Positions 1-64,000 of a DNA stretch of 64,000 bases are shown here, piece after piece. The translations under genes were made by a program, and so were the position numbers. Below the pieces are notes generated by a model. It saw only the letters and a program-made list of their open reading frames with translations, searched no databases and was not told the DNA's origin. This stretch comes from Pecten maximus. Taxonomy: Eukaryota. The DNA lies in NCBI RefSeq assembly GCF_902652985.1, contig NC_047016.1, positions 11,408,001 to 11,472,000 on the forward strand, read 5' to 3'. How positions within the stretch are numbered: the first letter of the stretch is position 1; the number at the start of each line of letters is the position of its first letter.

Positions 1-1601
1 ACAACAGCGATAATAATTTCAGTAGTATTTGAATATTCTTGTTCTTGTCATACCTAAATGTACTTAAATATTAATTTATAAACTGCATTAAATATGACCC
101 TAAAAGGTCTATACAGGAAGGGGTCAAATTATCACAGGGTTAATTACGGAGTGATTCAGTACAGGCCAGTAGTACAACTGAAGCATGACATAGATGGAAG
201 AAAAATGTAAATGTTTCTCTGAATTTTGACACTATTTTATGGATATAAAACATATATATTGTATAATTTGCATATATACATCTATAAATCGGTAACATAC
301 ATTTAAATAATAACACACACAAAACTGACACATCATATGAAGTGCCAGAGAACAATATAAACCAATATTTCATACTTCATACAAAACATAAACATGCAAA
401 TATTATCATATACGCTATGTATTTAGCAAAATAGCTGGACAAAATGATGCCATTTAAATGAAAGCAGAACTGAAGGTAAGCCCCCAGTACAGATTATAAC
501 TGGTATGCGTACACTCTGGTAAACATCTTAAGATATAGATGGTGAAAGTTAATCCTTTGAGTGATTTGATAAATGTTCCACAAAAGTTTCAAATACAACA
601 CCATTCATTTAAAAAGTACATCAATATAAATACAACCTTACTGAAGCAGGCCATAAATAAGACAAAATGTCAAATCTGTAGATGATTCTTTACCTGGTAA
701 TAAATGAGAAGAAGAAAGATTATGATAAGCAAATGCAGATAGATTTTTAGGCTATCTATAAATAGACATAATAAAAAATAGCACCATATTTGTTTGGCCT
801 CTAGCTATGCTTTCTTAACATGGCCAGCCAACTCTGAATTATCAGAGAATTTTAAGATCATTAAATATCTTTGGTTAAAATGAATATTTTAACAAAGATT
901 GGTAAATGACAGTGCAAAATAACCTTTCATACATCTACACTTCTATTTAAACTTAAACTGAACTCCACAGAATTTCCTAATGTACCCAGTCTCATTTGTC
1001 ATGAAAGTGACCAGCTTGGTATCACATGTACAATAGGAAATTCAGTGTATTGCCTAGATTGATATCTCTATTTCTCATAAACAGGTTTTAGTCATTGTGT
1101 AGTATTTTGAATAAGTTAATTGCAAATATAACTGTAAACTATTGTCATGGTCAGTTCATATTCTGTATTTCCATGTGTTAAATTCATAGGAAGATGAATC
1201 TTATTAGTCTGAAGATAATTTCAAGCCATGAATGTGATAATATTCCACCGTTCACATCTTATTACATTTAGTAATATCTTTACCCTCCGTCCAAAGTAGA
1301 GATATGTTTTTCTGTAGGAAATCAGTACATGCTGAATGCTGTAGTAAAAGCACAGTTCACAATAATGTATAAACTTTATCAAATCTATTATTCCTTTGTG
1401 ACCTTGGAAGCAGATCTGCTACTTCCATGGAGAAAGATGAATGATGACTTCAATAAAAACCCTGTCTTAACTGACAGAGATGTACAACATGTAGCTTTAT
1501 AAATGTCTAGGTTTTCCCATTTGTCTCTGTATTTAGCTTCCATGACTCCCTGCTGTTTTGAGTGATAATTGAGTATTCAGCCTCTCTGACAGCTCCTCGC
1601 C

Positions 1602-1683
1602 TCACCCTCGGCTTATCTTCTTGGACTTGTCATTTGTCTTTGGAGGTGGTGCAGACTCTGCAGCAATGTGGCGGCCATACAAA
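1602..1683 (-). CDS. RSU1: RSU1 terminal coding exon 9
   Basis: FLYGRHIAAESAPPPKTNDKSKKISRG then TGA (1604-1602). The nine exons sum to 813 nt = 270 aa + stop. Confidence 0.9.
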
Positions 1684-1931
1684 CTGCAGGAAAGGTGATT
1701 AGGAAGTAGTCAATTAAAACAACTAGAGGGTCTATATTGCTCACTTCAGTATTATCATAAACATGCCAAAATATCCCCCAAACACTAAATACTTAAAAGG
1801 ATGACACATATGTAACACATTTCATGCCTTGTCCATAAGAATTCTTACACTTCGTCATATTGCATGTCTTGTTGAAATATGATTAACTGTTCAATAGCAA
1901 TAGCAGTAATTTTAATAATCCCTGGGTGGGT

Positions 1932-1964
<33 letters not shown>
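1932..1964. repeat. Poly-G run
   Basis: About 33 consecutive G. Confidence 0.9.
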
Positions 1965-2067
1965 GCTATGATGTTCTTATATAAACCAGAAATTACATGT
2001 AGATTCGAAGTAAATTGCTGATGTTGGTATTGGATGGGAATCTTACCTTCCATTGTTAAAGACCCAC

Positions 2068-2200
2068 AAATTAATTTGTCTAGGCAAGGCTTGACCTAGC
2101 AGATTAATTTGTCCAGACAAGGCTGGACCTAACAGATTAATTTGTCTAGACAAGGCTGGACCTATTAAAAGATTAATTTTTCCAGACAAGGCTGGACCTA
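2068..2200. repeat. Short ~36-39 bp tandem repeat (attaatttgtc..gacaaggctggaccta)
   Basis: About 3.5 diverged copies. Confidence 0.75.
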
Positions 2201-2920
2201 GAGCCAATCTTGTGTACGTTACTTCTATGTTTAGCAACACCACAATAATGATATGTACATGTATAGTGGAAATCTCAACCATTACCCTTGTTCAGAACTG
2301 CCAACATTATCACATGGCAATGTTTCCAGTCAAATAAGAGTTTATATTCAATATATAGCTCCAGGTAGGTCAATTAAAGCTGTGACTTGCCAAATTACCT
2401 TTTTTTATCCTATCCTTCTGATCCCTAGAGAGTTGGCCCCATTTATTGTACACTTTTTTTTTTATCCCATAGTGATATCAGCTGGATCCCTTTAAATGGT
2501 CTGTAGTCTGAGTTTTCAACAGATTCCCCAACATTATCATGCTTTTCTCCCTCTAAGCAAAATAGTTTTTAATCTCTCAAATGACAAAGAAAAGTCACAG
2601 CTTCCCTTTATTATCACTATAGAATATCTACATCTTGTAGATTCTGAGTATTCTGTTCTCAAAGGAGACAGAACATGTATCATTAGTACCGCCCTCCTCC
2701 CCTCTATATCATATACATATATATATCTGTAGACAGTAATTAGAGTCCTCTCTGAAACATAGTATGAGAAATTCATACCATGCACTCTAATATAATTTTA
2801 ACTAGAATTTTCCTAAGTGCAAAGCACTAGCAAGTTTAGAAATAACTTTAAAACATGTACATCAGCAATAAAATGACTAAAAAGGAGAAATTTTCAGTTG
2901 AAATGACTCATAAAACTTAC

Positions 2921-3053
2921 AATCTGTAGGTGTCAGATCTGATGTAGTCAAATACATGAGACACGCCCACTTGGTACTGGTCAGCTATCGGGGTCACCCA
3001 AGGGTTGTTCTCTCCACGGAACACCTGCTTCGACCCCACAAGATCAAGGTTAC
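2921..3053 (-). CDS. RSU1: RSU1 coding exon 8
   Basis: GNLDLVGSKQVFRGENNPWVTPIADQYQVGVSHVFDYIRSDTYR, the hallmark RSU1 C-terminal region; 133 nt; AG/GT boundaries. Confidence 0.95.
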
Positions 3054-4247
3054 CTAAAATAAACAAATATCTTATACTCCTCAAATAAATCCATTCAAGA
3101 TATCTATTAGGGAACAATCTGATTTTCAGTAATTGTGCATTACAGCCCGATTTACTGATGATGATCCTGTATCATTTTAAGGAATTTTGTTTATTTTAAA
3201 TAGGCTATGGTTGCATTAACGTTTGCTGAAAAATGCAGAATTACTATTTTAAACCTCACTAGAGTTGACATACTAAGTTTAATTTTTAGACAGGTTGATC
3301 TTGATGTTTAAAATGTCTGACATGTATCTTGATAGACTTCATCATGATTCCCTACGCAGAAGATTCTGGTGAATTTGATTACTGTCCCAGTATATTTTTG
3401 TTCCAAGTTTCTAATGTCATGCATTCAATTTAAGGCTTTTTTTCTCCATATATCAATTTATCTGTATTATTAGATATTTGATCTTTGATAATTTTCTGTA
3501 GAAGACACTTATATCTGTTACTGATAAATTGGCCTACCTTATCTGTTTTGGTGATTTTTTGAATGGCAGATTATGTTACTATAGAAGCATTTCACATTTC
3601 GACTGATTTAAACCATGCAAACTCTTTATAGCTATTGGAATCTCCGTAATGGAATTGAGCAAAGTTTCGTCTCATAATCACTTCAACCAGCTCAAAAAAC
3701 ACAGTCATTTTTGTAGGCCTATTTCATGGAAATAACTCCAGAACCAATCAGTAGTATTCTACTTTCATTTTATGTATCAAATGTAGAAACAATCGGAGAT
3801 TTCACTTATCGCTTACCAATTGGAAAATCCATGACTAATCGATGGGTGAGAACCATTTTTTTTCAACTCAAAGAGGTGAACTCCCCTTGCACAAACCAGA
3901 CAGCAAGCGTAATAATTTGCCACGGAAAATAGTTTGTAATACTCAATGATTGTCTGTGATTTTGAACATTTTTTGTTATTATTTATTCATCTTAAATTGT
4001 CATTAAACATAAAAAAGCAAGAATCATATCATTTATTTACAAACAAATACTTTGCGGAAGGAGATCGTGTATCGTTTGGTTTATTTTGGAAGAAATCATT
4101 CTGTCCTATCCTGAACTTATCAGGATTTTATTTTCTATTGTAGAAATAAGCGGCAATTGATTTCCCCAAAGTGTTCAGAATGAATTTTTCTTCACTGATG
4201 ATAGCTAGAGGTGGCTGTGCAAAGCAAAACATCTAAAAATTGCAATT

Positions 4248-4335
4248 AACTAATCCATGGAACATTGATTTTCTGTACTAATCCATGGAACATTGATTTT
4301 CTGTACTAATCCATGGAACATTGATTTTCTGTACA
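4248..4335. repeat. 29-bp tandem triplication (actaatccatggaacattgattttctgt)
   Basis: Three adjacent copies. Confidence 0.8.
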
Positions 4336-4362
4336 TCAGGAAAGTTTTTCTGGATGTAAATC

Positions 4363-6266
4363 TCTACCCTCCACTCCATTACATACCTATCTCTATATCT
4401 ACCCTCCACTCCATTACATACCTAAGTCGGAGAGCGACCCGCCACGCCCCCAGGACAGATCCGAGCGCGAGAGCGACCCCGCCACCGCCAGGAACCAGAA
4501 CCGAGCGCGATAGCGACCCGGCCCCGGCCAGGACAGACCGAGACTCGATAGCGACCCGCCACCGCCAGGAAGCGGACCGAGCGCGAGAGCGACCCGCCAC
4601 GCCATGACAGACCGAGCGCGAGAGCTACCGCCACGCCAGGACAGACCGAGCGCGAGAGCGACCCGCCACGCCAGGACAGACCGAGCGCGAGAGCGACCCG
4701 CCACGCCAGGACAGACGAGCGCGAGAGCGACCCGCCACGCCAGGACAGACCGAGCGCGAGAGCGACCCGCCACGCCCAGGACAGACCGAGCGCGAGAGCG
4801 ACCCGCCACGCCAGGACAGACCGAGCGCCAGAGCGACCCGCCACGCCAGGACAGACCGAGCGCGAGAGAGCCACCCGCCAGGACAGACCGAGCGCCAGAG
4901 CGACCCGCCACGCCAGGACAGACCGAGCGCCAGAGCGACCCGCCACGCCAGGACAGACCGAGCGCGAGAGCGACCCGCCACGCCAGGACAGACCGAGCGC
5001 GAGAGCGACCCGCCACGCCAGGACGGACCGAGCGCGAGAGCGACCCGCCACGCCAGGACAGACAGAGCGCGAGAGCGACCCGCCACGCCAGGACAGACCG
5101 AGCGCGAGAGCGACCCGCCACGCCAGGACAGACCGAGCGCGAGAGCGACCCGCCACGCCAGGACAGACCGAGCGCGAGAGCGACCCGCCACGCCAGGACA
5201 CACAGAGCGCGAGAGCGACCCGCCACGCCAGGACAGACCGAGCGCGAGAGCGACCCGCCACGCCAGGACAGACCGAGCGCGAAGGCGACCCGCCACGCCA
5301 GGACGGAACGAGCGCGAGAGCGACCCGCCACGCCAGGACAGACCGAGCGCGAGAGCGACCCGCCACGCCAGGACGGACCGAGCGCGAGAGCGACCCGCCA
5401 CGCCAGGACAGACCGAGCGCGAGAGCGACCCGCCACGCCAGGACAGACCGAGCGCGAGAGCGACCCGCCACGCCAGGACAGACCGAGCGCGAGAGCGACC
5501 CGCCACGCCAGGACAGACAGAGCGCGAGAGCGACCCGCCACGCCAGGACAGACCGAGCGCGAGAGCGACCCGCCACGCCAGGACAGACCGAGCGCGAGAG
5601 CGACCCGCCACGCCAGGACAGACCGAGCGCGAAGGCGACCCGCCACGCCAGGACAGAAACGAGCGCGAGAGAGGCCACCCGCCAGGACAGACCGAGCGCG
5701 AAGGCGACCACGCCACGCCCGGACAGACCGAGCGCGCGAGCGACCCCGCCACCACGCCGTACAGAACGAGCGCTAAGAGGCACCCGCCAAGTGACAGACC
5801 GAGCGCGAGCAGCGATCCCGCCACGCCAGTACAGTACAGAGCGCGAGAGGCGACCGCCCTACGCCAGGACAGACCGAGCGCTAGAGCGACCCGCCACGCC
5901 AGGACAGAACGAGCGCGAGAGATCCAACCGACAGGACAGACGAGCGTCGAGAGCGACCCGCCCGCCATGACAGACAGAGCGCTAGAGCGGACCCGCCAAG
6001 CCAGGACAGACCGAGCGCGAAGGCTACCCTCCACGCCCGGGAAAGACGAGCGCGAAGGGACCCGCCAGCCATTACAGACCGAGCGCGATACTCGACCCGC
6101 CACGGCCAGGACAGATCCGAGTCGGCGAATCTACCCTCCACTCCATTACATACCTATCTCTATATCTACCCTCCACTCCATTACATACCTATCTCTATAT
6201 CTACCCTCCACTCCATTACATACCTATCTCTATATCTACCCTCCACTCCATTACTTACCTATCTCT
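4363..6266. repeat. 35-bp minisatellite in RSU1 intron 7 (~54 copies): AT-form at both ends, T->G 'GC-form' in the centre (~4426-6128)
   Basis: Flanking unit ctccattacatacctatctctatatctaccctcca; central unit cgccaggacagaccgagcgcgagagcgacccgcca; same period and register. Confidence 0.95.
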
Positions 6267-6373
6267 GGTGGTAGTACTGTAAGTCTGTTACCCTGGATAT
6301 GCAGCTCCTTGAGGCGAGGCAGTTCTCCCACCTCTTTGGGGAGGGCTATCAGATCGTTGTCTCGCAAAACCAA
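6259..6373 (-). CDS. RSU1: RSU1 coding exon 7
   Basis: [38 protein letters not shown]|gtaagt; 115 nt. Confidence 0.95.
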
Positions 6374-6951
6374 CTACAAAATCAATGTTGATATCTTTAA
6401 CATATCCCGTTCATATCTTGGTTATGAAACCCTTCTTATTTAGATTCCCAACCTTCATGGATTTTTTCACTCAAACAAAGTGGGTATGTAATTAGAATAT
6501 CTATTTACTCAGGTTAACTATGGTTATATTACAAATCATGCTCACATCAATAATTATCTGGGTCCATTTACTCTCCTTTCCAAGAACAGTTACACTGTAG
6601 TACATTATATCCACAAATCCACTATATAACAATCTGAATTCTATCACAAACAAGTTTGAATTCTTTTAATATTACATGAAAAAATGACTCTTTAATGACC
6701 CATAAAAGAAGTCTTGGTAATCAAAACTCACTGAGGCTTGACACACAGTGAAACTCTAATCCTACTTGAAATTAATAAAAAAATTCATATAACACATATT
6801 CTACCTTAAAGCATGTTTCTCATAAAATTTATAAAGTTTATATACAGGTAATTATTGGAGAAATGTTGTGAAACATTAAACACTCCAGTTAGGCACATCA
6901 GTGTTGCTTCCATGACTGTTCACATGATTTCTGAAGTTAGTGGTAACTCAC

Positions 6952-7034
6952 AATTTGAAGGTTCTTCAGTCGACCAATCTCAGGAGGAATGACTTCAAAA
7001 TCGTTATCTCCAAGGTACAGAGCCCTCAACGTAT
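6952..7034 (-). CDS. RSU1: RSU1 coding exon 6
   Basis: DTLRALYLGDNDFEVIPPEIGRLKNLQI|gtgagt; 83 nt. Confidence 0.95.
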
Positions 7035-7289
7035 CTGAAATTAAAACAATGCATTTTAACTCTGCTGTTTTAATGTTTATGCTATACACTGAAGTAGATT
7101 GTGCATGATGTGGGATGATTACCCAAACAATGCTACAATATTGACTTCAAAGATTATCCACAATTGTTTTTAATCATTATGTAAATCACTTTACAGTTTT
7201 CATTGGTAAGTTAAACATGTGTCAACTGATCAAGTTGGAAGAATCAATTAAATTTAATGTAAACAGTCACATTCTCCAATATAGGTCAC

Positions 7290-10200
7290 GTTACTAGCTC
7301 AGACTAGCAGGAATTTCCCTTCACCTCAGTGGTAGGATGTGGAGAGGATCAGACTAGTAGGAATTTCCCTTTACCTCAGAGGTATAGGATGTGGAGAGGA
7401 TCAGACTAGCAGGAATTTCCCTTTACCCCAGTGGTAGGATGTGGAGAGGATCAGACTAGCAGGAATTTCCCTTTACCTTAGAGGTATAGGATGTGGAGAG
7501 GATCAGACTAGTAGGAATTTCCCTTTACCCCAGTGGTAGGATGTGGAGAGGATCAGACTAGTAGGAATTTCCCTTTACCTTAGAGGTATAGGATGTGGAG
7601 AGGATCAGACTAGTAGGAATTTCCCTTTACCCCAGTGGTAGGATGTGGAGAGGATCAGACTAGTAGGAATTTCCCTTTACCCCAGTGGTAGGATGTGGAG
7701 AGGATCAGACTAGTAGGAATTTCCCTTTACCTTAGAGGTATAGGATGTGGAGAGGATCAGACTAGTAGGAATTTCCCTTTACCTTAGAGGTATAGGATGT
7801 GGAGAGGATCAGACTAGTAGGAATTTCTCTTTACCTTAGAGGTATAGGATGTGGAGAGGATCAGACTAGTAGGAATTTCCCTTTACCCCAGTGGTAGGAT
7901 GTGGAGAGGATCAGACTATTAGGAATTTCCCTTTACCTCAGAGGTATAGGATGTGGAGAGGATCAGACTAGTAGGAATTTCCCTTTACCTCAGAGGTATA
8001 GGATGTGGAGAGGATCAGACTAGTAGGAATTTCCCTTTACCTTAGAGGTATAGGATGTGGAGAGGATCAGACTAGTAGGAATTTCCCTTTACCCCAGTGG
8101 TAGGATGTGGAGAGGATCAGACTAGTAGGAATTTCCCTTTACCTCAGTGGTAGGATGTGGAGAGGATCAGACTAGTAGGAATTTCCCTTTACCTCAGAGG
8201 TATAGGATGTGGAGAGGATCAGACTAGTAGGAATTTCCCTTTACCTTAGAGGTATAGGATGTGGAGAGGATCAGACTAGTAGGAATTTCCCTTTACCCCA
8301 GTGGTAGGATGTGGAGAGGATCAGACTAGTAGGAATTTCCCTTTACCTTAGAGGTATAGGATGTGGAGAGGATCAGACTAGTAGGAATTTCCCTTTACCC
8401 CAGTGGTAGGATGTGGAGAGGATCAGACTAGTAGGAATTTCCCTTTACCTCAGTGGTATAGGATGTGGAGAGGATCAGACTAGTAGGAATTTCTCTTTAC
8501 CTTAGAGGTATAGGATGTGGAGAGGATCAGACTAGTAGGAATTTCCCTTTACCCCAGTGGTAGGATGTGGAGAGGATCAGACTAGTAGGAATTTCCCTTT
8601 ACCTTAGAGGTATAGGATGTGGAGAGGATCAGACTAGCAGGAATTTCCTTTACACTAGTGGTAGGATGTGGAGAGGATCAGACTAGTAGGAATTTCCCTT
8701 TACCCCAGTGGTAGGATGTGGAGAGGATCAGACTAGTAGGAATTTCCCTTTACCCCAGTGGTAGGATGTGGAGAGGATCAGACTAGCAGGAATTTCCCTT
8801 TACCTTAGAGGTATAGGATGTGGAGAGGATCAGACTAGCAGGAATTTCCCTTTACCCCAGTGGTAGGATGTGGAGAGGATCAGACTAGTAGGAATTTCCC
8901 TTTACCTCAGTGGTATAGGATGTGGAGAGGATCAGACTAGCAGGAATTTCTCTTTACCTTAGAGGTATAGGATGTGGAGAGGATCAGACTAGTAGGAATT
9001 TCCCTTTACCTCAGTGGTATAGGATGTGGAGAGGATCAGACTAGTAGGAATTTCTCTTTACCTTAGAGGTATAGGATGTGGAGAGGATCAGACTAGTAGG
9101 AATTTCCCTTTACCCCAGTGGTAGGATGTGGAGAGGATCAGACTAGTAGGAATTTCCCTTTACCCCAGTGGTAGGATGTGGAGAGGATCAGACTAGCAGG
9201 AATTTCCCTTCACCTTAGAGGTATAGGATGTGGAGAGGATCAGACTAGCAGGAATTTCCCTTTACCTCAGTGGTAGGATGTGGAGAGGATCAGACTAGTA
9301 GGAATTTCCCTTTACCTCAGAGGTATAGGATGTGGAGAGGATCAGACTAGTAGGAATTTCCCTTTACCTTAGAGGTATAGGATGTGGAGAGGATCAGACT
9401 AGTAGGAATTTCCCTTTACCCCAGTGGTAGGATGTGGAGAGGATCAGACTAGTAGGAATTTCCCTTTACCTTAGAGGTATAGGATGTGGAGAGGATCAGA
9501 CTAGTAGGAATTTCCCTTTACCCCAGTGGTAGGATGTGGAGAGGATCAGACTAGTAGGAATTTCCCTTTACCTCAGTGGTATAGGATGTGGAGAGGATCA
9601 GACTAGTAGGAATTTCTCTTTACCTTAGAGGTATAGGATGTGGAGAGGATCAGACTAGTAGGAATTTCCCTTTACCCCAGTGGTAGGATGTGGAGAGGAT
9701 CAGACTAGTAGGAATTTCCCTTTACCTTAGAGGTATAGGATGTGGAGAGGATCAGACTAGCAGGAATTTCCTTTACACTAGTGGTAGGATGTGGAGAGGA
9801 TCAGACTAGTAGGAATTTCCCTTTACCCCAGTGGTAGGATGTGGAGAGGATCAGACTAGTAGGAATTTCCCTTTACCCCAGTGGTAGGATGTGGAGAGGA
9901 TCAGACTAGCAGGAATTTCCCTTCACCTTAGAGGTATAGGATGTGGAGAGGATCAGACTAGCAGGAATTTCCCTTTACCCCAGTGGTAGGATGTGGAGAG
10001 GATCAGACTAGTAGGAATTTCCCTTTACCTCAGTGGTATAGGATGTGGAGAGGATCAGACTAGCAGGAATTTCTCTTTACCTTAGAGGTATAGGATGTGG
10101 AGAGGATCAGACTAGTAGGAATTTCCCTTTACCTCAGTGGTATAGGATGTGGAGAGGATCAGACTAGTAGGAATTTCTCTTTACCTTAGAGGTATAGGAT

Positions 10201-10970
10201 GTGGAGAGGATCAGACTAGTAGGAATTTCCCTTTACCCCAGTGGTAGGATGTGGAGAGGATCAGACTAGTAGGAATTTCCCTTTACCCCAGTGGTAGGAT
10301 GTGGAGAGGATCAGACTAGCAGGAATTTCCCTTCACCTTAGAGGTATAGGATGTGGAGAGGATCAGACTAGCAGGAATTTCCCTTTACCCCAGTGGTAGG
10401 ATGTGGAGAGGATCAGACTAGTAGGAATTTCCCTTTACCTTAGAGGTATAGGAATGTGGAGAGGATCAGACTAGTAGGAATTTCCCTTTACCCCAGTGGT
10501 AGGATGTGGAGAGGATCAGACTAGCAGGAATTTCCCTTCACCTTAGAGGTATAGGATGTGGAGAGGATCAGACTAGCAGGAATTTCCCTTTACCCCAGTG
10601 GTAGGATGTGGAGAGGATCAGACTAGTAGGAATTTCCCTTTACCTCAGTGGTATAGGATGTGGAGAGGATCAGACTAGCAGGAATTTCTCTTTACCTTAG
10701 AGGTATAGGATGTGGAGAGGATCAGACTAGTAGGAATTTCCCTTTACCTTAGAGGTATAGGATGTGGAGAGGATCAGACTAGCAGGAATTTCCTTTACAC
10801 TAGTGGTAGGATGTGGAGAGGATCAGACTAGTAGGAATTTCCCTTTACCCCAGTGGTAGGATGTGGAGAGGATCAGACTAGTAGGAATTTCCCTTTACCC
10901 CAGTGGTAGGATGTGGAGAGGATCAGACTAGCAGGAATTTCCCTTTACCTTAGAGGTATAGGATGTGGAT
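7290..10970. repeat. 50/52-bp minisatellite (~70 copies) in RSU1 intron 5
   Basis: Unit cagactagtaggaatttccctttacc[ccagtggta|ttagaggtata]ggatgtggagaggat. Confidence 0.97.
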
Positions 10971-11264
10971 ATTTTAGGTCGCCTTACTAGATCAGACTAG
11001 CAGGAATTTCCCTTTACCCTAGCAGAGGATGTTTGCCTTGAGACCATGAGGTTGCTAGGTCAAGCCCCAGCATTGGGCAGGGTATTTTTCATTATTCCAT
11101 CCTATTACAGATTTGGTGTCATTGATCACTCTTAAGTGTTATCTATAGGAGATTAAGAGGTTTCCCTGGAGCTAAAGTCCTTGGTTGTGGTTGTCTTTGG
11201 GGACAAAAACTTTAAGAGGGAGGGAGTAGGGTAAAAAGTGGAAATAATAGGTCATCTTACAGGC

Positions 11265-11710
11265 ACAGACTAGCAAGAATTTCCCTTTACCCTTGTGGTA
11301 GGACAAGGAGAGTATAGGTCACCTTACTAGCTCAGACTACCAGGAATTTCCCTTTACCCTAGTGGTAGGACAAGGAGAGTATAGGTCACCTTACTAGCTC
11401 AGACTACCAGGAATTTCCCTTTACCCTAGTGGTAGGACAAGGAGAGTATAGGTCACCTTACTAGCTCAGACTACCAGGAATTTCCCTTTACCCTAGTGGT
11501 AGGACAAGGAGAGTATAGGTCACCTTACTAGCTCAGACTACCAGGAATTTCCCTTTACCCTTGTGGTAGGACAAGGAGAGTATAGGTCACCTTACTAGCT
11601 CAGACTACCAGGAATTTCCCTTTACCCTTGTGGTAGGACATGGAGAGTATAGGTCACCTTACCAGCACAGACTAGCGAGAATTTCACTTTAGCCTAGTGG
11701 TAGGATGAGA
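11265..11710. repeat. 67-bp tandem repeat related to the 50/52-bp array (~6.5 copies)
   Basis: Unit cagactaccaggaatttccctttaccctagtggtaggacaaggagagtataggtcaccttactagct. Confidence 0.92.
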
Positions 11711-11812
11711 GCAAGAGGTCGTTAGTTTGATGCCCACCATGGGCAGGGTATTTTTCATTACTCCTTCCCTTTACAAATATCTACCTAAAAATATACATAG
11801 TACTGTCTTTAC

Positions 11813-11931
11813 CCAAACAAAAGAAGTTTCCAGGCAGTGACCTCTCATTCAGATTGTTATATGTCAGATCCAAAACTTCTAGTACAGGAATGGCACCAAA
11901 TCCACGAGGCAAGGAATTCAATTTATTCATC
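11813..11931 (-). CDS. RSU1: RSU1 coding exon 5
   Basis: MNKLNSLPRGFGAIPVLEVLDLTYNNLNERSLPGNFFCL, very close to the RSU1 LRR core; AG/GT boundaries; 119 nt. Confidence 0.95.
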
Positions 11932-11954
11932 CTGAAAATGTAAATAATTTTTAA

Positions 11955-12235
11955 GTTTAACTTTCAAGCCGGAGTCATTTTGAAGCAAGTCTCCTTATAG
12001 TAACTGGTGGCTACCTCACTCAACAACAGGAAGGACCAACTGTATTCTATCCAGAGCAATTGAGATAAAGAGTCTTTCTAATGACAAAACCAAAACCACA
12101 CCGGCACAGACTAATTTGTGATCTCAGCATCCTGACAAACACAAACTACTTTAAGGTAAGAATTGAACCACACCCCTCAGATTTTTGTCCCAAGATGCAT
12201 TAGTTCGATGCTGTTACTGAGCAATGCATCTCCCA
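11955..12235 (-). mobile_element. Degenerate SINE-like dispersed repeat (related copies at ~49990-50290 and ~53580-53660)
   Basis: Shared tag(a/c)ctggtggctac(c/a)tcact motif across the three loci; the 50 kb copy has a CORE-like ccttaggtaagctactttacccc on the - strand. Confidence 0.5.
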
Positions 12236-12491
12236 GGTTTTTGGTGAATGCAATGTGCATTTCTCACTATTTCTATAACTATATAAAACTTTAATAAACA
12301 AAATCCTCAAAAAAGCGAAGTCCTAAACATATAAGAAAAAAAAAAAAGAAAAAATGTTCACAAACCAAATCCATACCATCATCTTTAGACCCCATTACTG
12401 AGGATCATAACATATTTATCTCTGACTGAACTGAACAAGAAAAGTTGTACCTAAACTTTAAATGCAAAAAATTGAAGCAAACCTAACTTAC

Positions 12492-12544
12492 CCCAAATTC
12501 AAAATCTTTAACTTCATCATGGAATTGATCGTACTTGGGATTTC
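12492..12544 (-). CDS. RSU1: RSU1 coding exon 4
   Basis: ttcag|EIPSTINSMMKLKILNLG|gtaagt; 53 nt. Confidence 0.9.
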
Positions 12545-12954
12545 CTGAAAGGTAAATACTATAACTATTATCCAGCTGCACATTCAAACAGTTGATATCA
12601 GCAATGATTTCAAGTTTCTAGGGGTTTATTCACAGCGTTTGATCTTTATATTGATACATGCAGAAATAATTGATTTAATGTGAAGGAGGATGTGCATTCA
12701 AACAAAGGCTGTAAATTTCAGAAACACTGGCAACATGGAAATTTGGCATTCACATAAATGAACTTTTATATAATCTAATTCTCATTATCATAAAGAAACA
12801 GGGTCTTGTTGGATGATAGGCTAGTCATTATACATCCTTTATATTTCAGTTGTAAATCAGTTACAGGTACGTACAAATTACAATGTAATATTTTCAGTAA
12901 AACAGGTGCCCATTGATAATATAATTACATATCATCCAATCAATGTTAACCAAC

Positions 12955-13022
12955 CTTAACATGATTATTGAAGAGATTCAGGTTTTCCAGGTTAGCTAAC
13001 TCTGTGATGTTGGCAGGAATTG
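12955..13022 (-). CDS. RSU1: RSU1 coding exon 3
   Basis: tgtag|AIPANITELANLENLNLFNNHVK|gttggt; 68 nt. Confidence 0.9.
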
Positions 13023-13091
13023 CTACAATTTTTCAAAATAAAAATAAGTTTATCTGATAGAAACAAATACCTCTGCTTGTCATAAATATAT

Positions 13092-14951
13092 AGAAGAGGC
13101 CCATGGGCCTTAACGGTCATCTGACAAACACTTACACTCACAGCAGGGACACACACCCCAATCCAGCATTATTACCATAAATTATTTATCGCAGCCAGTT
13201 ATGTTTTAGATCAAATTTGGTTTTTATCCATTTAGCTTGTCCAGGAAGAGCAGCATCATAAAGCAAAATTTTAGCCAAGTTCCCATTTTTGGGGCATGCC
13301 CCTCTGTCCCAATGGGTCAGACAAGACTCATTTATATCAATTAGGATTGCCTTTCCCCAATGATGTTTCATACTAAATATGGTTGTAATCAATTCAGGCA
13401 TTAAGGAGGAATTGCATTTTTAAGAAATGTTTAACCTAAGCGCTCCTTTTGCCCCATCTTTTTTTCCCCAGGGGTCAAACCTGTCTCATTAAAAAATATG
13501 ATTGCCGTCACCTTATGTTTCACATCAAATTTGGTTGTAATCCACCAAAAGGTTAGGGAGGATTAGGATTTAACAGCAAATATTCACCAAAGTTCCCCTT
13601 TTGGGGCCCTGCCCCTCAGGCCCCAGGGGTCACACTAGCCTCGTTTATATAAAATATGACCATCCTTCCCAAAGGATGTTTCACACCATATTTCGTATTA
13701 ATCCACCCAACGGTTAGAGAGAAGTAGGATTTATAGCAAAAATTCACCAAAGTTCCCCTTTTGGGGCCCCGCCCCTCTGGCCCTAGGGGTCAAACCAGCC
13801 TCATTTATATAAAATATGATTGTCCTCCTCCAATGATGTTTCACACCAAATTTGGTAATAATTCACTATGGGTGTTAGGAGGAGTAGGATTTTACAGCAA
13901 AATTTCATCAAAGTTCCCCTTTTGGGGCCCCGCCCCTCTGGCCCCAGGGGCCACACCAGCCTCATTTATATAAAATATGACCACCCTTCACCAATGATGT
14001 TTCACACAATATCTGGTTGAAATCCACCAAAGGGTTAAGGACGAGTAGGATTTTATAGCAAAATTTCATCAAAGTTCCCTTTTTTGGGCCCGTCACTCTG
14101 GCCCCAGGGCTCACACCAGCCTCATTTATATAAAATATGACCACCCTCCCCCAATGATGTTTCACAACATATCTGGTTGAAATCTACTAAAGGGTTAAGG
14201 AGGAGTAGGATTTTATAGCAAAATTTCATCAAAGTTCCCCATTTGGGGCCCCACCCCTCAGGCCCCAGGGGTCACACTAGCCTCATTTATATAAAATATG
14301 ACCGCCCTCCCCAAATGATGTTTCACAACATATCTGGTTGAAATCCACTAAAGGGTTAAGGAGGAGTAGGATTTTATAGCAAAATTTCATCAAAGTTCCC
14401 CATTTGGGGCCCCGCCCCTTAGGCCCTAGTGGTCACACCAGCCTCATTTATATAAAATATGACCGCCCTCCCCAAATGATGTTTCACAACATATCTGGTT
14501 GAAATCCACTAAAGGGTTAAGGAGGAGTAGGATTTCATAGCAAAATTTCATCAAAGTTCCCTTTTTGGGGCCCCGCCCCTCAGGCCCCAGGGGTCACACC
14601 AACTTCATTTATATAAAATATGACCGCCCTCCCCCAATGATGTTTCACACCAAATTTAGTTGTACTCCACCTAAGGGTAAAGGAGGAGTAGGATTTTATA
14701 GCAATATTCACCTAAGTTCCCTTTTTGGGGCCCCGCCCTTCTGGCCCCAGGGGTCAGACCAGCCTCATTTATATAAAATATGATTGCCCTCCCCCAATGA
14801 TGCTTCAAACCAAATTTGGAAGTAATCCACCCAAGCGTTAAGGAGGAGTAGCGTTTTGAAAGAAAAAGTTTACGGACGGCGCACGGCGGACGACGACGGA
14901 CGAAGCACGATGACTATAGGTCATCCTGACCCTTTGGGTCAGATGACCTAA
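13092..14951 (+). mobile_element. Non-autonomous Helentron/HINE (pearl/DINE-1-like) element carrying ~9 tandem 161-bp satellite units
   Basis: 5' gaggcccatgggccttaacggtcatctgac; 161-bp periodic core (aagttccc at about 13590, 13750, 13911, 14072...); (gacg)n microsatellite; 3' hairpin aggtcatcctgaccctttgggtcagatgacct complementary to the 5' ggtcatctgac. Confidence 0.75.
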
Positions 14952-15657
14952 TAATGTAATACAACATAGCATTAACAGGGTCGCTTGTCATGTTGTTCTG
15001 TACGTATCAGATTTAATCAGGTTGAATTCAGGAATTGTGGTCCAATTAAAAGTGACAGAGAGGCCTTATTTATCTGTATTTTATTTTGTACCTTAGGTAA
15101 CTTAACACACAAAGCACTAAAACACTGACTTTGCATAAGATGCTAGCTCCTGTTGAATAACTGTATGACACTAGCAAACTGAGAGGTATACATTTTATTT
15201 CAGAATTTATTAATTAGAGTACAACCCTGTAGTTATTTCTCCACATTTGACAATCATGAGGGGAAGCAATCTAAATATAAAATGTACATTTACATGTTAC
15301 ATTATGCATATAACATCATATTCCAGTGTTTAATTGATCAAATCTAAGATACAAAAAAAAAAAGTAAAATATAAAGTATTTCCACCTACCTACCCTGGTT
15401 TTTTTTGGCACGTTAGTGGAAACACAGCTAATTTTTTTGCCTCAACTGTAAAACTATTTAGACTTATTCAATTTGGAGCCTTGTGAAATAGTTGTGACTG
15501 CACATAGTGAGGCAGTAATTCGTTATTTTTTAAAAAGAAAAATCCAAATTGCTAAAAAATTATTAGTGAAGACAATGAGATTTTCAGTTTTCAATAAATT
15601 ATTGTATTGCATATCATAATATGACTATATATAACCAGTACATAACCCATTGTTTAC

Positions 15658-15708
15658 CTGTTATTTTATTATGTGTCAGAGTAAGTCTGGTGATGTGCTG
15701 CAAATCCA
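15658..15708 (-). CDS. RSU1: RSU1 coding exon 2
   Basis: ttcag|..LDLQHITRLTLTHNKIT|gtaaac; 51 nt, phase-compatible; LRR like human TLSHITQLVLSHNKLT. Confidence 0.92.
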
Positions 15709-16344
15709 CTGAAATAGAAGAAATCAAACTTAATCACAACTGTTTAAATTATGTTAAACAATACTCTGTGTAGATTCTGAATAGACAATCAGCTATGCAA
15801 TCAACCTTATTGACAAATATGCCAACTCTAGACACTTAAAGAGACATTACTTCATCTGAATACAGTTTAGGTTGTCAAAATTAAACTTACTGGAAAATAT
15901 GTATTTTTTCCATGTAGTAAAAGTTATAATCTCTACATTACTCTCAAGATAAACCAAAATTCTTTGAGTAATTATATAATAAGTCCTGAAAATTCTTAAT
16001 TCGAACCGAAGTATCACTAATTACTGCAAAGACATACAGTATTTGTATATAATACGCCTTTCTCTTGTACATTTCGGCGTTAATTTCATTGCATGTAGGC
16101 ACAAACACTCGTATTATCGCCATTCAGGTATAGATTTCAGCAATAGAAATTGTGCATATTTCTGATGTCCGAACGAAAGAATATGCCCTTTTAACCTGGT
16201 GTGTATATATATATAACTGGTCATCAAGCTAAACTGGAGAGCTGCTGTTATGGGAAAGCATGAACTTGATCCAGATATGTGTTGTGTGTACATACTTAGC
16301 AAAATTTAAAAGGACACCCAAACATGGATAGTCTATAATAATAT

Positions 16345-16436
16345 CATCTACCCTAGCCAAGGTTTCTGATTACGTTACACTCCATGTTTGTGAAGTGTAC
16401 ATGTAACGTAATCAGAAGCCTTGGCTAGCGAAGATG
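16345..16436. mobile_element. Small palindromic MITE (family copy 1)
   Basis: ctagccaaggtttctgattacgttaca ... tgtaacgtaatcagaagccttggctag inverted repeats; second copy at 32751. Confidence 0.75.
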
Positions 16437-16960
16437 TAATAATAGGAGAAAAAAAAGTTTTCAACACACAAGTCCCTACAACACTTTCCATTGGTATTTT
16501 TAGCTGGGTGACAAATGGATTAAAGAGGAAAAATGCAATGACTAGTGCGGGACTTAGACTTGAACCTGTGAAGTGTAAATAAGCTATAGACAGACACATT
16601 AACCATTTGAGCTATATATAACACAAAACCCAAAACCACCTTCTGAGAGTAATTTTAGTTGGGCAGATGGCCATCAACTTGACACTGATACCTGTTGATG
16701 CAGAAAACAACCATGGGGAGCACGAGAGGAGAAATAGAGTGAAGCATTAGACTAGTAAATAAGTTTGTTTAGACTTTATATTTGATAACACCAAACCCTG
16801 TAATTGTAGACCATCACGTTTACGGTGTAGCAAATAGACATTTTCGCTACAAAAAATATTCTCAATCGTATCCCACTAAAGAAAATTCATCCCTTAAATT
16901 CAGAGTTTCAAAGCTGCGCGTGAAAGAAATATACTATTTAGGTATGATTTCTTGGTGTTA

Positions 16961-17909
16961 TGTTAAAGGTTACTGTAGTATTTTCTCTATTAGTGTAGTA
17001 TTTTTCTATTTTCTGTTATGCCATCTTTGCTTTAGGAATTTTAATAGCCGGTCTATCTGTTGACCGTTGGTAATTAGATGGGGGGGGTGGGGAGGGGACA
17101 CATCGGGATGATAATCCGTGAAGTAATCAATTCACCACGCCCGTGGCAGTAATTGGCTGTTCGGCTCCCGTTCATGTTTATTGCCCCTGTCAGAGAGGTA
17201 TTAATCGCCTCTCATCCCTATTACCCTCTACAAATGGCTGGACCCGTCTGGGAGCTCCAGTGATGCCCCATCTATATTACAAATGGTCAACATTTACTCG
17301 CGGCTAATTGTTTTTTTAAGTGTTATGTACATTAGTATTTACACATTTAAGTGAACCGGAGTGGAAGGCTCCGGCACAGGTGCGCACTGCTCCGGCAGCG
17401 CTCCTGCAGGTTCTGGTATAAAAGGGGTGAAAGCGAGAGAGAAGTTCGGGGAGTTGGAGTTGGAGTGCCTAGGTGTTACTTTGTTGGATGTTACTACGTG
17501 TTTTGATGAGAGCGAGAGTGGTGTTGCTAGTATATATGCTCTGTACACTGCTGATGTTGCTGAATATACATAGATTGAAACTTTACAACGGTGTTGAAGT
17601 GTGTTTCTCAACGACCCACTATCTATTTCTAAACTCAGGTATTGTGGCGGGTGTCTGATGCTACCTTGAGGACACCTACCGCGGGCTGCGGGACTTTGAT
17701 TATAGTTCCCCGGTTATTTCGCTATATTACTATCTAACTTTTTATTAAAAATTTAACGACACTTTGAATGAAATTGACCAATTTTTGCAGGACGGAGGAG
17801 TTCCAGACCTTTCTCTTTATTAGTCTATAATCGGTCTTTGACTTATAAACGTGCTAAACACTTATGCACGGCGCCTGTCATAAGTTTCTCGTCGTGTTAT
17901 CCTCTAACA
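16961..17909 (+). mobile_element. Candidate solo LTR in RSU1 intron 1
   Basis: TG...CA ends with inverted termini tgttaaaggtta / tatcctctaaca (10 of 12 match), internal TATAAAAGG near 17418, ATTAAA near 17744, GC-richer than its flanks. No exact TSD. Confidence 0.4.
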
Positions 17910-18094
17910 TTGTTGGAGTATAGGCCTCTTGCTCTTAGTTATTGAGAAGATGTTGTTTAAATGGAAAAGTTGACGCCGGACATACGTGCCAAGGAATAAG
18001 CTCACTTGCCCTTTGGAAAGGTGAGCTAAAAGTTAAAATATACCACACAAGACAAACACTCAAGATCGAATCAGCAGGAGGCAACGATACTTAC

Positions 18095-18203
18095 ACAGTC
18101 CTTGCACTTCCGACAAGTTCGCGATGGACTTGTCTACAAGCTCCAAATCGGGATTTTTCGATTCCCTGTTCTCATCAACATACTTTTTAGACTTCCCTGC
18201 CAT
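18095..18203 (-). CDS. RSU1: Ras suppressor protein 1 (LRR protein), coding exon 1 of 9
   Basis: ATG at 18203 reads MAGKSKKYVDENRESKNPDLELVDKSIANLSEVQGL, then a GTAAGT donor; resembles the RSU1 N-terminus (MSKSLKKLVEESREKNQPEVDM...). 109 nt. Confidence 0.92.
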
Positions 18204-18620
18204 GCTCAAGTTCCCAGTTGTTCTATATAAGATCGCTAGTGACTAATTTGTTCACCAAACTTCACTGATGTCCCGTTTTGGAAGAAATCAAAACCGGAAA
18301 TGCCTTGCAACAGCTTTATTATCAAATACATCCGAGGTATGTAGTACCTTGTGAAAATTACATGGAAATGAAGTATATGAAGTATATTCCATTTGATTTT
18401 GAAATAATGAATATATTATGAAATGAATTTATACTGAACACTTCTAGATATTTAATATCAGACTCTAAACTGTCTTCCTGATTAAAAAAATATCTTTTGC
18501 GGAACGATATAATTTGTTCCGAACTACATTCAAGATGTCAGCGCCCATGATCTTTAGATCTACCCAAAGTTGAAGAAGGAAAAACTTAACATCGTTTTGC
18601 GAGACAAGGGTTTTAACAAT
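18204..18620. promoter_or_regulatory. Putative bidirectional promoter RSU1/CIAO1
   Basis: Head-to-head genes; about 0.4 kb between the RSU1 ATG and the first CIAO1 ATG candidate; ETS-like CCGGAA near 18294. Confidence 0.45.
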
Positions 18621-18621
18621 G
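18619..18621 (+). CDS. CIAO1: Candidate CIAO1 start codon at the end of a first exon (alternative candidate at 19453-19455)
   Basis: aacaATG|gtaata; splicing to 21060 gives MSRLECV. A second candidate, gcATG|gttagt, is at 19453. Confidence 0.45.
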
Positions 18622-19854
18622 GTAATACTAGCTGACAATTAGATGTTTACGTGTCAATCATTATTTTCACTTGGTTAGTTGTGTTGTCAAAAAATCATCC
18701 CTGAAAGTTGAGGCATGGTTTCCTTTTTTTTTTTTATATGTCACCAGTTTTGACGGATGTTACCTTACAAAACAAATTTACAATAGGCCTAGTTGATTAC
18801 ATTCCCTTGCTTTACGTACACTGTAGCTTATAACCCTTCATCCGACTTACAGCTAATTCAGCGATGTGATTCATTGTCACTGATGAAATAAATTTCATAA
18901 TGGATAAACTTTTATGTAACTTAAATTGTTAGTGTTAGGTGATATATATATATATGCAAATTGTCATGGAAATCAAAAGATCTATTTTCATTATCATAGT
19001 GCCGGTATCATTTTGAAAAAAAAATCAGACTAATGGTCTTCATAGTTCAATGAAATTATGTTAAACTCGTGAAACCAGAAGTGCGAACTGAAGTAATTCC
19101 TATCACTGTATACGTACCGTTCAACCGTTAAATAGTGAAGTTTTGGTCTATTTTCAGAAATTTGATTATTCAATTTTACCTCAAACTCTGCTGTTGAACT
19201 ATTTTTCTTAAAGAATGGCTACTTTCTATGATCAGAGTTCTTTATAGTGCCTAAGAGCATTATTTGGAAGATTGAAATGCCTCCCTATATGCCAAAAATG
19301 ACTGTGTTATATAATTTACAGCCGCCATTTGCGTTTCAAGGTAAAAAAAGAATTGACATTTATGCTTTTATAAAGTAAAATCTGGTCAAACAAGTGCTCA
19401 CACCACCTGCTGTAGACACTTCTGACCATAACCAGAGACATGCCACAACAGCATGGTTAGTTTGTGCAATAAGTTTGATCTACTGGTACATGAGCTTTAT
19501 TTGTTCTGCTGAAACTTGCATTTTACGCTTGTTTTGGCGAAATTAGTAGGTAGCTTACAAATTAAATGTCAAAATCAAGACCCATAGATAGCCATGACAT
19601 ATTATTAACAATTGTTCAAGTTACTTCTGTTTAATTGAAACAGTATGGTGATTTTTAATCTGGAAAAATATCACTTGATTTACTATTTAGATGAACCATA
19701 AAAACAAAACAAAAATTGGAATCGGAAAGTGTCACTTTACCACCATTTTTGCCCTAAATAATGATCGCTCCCTACAGAGATAATGTAAAAAAAAAAAGGT
19801 GACGAAAGTGACGGAGTGTCTGCGGATCAACACTGTTACGTTGTATCAATTTTT

Positions 19855-20870
19855 CCATCTATAAGCTTGAGAGGAATTTATGCCATACCATGATGTCCAG
19901 CGTCTGTCTGTCAACAATTACCTTGTAAACGTGAGAACTTGAGTAAATATCAAATAAGTTTGATGAAACTTTGTATGCAGTTAGATATCATCAAGATCAT
20001 GAATGAGATCGAAAATGGGAAATATTGGACAGTAACATAAAGAGTTATTGCCCTCTGTAAAAATATTATTATAAGACCTTGTGAACGCGATAAATGGAGT
20101 AAAGAACAACAAAGCTTGGTGAAACTTTGTATGTAGATATATATCAACAAGATCTCTGACGAGTTCCAAAAATTGGAAATTATTAAACAGTTTTTTACAG
20201 AGTTATTGCCTTTTGTAATAATATTATTATTAGACCTTGTGAACACAATAACTGGTGGAAATATTAACCAAGTTTGATGAAACTTTGTATGTAGCCATAA
20301 ATTGACGTCACAAGATCTCCGTCGACTTCAAAAATGGGAATTACACGACAGTAACTTATAGAGTTATTGCCCTTTGTAATAATATTATAATTGGACCCTG
20401 TGAGCAAGATAACAGTAAACTTTATTAAATATCAACCAAGTTTGATGAAACTTTGTATGAAGCCATATTATATCGACAAGATCTCGGATGAATACAAAAA
20501 TGGGAATTATTCAACTTTAATTGACAGAGTAATTTTCCTTTGTAATAATATTATTGACCTTTGTGAACATGAAAACTGGAGTAAATATCAATCACATTTG
20601 ATGAAACTTTGTATGTAGCCATATATCGACAAGATCTCATTCGAGTTTGAAAATGGGAATTGTTTGACAGTAATTTACAGAGTTACTGTCCTTTGTATTA
20701 ATATCATTATGAAGAAATTTTTTTGGTTCACCTGGGATGAAGGTTTATCTTTTTAAAACGCTACAAGTCCAGAATAACTCGATGAATTTTGATGAAATTT
20801 GATCTGAAGAATTATTTGCATGGTGTATAAATGGAGGAATTGACACCCCCTATGGACCTCTAGTTTTTAT
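19855..20870. mobile_element. Degenerate HINE-like element with ~160-bp internal tandem units
   Basis: aagtttgatgaaactttgtatg recurs five times at about 155-168 bp spacing, preceded by a ctgt microsatellite. Confidence 0.55.
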
Positions 20871-21059
20871 TACTGTACAAAGTACGCTTCAATGCACATG
20901 CATATTTTCCCATAAACACTGTAAAGAGTTCAGCTTTCATTTGTCATTTGTGTACCTTGCCAAAAGTAATATTGTATTTTAAGTTTTAGAATGTGTTATA
21001 TATACTGAAAATGAAATAACATTGAACTTTATACATGAAATTAGTTTTGTGTATTACAG

Positions 21060-21450
21060 TCTAGACTGGAATGTGTGTCAGTCTTAGAAGGTCACCAGGA
21101 CCGGGTGTGGTGTGTCAAGTGGAACCCCTCTGGAACTATTTTGGCTTCATGTGGGGGTGATAAGACTGTCCGCATCTGGGGCCTAGAGGGGGACAAGTGG
21201 GTATGTAAGACAGTTCTAGAAGATGGCCACCAGAGAACAGTCAGGTCTGTTGCGTGGTCTCCATGTGGGAACTATCTATCTACTGCAAGTTTTGATGCTA
21301 CCACAGGGATCTGGAGTCGCAAAGAGGGAGAATTTGAGTGTATAGCTTCTCTTGAAGGTCATGAAAATGAGGTCAAGTGTGGGGCATGGTCTCCAGGTGG
21401 CAGCCTCCTGGCAACATGTAGTCGTGACAAAAGTGTGTGGATATGGGAAG
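21060..21450 (+). CDS. CIAO1: Cytosolic iron-sulfur assembly protein CIAO1 (WD40), main coding exon A
   Basis: tacag|[41 protein letters not shown]...GHENEVK...[11 protein letters not shown]|gtaaaa. Phase-0 acceptor, so the initiator ATG lies in an upstream exon. Confidence 0.95.
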
Positions 21451-21715
21451 GTAAAAACTTTAAATAATTTTTCATTGATACAATAATCCATCCAAGATTT
21501 AATTCATCAAATGATCTATAATAGGGATAAAGACCTTTTCGAGGAGCATTGCTCAAATAGATTTCCACATGCATGAAATAGTCATAAGGTAATGACACTT
21601 ATGAATGTATTTGCTCTGATCATGACAGAGCCATACTAACAATTACAAAATTGTGACACTGTGGATTGATATAATATGCACTATATTAAATATTAACATT
21701 GTGTTGTATTGACAG

Positions 21716-22326
21716 TGACAGAGGATGAGGAGTATGAGTGTGCCAGTGTCCTGAGTTCCCATACCCAAGATGTAAAGTGTGTTACCTGGCACCCAAACAA
21801 GGAGATCCTTGCCTCCTGTAGCTATGACAACACCATCAAACTCTTCAAGGAGGACACTGATGACTGGACCTGCTTTGCCACCATGGAATCCCATGATTCC
21901 ACCGTATGGAAAATATGCTTTGATAAATCTGGATCGAGACTTGCATCCTGTAGTGATGACCAGACATTGAAGATATGGCAGGAGTACCCCCCAGGTAACA
22001 CGGAGGGAGTGGCTACCACTGGTACTGATCCAACATGGAAATGTGTGTGTACCCTTTCCGGATACCATAACCGTGTCATCTACGATTTAGACTGGTGTCA
22101 CCTGACTGGTCACATAGCTACAGCATCTGGAGATGATGCTATACGGGTTTTTGTGGAGGAACCGAATTCTGACAAAAATCAGCCTGATTTCCGACTGGAA
22201 GTGACAGTTAACAAAGCCCACAGCCAGGATGTGAATTCTATTTCATGGCACCCTAAGGACCCTCAGTTACTAGCTTCCTGTAGTGATAATGGGGAGGTTA
22301 AATTGTGGAAATACTCAAAAGGCTGA
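21716..22326 (+). CDS. CIAO1: CIAO1 terminal coding exon
   Basis: gacag|VTEDEEYECASVLSSHTQDVKCVTWHP...LLASCSDNGEVKLWKYSKG*; WD40 repeats typical of CIAO1; about 334 aa in total with an upstream ATG. Confidence 0.95.
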
Positions 22327-23949
22327 ATTTTTAATCTATTCTTCATATGGTCATTAGGATTCATTAAGATTCTTTATTCCCCAGCACCATCAATAATGTT
22401 TATAAAATAGTTTTGCTGGTATGTTTTGCTGTAACTATAATAAAATGGCTTTAGTGTTGAAGGTACAGTGCACTTTAACATGAATAGCTTGAACATTAGA
22501 AAAATCTATTTTGATTGTGACTGTCCAAGAATAATTAAATAATGCACTGCTTAGACTGACCATTTTGTAGCAGGATTGATCTTGCTAAACTGTGTATTGT
22601 CTCGTAGTATTGTAGTTACCTCACTGATGACAACAGTCAAGATGAATGTATGTGTCTTAATATGCAGAGCTACATTATGTTCAGTTGAAATATAAAATGG
22701 ACAGATGAAAGATATTTTGATTGACAGGGACAGGTCACATCTGCATGTATGATTGAATATGCAACAGATGGTCAGACTGCCTGTATGTGTTCATAATAGA
22801 CTTATATAATATAAATTTGTAAAAAAAAATGTGATAATACAAGCTTTTGAGGAAAATAGACTTCAAAAAGGATTAACAATGCTTGTGATTTGTTCATAAA
22901 TGGTTCGATACATGATGGCAGTACATTTTGAGAAATGTTAAAGAGTTTTATATGTCACGAAGAAAGAATCTTCAATTCAAGATTGAAATTTATTGTCAGG
23001 AAAAAGCAGCTTAATTGATATCCCAGTTCTATCCCAACAGTTAAAAATAAAGTTATTACTGATTATCCACATTAACTGTTAACCATTAACTTAATTTTGT
23101 TGTCTATATTTGAATCCCACAGAGACTTGACACCAATTCCAATCTGTCGGACGATGTGTCTTATATATGTGATATACTGATATACTGTCTTGCTTTAAAT
23201 CAGAATAAGTATGATTATGTTTATGATTTTAATAACATTCAAATAAAATCATTCACAGTTATTAAAATTTGTATACAATTCTTTTTTTTCAAACAAAAGT
23301 TTTCAGCAACATTTGGATTGTGGAGGATGGTATGGTAAATATTAGCTGCGATAACGTACGTAGCTCTGGACGACGGACGAACAATTTCTGACAGATGGTC
23401 GTGCCGGAGAGCAGTGTAGGCAGGGTATGAATATTCGTTCTAGGTAAATATTAGTCCTGAAAACGTTAGGAAACACAACTACTGGTGATTTTATCATTTT
23501 GAATACATGTATTTATAAATACTAAGTCAGTATATATAAGGTGAGAACAGGCAAGCGATCACTCGTACACCTTTATCAGACCCTGTATATGAAAAACGAA
23601 ACCTGGGATGAGCAATAGATGCTGAACTTGCAGTCTGATCAAAATCAGCAGTTACATGGCTATATTGACTACGTACTTTGGCTATGGACCTCGCCGGCCC
23701 ATGCCTCCATCATACAGATAACAGTGACTCTAACCCCTGCTCATGAACCTCGAGCCAGTGCTTCCCAATACCTCAACAAGCCTGTCATCCCTCATTGACC
23801 AGTCCAACAAGACCTGACACACATAAATGGCAATGTGGAGGTGAGTAATGAAACAGAGTATCTGGTTAGTCACTGTTTGATATAATACATGTATGACCAT
23901 TATGTTTTAACATTAATTGAAAATTTGAGATAAAATTTAAAATAATTGA

Positions 23950-24620
23950 AAAGTGTTAATCATCCATGAAATGTTGATCATTTAACTGAAGAACTGACAA
24001 GAAGTGATAAAAGGAATAAGATTTTAAAGCGTAGTACGTAGTAAACATAGCCAAGTAACAGCTGATTTTAATCAGATAGCTTAACTTAAATTTTTCAAAA
24101 TTAGGTCACTTTGACCTACCTTTGAAAAAATTCCCACAGATCCATGAAAATTGACATCTTGGATGAGCAATAAATGCTGAACATGAATGTTACAAAATTA
24201 GGTCACAGTGACCTACTTTTCTAAACATTGCCATAGGACAATGACACTTGATATCTGGGATGAACAATAGATGCTAAACTTGCACTTTGCAAAATTATGT
24301 CACAGTGACCTACTTTTCTAAATGTTGCCATATGACAATGATAATTACCATCTAGGATGAGCAATAGATGCTGAACTTGACTTTTGCAAAATTAGATCAC
24401 AGTGACCAATGACATATTGCCATAGGTCATTGAAAATTGACATCTGGAAGGAGTAATAAATGCTGAACATGAATTTTGAAAACTTAGGTCACTGATCCTT
24501 TCTCGAATCTCTCAACAATTAAAACAATTTGTTTTTGTTGACAAAATGATAAATCAAGAAACCATTCACTGAACATCAGTTAACTGGACCATCGTGCTAC
24601 GAGGGCATTGGCCTCTTGTT
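23950..24620 (-). mobile_element. Degenerate HINE-like element with ~97-bp tandem units
   Basis: gatgagcaatagatgctgaac / aaaattaggtcacagtgacctac repeated; ends in ggcctcttgtt (aacaagaggcc on the - strand). Confidence 0.5.
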
Positions 24621-26074
24621 TGACCAATCTCTGTCCTATTTGGACATTACCCTTCTTCCATTTAATGGCGCTTAACTCCAAACTTCCTAACCCATATTGT
24701 TTGTCTTCCCTTTGTGGATTATGTAGACCAATTAGATAAGATTCCATGCAGTCGTCCTAGATTTGTAGCATTTCAAAGTGAAAAAAAAAAAAGAAATCAG
24801 ACGGGAGTGATGTCGCACTTCGGCATCATTTCTCATAGGCTAGCTCTCATGGCCAGCAGAGCAAAACAATGCGCTAGCGATCTTTTGATGTACTGCCATG
24901 GATTTTTATGAAACATTTCAGGAGTATTTAAAATATTAAATATATACCTTATTTGGTAGAAAACAGAGACGTACTTCTCAACAAGAATTACGCGTATTTA
25001 TATGTGATTAGTTTTAAGCAAACATTTAAATTTAGCTACAGCAGAAATGTTGAATTTCGTAAAACCAGTATTTCTCAATATTCACTCATTTAAACGAAAA
25101 ATACACGGAAGAAATTATAGAAATTCACGTTATTTAAAGGGTGTGTTTAGATGTCCAAACTAAAATGTAAACTAGACTTCAGGTTTCTTTTGAATACCAC
25201 AGATAGAATCTAAAATGTCAACGCCCACATTCCCTGCATCCCGAATTGCCTGTCACTGGACCATACATTCTAGATGCTATGTCTATTTTGTAATCTGACT
25301 ATATACCAAGTTTGAGGTTTGGACATAACTTTTTGTACAACGGATCTAAATGCAAAACTTAAAGTGAAATGTATTGCTGACGACGACACCGGAACAGAAA
25401 CACCGTAGTCTTGCTTTCGCAACTTTGGTCCCAGTTAACACAAGAGTAGTGATTATTCAGATATCCTCAAACTGACTTAAATGGTGAAATATTAGTAGTT
25501 ATAAACAAATATTAACAAGCTGATCATTTAACCACGTCAATGATATTCCCTGTGGATATTTAGAGATCTTGGACTAGTATTTTTAGTTATTGACCACTAT
25601 CAGAACCACGCCCCCACAATGACACGACTTTAGATGTAATATGTGTCTTTACATGTTCTAGAACTTACATACACCGACATTTTTATCGGGAATCAAACAG
25701 ATTGTTATCGGCTGTACAAATATTATGACGAAGTTCCCATTGATCTCTGCTAAACTGCGATATCTATAGATAAACTTTTGCATCCACACGTGACTGGGAG
25801 GTCAAATGTAGACTTAAATATATTGCTGAACAGATCATAGTACAATAGAAGAGGAATAAAAACAGCGATCTTCTTTTTTTTTATCAAAAAGTGACGCCAT
25901 AAGTGTGCTTTTCACATCCGCTCAATTCTCAAGATAACCTCAACATCTCAGCCGAATTATTATGTAGTATAAATCTTGTTTTAAAAGGCACCAAATGATA
26001 CAAATCAGTCATCATATGTCCATATTACACCATGAACACGGTCAACAGTTTGATTGTTTCCCCGTTTCCCACGT

Positions 26075-27050
26075 TGGACCGACACGAGTCTTTGTGTCCG
26101 GGTTATGTCACTTTGGACCGACGCGGGTTTTATTGTCCAGGTTGTGTCCACTTTGGACCGACGCGGGTCTTAGTGTCCAGGTTATGTCACTTTGGATCGA
26201 CGCGGGTCTTAGTGTCCTGGTTGTGTCCACTTTGGACCGACGCGGGTCTTAGTGTCCAGGTTATGTCCACTTTGGACCGACGCGGGTCTTAGTGTCCAGG
26301 TTGTGTCCACTTTGGACCGACGCGGGTCTTAGTGTCCAGGTTATGTCCACTTTGGACCGACGCGGGTTTTATTGTCCAGGTTGTGTCCACTTTGGACCGA
26401 CGCGGGTCTTAGTGTCCAGGTTGTGTCCACTTTGGACCGACGCGGGTCTTAGTGTCCAGGTTATGTCCACTTTGGACCGACGCGGGTCTTAGTGTCCAGG
26501 TTATGTCCACTTTGGACCGACGCCGGTCTTAGTGTCCAGGTTGTGTCCACTTTGGACCGACGCGGGTCTTAGTGTCCAGGTTGTGTCCACTTTGGACCGA
26601 CGCCGGTCTTAGTGTCCTGGTTGTGTCCACTTTGGACCGACGCGGGTCTTAGTGTCCAGGTTATGTCCACTTTGGACCGACGCGGGTCTTAGTGTCCAGG
26701 TTGTGTCCACTTTGGACCGACGCGGGTCTTAGTGTCCAGGTTGTGTCCACTTTGGACCGACGCGGGTCTTAGTGTCCAGGTTGTGTCCACTTTGGACCGA
26801 CGCGGGTCTTAGTGTCCAGGTTATGTCCACTTTGGACCGACGCGGGTCTTAGTGTCCAGGTTGTGTCCACTTTGGACCGACGCGGGTCTTAGTGTCCAGG
26901 TTATGTCCACTTTGGACCGACGCGGGTCTTAGTGTCCAGGTTATGTCCGCGTCACACCGATGTAGGCCGTAGTATCCAGGTTGTGTCCACTTTGGACCGA
27001 CGCCGGTCTTTGTGTCCAGTTTATGTCCGTGTTAGACTGAGATAGGTCAC
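26075..27050. repeat. 40-bp minisatellite (~24 copies)
   Basis: Unit gtgtccactttggaccgacgcgggtcttagtgtccaggtt. Confidence 0.96.
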
Positions 27051-27949
27051 AGTTCGTGTTCTTGTTCGGTACTTCAAGAAAAAGTAGAAGTAGTTATCCG
27101 GGAAACACATTTGTCAAGGATTTAGGATGGAAACGATTTAATTTGTCTAATATGCCTGAAACATTCTTTTTCATTAATTATTCAGGTACCCCTCGCTGTC
27201 CGTTATATTGTTATTTTAAAAACTTTCTGATATGTATTCCGGATGAAATATTCAGTTCAATTTATTGGGATTGTTGATCAACTAGCAATGATGAATTGAG
27301 GCAATGCTATTCAAATGACACGAAAACAATGGTAGCGAACGGCGAGTCATCATCGTCGGTGACAGCAAATGTAGACACATGGAGGAGCAAATCCCTGAAC
27401 TTGCCTCAGGAAGTACATATCATCTAAAGTTTATTTACAAAGGAGATACATCGTCATCTGATACTGAACTCGAGAGGATACTGCACGATACCGTGAGAAT
27501 CTCGAATCTGATCCTACCGATATGGTTCGGTACCTGCGAATTAATGGGGAAATGGTAGATATGTAAACACTGACAGCGGAGAATCGGCGGGATGTGTACC
27601 AACAAGATACCAATAACTAAAAATTTTATTTTAAGGAGAATCAACGGGGCTATTGTGTTGTCTTAGGACATTCTATATGTATGCATTAGAGTTTTGAACC
27701 AAAACAAAGGTCAATATTTTGAAACCAACGATGGAATTGTAATCATATTAAACCAATAAATGGACTCTAAACCTAGAAATAGAACTTAGAACAGTGACAC
27801 TCAAGTACCAAGCTCACCACGGTACGTGATAATGAGACACAATTAAAACATCGAGGAATTATTTAAATTAATGAGATGCACCATATGTATAACGAACTGT
27901 CTACAAGTTCCTGGCGGAAGAAAAATGCGCGAATTCTCTCGTGTAAGGT

Positions 27950-29000
27950 GAACGACAGTGTAATCATATTTTCTAACTAAAACAGTATGAAACATCTTTG
28001 GCAAGTCTGTACTCAAAACAACAGCTAGATTCGAGATACTGCAGGATGAAATGAACCAAATAGAATCTGAACTAGTCTACTATTTAATTAACAAACATGT
28101 TGAGGAAGAAGTACACCACTGGACAGTACCACTTATAGTTAGCAAACATGTTCGAGGAAGAAACTTGTACAACACAGGGAAAAGAAATACAACGAGAAGT
28201 AAATCAACAGATCTCCAACAATCTATCTCAACAAGTTAGAGATGAAAGCTTTCTGGATGTAGCATTTAATCTCCCGGAAACCAATATGGTAACAGGAGAG
28301 ATGAGGAGAATGGAAGACACGGAAGCACTCAGAATGATCCTCGACGAACTGGAGATTAATGTAGGAATACCATCGGCCATTAGATTAGGGGAATCACACA
28401 AAACAAGACCACTTAAAATCTTCAAAGACAGATACTTCTCTAAGCGATCAATACAACCTGCTCCATGTGTAAAAGGGCGATCAATAGTGAACGTCTAACG
28501 ACCAGACAAAGAATGGAAAACAAAAAGGAGACAAGAAAGAAAAAGACAGATACAACAGAAATCCAACAAAAATTCCATAAGAACACTAGATATATGTTTT
28601 AGGGGAGTTAGAAACGTAGGTGATGGCCCAGACACAATATCATCAACAAGTACCAATGAGTTTGCAGAGGAAACAACAAGAATTTATCCTGACCGATAAC
28701 CAGAAGCAGACGCATGTGCTGACATCAACAAATTAGTGAAATTGTCTGACGGTTAGCAACTTATGTTCAAAATTCAGAAATGTAAACATGTACATCCAGG
28801 AACAGAAACAACGGACACTGGAACTACAAAATGGGCAATACTCTTATCCATAAAGAGAGAAACACCTGGGCGTCATAATAGGAAAAAAAACTTACAGTTT
28901 ACAAGTCGCATTCAAACACCTGTTAATAAAGTCAACAGGGCACTTGGAGTCATAAAACAGAAGTTTTCACTACTCGAAAAATAAACCCTGCTGTAACCTT
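27950..29000 (+). mobile_element. Decayed CR1/L2-like LINE remnant
   Basis: The 28148-28498 ORF has ORF1-like NLPE...IRLG...TRPLKI. The 28763-28984 region has RT C-terminal-like FKIQKCKHVH...VNKVNRALGVIKQKF. Frameshifted and deleted. Confidence 0.6.
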
Positions 29001-29104
29001 TATTTCCGTAGAGAATGGCCAAAGACGTCCTACCAAATTGTGTGTCCGTGTGAGACAGGGATAGGCCATATACTGAGATAGGCCGTGCACATCCGTGTTG
29101 ACAT

Positions 29105-29283
29105 TGTTGTGTCCGCGTGCGTAAGACTGAGATACGTCATATACATGTTATGTCCGCGTAAGACTGAGATACGTCATATACATGTTGTGTCCGCGTAAGA
29201 CTGAGATACGTCATATACATGTTGTGTCCGCGTAAGACTGAGATACGTCATATACATGTTGTGTCCGCGTAAGACTGAGATAG
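29105..29283. repeat. 37-bp tandem repeat (~4.5 copies)
   Basis: Unit gtgtccgcgtaagactgagatacgtcatatacatgtt. Confidence 0.88.
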
Positions 29284-29776
29284 ATTGTACTGTCGAGTTA
29301 ACTCCATGTTATGACATAGACAGGTCGTTGTCACTGTGTATACGCATATGTGTGTGGAGTATTTATTTAATATATTGTATAACACGCATGCTTTTGTACT
29401 GATAAGGACACACATATCCTCGGGATTGATAAGTTAACATATTCAGCTAAAGAGATGTGAATATATAGGTGACATAGTTAGGACGTGATCCAAAATTGTG
29501 TCACCATCAAACATGAGTGGTATCTATATTGTATGAATATCGTGCCCATGCAGTGATAAAATCTCCAAAAGTCTCGTGCTTCTGACGTGTCCTTGAGATA
29601 AATAGACGGGCATTGAACTAAATGTAAACAGATAACACTTATCTCGGTAGGAGCGTTACGTTACACCACGATACATCCACAAATAATCCTATTAACAACA
29701 TGGATATTGCCTGATGGACAACTCTACCTTCTGTATCACAAGTTAACATATCAGCCAGTTTTAACGACACGGAATC

Positions 29777-31918
29777 ATGGACAGCGGTTCGACTTCTGGA
29801 CTAGTGCAGTGCTCGTCTCTGGACACAGCCTGGAATGACTGGATTTTCGACTCGAGCTACGCAAACGTCAACGAGGAGGATTTGGCTGCGGAAATATCTA
29901 AGCTTAACGATTTGGCGTATGAGACAGCTGAGGAACACCGAATGGTTGGGGGAGAGTCAGATATTTCTGTAAGGTTGGCCGTGGGACAGACCGTAGAAAC
30001 AAGCAATTCAAAATACGGCGTCGTTATAGATACTCTGGACGAAGAACCTATCAAACTTGATTCTGAAATTTTTGGAGGTTATGTGAGTTCGGTGTTACAA
30101 TATCCAGATGATTTTCAGTATTCTACAGTTAGCCATGAAGACAGACCTGACGACGTGCTTGTGAGGAACAGTGATGAGGCGATAACGCCAAACACATGCA
30201 ATAAGCCACCCGACCCAAAGGTAATACCCAGCATAGTCGCTGTTCAAGGCGAGGTGTCCATTTCCTCTCCAGATTCAAAACATGAAATAACTGTCCAAGC
30301 CGATATGTGCTTTCCACAGCATTCACCGGAAGCTGATAAAGCTCCGCCAAAAGAAGGAGAATATTCGTGCCCAAAGGCAGATAGTGAAATTGTTGTTCAA
30401 TCAGGAGAACCTGCAGCAGGGAGTATTATCAGGAATCAAAAAGTTACTGTACCCTGTAATAAACATTCAGATGCTGTGGCCGAGAGTTACTGTAAAGTGT
30501 GCGATGAGTTAGCGTGTGTGAGTTGTGTCTGTAGCCGACACCTTGGCCATCAGTTAAAGCCGGTCGAGGACTCTATAGAGACAAAGAAACAGGAGCTCGT
30601 GGAGATGCTGGACATCCTTACAGAAAACTACATCCCGAAACTACACCAACGTATTATCTCGAATAAACATTTCAGTCGAAAGTATGAGGATCGCATAGAT
30701 GAGTTGATGAACGAAATCAAAACCAGAGAAACAAAAATTCAAACTCTGCTTAGAAACACTTCTGCTGCCAATATTACTACATTGCGGAACCACAGAAAAC
30801 AGCAGCAGGAAACATCAAGCCGGATTGAAGCAGAATGGGATGATCGACTAGTCAATATACGAGATCTCGTGAAACAGGGTCATACGGTGTGTACCCCAGA
30901 CAAAGCTTTCAAGGTGGTCAAAGATCTGAGATCAACCCTCAAGTCGCTAGATGCCGCACTCGAAGAACTGCAGGGAACCATACTAACACCGACATTGGCA
31001 GACAGTCAGGACATGTCTCTGGATATGGTGACTGAGATGCTTGGGACCATCACCACGACAGAGGATAGTAGCGATGAACGACCACAACGGGAGAATCTGG
31101 AACTCAATACCACATTCAAATTTTCCAAGAATTCAATATGGGCGCTTGTGACACATGGCGATGGATCTGCGTGGATAGCGGCGCACGAGGATTCCACAAT
31201 CCGGCTTGTGACAAAGACGGGGGTTGTTCTTAGATCCGTCACTCTCTCGACCAAAGTATACGACATCACGGTAAACGCTGACGGGAATCTCTTGATTTCT
31301 GCCGTCCACGATAGCCATGTATGGCAGCTCTCCTCCAACAGAGACATCACTAGGTTCGTCAAATTCAAAGACATGTATCCTTGTGGCCTGTTTGCGTCTC
31401 CTAAAGGACACGTGTTCGTCGGACTGGTTCGAGGGGGGCTTCCAGACAAACACGCTGATAGCAGGCAATTCGTCGTCAAAATTTCGGCCAAAGGCAGCGT
31501 TCTTCAGAGATTCGAGAAAGATGAAGCCGGAAACGCTCTTTACTCCCTTCCTTACAGGATATGCGAGAACGCAAACGACGATGTATGCGTGGTTGATTGG
31601 ACCGACTCCGCGGAGGCCAGACTCGTCGTTACTGACCAAACAGGTAAACTCAATTTCATTTACACTGGTTTCAAGGAGGATGCACACTCATTCCGACCCG
31701 GTGGAATCGCATGCACGCCTGCTGGTATGATTTTGGTCTGTGATATATACAGGGATATCATTCACCTATTAAATGGAGGTGGTCAATGTGTAATGTTGTT
31801 GAACTCTCAAAGACTAGGCGGACTGTATGGTCCGTGTGACATCAGCTTGGATGCGGACGGATATCTGTGGGTCGGCGGCTGTAAGGGCAACGTCCAGTGT
31901 CTCAGATACAATGAGTGA
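29777..31918 (+). CDS. Intronless TRIM-like protein: B-box zinc finger, coiled coil and NHL-type beta-propeller, no RING (TRIM2/3/71-like family)
   Basis: 713-aa ORF. B-box CNKHSDAVAESYCKVCDELACVSCVCSRHLGH is followed by a helical/coiled-coil segment and NHL-like repeats (PYRICENANDDVCVVD, PGGIACTPAGMILVCD, PCDISLDADGYLWVG). AATAAA near 32587. Confidence 0.85.
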   Translation: MDSGSTSGLVQCSSLDTAWNDWIFDSSYANVNEEDLAAEISKLNDLAYETAEEHRMVGGESDISVRLAVGQTVETSNSKYGVVIDTLDEEPIKLDSEIFGGYVSSVLQYPDDFQYSTVSHEDRPDDVLVRNSDEAITPNTCNKPPDPKVIPSIVAVQGEVSISSPDSKHEITVQADMCFPQHSPEADKAPPKEGEYSCPKADSEIVVQSGEPAAGSIIRNQKVTVPCNKHSDAVAESYCKVCDELACVSCVCSRHLGHQLKPVEDSIETKKQELVEMLDILTENYIPKLHQRIISNKHFSRKYEDRIDELMNEIKTRETKIQTLLRNTSAANITTLRNHRKQQQETSSRIEAEWDDRLVNIRDLVKQGHTVCTPDKAFKVVKDLRSTLKSLDAALEELQGTILTPTLADSQDMSLDMVTEMLGTITTTEDSSDERPQRENLELNTTFKFSKNSIWALVTHGDGSAWIAAHEDSTIRLVTKTGVVLRSVTLSTKVYDITVNADGNLLISAVHDSHVWQLSSNRDITRFVKFKDMYPCGLFASPKGHVFVGLVRGGLPDKHADSRQFVVKISAKGSVLQRFEKDEAGNALYSLPYRICENANDDVCVVDWTDSAEARLVVTDQTGKLNFIYTGFKEDAHSFRPGGIACTPAGMILVCDIYRDIIHLLNGGGQCVMLLNSQRLGGLYGPCDISLDADGYLWVGGCKGNVQCLRYNE

Positions 31919-31947
31919 TTTTTATTACGGACAGTTAATCACTCATT

Positions 31948-32522
31948 CCTCATCACGGATATCACTTTGTCCTCATGGATAGTGATATATCCTCACGGAT
32001 AGTGATATGGCCTCACGGATAGTGATATGTCCTCATGGATGGTGATATATCCTCACGGATAGTGATATATCCTCACGGATAGTGATATGTCCTCATGGAT
32101 GGTGATATATCCTCACGGATAGTGATATGTCCTCATGGATGGTGATATATCCTCACGGATAGTGATATGTCCTCATGGATGGTGATATATCCTCACAGAT
32201 ATTGATATGTCCTCGCGGATAATGATAGGTCTTCATGGATAATGATATATCCTCACGGATAGTGATTATGTATCCTCACGGATAGTGATATGTCCTCATG
32301 GATGGTGATATGTCCTCATGGATGGTGATATATCCTCACGGATAGTGATTATGTATCCTTACGGATAGTGTTTTCCTCTCCTCATGGATAGTACTTCGCC
32401 CTCACGGATATTGCTTTTTCTTTACGGATAGTACTACATGTATATCCTCATGTATAATGATTTGTCCTCACGGATAGTGATTGCTCTCCTCGCGAAAAAG
32501 AATTTTTGTCACGGATAGTGAT
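31948..32522. repeat. 20-bp minisatellite in the predicted 3'UTR of the TRIM-like gene
   Basis: Unit cctca(c/t)ggat(a/g)gtgatat(a/g)t, starting about 30 nt after the stop and lying upstream of AATAAA near 32587. Confidence 0.9.
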
Positions 32523-32750
32523 TTGGGACACGGCAATCTTCATTTTCTATAGTATGGTCGGTCCAAATAACTTTTATTCTTATTACAATAAACAATGAGT
32601 TATTGATTCGCTTGAATGGTTCAGTACAATACCGCGTATAGTATATTGATTGTCTTCGATAATTGAAATCACGTGTTTTATGCTTTTATTTCGTGTGGTG
32701 TAATATTAATCCATGATAAGATATAAATATTAAAGAGGTCTGATAAAGTC

Positions 32751-32865
32751 CATCTTCGCTAGCCAAGGCTTCTGATTACGTAACACTCCCCTCTCCGTTG
32801 AATGTAACGTATACACTACTCTTCGTGGAGTGTAACTTGATAAGAAACCTTGGCTAGCGATGATG
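32751..32865. mobile_element. Small palindromic MITE (family copy 2)
   Basis: catcttcgctagccaaggcttctgattacg ... aagaaaccttggctagcgatgatg. Confidence 0.75.
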
Positions 32866-34268
32866 GGTATAGTCAAGTCACTTTATATGTTAAAAGACAT
32901 TAGTATCATAATCCACTATATTTCTTCGTCTGCAGGTCAAGTTTAACTCGGTCCTGACCATCACTAACACACAAATGGTTGATATCATTTGTAAATGAAC
33001 ATGTGGCTATTGCCACTTATACATACAAAGTTCATTAATTTATTTGTTAACATAACATTTATTTATTCGTATGTAATAGAATTTCATAAATATATAGTAC
33101 AGCCATTCGAAATTATGTGTCTTTGTCATGAGTACAATATATCGTCTTAAACAAAGACAGATGACAAGGCTATGTGTCATGAAGTGTAAAGTGGCCAATG
33201 TACGAAATGTCAATCGAAATGGAATTCTGTTAATAAAAAAAATGGAAGGAAGAACTGCATCATTGAGATGTCGATGTACTAAAGGTTATCGGAAACATGA
33301 AGTTGTTGTCAGCTTCGCGCTGTCACAATCATACAGACTGTCAAACACACACTCGTCACACGCACGCACCAATCAAAGTTGTTGATAGGACGATAAACAA
33401 TGTAAACAAAATTCCCAACCCGCGTGAACTTACAATTGATCAGGTTAATTAAAAAAACTTTAGTTTTATATTGCAAATTGCTATGTAAAATTATCTACCA
33501 CAAAAGGAGCATAACACCAACCAATGTGGCAAATCAATTGACAGAGGGACAAAAATTGATGAAAAAAACATGATTGTATTGAATGTAAGAAGAAAATAAG
33601 AAAATATATGTACATAAAGTCTAATGCTATCGCATGCTGTGTAAGTGTGTTTTCAAGAAATTATAAATTATGGTAGGTGTCGTTTAAACCTTCAATAAAG
33701 CGCTCTTTTGATATGATGGAAGGGTCGTGACTGTCAAGCAAATTGGTCCAAGAAAGCATCTCTACGACCATAAGGCTGAGGCATCATCCAAGATCATGTA
33801 TACCGTATAGATGGTTATTTTCATTTTCCCCGGTCGATTTTTACTTAAAATGAGGAAATGATAATACATCTTATCTTATTTTCGCGGGAAATGTCCTCGT
33901 ATTTTTAACTCTAAGTGGCCTATCGTTCCCATTATGTCTATCATTGAAGAGAGAGCTGTGTCTGATGTACTTACATCACAACAAAGAATTTCCCCGTATA
34001 TTTATATAGATTAACGGCGTTATCAAATTCCGGTTGCCTTTGACGTAATCTCTCGATAGTGTCTATTGTGTACAGTATCGAATCAGTTTTATCAGTAGTT
34101 TTCTATTTAAGGAACTACATGTAAGCAGGATTCCGTACATGTGCCACGTACGGAGTATTTCATGACATTTTACAAATTGTAGGACGAATACCAAAGTGTA
34201 CAGCGTAGCGCAAAGAATGCTGGGAGATGATGGTCGCGTCAACTGTTTATAATTTATGGATACTAAGT

Positions 34269-34357
34269 CAATCTAATTAAAATCTAGATGGTCATTCTCA
34301 CTACATACGTCACATGTACACGTAGTGAGAATGACCATCTAGATTTTAATTAGATTG
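34269..34357. mobile_element. 89-bp MITE with perfect 36-bp TIRs and 9-bp TSD (Mutator/MULE-type)
   Basis: caatctaattaaaatctagatggtcattctcactac - 17 nt - exact reverse complement; flanked by atactaagt at 34260-34268 and 34358-34366. Confidence 0.88.
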
Positions 34358-36383
34358 ATACTAAGTTAACTGTTAATTCATTACATAGCATATTTACCGG
34401 AAAGAGTTTATTCCGCAGAATTTTTTTTCAATTTTGTCCAGGTCCTTTGTTTTAGCACACTGAGGAAACTGGTCCAGAAAGGGGCCGAGTGATGGGAGGA
34501 AACAAGACAAGGCAGTGGAAAGTTCTACATTGTCAATAGAGGTTACTTGGTCAGTAATCTGTAAGTAGTACCCAAAGAATCTCCTTTGGATAGTGTAGGG
34601 TACTACCCATACTCCTGGAAATCCAGATAGGTGGAACCAAGTCGGAAATGTTAATTGCCTACTTTGGAGTAGAAGTGGAACCCTGCCTTACATACGGTCT
34701 CCATGTTGAGTAGCAATTACTCGGCGGATGTATACCTGAATGTACAGCTATGTGCTCTGAAAGCAGATTTTACACGGGAAGAGAAAGAAAATCAACAGCG
34801 CGAAAACTTGGCAGGCGGAATTTTGATTGGCCAAAGAGAGAAAGACGGCAACAGTTGCATCTGGGCCAAGCTAATGGTGTTTAGCGTGCTCATTAATAAA
34901 AGATCGTTTATGACATAATCTGTCTATGGACATAAGATCGTTTATGACGCAATATGTCTATGGACATAAGATCGTTTATGACACAATATATTATTGTAAG
35001 ACTTTTGGCTAACCCCAGGTGCTGTGACTTTTGCCATCTTCCTTTCCTTGACAAATCAAATTTACCTTAGGCCTAGTTGGAGACTGGGAGCTGGTATGGA
35101 CGTATTTATTCCAGATGCCGGGGCGTTGGTTTCTGTCCGATGAAAAAAAGAAAATCCATTCTGATTTAGCTCACAGTCCTGTGGATGTAGGCTGAGGAAG
35201 TGGGAGATTTATAAGAGCCGGAGAACCAAGTATGAAAACCGAATAGCAGAGGCAAAGGGTGACAAAGATGGATGAAAGCGAGACCAGTGTGGCTGTGCCC
35301 AGCAGTACACCAGCTGTATATATGTTTTAGAAACCATTGGACTGATATGTGGAGCATTTTAATTCCTTCCATTAAACCAACATCTTGGCTATTCAGATGC
35401 AGTTTTAAATATTTCAAACAAGTTTGGCCCTATAACATTAGAAGTGGGCCTAGGTTCATTTGAGTCATTTGAAGAAGAAGAAAAAAATCTTGTCCTTTAT
35501 CTCATCATACTTCTGTCTAAATACCATGATTCTGGGGCTTTTGGTCAATGGAAAGAAGTTATCTTTAAAGTTGGGTAGAGTCATTGAATGGTATTTCTCC
35601 ATTCCAGCATGCTAATTGCCCAATAGCAAGACCCTTGGTCATTCCGTTATGAGAAGTTGTTGAATTATTTTAATACATTTGACCCCTGTGATCTTGAAAA
35701 TAAGTCATGGTTATCCATTTGCAAACTTATTTGCTTTTCATTCCAACATGCTACCGGCCTAGTGTCTTTGCAATGGGCTTTTTGGTTTTTAAGAAAAAGT
35801 TGTTTAAATGGAAAAGTTGACATTTAGATGGACAATGGCCATCACACCACACTGCAGGCGCTCATACCCCAATGGCAGATGAGCTAAACATGTAAAACAA
35901 TTAAATATATAATTAATTAATCTTTCAGTTACAACAGGATTCGTCTAAATGTTGTTATAGCGCCTGAAATAATGCTCCTTTGACCTTGACATCTGACCTG
36001 ATGACTCTGACCTTTTGTCTGCTGACACCTTGTTGAGTTCTGATCAACTTTGCTTCATAATGCCATGACAAAAGGTTCACCAGTGAAAAGATACAAAATT
36101 TGACCTTGACCTTTCACCAAGATCCAATGACCTTCACGTTTGGTCACTCGACTCCTTGTTTAATTCTGATTAACTTTGCTTCATCTGTCATAACTAGCGA
36201 AGAAGTCATTTGGCACTGCCCCACACCTCACTGGGGTCCACCCTACTATTTGTACAATTTTGAACACCCCCCCCCCCCCCCCCCCCCACCCCCACCACCA
36301 CCACCACCACTTAGGGATGCTACCAGTCAAATATGAGCGATATCCATTGCTTAGTTCCAGAGAAGAAGTCGTTTCTAGTTGGG

Positions 36384-38185
36384 TTTTTTTTTCAATGAAA
36401 AAGTATTGTAAGTATTACAAATTGCATATGAGTTAAACGGAAAAATAGTAATAGATACAATATGTACAAGGTGCGTTAATTAATTAATAATTATCAATAT
36501 AATATAGAATATATTATTACCATCATGCATACCTCATTCATTCACTGATTCAGTACATTCTTTTCACTCGTCTGACTTAAGATGATGACTTAACTGTTTC
36601 AGGTGTTTCTTTTCTTGAGTTGATTTTGTTTTCCATATGTAGTTATTAAGGTCCTGTTTGAACATTTTTAAGACACTGACTGCTGATGTTTTACAGTCAC
36701 TAATATGGTAGGTCCTATAGATTGAGTATCCAATTAGTGTATAAATAATATTAGGTGTGTGATATACAGGATTGTTTGTTATTTCCTGTCACAATAAATT
36801 CAAACATTCTACTTGTGTTTATCTTACATGTAGAGAGTGCTGAATGAACATTTTTCCAGAAGGGTTTTAAGTAAGCACATTCTATGAAGTAGTGTTTCAA
36901 GTCTTCACACTTTCCACAATGTTTGCAGGCATGGTTGTCTGTAATTTTCCATTGCTCGAGTTGTAACTGAGTAGGGATTATTTGATTGATGAGCTTATAT
37001 TTGAATTGAACAATCCTATTATCCTTTATTTTTTTAAAAACAAATTCTGAGATTCCAGCCCATGTTGATTCCTTTATCGTTTTGTTTAGTATTTTATTCC
37101 AGGAGTCATACACAAAAGGTTTCACAAATTTTTGTATTTTTAATGTTTCATATACAATTTTATTATTCAACATATTTAAGGGAATTATTGAACCGGTTGT
37201 GTTATTTAAAATTCCAAATTGAATTACATAGTGCAGAGTTGGGTATGGTGTAAGTCTGAGTTTATTCACCCATTCTCTTGGTATAGCCTTTTTTAATTGG
37301 GTTACTTCAGACATCCAGTCTCGTTTGTTCGTCAAATGTGCTAGAATCTTTCTTTGAGAGAATAGGCCATTTTCAAATAAATCATCAATTAAAAGTATAC
37401 CCGAATCAATCCAATTAGTGAAAATTATAACTTTATTGTTTAATTTGATGTTTGTTTCCCCATATTAATTGTTTTCTTATTTCAAGTTGGTTTCTTGGTT
37501 TTAGAGTTTGCCCCCTACCTGTTGTGATCCATACTTTTATAACTTCTTGATAAAAAGTAGGTGTTTGTTTGAGCTTGGGTAAGGATTTAATGCTGTCCAA
37601 ATTCATTTTGAATATACAAAAGTCATTCCCATATTTTCTGAGAAAGAAGTTTGGTGTAATTTTCCAGTTAGCAGGGGTGTTTTCTTTCAACGCTTTAACC
37701 CATTTTACCCTTAAACTGGTGAAGTATGATTCTAGACCAGGGAAGTTAATTCCACCAGCTGTGATTACCAATTAGAGTTTTTCGTTTAATTTTTTCCTTT
37801 TTCCCAGACCACAGGAAATCATAAATTATCTTTTCTAGTTGCTTTATTATGTGTTTGGGTATTATTAGAGTTTGTGCAAGATATGTGAATTTTGGAATTA
37901 TGATACTTTTTATAATTATAGTTTTGCCTATAATTGTTAGGTCTCTTCTTTTCCACAAATTCAAGCAATTTGTGCATTTAGCTATTTTTTCATTCCGATT
38001 TAACTGTTCACATTGATTTTTGTTGTGACCAAAGTATACACCTAGTGCTTTGATCGGATCTTCTGGCCAGTTTATACCACCTATCTTTTGTTTACTATTT
38101 TTTAATTTCCCTATCCAAAGACCGTCAGTTTTATTCTTGTTTAGTATCAACCCCGATACCTCCCCAAATTTTAAAATTATCTGTT
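36384..38185 (-). mobile_element. 5'-truncated, frameshifted L1/Tx1-clade LINE (RT C-terminus plus zinc-binding CCHC region) with short poly(A)
   Basis: Three consecutive minus-strand ORFs (LNKNKT..IKALGVYFG..WKRRDLTIIGK..FLWSGK; GGINFP; CKHCGKCEDLKHYFIEC); T-run at 36384-36392. Confidence 0.85.
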
Positions 38186-39084
38186 TTATAGTAATATAGC
38201 CAAATTGTTCTCTTTTGGCGCTGCCCCTCAGCCTCCCCCTGGTGGTCAGCCCCTACCATTAGAAGCTCCACCACCTAGGGTTGCTACCACAGTCAACAAT
38301 ATATCCAAATTGTTCCCCTTTTGCAACCCCCCCCCCCCCCCCCTTTTCCCTCAGCGTTCCGCCGTTTGTAGCTTTTTGAATCCCCATCACTTACAGATGC
38401 TTCCAGTCAAATAAGGTTAAATTCCAATAAATAATTAAGAAGAAGTCGTTTTTGTTAAATTGTATAAGGATAACACAGTATGGCTCACCTTGGTCTGACC
38501 AGGAGATCTAACATTTCATTTTATAGTGAGGCATGACACCCAATCTTGGTTTGTGACACTCCCAAAAAGGAATTGGTAATGGTATGCCATAACTGTTTTT
38601 GACACACAAAATAAAAACTCAAAACTGTTCAAGATGTTTATCTATTTTAATATGTAAACTTGATTCTGAGGCTGAATTTAAACATCATTTCTTACATATT
38701 CAAAATATTGCAACACACACTCATCAGTTGGTGATGGTAAAGGCCTGAGACAGTCAGTACAAAGCATGTCCTTATTTCAGTGGTAAGGCAATATATCAAG
38801 ATTAATGCTACTTATATTGAAAGCAAGGCACAAAATTATATTGACATGGAGGGAGATAATTTGTGGGAAAACACTATTTTCTATGGTAATCTAAATGCCA
38901 TGGTTGATTCTAAAATCTCTGAAATGATAAGTAACCTGCTGTGTTTTGGCTTAACATCAAATCAAACTACAAATTAAAGAATTTGAGAAAAAAAATTAAG
39001 GGTGTAATTATAAATAATTTAGAGAGTGCTTATCAATATTCAATGAGTGTAGATAAAAGACAAGGCACAAGTTTCACGAGCACC

Positions 39085-39290
39085 GATATCGACAGGTTTC
39101 TAATATTTTCTCTGATATCGACCAGGTTTCTGATATTTTCTCTGATATCGACAGGTTTCTGATATTTTCTCTGATAACGACAGGTTTCTGATATTTTCTC
39201 TGATATCGACCAGGTTTCTGATATTTTCTCTGATATCGACAGGTTTCTGATATCTTCTCTGATATCGACAGGTTTCTGATATCTTCTCTA
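39085..39290. repeat. 29-30-bp tandem repeat (~7 copies)
   Basis: Unit gatatcgac(c)aggtttctgatattttctct. Confidence 0.9.
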
Positions 39291-40193
39291 ATTGATCTTC
39301 CAATATACCGAAAGTGATTGTACATAATTACATCCTAAAATTGTTGTTTTAAATATCACAAAATAGTTGTTGAAATTCTCGTTTTCAAAGTTTGAAAAAA
39401 TATTTTCCAGAATATAAATGAATGGCAAAGATTGTGTGCTAACAGACATGGTTGGAGTCTTACCATTACATAGATGGGAGGATGTTTACTTCTGACAATT
39501 GTTGCACTTTTAACAACTTTTACTTTAACATGGTTCAACAGGGGTTCGGATGGAAAAAGCATAAAAAAATAAATATATTTTTGTTCCCCATATTAGATTA
39601 CTATACTTTGATATCTAAAAAAATAAAACATTTTTTTTAACAAAAACAACATTTTCAAATACAACACCTTCATAACAAATACAAAATGTTGTCACAGCAT
39701 AACAAATGCCAATGTGAGTGTAAGATTCAAAATACATAGCACAAACATGTCACATTTTCTCGGGTAGATAAGAAAGTAATCTATTATACAATACTTTCTA
39801 ATTTCTATTTGTCTCTTCCAGTCACTTAAACAATGACGTACATCGTTGTAAACACCGCTATGAAGACCAGTGTGTCAGTTCATACACTCTTATTTGTATA
39901 AACACAACCTAAAACATATGTTATTTGATATAGCAATGTCAGGACATTACCTATATAAAAGATAGATGCCACGTATTGCCGTCTCTACTCGTATACCACA
40001 CAAGTCAAACAGACAAAGATATATCAGTAATGGTGCTGTAAAGTACTTACATACGAAATCATCTGACTTCCAATGCAAATATCTAAAATGAACTTACTTA
40101 TTTTGGCACATTAAAATCTTAGCATGTTCTCAAATTTTAACAAATCAGTAATGAATGTCACACCCTACATTATTTTCCATAGAATCAGTGATA

Positions 40194-40323
40194 ATAGAGT
40201 CCTATAATATATGAATTTCAGGGTTCATATTGTAATTCTACAAATAGCGAAAATGTTAAATATCCGATAAAAAATGCTAAAAATCCCAATATGAACCTCA
40301 ATATCATATATTACAGGACTATA
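40194..40323. mobile_element. Imperfect inverted repeat / MITE-like
   Basis: agtcctataatatatga..ggttcatattg ... caatatgaacc..tcatatattacaggact. Confidence 0.5.
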
Positions 40324-40689
40324 GCATAATGAGAGTACTGCTTCCAACGCAAATGGTTATAAGACAAGATTTCTGCCTGAAAAGGAATATTTACAGTATA
40401 CAGTATGTACATCAGTGCTCCACCTAATTTGTGTTTTAGAGAATTATGAATTAAAATTGGAAAAAAACCCAATTATACTTAAATATTGGCAAAATGCAGA
40501 TATTAGAAATAATCCCTGTAACGTCTGTTGTTAGTCCTTGGTGCTAAGTGTTATCCACTATCATTAGCCAAACATTATAAGTAGGAGACAAATTCAGTAA
40601 AAGAACCACATGTAACTAACTATTTGATTGGTGTCGGGAAAAAAGTCCTGACCAATCACTAAACTGATGTATTTCTTTTGAAGATTACA

Positions 40690-42280
40690 ATTGTGGCCGT
40701 GATTGAGCCTTCAATCATGAGGTGGCCATGACTGAGCCTTCAATCACAATGTGGCCATGACTGAGCCTTCAATCACAAGGTGGCCTTGACTGAGCCTTCA
40801 ATCACAAGGTGGCCTTGACTGAGCCTTCAATCACAAGGTGGCCTTGACTGAACCTTCGATCACAATGTGGCCTTGATTGAGCCTTCGATCACAATGTGGC
40901 CATGACTGAGCCTTCGATCACAATGTGGCCTTGATTGAGCCTTCGATCATAATGTGGCCATGACTGAACCTTCGATCACAATGTGGCCATGACTGAACCT
41001 TCGATCATAATGTGGCCTTGACTGAACCTTCGATCATAATGTGGCCTTGACTGAACCTTCGATCACAATGTGGCCTTGATTGAGCCTTCGATCACAATGT
41101 GGCCATGACTGAGCCTTCGATCACAATGTGGCCTTGATTGAGCCTTCGATCATAATGTGGCCATGACTGAACCTTCGATCACAATGTGGCCATGACTGAA
41201 CCTTCGATCATAATGTGGCCTTGACTGAACCTTCGATCATAATGTGGCCTTGACTGAACCTTCGATCACAATGTGGCCTTGATTGAGCCTTCGATCACAA
41301 TGTGGCCATGACTGAGCCTTCGATCACAATGTGGCCATGACTGAGCATTCGATCACAATGTGGCCATGACTGAGCCTTCGATCACAATGTGGCCATGACT
41401 GAGCCTTCGATCACAATGTGGCCATGACTGAACCTTCGATCACAATGTGGCCATGACTGAGCCTTCGATCACAATGTGGCCATGACTGAGCCTTCGATCA
41501 CAATGTGGCCATGACTGAACCTTCGATCATAATGTGGCCTTGACTGAACCTTCGATCATAATGTGGCCTTGACTGAACCTTCGATCACAATGTGGCCATG
41601 ACTGAGCCTTCGATCACAATGTGGCCATGACTGAGCCTTCGATCACAATGTGGCCTTGATTGAGCCTTCGATCACAATGTGGCCATGACTGAACCTTCGA
41701 TCATAATGTGGCCTTGACTGAACCTTCGATCACAATGTGGCCTTGATTGAGCCTTCGATCACAATGTGGCCATGACTGAACCTTCAATCACAATGTGGCC
41801 TTGACTGAACCTTCGATCACAATGTGGCCATGACTGAACCTTCGATCACAATGTGGCCATGACTGAACCTTCGATCATAATGTGGCCTTGACTGAACCTT
41901 CGATCACAATGTGGCCTTGATTGAGCCTTCGATCATAATGTGGCCATGACTGAACCTTCGATCACAATGTGGCCATGACTGAACCTTCGATCATAATGTG
42001 GCCTTGACTGAACCTTCGATCACAATGTGGCCTTGATTGAGCCTTCGATCACAATGTGGCCATGACTGAGCCTTCGATCACAATGTGGCCATGACTGAGC
42101 ATTCGATCACAATGTGGCCATGACTGAGCCTTCGATCACAATGTGGCCATGACTGAGCCTTCGATCACAATGTGGCCATGACTGAACCTTCGATCACAAT
42201 GTGGCCATGACTGAGCCTTCGATCACAAGGTGGCCTTGATTCAGCCCTCGATCATAATGTGGTTGTGACTGAGCCTTCAA
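40690..42280. repeat. 29-bp minisatellite (~54 copies)
   Basis: Unit gtggcc(a/t)tgactga(g/a)ccttcgatcacaat. Confidence 0.97.
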
Positions 42281-43275
42281 TATGGGGGAATTGAAGATGG
42301 ATCAATGACAAAACACGACTCAATATTTTTGCTAAAGTTTTGAAAATGAAAGTTGTAAACATTCCTTTTACCCTTCCCTGACTGAAGGCAATAACATTAA
42401 CTGAAACACTGGTACACTGCCTACAATTATCACTGATTCTTTGTATTGGCAGGTGAATGTGGAAACAGTCATTGGTACAGTGTAAAATAGTGTCTTAATT
42501 AACATGTTCAAGAGCACTGCATGTATTAACAGATACTTAGCTTTGTGTATTGAAAGACAAGACCTGTACCTGAGGTGTATATGTATCACAGAGAACACTG
42601 CATCATGTATCTCAGGGACTTGACACAAATTCTGAACCACCATCAAAAATATTAACTTATAATATAACTGTGTAGATGTGGATTTGTGAGAAGTCCCTGT
42701 GGTATGCATCATTATCACAGAGAACACTGTTAAACTGATATTACAAAACAACACTTGATATCATACAGAACACTTAGTAGTAAATTGAGATCTTGTGGAG
42801 TATTGCTTGGATATAGAAAATCTATTTCATGTAAGAAAGACAACTCTTACTTCAGAAACTACCAGTTTGTCCCTATTTTAAGACAAAATTTCCCTGACAT
42901 TTTCTTTATCATTATCATCACTTCAATCTTTAACTTCATCCAACACCAATAACCCTAACATGAAATAATGAGTAAAACATAACCCTAACATGAAATAATG
43001 AGTAAAACAGAGTCTAAAACAAATTTTTTTTTTAACTCAAAGTACTACATTTAACACAAGTACAAGTTTGGTTATCTCCCTTTGGAAAACATGGAAGCAC
43101 AGATGTATAATCTCATAAACATAAGCCAATTAACTGTGTTAGTGCTTCAAACATGTAGCAATTTTTTTAATAAATAAAGTGTAGCAGCCATCTCTGTTTT
43201 TATTGCAAATACCATGTAAATAAAATCAGAAATTAAGTTTCTGAAATTGCTTGTCATCCTATGTCGGTTTCCTGG

Positions 43276-43469
43276 TCATTGTACTTCATCTACTAAAAGT
43301 TCAATGTCCACATTATCATGAGCTCCCTGTAGTAGCAACTCTCCCTCATATTTAATGTACTTTTTCTTCTTTGCTGCCCGAAGAGTTCCGACAAGGGCCT
43401 CAAACATGTTAGCACATTTTTCATCTTTGAAAAGAGTACCAAATTTCACAACACACTTCCCATTGGAAT
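43276..43469 (-). CDS. ABRACL: ABRACL coding exon 2
   Basis: NSNGKCVVKFGTLFKDEKCANMFEALVGTLRAAKKKKYIKYEGELLLQGAHDNVDIELL..*; Costars domain; 86 aa in total. Confidence 0.93.
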
Positions 43470-43839
43470 CTGAAAAATCCAGAACATTAGACAAGTTACC
43501 ATCCAGTAAGAGAAATGACTTATTTAATATGATCAGGCCATGAACCTAAGATGATATATGTACAAGGAATTCAAAAATAAACTAGGCAGTCAAATGAAAT
43601 ACAGGTTGTTTGGCAAAATCCTACTGGCTCAGGATATATGCTACTCTAAAATAATTCATTGAGATATTAAATTTTGAAATAGATGTTTATCCTCTTTAAT
43701 TTCTTATTGATCCAATTCAATAAAACAACATAGTGTTACCAAAGGAGAAGCCAAACACTTCTTGTAATGTTGTCTGCAAATAAAGTGTGGACAATTCTAA
43801 TACAGACTGATAGGGGCATCGACAAATCTACTGAAAAAA

Positions 43840-44512
43840 GGTATTGACTTCTGTACTACACAAGAGAACTGACACCTCTAGTACACATGGGAGCCAACAT
43901 TTCTAGTACACACAGGTATTGACACTTCTAGAACACATGGGTATTGACACTTCTAGTACACAAAGGTATCGACACTTCTAGTACACAAAGGTATTGACAC
44001 TTCTAGTACACAAAAGTATTGACACTTCTAGTACACAAAGGTATTGACACTTCTAGTACACAAAAGTATTGACACTTCTAGTACACAAAGGTATTGACAC
44101 TTCTAGTACACAAAGGTATCGACACTTCTAGTACACAAAGGTATTGACACTTCTAGTACACAAAAGTATTGACACTTCTAGTACACAAAGGTATTGACAC
44201 TTCTAGTACACAAAGGTATTGACACTTCTAGTACACAAAGGTATTGACACTTCTAGTACACAAAGGTATTGACACTTCTAGTACACAAAGGTATTGACAC
44301 CTCCACTACACATGGGTATTGACACTTCTAGTACACATAGCTATTGACACCTCTAGTATACATGTGTATTGACACTTCTACTACACATGGGTATTGACAC
44401 TTCTAGTACATAATGGGTACTGACACTTCTACTACACATGGGTATTGACACTTCTAGTACACATGGGTATTGACACCTCTAGTACACAAAGGTATTGACA
44501 TCTCTACTACAC
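43840..44512. repeat. 25-bp minisatellite in the ABRACL intron (~27 copies)
   Basis: Unit ggtattgacacttctagtacacaaa. Confidence 0.95.
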
Positions 44513-44779
44513 ACCAGCATTGGAACATATATTACAGAAGGTAGGGTTGGTGCCTAGTGGGTAAGTGAGGGATGGGTGGAAGGACTGCAAACCTGAAAAC
44601 CTTTCTTAAAATTCATTATCAATTCAAAATTAATCAAAAGCTGATATATGTCCTACACACATTGGAATAAATGAATTTGAGAACATAGGTTGGTAATTAA
44701 TATGAAAGTTAAGTTTGATACAATATGTAGGAGGTATATGTCTATTACTATACAAGTTGAACATTGCTGAATGAGGCCA

Positions 44780-44960
44780 AAACGGGTGTTCAGGTGGCAC
44801 AGTGGTAACACATCTTCCTTTCACCTAGGTGGCCGGTCTCCATGCTCTGATGGGACATGAAAAGGTATGGGGTCACCTTTCCGACCATGTGGTTTTTCCC
44901 TGGGTTCTCTGGTTTCCTCCAACAGTAAAGACCCATTGTGTGCTTCAATCCGTGCCAATA
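44780..44960 (+). mobile_element. Degenerate tRNA-derived SINE (V/Meta-type central domain)
   Basis: ggtggcacagtggtaa A-box-like head; ggtttttccctgggttctctggtttcctcc core. Confidence 0.6.
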
Positions 44961-45036
44961 AGCATGAATAATATAAATTGATAGAACTATTTTTGTAATT
45001 GTTGTAAATTTTACATTTACATATGCCAAAACTTAC

Positions 45037-45103
45037 TCTTGGTGTCAGCACCTAGGCGCTTCAGCTCTTCAACTAACAGGCTTACTTCATGTTCAACATT
45101 CAT
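45037..45103 (-). CDS. ABRACL: Costars family protein ABRACL, coding exon 1
   Basis: MNVEHEVSLLVEELKRLGADTK|gtaagt. Acceptor AG at 45121-45120 implies an upstream non-coding exon. Confidence 0.92.
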
Positions 45104-46479
45104 AATGATGCTATAATACCTGTAACCACAATATTAACTCCATTAGTCAAAGAAATCATTGGTGTTACAATAGATTTATAAATAGGCGTCAGAAAAAAAG
45201 ATTTCAGCTCCATCATAATAGCAGACTGGACAATCACACCTTTAAAATTAATTATGTGGCTATATTTAATATGGAAGCATCATGTCATGGTTTTCATGTA
45301 TCAATCAAATTATCATTGATTTGTATTTGAACTTTGAGCTCTAACATTGAAAGTTATTTGTCAAAAGCAAAGCCTCCAAAGCATAACATTACAAGGATCA
45401 CAACCACTTGCACAGATCCTAGAATGACAGGGTTTCCTATGCTTATGTAGGTCTCTATTTAGATGTCAATTGATTAGTGGTAAACGGTTGTATTACATTC
45501 TGCATACAAATTGGGATCACCGTATCCTGTATACATCAATCCTGAGTTCATGACCATATATTATGATTATAAGGAAACTCATGCAAAATCTAGTTATACC
45601 AGGGCTGTTGCCATGTTGTGATCCTTTTTTTCCTAGGGCTAGTCTGAATTACTCAAGATGTGGTATTGACTTTTTGGCACCAGAACATATATTTATAAAA
45701 AAGAAGAAGACGTAATTCAAACTATCTAAATACATGAAGGAAAATGGCATTGGATTGCGCAAATAAAGACCTCCAAAACATTACCTTTAAACTAAAACTA
45801 TGTATTTTAAACTGCTCTCTCTCTTGTTGAAGTGTTCATTTGCGAGGACAAGTTGGTTCATCATTTTTTAACTAACATTTCAGGCATTCTTTCGACTTGC
45901 AGATGTTTAATTAAGAACAAAGTGATTTTATGTTGCTTCCAGGTGTGCCTTGCCATAGTCTTCCAGTGACTCTATGTGCAGGTGCATCCAAATTAATACT
46001 TGAAATGGTATTAATTAATGTTACATTTGAACTGATCGACTAATAGGACAAATCATTTGGAATGTGAAAGTGGAAGCCACCCTACTTCTTACGTAAAATA
46101 CATTGGTAGCACAGGTGCGGGGTTCTTCAGAAACAATAGTGATTGCACACCCGCTACTAGTAATATACCCTTGCAGTAGAGGGCGTGTTATCATTATGTT
46201 TGCTATATACTATTAGAAGACCATATTAGAACCTGTGTTTGGTAAATACACAAACGTTGAATACAGTTTCATTCTATATTAAATAAAGGAGCTTTGGTCG
46301 GATAAGATTTGCGTGTACGGTTCCATCGCTCGGCTCGCTTCCTGTATATGTGTATTGCATCGCATAGATTCTAATGGCATAATCTTAATGCACTGATCCG
46401 CCCAACGCAATTTTCTTTTGTGACATCATTCATTGATTTCATGAATGGGTTATGCCTAGATGTAGCGCGTTCGCAGACG

Positions 46480-46791
46480 TATACTTACCCAACAAACCGC
46501 TTATGTATCAGTTATGAAATAACGTTACTCAGGCAAGATTCTTCGAACTTTGGTGAAACGTTGTGTATTCGCCGGTATCGAAACCCTAACCAGGAAGTAA
46601 ACCGGAAATAGCGTGAGAAGATTGCGCATGTTAAGTTTTTCTACAGTCGCACATGCGCATCATTACAGAGCCATCTTGAAGTTGTCGAGTGAATACGGAA
46701 TATTATTGGTGAAATTCTTTTAATTTCATCGTAATAGGATAACTTTAACATGGCAGTTGTCAGAAAAAGATGATAGAATGTGTATTCGACA
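46480..46791. promoter_or_regulatory. Putative bidirectional promoter ABRACL/AGAP1
   Basis: CpG-richer segment with ETS motifs (CAGGAAGT, CCGGAA, about 46591-46608) and NRF1-like TGCGCATG / GCACATGCGCA (about 46623-46660). A minus-strand GTAAGT donor at 46488 could end a non-coding ABRACL exon. Confidence 0.55.
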
Positions 46792-46966
46792 ATGAATTCG
46801 AGGAGTCCGATGCAGCCATACCTTAGTAATTCCCTGGCTATCCGTCAGGAGATCCAGCGATTCGAGAGCGTACACCCGAGTATCTACGCTATTTATGATT
46901 TAATAGATGCTATCCCTGACCCGTTAATACAGCAGCAGATTCGGGAGCATGTCGTCTGCATAGAAG
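46792..46966 (+). CDS. AGAP1: Arf-GAP with GTPase, ANK and PH domains (AGAP1/centaurin-gamma), coding exon 1; remaining exons not found in the window
   Basis: [58 protein letters not shown]|gtatgt matches the conserved AGAP1/3 N-terminus ([23 protein letters not shown]...QIREHVIAIED). Confidence 0.9.
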
Positions 46967-48104
46967 GTATGTAAAATTAACTTTTTAAACCATACAAGTC
47001 ATTTTCTTAATGTATTTGACAGCAAAACATCCTGTAAATTACAATAGAGCAAGCGGAGAAGCCATTTGTAAACAAATGCATGCAGAAGTTGGTCATACGA
47101 TTTTGCTGCCGGCGAATGAAGATTCTTCCAACATGCTGTGGAATCTGACAATGGATGTCATTGGCGTTTTATTTAGATTTATTATGAAAAAATACTGTTC
47201 AAACTTACGCATTAGAAGAAATGGTAAGCGTACGTGTCACCGTGAAACACGTGATGTGGAGAGAGGCATCATAAAACTACACCCATTCCCTGACTGGTAA
47301 TCAATGTCTGCATTTCTAATCAATGTGGCCATACAGTATCTGCAGTTGTCGAATCTTGCATGAATCGTTGCGGGAGAATGTATTATTTGCATGTTAACAT
47401 ATATACTCATATCAATTTTGATGAATACAATAATCGTATATTACTATTATATATGGTCAAAACATTAGTAAGGTATGATGTTGACATCATGGGGAAAAAT
47501 AATGAAATGAATTATGTTTCCAATTGTTTAATGTTAGATCTTTCCTTAATACTATATCAGTACATAAGATCCTGCTTCTTCACAGGATATATCGGTAGCA
47601 TTTAGTGATTTTCAAATTAGACTATCCATTAATACTCCTGTCAGCTACATAATTTGTATATGTGTGTATAGTCATCTTTAGCAGAAACACATATCAGTAA
47701 AATTAGGTTACAGATAAGAATGTTACTAGCATTAAAGAAACTAAGAAGATTTAAATGTGAGCTTGGGGATGAGCTAGCATAATTACTGAAAAAGGAGAAG
47801 ATATTTAACAACTTCCACATTTATTTCAATAGATGGCATATCATCTAGATCTGACAACAGTTTTCTTCTAGCATGTGAGAATAAACATATACACAGCTGA
47901 CTTTAGTGTGTCAACAAATAATCAGCGTTAATGTAATGCAATCTCAGACCGAGCTGTCACATTTGCTGGTTAGTACACCTAACTGACAGCTGTCTGCCCT
48001 GAATTACATGCTCACCTTAAGGCTCAGGTGTGGTATGATGTCAAAATGACCAGTCACCTAAGGCCCAGTTTGTCCACCAAAACCTTTCACTTCGCCATTA
48101 AGAT

Positions 48105-48294
48105 CAGGGCTTTTTTCTCAATCGTTTGGGAAGAGGCCTTTTTATCTCATTTTGGGAAAACAATTGGTGAATTGTGAAAGATTTTTTCAGGAGTAAACTG
48201 CAAATTTTGGGAATATGACTTGAATATAACAATTTAAATTGGGAATGTAATGAGGCCCATTAATGGCCCTAAAAAGCCCCCAGAAAAAGCCCTG
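48105..48294. mobile_element. hAT-like MITE
   Basis: TIRs cagggcttttt / aaaaagccctg; no clear 8-bp TSD. Confidence 0.5.
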
Positions 48295-51200
48295 AATATT
48301 ATACCTGCTTTCAGACAGTGTCATTTTTAGCACCATCTCGAATTGTCTTTATTTCAAAATAAACTGGTAGTCAAATACTGATAACAATATTTAAACATCT
48401 CCAGGTCAAAAAAGTCTTTAATTACCAAATAAAAAATATCCAGTATATGACTAGCTTTATTTCGTATCTTACTTAGATTTAAAATGTATTTTGTTCAAAA
48501 GACATACATGATATTAATTTAATAAGCACTTTTGAATACCAATTGAGAGAACTTTAGATGAACAGTAAAGCCAGAAAATGAATCAAACTGCATCATTCAG
48601 TTGTTTTCTCCATCTTTGAAGCCTCATCAGTAATCCGGTGATAAGTACATAAAGAGTTGACATGTCTAGCTATATTTAGATTGTGAGAGAAGAATAGGTT
48701 GAAAGAAATCTGGATAGGGAAGTGCAAGAGTCCCATAATTGAATAAATGTCATAATTTTTAGTCGCCTACCATTGAAACTACGAGGAGACTATATAGGTC
48801 TCATTTCTGTCTGTCGCATACATGTACGTAATGCTGAAAGATTGCTAGCAGCTTCATTCCTTGAGATATTTTAATTAAACTTCACACAATGATAAAGAAC
48901 CATAATATCTGGGAAGAGTTCGAGTTTCAGGGGTTTTTGGTCAAGGTAACTTACTATTTTTATTTGGGGCTGGTAGGGGGATTTGTATGCTTCTTAATAT
49001 TGGATTTCAAAATGGTGCAAAGCACTTCTGTATATTCTGAACTGTGCAAAATTATTCAAATGAATTAAAATGTGGCATGAAGGACGTGAGGTTTCTGCAA
49101 ATCTTAAAAGATTTTGAGTAAAATAAGTTTCAATATTCCAACAGAGATCCATAATTCAGGCATAGGTTAGAGAAGAATTTGTAAATTGTGTTAGCTAACA
49201 GGATTTTGAAGGTCAGTTTGAGATGTGCATTCTTGCCAATACCATGTACTGAACATGTACAGCAGATGAATAATAATGTAGGTTACTTGTAGATGACTAA
49301 ACCGGCAATGTTAAAAAGCTAGCAGTTTTTTTCAGTGATTGGTGACCAGCTTGTAAAAAAGTTTAAATTCTGTACATTCCAATCAAAGTATCATCTACAT
49401 TATCATCTATTTCAATGAAGAAAATATTGTCGAATTTGTCATAAGCATATTTTGATCAATAGATTCTGCTATTGTTATACATTTACATTCTTGGAATTGT
49501 GTCTGTAACATAAAGTAGTCATATGATATATAAATAGTACTTGGGGATGGAGACCATTGTCATGGCAACCTCTGTGATATGGTTAATGAGTAATACATAT
49601 GTGAATATATGGTGTGAATGCCAACATTACATAATGTGTGAACTATTCATGTAACAAGGGAATAATGAGCAAAAGCACCTGCAGGGACCACATGTACACA
49701 AGTGCTAATAAGCATGTGTGCCATTAATAGCTGTGTAGGTTTGGTGATAACAATAAACATGTCTGTAGTATAGATACTGATTATTATAGTACTGTAGATG
49801 TCAGTTACCTAATTATCACCTATACGTACATTATGTTCCTTACAGAAGTATAGGATATTATAAATATTGATTTGTTTGGCATTATTTTTTGGAACCTGTA
49901 AGTTGATATAGTAATAGAAATGTTGTATTGTAGATTAGAATATAAACTTTTTTAAAGCTAATCTTTATGTGACATTTGATGTTTGTTTATTGGGTTTATT
50001 GCCTTGTGAACAGCCAGCGTTGTTCTGAAGAGGAGGTCTACTTTGTTGTAGCTGGTGGCTACATCACTGAACAAAATATAGGAGGCCCATCACATATGTT
50101 ATCTAGATCTAGAGTAATTGGGGTAAAGTAGCTTACCTAAGGGAATGAGCATGACAGCACAGGATTGTCTGTGATCTGTGATCAGTTTCCAGAGAAACAC
50201 AAACTGACCCAAGTAAGGATCCAAGTCATCAAACCACACACTTAGGATCTTCACCAGAGACAGCATTGTCTTACTACCAAGCTATCACATATTTACTGCC
50301 ATATTTTTATTCATTTTGTTTATAGATTACATTTTAACTGGAGGGTTGATTTTGTTGAACATGGTTACCATATTAATGCGTTACATCGTTACTGATGTAA
50401 CACATGCCCATCGCTATCATGACAAGAGTGTATCTGTTATTATAAACGCAGGAAGTGCTCACTGAGATTCTCCTTTATATGATAGTGTTATAGACCTGGT
50501 AGGCAGTGCTAGTAGAGGGTTGAAAAAAAACCTTGCATGGCTGTTAGGCATTTAATGAAATATCAACATTTCTCTAATAACTAAATAAAAAAATTAATTA
50601 GTATGGTTTATAATCACACAATGATATGTTTTATTTGTCGTGTAAATGCAGGTATAGGAATGTTTTGTAGGACCTGTATTCTAGACTTGCTAAGATTATA
50701 ATTCATAGTGTGTTTTCATCATTTTGGTTTACTTAAATTTGTAATGTAGCATCTGGTACAGGGATCCCCTTGGGTTGCAGTAATGTGTGTACATATAACT
50801 TTGATATCCACAATGGCTATAAAGCTGAAACTAATCCTTCATTTCCAGCACTCAGCTGGTCATAAATATGTCTATAATTCAAAAGAATTTCAATCGCTAC
50901 TTTACATTTGGGAAATAACTCATTGATTTTAGATTAAGAATTTGTTCACAATTTCATAACTATTGCAACTTAATTGTAATTATCGTACACATGCAATTGA
51001 GATTTTACAACTTTACATATATTTTTTTCTCTAATATACAGATAGCTTAGCCGATATTTAAAAAAAAATGTTGCAGAAACAAGTCTGTAATATATAACAC
51101 AATATGTTACATTGATTTTGTTATGGTAAATTATAGAGTCAGTTATCAAAATGTCTTTGTACCAGTTATCATCACATTATAAAAATGTATCCCAAGTGTA

Positions 51201-52669
51201 CAAACTATTTTTTGTTTTAATTTCGTATTGGAAATGGGACCTGAAGGCTGCATAACAAAGTAATCCTATTAACACAGATACTGCGACTCTGAACTAATTC
51301 CTTTAGCATACACTAGTGGTGAACGTTTTTACTTATTTTGGTTGAAAATAAGATGTGTACATGTAGTTTGTAAACATTCCTGTGTGCATTTCAATACATA
51401 TATGATATGGCCACTTGCAGTAATGGGGTACTGCTAGCTAGACTTACAGTAGATACTAATATCATATAAATTTCTTTGTGGGATGAACCTTTCACACAGA
51501 ATTATATGTATACATCTTTGTACTATATTCCATCAAATAGGTATATTTTAACACTGTATCCCCTCAGACAGTTACATTTGTATATAATCATTACTATCTG
51601 CAGATAAATTCCAATCTAAGGGTATATACGTACAGCACTTGAGTTGAGGGAGCATTCTCAGGGTGTTGACTCCCTCTTTATAGGATGTTGACACACAGGT
51701 TGTATTTTGATAATTAGGAAGAATTGGTTTGTTGCCTGAAATGCTGTGTAACTCTGGAATCTGACAACATGAACAGCTTTTTGGGATAGAAATATCAGAT
51801 TTAGATAGATATTTTCTTTGTCATGTAATATAAGTCATTTGTGGCTGACTGCTGGCTTGAATTGAGAACAATCTTGAAATTGGAAATGTATCTGTTTTAA
51901 AATCAGTAGTGTACATAAACTGTCTTTTATTTTGATCAGTATGACTTTTCTTAACATTGATATTTAAGAATTGAGAAGAATATGAATAAAATAGTAAGCA
52001 ACAACAGCAGTGCTTACGTATATACAGTAGAGATATACTACCAGGTAAGAGATATATACTGGGTATATACACTGAAAATAAACTTCGGGTGAATTGAACC
52101 AAGAATGTGCTGAATAGAACCCACCGCTAGACAAGATAAAGTATATGCAATTATGTCGACCTTTAACCTTATCAGATTTCTGTGCTTATTGGGTCGTGAA
52201 ATATACCTGGCAGCTAAATAACTTTCCATTCACATATTGAGAAGGAGGCGAGTGAATGATAATTTCATAGGTGTGTGTATTTCTCCTTATACCCATTACA
52301 TATTTCTGTTCGTATTGTAACTTGCTTAGAAACTTAAACTGTGTTCTTTCCCTTTGAAGTAGATTCTGAGCTAATTCTTAAAATAGGGATTAAGATTTGA
52401 GGAGTCATAAATTATTGACACACAGGCCAGGGCTTTCAATTAACCTTTTTATTGACACAGGGCTTTCAGTTAACCTTTGAAATATAAAGCTATTTCAGAA
52501 ATCAAATCACAAATCTGATTTGTCAAAACTTATGTCGAATAGACATGTCCAGGGATGAAAACACTAGAGATTGATTATGGAGAGTCAAAATATGCATACT
52601 ATCAAGGTCACGGAAGCACTGACTACAACCTGCTTTAACCTGTATACATGTATATAAACAGCAGAAATA

Positions 52670-52883
52670 GGGGCCGCGGTGGTCGAGTGGATGTCCTGAC
52701 ACTTTATCACTAGCCCTCCACCTCTGGGTTGCGAGTTCGAAACCTACGTGGGGCAGTTGCCAGGTACTGACCGTAGGCCGGTGGTTTTCTCCGGGTACTC
52801 CGGCTTTCCTCCATCGCCAAAACCTGGCATGTCCTTAAATGACCCTAGCTGTTAATAGGACGTTAAACAAAAACAAACCAAAA
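52670..52883 (+). mobile_element. Near full-length tRNA-derived SINE flanked by a 60-bp direct repeat
   Basis: ggggccgcggtggtcgagtgg A box; gagttcgaaacc B box; ggttttctccgggtactccggctttcctcc core; (aaac)n tail. Confidence 0.85.
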
Positions 52884-55487
52884 TCACGGAAGCACTGACT
52901 ACAACCTGGTTTAACTTGTATACATGTATATAAACAGCAGAAAGTCATTGATGAGGCAATAGTGTAAAGTGACAAAGTTGATTGAGTATAAGATTTGAAT
53001 AAAGTTGAATGGAAATCTTATAGTCAATATATCCCAATGCTAATCTTGGCCATAATAATACAGCTTTGGAATCTCTGGTATTTTTTAACCAGTACACGAA
53101 TTGAATGTCTATGGATTCTGACTTGCATGTCAGAAACCTATCAATTATTCCAACCTATACTGTATATTTATACTAAGGTTAGAAGTCCCAGCATCACTTT
53201 ATCATTTTTTAGCTAGTAAGGATAAAGAAGATTCAGGTCAGATTCAGAAAGTGATAACTTTATTATGAATGCATGAGTGGGTACATAAGTAGTTAAGTGG
53301 ATTTAGGAATATATATATGCATGACACTAAGTGTCCATACATTTCATGTATGTGTGCTGAACTTGGCATTGTACATTCCAGATTAACTTACTTTAGAGAG
53401 TTTGCTTTTTATGACACTTGTATCAAACTAAACTCTGGTAACAGTTGTAACATAACCTGACCAATGTTCCAGAGGTGTGATATCTCCAGGGTGTGGGATT
53501 TTATCCCTACTCATTTCATAGAAGGCTGAAAGCATTACACAGATCTTTCTCTGTGTTGTGGTAGTTGTTTTCTTGTGTTTCTGTATGATGTGGTCAGTGA
53601 GGTAGCCACCAGCTACTACAAGGAGAACCCACAGCCACCGCAAAATGAGTCTGCATGATCACAGGGTGATACTATTCTGGCAAACAACATAATTTACCAT
53701 AGATCTTTTAACTTCAGCTTTACCAATATAATTAATGTGTTGTCAATAGAAGGAAACCAGTGGCCATTTTATTTAGATCTATATTTTGAAGCTTTTTTTC
53801 TGCATTTTGATTCGTGACTCATTAAATAATCATTCATTGCAATGGATAGGTGCACAGGAACAATGCTTTTCACATCTGACTGGGAAGTGTACAGGAAATG
53901 ATTTTATAGGATAAGGCTGCAAACTTACATTCACAACAATAACAGTAATATAACTCCAACTTGTAACTATTGTTTTTACAAAAAATCTATTGTTCAGATA
54001 TTGTGTATAGAATAAGAACGGCTAACATTTAATGTTTATATTTCGCTGAGTAAACAAAGATGGTATTTTTCTGGTGGTTCTGAAACAGTATCAGATTATG
54101 AGTTGAACTGTTCATGATGACAATTAACAATTATACGGTGTATTGTGTGGAACAATTATGATAACCTGTACACAAGGATAATGCATTAACACAATTCATC
54201 AAAAACCTTGCTTTGACCCAGATTACATGTGTATACCTTGGAGGTATGTAATTGTCAGTCAGGGAAAAAAAGGTATTTCAGGAATGTGTGACACAACTAC
54301 CTGGTATATATTAATTTAAGGTGTTCAAACTGAAAAGATGTGGTGTCTACATAGCAAGCTTCTATCCATTCAACACCAGTACCACTATCATCAGATGAGC
54401 ATGACCTAGCAAATATAAGCTGTTGTGCACATATTGAAATACTATATGAAAAAATGAAGAAAAATATTGTATTCCAGAAGACAGTGAATTTAATTTTATG
54501 TAAAAGAAATGATGAATGTTCTAATGAATCGATTACGAAAAAGTTAATATGTATGTAAAATTGATTTTAATATGGTAATAATGGAATCAAAAGCAGAGGC
54601 AGTCTTTATTTTTTTAATCACCAATTTTCACCACTAGAGGCTAATATTATACACTGTGGTTATACCAGCAGCAAAATCTTTCACATCTTTAAAAAAAAGA
54701 AGTTTTTTTACTGGATATAATGTCTGAAGGGAAGGCTAGTGTGTGTTGTGTATGGAAATCTCCTCTCAGACATTGGATCACACTACAGGCTGTTTACTGG
54801 CGCAGAGTCAGAGTTATGTGACAGAGAATTCTCCAGATATCCACGCAAGATTTACACAAGATTTACACCGAGGCACATGTTCAAACCATACCTGTTCAGA
54901 TAATTTTAAACAGAAAATTTATCTAAATATCAAGAGTCTGATGTTGTAGTGAAGCATCACCCAAAGATCATGCCCATGATAAATTACTTTTAACATCAAA
55001 AGTTCTTGTATTTTGTTCAGAAAAACACAATATTCATTTTGGTGTTTTTTCTGCACTTCAAAAAAAAGAAACACTAATCTTTCTTTCATTTGGATTTTCC
55101 AATTTAATATGAGTTACATTTATTTACAGTTAGATTCCTAAATGTTCAATGTAGATTAAAGTATCAAGATTTTGTTGTTATATTCACATAGACATTGTGT
55201 AAGGAAGTATTTTAGGTCAATCTAAGAGTTTGTTTAACCGTACACCAATCTAATTTAAAAGAGACGTAAAGATTAATCCAACTCTCTATGTAATCATTAT
55301 ATTACTTTACTGAAAAAGCACTGGTACCAATCATGAATGGTGAATAAGTCAATTACATATAATTAGTAAAACATTTACAACAACAATTTGACATATAAGA
55401 TGACAAGTACTAGACCTCTGCTGACAGTAAAGGTATACGTATAAATACAGTGAACACCTGGCATTTTGTTTCATATATATATAACTT

Positions 55488-55690
55488 ACCGTAAACCACC
55501 TTATTTTTGTGTGTGATTAATTTTCACATATTTTGTGGGCAAATAAAATTTGAAAAAAATAATTGCTGCAAAATAGTTTCAGTAACATGTACATACAGGT
55601 ACATTAGGTTTTTTGTGATTGTTAATCGCAAAATTAAATTGTTACGAAAACGCAAAATTAAGTTGCTGCAAAAATAAGCTGTTTTACAGC
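55488..55690. mobile_element. Degenerate Tc1/mariner-like MITE
   Basis: taccgtaaaccaccttattttt ... aaaataagctgttttacag imperfect TIRs. Confidence 0.4.
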
Positions 55691-57064
55691 ATATCATTCT
55701 GGAATGCAAATCAGCAAGTTTTGTATAGGGGTCTGATTTATGCCACAACAAAATCAACTGTTAAAAATAAATACACGCTTAAACTCTACAATTTATAAAC
55801 ATACCAGTAGCATGACATTGTTACAGGAAAAAATACATTGACAGAATTTTATAGCCTTTGATTACCTTAAAAAGTTTGAAATGAAAAAAAATGTATAAAT
55901 ATTGGCACAGTTTCAGGAGGAGATCAGGAAAGTGATCTGCTGCATGCCTCATGATCATGACTATGCATGTATTGCATATAGCATAGAATGTTATGCTATA
56001 TACCCATAGATCAATGCCTAGAGTATACAGTAATCTTGTCTTTTCTTCATCTGTTTAATGAAATAAGGTCAGGCATGTAATAAAATGTGATGATAATCTC
56101 CGTGTAAGATAGTACATAGAATGCTGTCTTGTATGTAGGATCCATAAGTCTGTCTCACCATACCAGATATAACCTAATATAAACCATACAGCTTTGTTAA
56201 ACTTCACTTCTAAGATACTTAGGTAGAGTGAGTTAACCTTTACTAAATTCAAGATAATTGTAACTGGAGGTTTCTGAAATTGTGAAAAATGTTTTTACTA
56301 TGTCATTACAAACAATTCCTTAGAAACACAAGTCTCATTTGAACGTCATAAATACCAAGATGATTTTACAAATGAAAATAATATTTTAATGCTGCCCTCA
56401 GATGAAAAGCTCTGTTACTTAAGCTGGGAATATCAAGGTTGATAAAACCAGACCTTCAGAATCAATTGATAATTGGTTGAAAAAAGCAGGCTATTGAAAC
56501 ATAAAATCTTGTAATAATAGCTAGGTATTAAGGCATCTAAACATCACATTTGAATACTGACATAAAGTATAGTTGATCATGATAAATAGATTTAACCTCT
56601 TTATTCTCAGCTTTTTTTTTTTTTTTTTTTTAATTTAAATTTAATTTTAGATGACAATTTTACAAAATTGGTCTGACACCAGCAAAGTTAATTACTGAAT
56701 CAGAGTGGTGTTCTAATCAATGCTTCTGATAATGTGTACAGCAACACCCCATATGATGACATGAAAGAAAAGGCATAAACATCTTTAGAGGAAAAATGTT
56801 ATGCCATATAATGGTAAGGCTTACCACCCTCAAGGGAATCACTATTGAAGATTTCAACAAAAAAGTGAATTTAAGTCCTGAATTCAACTCAGTCTGATAT
56901 ATTTAAAGATATAACAAAATATTTTGTTGTTAATACAAGGTTTCTCTATTAACCAGCCTCAACTTATAGCAATAACACATTCTACTTTTACTCCTTTCCT
57001 TAATCTTTCACAGATATGTTTTACACAAATAAAGAACTGGACAGTTGTAAATGTTGCTTTATAA

Positions 57065-57782
57065 TTTCTGATTGGTTTCTTTCTTGGGTACGTGGCACAG
57101 TTTCTGATTGGTTAGTACATGTATGGCACAGTTTCAGATTGGTACGTACATGTATGGCAAAGTTTGTGATTGGTTAGTACATGTATGGCACAGTTTGTAA
57201 TTGGTTAGTACATGTATGGCACAGTTTCTGATTGGTTAGTACATGTATGGCACAGTTTCTGATTGGTTAGTACATGTATGGCACATTTTTTGCTTGGTTA
57301 TTACATGTATGGCACAGTTTCTGATTGGTTAGTACATGTATGGCACAGTTTCTGATTGGTTAGTACATGTATGGCACAGTTTCTGATTGGTTACTACAGT
57401 GAATCACATAGTCTCTAATTGATTTCCGAGTGTACACCTTCTGATTGCTCTGGTTCTGAATGATTGCTATCTCTGATTGGTTTCTATATTGTATTCCATG
57501 GTTTCTAATTGGTCTACTCTCTGAATAATTACTATCTCTGATTGGTTTCTATATTGTATTCCATGGTTTCTAATTGGTCTACTCTCTGAATAATTACTAT
57601 CTCTGATTGGTTTCTATAATGTATACCATGGTTTCTGATTGGTCTACTTTTTGAATAATTACTATCTCTGATTGGTTTCTATTATTGTATTCCATGGTTT
57701 CTGATTGGTTTACTTTTTGAATAATTACTATTTGTGATTGGTTTCTATATTGTTTACCATGGTTTCTGATTGGTCTACTTTC
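57065..57782. repeat. Compound minisatellite: 31-bp units (57093-57400) then ~65-bp units (57460-57782), all containing ct(g/a)attgg
   Basis: Units tggcacagtttctgattggttagtacatgta and ctatctctgattggtttctatattgtattccatggtttctaattggtctactctctgaataatta. Confidence 0.9.
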
Positions 57783-59301
57783 TGAAGGTTACTGTGGTAC
57801 AGGTTTATCCTCATCTGGTTATCTAGTCAGTCTCCAGATCTCTATGGATGTTGTTCTCACAGCTGGACACCCTGTACTAGGAGCCATCTATCTGTTTCTC
57901 ATGTGTTTCAATCTAACTGAGCGACTTGTGTTTACTGGTCATGACCAGTAGCTGAAGGAATAGTTTAATTCCTGATTGTAGTTCAACACTGCCTCTTGTT
58001 CTGATCATGATCATGACCCAGTCTCTACTCAAGAATTACTGATCAACAGCTGAGGGTAGTTGTACCCAGCCTCTCAGCAATGGAACTCGGGAAGGGAAGA
58101 CCTTAGAGTATCTAAAAAAGGGGATTTTTGTAATTTTGGAACAGTTTGTTATCAATATTCTGCATAAAAATGAATGAATATAAGCTTATTAAAAGATATA
58201 GAGTAGAGCAGTTGAACTAATGATAGAGGGAAAAAAGTTGATAAAGGCAAAATTTTCTAAAATTACCCAGTCTACATGCTTGACAGTTCACTGATGTATT
58301 CTGTGAATTTGTCTTAGGGATCAATCAGGTCACTCTGATTATTAAAACAGATTAAACAAATGTAAGATTTTAATCTTAAAAGATTTTGATGATTTTCCCT
58401 AAAGGGACCAACAGTGGTGTACAACTAATGAAAAACATACACATGTAAGACATTGTCAGGGACTGATCACTTCAAACAAGGATGCTAGGGATAGCTCATT
58501 GGCTTGTATCTCTAGTGTTGTGAGACCAGCCAACCTTACTGTCAGAAGGTCATATGTATATAAACTGACACCCAGCCATTGTGTCGACACATGCATGCCA
58601 CACTATCCACTACAACTCTCCTGGGAGGAAAATGCTTACATGGCATTATTGATTAAAATTCTTACTAGGAAATTTTGTCCACATAAAGAGTTTTTTCGTT
58701 ACTTTGACAATTTCTTGAAAAAACATAATTTGTGAAGCAATATTGATTCTGTATAATATACATAATTACAAAAATGGAAATTGTTTCCATCTTCTGACAA
58801 GCTATTTCCTTTCAATTTTACAAGACAAGACCTATGTATATATAGATACATAAGAAATACATTGTGTTTGGATGCTTGTTTATTTAAAATGTTTGAATGT
58901 TTCATCAACAGCCTTATGGCCATTTAAGGACAGCCTAATTTTTAATTAGTCACCTCTTGTAATTCATGCAATGGGGGCAGCTGGTTCACTTGATAAATTG
59001 AGCTTGACCATTGGTCATTGTCTATATATATGGCCATGTGTTTGTTAGGCATTTCTGGGAAATCTACGTTATGTAAAGAGGTTTTCAATCATAAATCATG
59101 TATTCAGGTGATTGGTATGTGTAGTATTTGTTTTATTGATGAGGTTTTTGTTAAAATGTGATTTAGTAGAATTGTGTCTCTGTACTGTATGTGATAAAAC
59201 TATAGAAATAGTTTATTATAATCTATAAATTTTAACATAAAACAGAATTTGAAGAGGTAAAAGTCCTTTTTTTGCATGATTACATTGAAATCTAACTTTA
59301 A

Positions 59302-60256
59302 AGGGGCATTCCCTCATTCGAACGACACATATGAGTGGCACAGTAATTTATAAGATTTATAAATAAAAGAAGCTTACATTCAGATTTGTGACTGTGATGG
59401 AATGAATACTCTGCTGCTGTGCATCCAAACAATAAAATTCTGTCACAGACCAAAGTAAACAGATCTCAGTGATGTAGGTGTGTTGTTTTTTGTGATGATA
59501 AACCCCAATTAAAGCTTTTTTCCCCTCAATTATTTATGTTAGGATAACATGCATGCATACCTAGTAAATGAGTTAAGAATATCAAAAATATAACACACAC
59601 AAATGAAATTATATGCAAATGTAAGCACAGTCACATAGATTTAATATGAGCACTACGGGGCACAAACATGTGTTCCGTGTAAACAAAACATGTGACATGC
59701 ATGTAATTAAAGGAAATGGGGACAGAATTAGTACCAAGAAAAGACAAATACACAGTACATGTAAAATTATTTATTGTGGTTTGATGAAGTAATATTTAGT
59801 TTGAATGTATGTGATTTGTCGACACAGTAGCAAGTGAAACTTCAAGCATAACTTTATTACAAACCAGTCAGTCAAATTCCTTCTTTGACTCAACTGACAC
59901 CGCCTCCTTCGCTTTCCTCCATCTTTCTATCTTGAGTGCTGATATCTATATGACTTTTTGTGACGTTCGCCATCTTGTCATGTCCTCATTTTCTCACTGA
60001 GTCTAATTTCAGTGACCCTTTTTTGTTCCTGAAATTTTTCCTGCATGTTCTCATTTATAGTTGTTGGCAGCGATAAATTTTTGCACTTCAGATTGAAGTT
60101 ACATTTTCAAAACCTTCAATTTTTAAGAATTTATCTTTGGACATTAATGGTTGTGTTAAATAGTAAAGTTTATAACTTTTACTAGCTGAGAAAAATACAA
60201 GATTCCCATTTACTTTTATTTTGATAACAAAGTCGTTTCAATGATGGAATGCCTCT
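59302..60256. mobile_element. Non-autonomous DNA transposon with TTAA target (Kolobok-like)
   Basis: ttaa|aggggcattccctcattcgaacgac ... gtcgtttcaatgatggaatgcctct|ttaa; AG...CT termini. Confidence 0.7.
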
Positions 60257-62798
60257 TTAAACAGAAGTACGGAATATATATCAATACCTTCTGAGGCTCA
60301 AGTATTTAGAGTTAACACTAGAGCAATATGCTAATAAAACTATCAGTGTTCTGTCTGGATAAATAAATCAGTGTTGAGTCTAGGGACTGATGTTGTCAAG
60401 GCTTTTTGAAAAGAAATGTGCATGCTCAGCTGTATCTCAAGGGTCAAGCTTGCACCGGTTGAACTTCCTGTGAAAAGCTAGTCCTTTACATACACTTCCT
60501 GTGCTAGTGGTACATAGGACATGTAAAATAATGGTGGGAATTCCCAAGCATATATAATTTGGACTACATTGATGGGTCAAGAAAGTCGGTGGTAATGGTA
60601 GATGAAGCCTTTGGGGTTGTTGCCTGGATCGTCCCAGTGCTTGTATACAGATGTGTGAGGTAGCTATACAACATGAGAGGATTATCATACCTACATGTTT
60701 ATGCCCATATCTTAATGATGCTAGTATTGGTACTGGGGGTCTAGGCTTTCTTTATCAATAACATATTATCCACCAATATACACACAAAAATAGCAAGCAT
60801 GGTTAGCTTATGTTAAACTGTGTTGTGTACACAATAAAAGTATACATAAATAAAACAGGAATATATTGTTAATGATGTTTCATCTACCGAAGTGTCATTA
60901 AGCAGGTATGTAAATGAAATATGACAGCCTAACCCATACTTGTGTTAAAAGTCTGTGGTAATCAATCTAACTTTTGTATTAGTTCTGGTGTAACATGCAA
61001 AAGCCAGCATGGTATGACTGGAATTCAACAGATGGGGAAGAAATGTATACAAGGTTTCAGGCATAAAACCATCAGTTTCATACAAATCCCACCAAAATGC
61101 ACTGGACTAAGACAGAGGTGTTTATCCTAGTTTTTGTTTCAGAGTAAACACACCAGACAGACCTTCTGCCGGTAGTTATACACCACACGGCCCAATACAG
61201 GGGGCTGATGATGTGATAAATCTAGCAACATCTGTGTATCTTTGAAAACATGCTGATTTCCCACATACACCTACTGTAATGTTATGTAGTATATTAAAAA
61301 AAAAAAAAAAAATATCAGGAGTTTGAATAGGTTTTGAAGTGCAGGTATCCAGCACTAAGTAGGCAGTTCAATTCCATAAAGTTTTATTTCCTTTTGAAAT
61401 CATTGTAACATATTAATCAATCAATTTTTTTTATTTAAAAACGATCGATCAGCGTTGTCAGGAAGATTTATATTACTTACATAAATGATACAGTAGCTAA
61501 GTTTTCTTTCAATTTCTCCCCATGCACTTAAAATGCATGCAATACTTAAAACTGACATGGAACATCACACCTAGGGAAACCATTAACATAACCAAAAGCT
61601 TATCAGACATGACAAAACAAGGAACCAAAGACTGATCTCGGATCAACATCAAATAACTCATAAAATGTTGTTAGCATCAATATCTGTCAGGTATTTGAGG
61701 AATTTACAAATCTGACAGAAAAGTTTATATCTCTACTTTATAACACTCAATCTTACTGCTAGCCAATTCACAATGGCATAATTTTAAGAAACATGTACAT
61801 TGATACATCAGGTGATGATCGATAGAAATTCTATAAAGTTTTGTTATTATCAGGCCATCTTTAAAAATATCTTAGTTTTATGTAACCTGACCAGGGGGTT
61901 TTATTTATGGGTAGGTAGATAGTGCTGAACTTTTTTTATTCAGTTCTTAAACAGATTTTTAACCTTCAATATAAAAACAAACCAGAATATTTTGTGATCT
62001 TAAAAGAAACACACACCAAGTTTATTTGGGTTTGTGAGACATATTTTCAAAGTAACTTAATTAGCAACTTCTGGGCATAAATATCTGGAACGGACAAGTC
62101 ATTAAAAAAAAAATATATTTTTCCTTTTCCCAATAAAATTCTGAGTAGGTGCACTTTTTCTGGGTCGGGCGGGTTACGCAAAACCAACTTTATTTTTATT
62201 TTGGCCTCATCAATGTAGTTCATTCAGGATTACATACATTCTTTGATATGAAATGAATACACAATTGCTTAAGGTTCATGGGAAAGATGAATTTGGCAAG
62301 ATGACACCAATGTTGGTTTATGTAAGGATGAACTTTTTTATCCATTAATGAATCACTCTGGTTAAATCTAATTCATCTCAGAAACACAGTGCTGTTCTAG
62401 GCTTCAGTCAGCTGTACACTGCCTGGGCGTGACTACCTTTACTGTACTATTTTCAAGGTGATACACACCAGCTGCATTCCTTATTGATGTATCCCCATGT
62501 AACTATGTGTGAATTGGATGTTTAGTCCTTGTTATATATTACCTGTATCTCTGTAGTCCCACTATAGGGTTACCAGTGTCTACAGTTTGTGTTACCTGTT
62601 TACCTGTCCAATTTTAATTCGGCTGCTGGGCCAAGTGAAGGTGAAATTGTGCCACCCAAGGACACGGTCCATTATCACCTTGTCACCAGTAGGTGCTACA
62701 GTATCGGGTATACTGTATGTTAAACCTTCACAGTGCCAGGGATGTGTTAGGTTCTATAAGGACAAACAGCTGACATTCCTTCTGTTTTCCTGGTGTCA

Positions 62799-62941
62799 CC
62801 CTGTATCTATTTTAAGGTGCTGTTATACCTAGGATGGATGTAGGTAGCTAGTGACAGCACCACAGTAGCCCTGTATCTATTTTAAGGTAGCTATTATACC
62901 TAGGATGGATGTAGGTAGCTAGTTACAGCACCACAGTAGCA
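62799..62941. repeat. ~70-bp tandem duplication
   Basis: ccctgtatctattttaaggt...ggatggatgtaggtagctag..acagcaccacagtagc occurs twice. Confidence 0.8.
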
Positions 62942-64000
62942 CAGTCCATGATCCCAGCTTCCCAAATAACACAAACTGTCTGGACCTGGGTAGGGATCAA
63001 AGCACACACCTGAGGTTTGGTTAGTCTGATACTCCAGACTCCAGTGACTATTATCATGGCCTCCTAATGAGCTGACATTAATAAGCTTGCTGTTAATTGA
63101 CACAAAGACATCAGTAATGATGAAACCATTGCCTGCTGATAGAATACAACACAATAGTGATATTACGACATGTTTGAGGCCTCTGGGTTTGGATGTTGTC
63201 CAGACTCATCAGTGCTGTAAAGCTATAGAACTAAAACACCAAGTTGTGAGTCTGCCACTCAGATTGTATTATGTATGTGTACTGGTTTACCCTGGCCACA
63301 GGTAGACCTTCGGTTTGTAGTGGTACTGCTCTGAATGTATACTCTTCCCTGCTCTGAATCCTACCCTCCACATTCACTTTAATTTTCTACAAGTGCCCTG
63401 GGGGTTCTAATCAAGCTGGATGGTATACTGTTGTTCTGACTATTAACGGGCACATGTGTGATTAACTTAAGTCTGATATGTATGGCAACATCATTGTTAT
63501 TGCATGCTTGTTTATTGAAACAGATGATCAGCTTAATCAAGTTTATTCTGAAGATTTTTCAATTAGCTTTGATTCATCCATTGGGTAAAATCTTTATGAG
63601 ACTGAAAACACAAGAGAACTATAACATGTTTTACCTTAGCTATACCACAGATATAGAGTCTAAAAATACCTGTACACAGCTAAGGGATGTCACCATCAGA
63701 GGTGATCTGGCTGAGGTTTTCATAAACAGATCAATAATGTGTCTGTAGGTGTGGCTTGTCTAGGAATCTGGTCCAGCTCAATATATTCATCATCAGGGTG
63801 TGGATGTATGGCCATTAATACATAACCTTGTTCAGATATTGGGGCCCCTGTTTCATCAAATGTTTCTGAACTAGGAACTTCTTAACTTAAATGTTCATTA
63901 AGAAAGCACTATTGTATTAATTGGAAAAAGGTCTTAGCTAAGACACATTCCCTAAGATTATGTAATACTTTCCTTTAAGAAATTTTTAAATTTATATTAT

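What the first reader, a model, noticed from the sequence alone, without database searches (positions are those of the whole stretch)
4363..6266. A 1.7-kb GC-rich array is a letter-for-letter T->G transliteration of the G-free repeat flanking it
Seen: the flanking 35-bp unit ctccattacatacctatctctatatctaccctcca contains no G. The central ~48 units read cgccaggacagaccgagcgcgagagcgacccgcca: every T is replaced by G, A and C are unchanged, and period and phase are the same (A->C on the - strand). The transition zones (~4426-4630 and ~5650-6128) are indel-rich and keep scattered T's (gccatgacag, ccattacagacc, ggctaccctccacg). Established: ADAR (A->G) and APOBEC or RIP (C->T) give transitions; I know no process giving complete T->G conversion. 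Inference: most likely a long-read base-calling failure on three-letter sequence. With G absent on one strand and C absent on the other, T/G and A/C could be confused, and both strands would give the same wrong consensus. The less likely, more exciting alternative is a real hypermutation or a dense base modification misread by the sequencer.
Basis: partly seen in the sequence, partly recalled or inferred. Interest (0 to 1): 0.9.

Follow-up and report, generated by a model that had tools for sequence, protein, structure and literature searches.

The report
Base-calling artefact in a three-letter minisatellite
The 1.7-kb GC-rich array is almost certainly not real DNA: it is a PacBio Sequel long-read error that wrote every T as G inside a G-free 35-bp minisatellite, and the same error turns telomere-type repeats elsewhere in this scallop assembly into TTCGGG.

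Summary
With T and G treated as equivalent, window 4363-6266 aligns end to end to one 35-bp G-free unit: 542 T positions read G, 90 stay T, and A and C are unchanged. The core has no T for 1,133 bases.

- **Source:** the genome's exact size (918,306,378 bp, 3,983 scaffolds) matches the published Pecten maximus assembly. That assembly used PacBio Sequel 1 continuous long reads, then Arrow and Illumina polishing.
- **Independent reads:** contigs of four public DNA runs (three samples, three studies) cover the left flank. They hold the AT-form at 8-145 times flank depth, against 3.7 predicted by the assembly. None lies on the GC-form.
- **Prediction tested:** the three-letter telomere repeat should show the complementary swap. 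It does: (TTCGGG)n blocks sit inside (TTAGGG)n arrays on two other scaffolds, with the same edge-and-core layout.
- **Literature:** another Sequel I assembly lists TTTCGGG as a telomere "variant", and some plant genome papers count CCCGAAA as a telomere word.

The real feature is an ordinary, copy-number-variable minisatellite that starts at the 5' splice site of an RSU1-like exon. Biological interest is low, but the result is a useful quality warning.

The parts
4363..4425 (+). Left edge of the array in its true (AT-form, G-free) spelling, 1.8 units
   Evidence: Covered by read-set contigs at 315-1900x word depth in four runs.
4426..4630 (+). Left transition zone: mostly GC-form, indel-rich, 7 surviving T
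   Evidence: Zero contig depth from 4446 onward in all four runs.
4631..5650 (+). Core of the artefact: about 29 units in which every T is written G, with no T at all
   Evidence: Zero contig depth 4631-4790.
5651..6128 (+). Right transition zone: GC-form with indels and 20 surviving T
6129..6266 (+). Right edge of the array in AT-form, 3.9 units. Its last 8 bases (6259-6266) are the end of the exon on the - strand.
6259..6373 (-). Leucine-rich-repeat exon (RSU1-like). Its last 8 bases plus the GT donor are what the minisatellite unit reiterates.
   Evidence: Translation. The best single-stretch PDB match is Ras suppressor protein 1, residues 168-205, 88 bits. Junction read.

Best explanation
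The GC-rich array is an error in the assembly, not DNA that exists in the animal. The real locus is a G-free 35-bp minisatellite, written AT-form throughout. It has at least about 54 units, probably more, and sits in an intron directly after a 5' splice site.

The PacBio Sequel 1 continuous long reads were base-called wrongly once the polymerase had spent some hundreds of bases in template lacking one letter. T was called G on the G-free strand and A was called C on the C-free strand. Both read orientations therefore agreed on the same wrong consensus.

Arrow polishing kept this consensus because the long reads supported it. Illumina polishing could not repair it, because AT-form short reads do not align to a consensus that differs at every third base. 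Only the outer 63 and 138 bases, within reach of 150-base reads anchored in unique flank, are clean AT-form. The transition zones are where correct and swapped reads, or partial polishing, mix.

Shown: the letter swap, its absence from independent reads, its recurrence at other three-letter arrays, and the sequencing platform.

Inferred: that the swap arose in the base caller. From my own recollection, not verified here, Sequel 1 separates four bases by two colours times two amplitudes, with T/G sharing one colour and A/C the other. A stretch lacking one member of a pair would then leave the amplitude calibration ambiguous.
For: (1) The swap is letter-for-letter, with period and A/C content kept.

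That assembly was made from Sequel 1 reads at 65.9x with wtdbg2 and Arrow, then polished with freebayes using 10X/HiSeq X reads.

(3) The five best DNA holders of window 3800-6800 hold only 0.37-0.43 of its sampled words. The share of 31-mers lying outside the swapped block is 0.42 by position and 0.52 by distinct word.

(4) I laid contigs of four runs (three samples, three studies) on 3800-4790. The flank is covered at about 12-38x. The AT-form cycle contig has depth 315-1900x. All ten bins 4446-4790 are zero in every run.

(5) Depth can be calibrated on the neighbouring 28-bp repeat. It predicts a ratio of 2.0 and shows 1.5-3.5. The AT-form predicts 3.7 if the assembly is right and 21.5 if the block is back-converted. 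The observed ratios are 120 and 145 (sample S1), 8.3 and 12-23.

(6) An A>T variant present in the last true unit (6250) reappears in the core as A>G, which is a natural variant then swapped.

(7) Prediction tested: (CCCGAA)5 with at most 1 mismatch occurs 420 times in the genome, and the reversed control 0 times. On scaffold C3006 a TTAGGG array switches to TTCGGG and back. On C3707 a 2.3-kb TTCGGG core without a single A is bordered by mixed and canonical TTAGGG edges.

(8) A Sequel I assembly of Plantago ovata lists TTTCGGG among telomere 'variants'. Several plant genome papers count CCCGAAA together with CCCTAAA as telomere words.
Against: - The raw PacBio reads were not available, so I did not see the swap in reads.
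- The read evidence is from assembled contigs. The tool warns that these show presence, not absence, and only 345 bases of the GC-form could be laid.
- It is not proven that any laid sample is the assembled individual. S1 fits best, with the fewest differences, three equal runs and the year 2019.
- The swap is not deterministic. A 1.6-kb (TAG)n array on C509 is not converted. About 0.8-0.9 kb of TTAGGG on C3006 and C11 stays canonical.
- A simple 'flips until the missing letter returns' model does not explain the asymmetric C3006 array.
- I found no paper describing the two-colour, two-amplitude mechanism.
- AT-form depth in S1 exceeds even the back-converted assembly. Either the array is also collapsed, or the second haplotype is much longer, or an unassembled copy exists.
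Confidence: 0.88

Rival explanations
1. The swap was introduced by consensus or polishing software (wtdbg2 consensus, Arrow, freebayes edits) and not by the base caller. The raw reads spell the AT-form.
For: Arrow-type consensus is common to this assembly and to the Plantago assembly that shows TTTCGGG. The transition zones look like poorly polished consensus.
Against: To my knowledge these tools have no letter-specific bias. They can only write G where reads carry G. Freebayes edits come from Illumina reads, which spell the AT-form. The swap pairs T with G and A with C exactly, which points to signal classification and not to alignment.
Confidence: 0.05
2. It is an artefact with a biological trigger. 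A dense base modification or a stable non-B structure in long three-letter arrays disturbs the polymerase or signal so that the caller mislabels T. The swapped block would then mark a real chemical state of the DNA.
For: Illumina reads cannot exclude it, because a modified T would still be read as T. Not all three-letter arrays are converted, so something beyond composition may matter.
Against: The same swap affects an intronic minisatellite and telomere-type arrays in a scallop. It also appears in plant assemblies. This argues for an instrument cause. A template modification changes kinetics, not the identity of the labelled nucleotide incorporated (established knowledge of SMRT sequencing, from memory).
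Confidence: 0.04
3. The GC-form is real: a private allele created by a complete T->G conversion of the central units in the assembled individual. It is missed by short reads because of its 74% G+C.
For: None positive. Absence from contigs is not proof of absence (warnings). The identity of the laid samples with the assembled animal is not proven.
Against: No known process gives complete strand-consistent T->G transversion. The core has 0 T among 1,133 bases although it carries other variants. AT-form depth exceeds the assembly's AT-form copy number 33-39 fold in S1. The complementary swap occurs at unrelated loci.
Confidence: 0.02

Closest known systems
Repeat-calling errors in nanopore sequencing of telomeres (Genome Biol 2022, PMC9414165)
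   Same: A long-read base caller rewrites a short tandem repeat wholesale into another repeat of the same period. The error is systematic and is seen across datasets.
   Different: It is a different platform and a different cause (neural-network caller on current signal). From memory, the nanopore errors differ between the two strands and so do not reinforce each other. Here the two strand-specific swaps (T->G, A->C) are complementary and give one consistent wrong consensus that survives polishing.
TTTCGGG / CCCGAAA 'telomere variants' in PacBio plant assemblies (Plantago ovata, Sequel I, PMC9883528; telomere word lists in PMC12239627, PMC11649558, PMC13150303)
   Same: It is exactly the same letter swap (A->C on the G-rich strand, T->G on the C-rich strand) in a three-letter repeat. 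One of these assemblies comes from the same instrument model.
   Different: Those papers treat the words as variants or canonical telomere words and do not call them errors. None concerns a non-telomeric minisatellite. I did not check those assemblies or their reads.
Enzymatic hypermutation (APOBEC, ADAR, fungal RIP)
   Same: One letter is changed many times in a stretch of sequence.
   Different: Those give transitions, depend on sequence context and are incomplete. Here a transversion is complete in the core, absent from independent reads and confined to sequence lacking the target letter.

Membership tests
Long-read repeat base-calling artefact | The altered spelling is absent from reads of an independent platform while the canonical spelling is present in excess | tested here: met
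   zero contig depth on 4446-4790 in four runs. AT-form is at 8-145x flank depth against 3.7 predicted. Caveat: these are contigs, not raw reads, and only part of the block could be laid.
Long-read repeat base-calling artefact | Same period and register as the adjoining canonical repeat, differing by a fixed letter substitution | tested here: met
   542 T>G, A and C kept, one continuous alignment over 4363-6266.
Long-read repeat base-calling artefact | Recurs at unrelated loci of the same assembly with the same substitution rule | tested here: met
   TTCGGG blocks inside TTAGGG arrays on C3006 and C3707.
Long-read repeat base-calling artefact | Present in the raw long reads, in both orientations, before consensus | not testable with these tools
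   No PacBio run was among the runs served.
Enzymatic hypermutation (APOBEC / ADAR / RIP) | Transition mutations (C->T or A->G) with context preference and partial penetrance | tested here: not met
   the change is a T->G transversion. It reaches 100% in the core and is independent of neighbouring bases.
Minisatellite (the real underlying feature) | Head-to-tail array of a 10-100 bp unit with copy number varying between individuals | tested here: met
   (period 35, about 54 units); the ratio of AT-form depth to flank depth differs between samples (8, 12-23, 120-145).

The most novel reading that the evidence does not exclude
The swapped block marks something real in the DNA. Either a dense thymine modification or a non-B structure in long three-letter arrays provokes the miscall, or, far less likely, there is a true private allele with complete T->G conversion.
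Probability: 0.05. Interest if true: 0.7.

Novelty: not a real feature. Interest (0 to 1): 0.15.

Why it matters
As biology it does not matter: the animal carries an ordinary G-free minisatellite.

As quality control it matters more. A public chromosome-level reference holds kilobase blocks of invented CpG-rich sequence. These would be scored as GC-rich or CpG-island-like repeats, and telomere-type arrays are spelled TTCGGG.

The rule is simple: long arrays lacking one letter, with T->G or A->C. Such blocks can therefore be found by looking for a repeat whose letter-swapped image lies beside it. Literature hints suggest the same error sits unrecognised in other PacBio Sequel assemblies, where it has been read as telomere sequence variation.

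I found no paper that states this plainly, so a short technical note might be useful.

Tried and rejected
- **Read laying on the whole block (3800-6800):** Only 3800-4790 could be laid, so the right half of the array was not examined with reads.
- **Earlier findings of this scan:** searches by words and by place gave nothing on this locus.
- **Third repeat family:** I looked for (TCG)n as the image of (TAG)n. It has 682 hits, but the reversed control is also frequent. The loci inspected are short natural (GAC)n/(GAT)n compound microsatellites, so the test is uninformative.
- **Sequel two-colour, two-amplitude design:** three literature searches found no source for it or for a published description of this error. 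The mechanism rests on memory.
- **Catfish paper (PMC10071708):** it contains the hexamer only inside an unrelated 102-bp repeat.
- **Cinnamomum paper (PMC11068913):** it contains the word only inside a centromere unit.
- **Illumina G+C dropout as the reason for zero depth:** considered and rejected. It cannot explain the 33-39-fold excess of AT-form words in S1.

Full report
**Observation.** Positions 4363-4425 and 6129-6266 carry a 35-bp unit without G. Between them lie about 48 units of the same period (Tandem Repeats Finder: 47.9 copies at 4430-6121), with G wherever the flanking unit has T.

Positions 4631-5650 hold C 409, G 347, A 264 and no T, and contain 15 exact copies of the T->G image of the unit. 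I aligned 4363-6266 to a tandem of the AT-form unit, scoring reference T against query G as a match. The alignment runs through the whole stretch: 724 C and 465 A unchanged, 542 T read as G, 90 T kept, 42 other substitutions and 65 indel columns.

In bins 4678-5622 not one T is kept. Surviving T's and nearly all indels lie in 4426-4630 and 5650-6128. The T-free run 4627-5759 (1,133 bp) and the right AT-form block are the only one-letter-free runs of 80 bp or more in the window. Both spellings occur nowhere else in the genome.

**Origin of the sequence.** The genome behind the window has 918,306,378 bases in 3,983 pieces. These figures are identical to those published for the king scallop Pecten maximus assembly (PMC7191990).

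That paper states that the contigs were built with wtdbg2 from PacBio Sequel 1 reads at 65.9x. They were then polished with Arrow. Further polishing used freebayes with 10X Chromium libraries read on HiSeq X, applying homozygous non-reference edits only. The consensus in a long repeat therefore rests on raw continuous long reads. Short reads can correct it only where they align.

**Independent reads.** The run search found five DNA runs from three samples and three studies that hold part of window 3800-6800. None holds more than 0.43 of its sampled words. The share of 31-mers outside the swapped block is 0.42 by position and 0.52 by distinct word. These runs therefore hold no more than the flanks and the AT-form can supply.

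In all four runs:
- contigs cover the unique left flank at about 12-38x word depth;
- a 56-65-bp cyclic contig of the AT-form has depth 315 to 1,900;
- every bin from 4446 to 4790 is empty.

One 1,113-bp contig of run X1 starts in the AT-form and runs on into sequence like the right flank.

Depth can be calibrated on the perfect 28-bp repeat at 4249-4334. Its cyclic words occur 2.0 times in the assembly and show 1.5-3.5 times flank depth. The AT-form words occur 3.7 times in the assembly as written and 21.5 times if the block is back-converted. They show 120 and 145 times flank depth in sample S1, 8.3 in X3 and 12-23 in X5.

S1 has the fewest differences from the window. It consists of several equal runs of 2019, as do the four 10X runs in the paper's Table 1, so it is probably the assembled animal. 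Because ids are coded this is an inference.

The tool warns that contigs show presence and not absence, and only 345 bases of the GC-form could be laid. The excess of AT-form words does not depend on an absence.

**A prediction.** If the cause is base calling in sequence lacking one letter, other three-letter repeats of this assembly should show it. The telomere repeat is such a sequence: TTAGGG lacks C and CCCTAA lacks G.

Five units of CCCGAA, with at most one mismatch, occur 420 times in the genome. The pattern read backwards occurs 0 times.
- **Scaffold C3006:** an interstitial array reads TTAGGG for 800 bp, switches to TTCGGG for about 550 bp, then returns through a mixed zone to TTAGGG before unique sequence (locus L016).
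- **Scaffold C3707:** a 2.6-kb array has a mixed left edge of about 250 bp, a core of about 2.3 kb of TTCGGG without a single A, and 86 bp of canonical repeat at the right edge (locus L031).

This is the complementary swap (A->C) with the same anatomy as the finding: canonical edges, a noisy transition and a fully converted core.

Short arrays are untouched (120 bp in L031). So are some longer ones: about 0.9 kb on C11 and a 1.6-kb (TAG)n array on the small contig C509. The error therefore needs length and is not deterministic.

**Literature.** An analogous error is documented for nanopore reads of telomeres (PMC9414165). For PacBio I found no explicit description, but there are traces.
- A Sequel I continuous-long-read assembly of Plantago ovata reports TTTCGGG among telomeric "variants" (PMC9883528).
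- Several plant genome papers define telomeres by the words CCCGAAA and CCCTAAA together.

CCCGAAA is the T->G image of the plant telomere word. These are leads. I did not examine those assemblies.

**Mechanism.** Shown:
- the swap is a pure relabelling of one letter, complementary on the two strands;
- it is confined to long stretches lacking the letter that is written in;
- it is absent from independent reads;
- it recurs in this Sequel 1 assembly.

Inferred: the relabelling happened in the instrument's base caller. From memory, and not confirmed by any source found here, Sequel 1 distinguishes the four labelled nucleotides by two colours and two amplitudes, with T and G sharing one colour and A and C the other. 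The caller re-estimates the amplitude classes over blocks of time.

A block containing only one member of a pair would leave the assignment ambiguous. That would explain three things: why exactly T/G and A/C are confused, why some hundreds of bases are needed, and why both orientations give the same wrong double-stranded consensus.

Arrow would keep what the reads say. Freebayes could repair only what 150-base reads anchored in unique flank can reach. This fits the clean AT-form edges of 63 and 138 bases here and 86 bases on C3707. The asymmetric C3006 array is not explained by this simple picture.

**What is really there.** On the minus strand an exon at 6259-6373 encodes leucine-rich repeats. 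Its best single-stretch match among solved structures is Ras suppressor protein 1, residues 168-205, at 88 bits.

The exon ends in an 8-base word followed by a consensus GTAAGT donor. Every unit of the array repeats that 8-base word followed by GTATGT. The real feature is thus a minisatellite seeded at a 5' splice site.

Other first-stage notes on this genome describe the same kind of array at other genes. I confirmed only this instance. Its unit number differs several-fold between the samples laid.

**Rivals.** I considered three rival explanations:
- software other than the base caller introduced the swap;
- a real modification or structure triggers the miscall;
- the GC-form is a true private allele.

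All three are given with their tests in the structured fields. Together I give them about one chance in ten.

**Verdict.** The GC-rich array is not a real feature. Interest is low as biology. It is of practical use as a recognisable error class in assemblies of that instrument generation.

Noticed in passing
window 6129-6266 with exon 6259-6373 (- strand): The minisatellite unit repeats the last 8 bases of an RSU1-like LRR exon plus a GT donor (GTAAGT in the first unit, GTATGT in the rest). The array is therefore seeded at the 5' splice site and offers a donor-like site every 35 bases.
   Followed up: partly
L016 (G000:C3006:185986-189015) 700-2255; L031 (G000:C3707:17000-26900) 5494-8126: These interstitial TTAGGG arrays have central blocks spelled TTCGGG (A->C), 0.55 kb and 2.3 kb long. 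This is the same error class as the finding. (CCCGAA)5 matches 420 times genome-wide.
   Followed up: yes
L032 (G000:C509:1-5068): This 5-kb unplaced contig is made of a noisy 1.6-kb (TAG)n array that is not letter-swapped. A telomere-like part follows in which most A's are missing (period-5 GGGTT) and a few TTCGGG occur. It looks like poorly supported consensus.
   Followed up: partly
window 4249-4334: A perfect 28-bp x 3.1 tandem repeat lies directly left of the array. Its read depth (1.5-3.5x flank) agrees with the assembly, so it served as an internal control.
   Followed up: yes
window 7299-10969: A large four-letter tandem array (52/102-bp unit, about 72 copies, G-skewed) lies about 1 kb from the finding in the same gene region. 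Its spelling looks normal, as expected if only three-letter arrays are affected.
   Followed up: no
window 1924-1963: There is a run of about 35 G in otherwise AT-rich sequence. I did not check whether it is real or another calling or polishing problem.
   Followed up: no
window about 6254-6268, table 7 (run X1, loose end at 4424): The consensus of two contigs leaving the AT-form differs from the window's right flank in three of five letters at the exon end (AGAGC against GGTGG). This may be a second haplotype, a paralogue or a tie in a two-contig consensus. It is unexplained.
   Followed up: no
window 13262-14851, 26069-27028, 40683-42278, 43837-44513, 57093-57786: The window is unusually rich in minisatellites with units of 25-161 bp and up to 55 copies. 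All use four letters.
   Followed up: no
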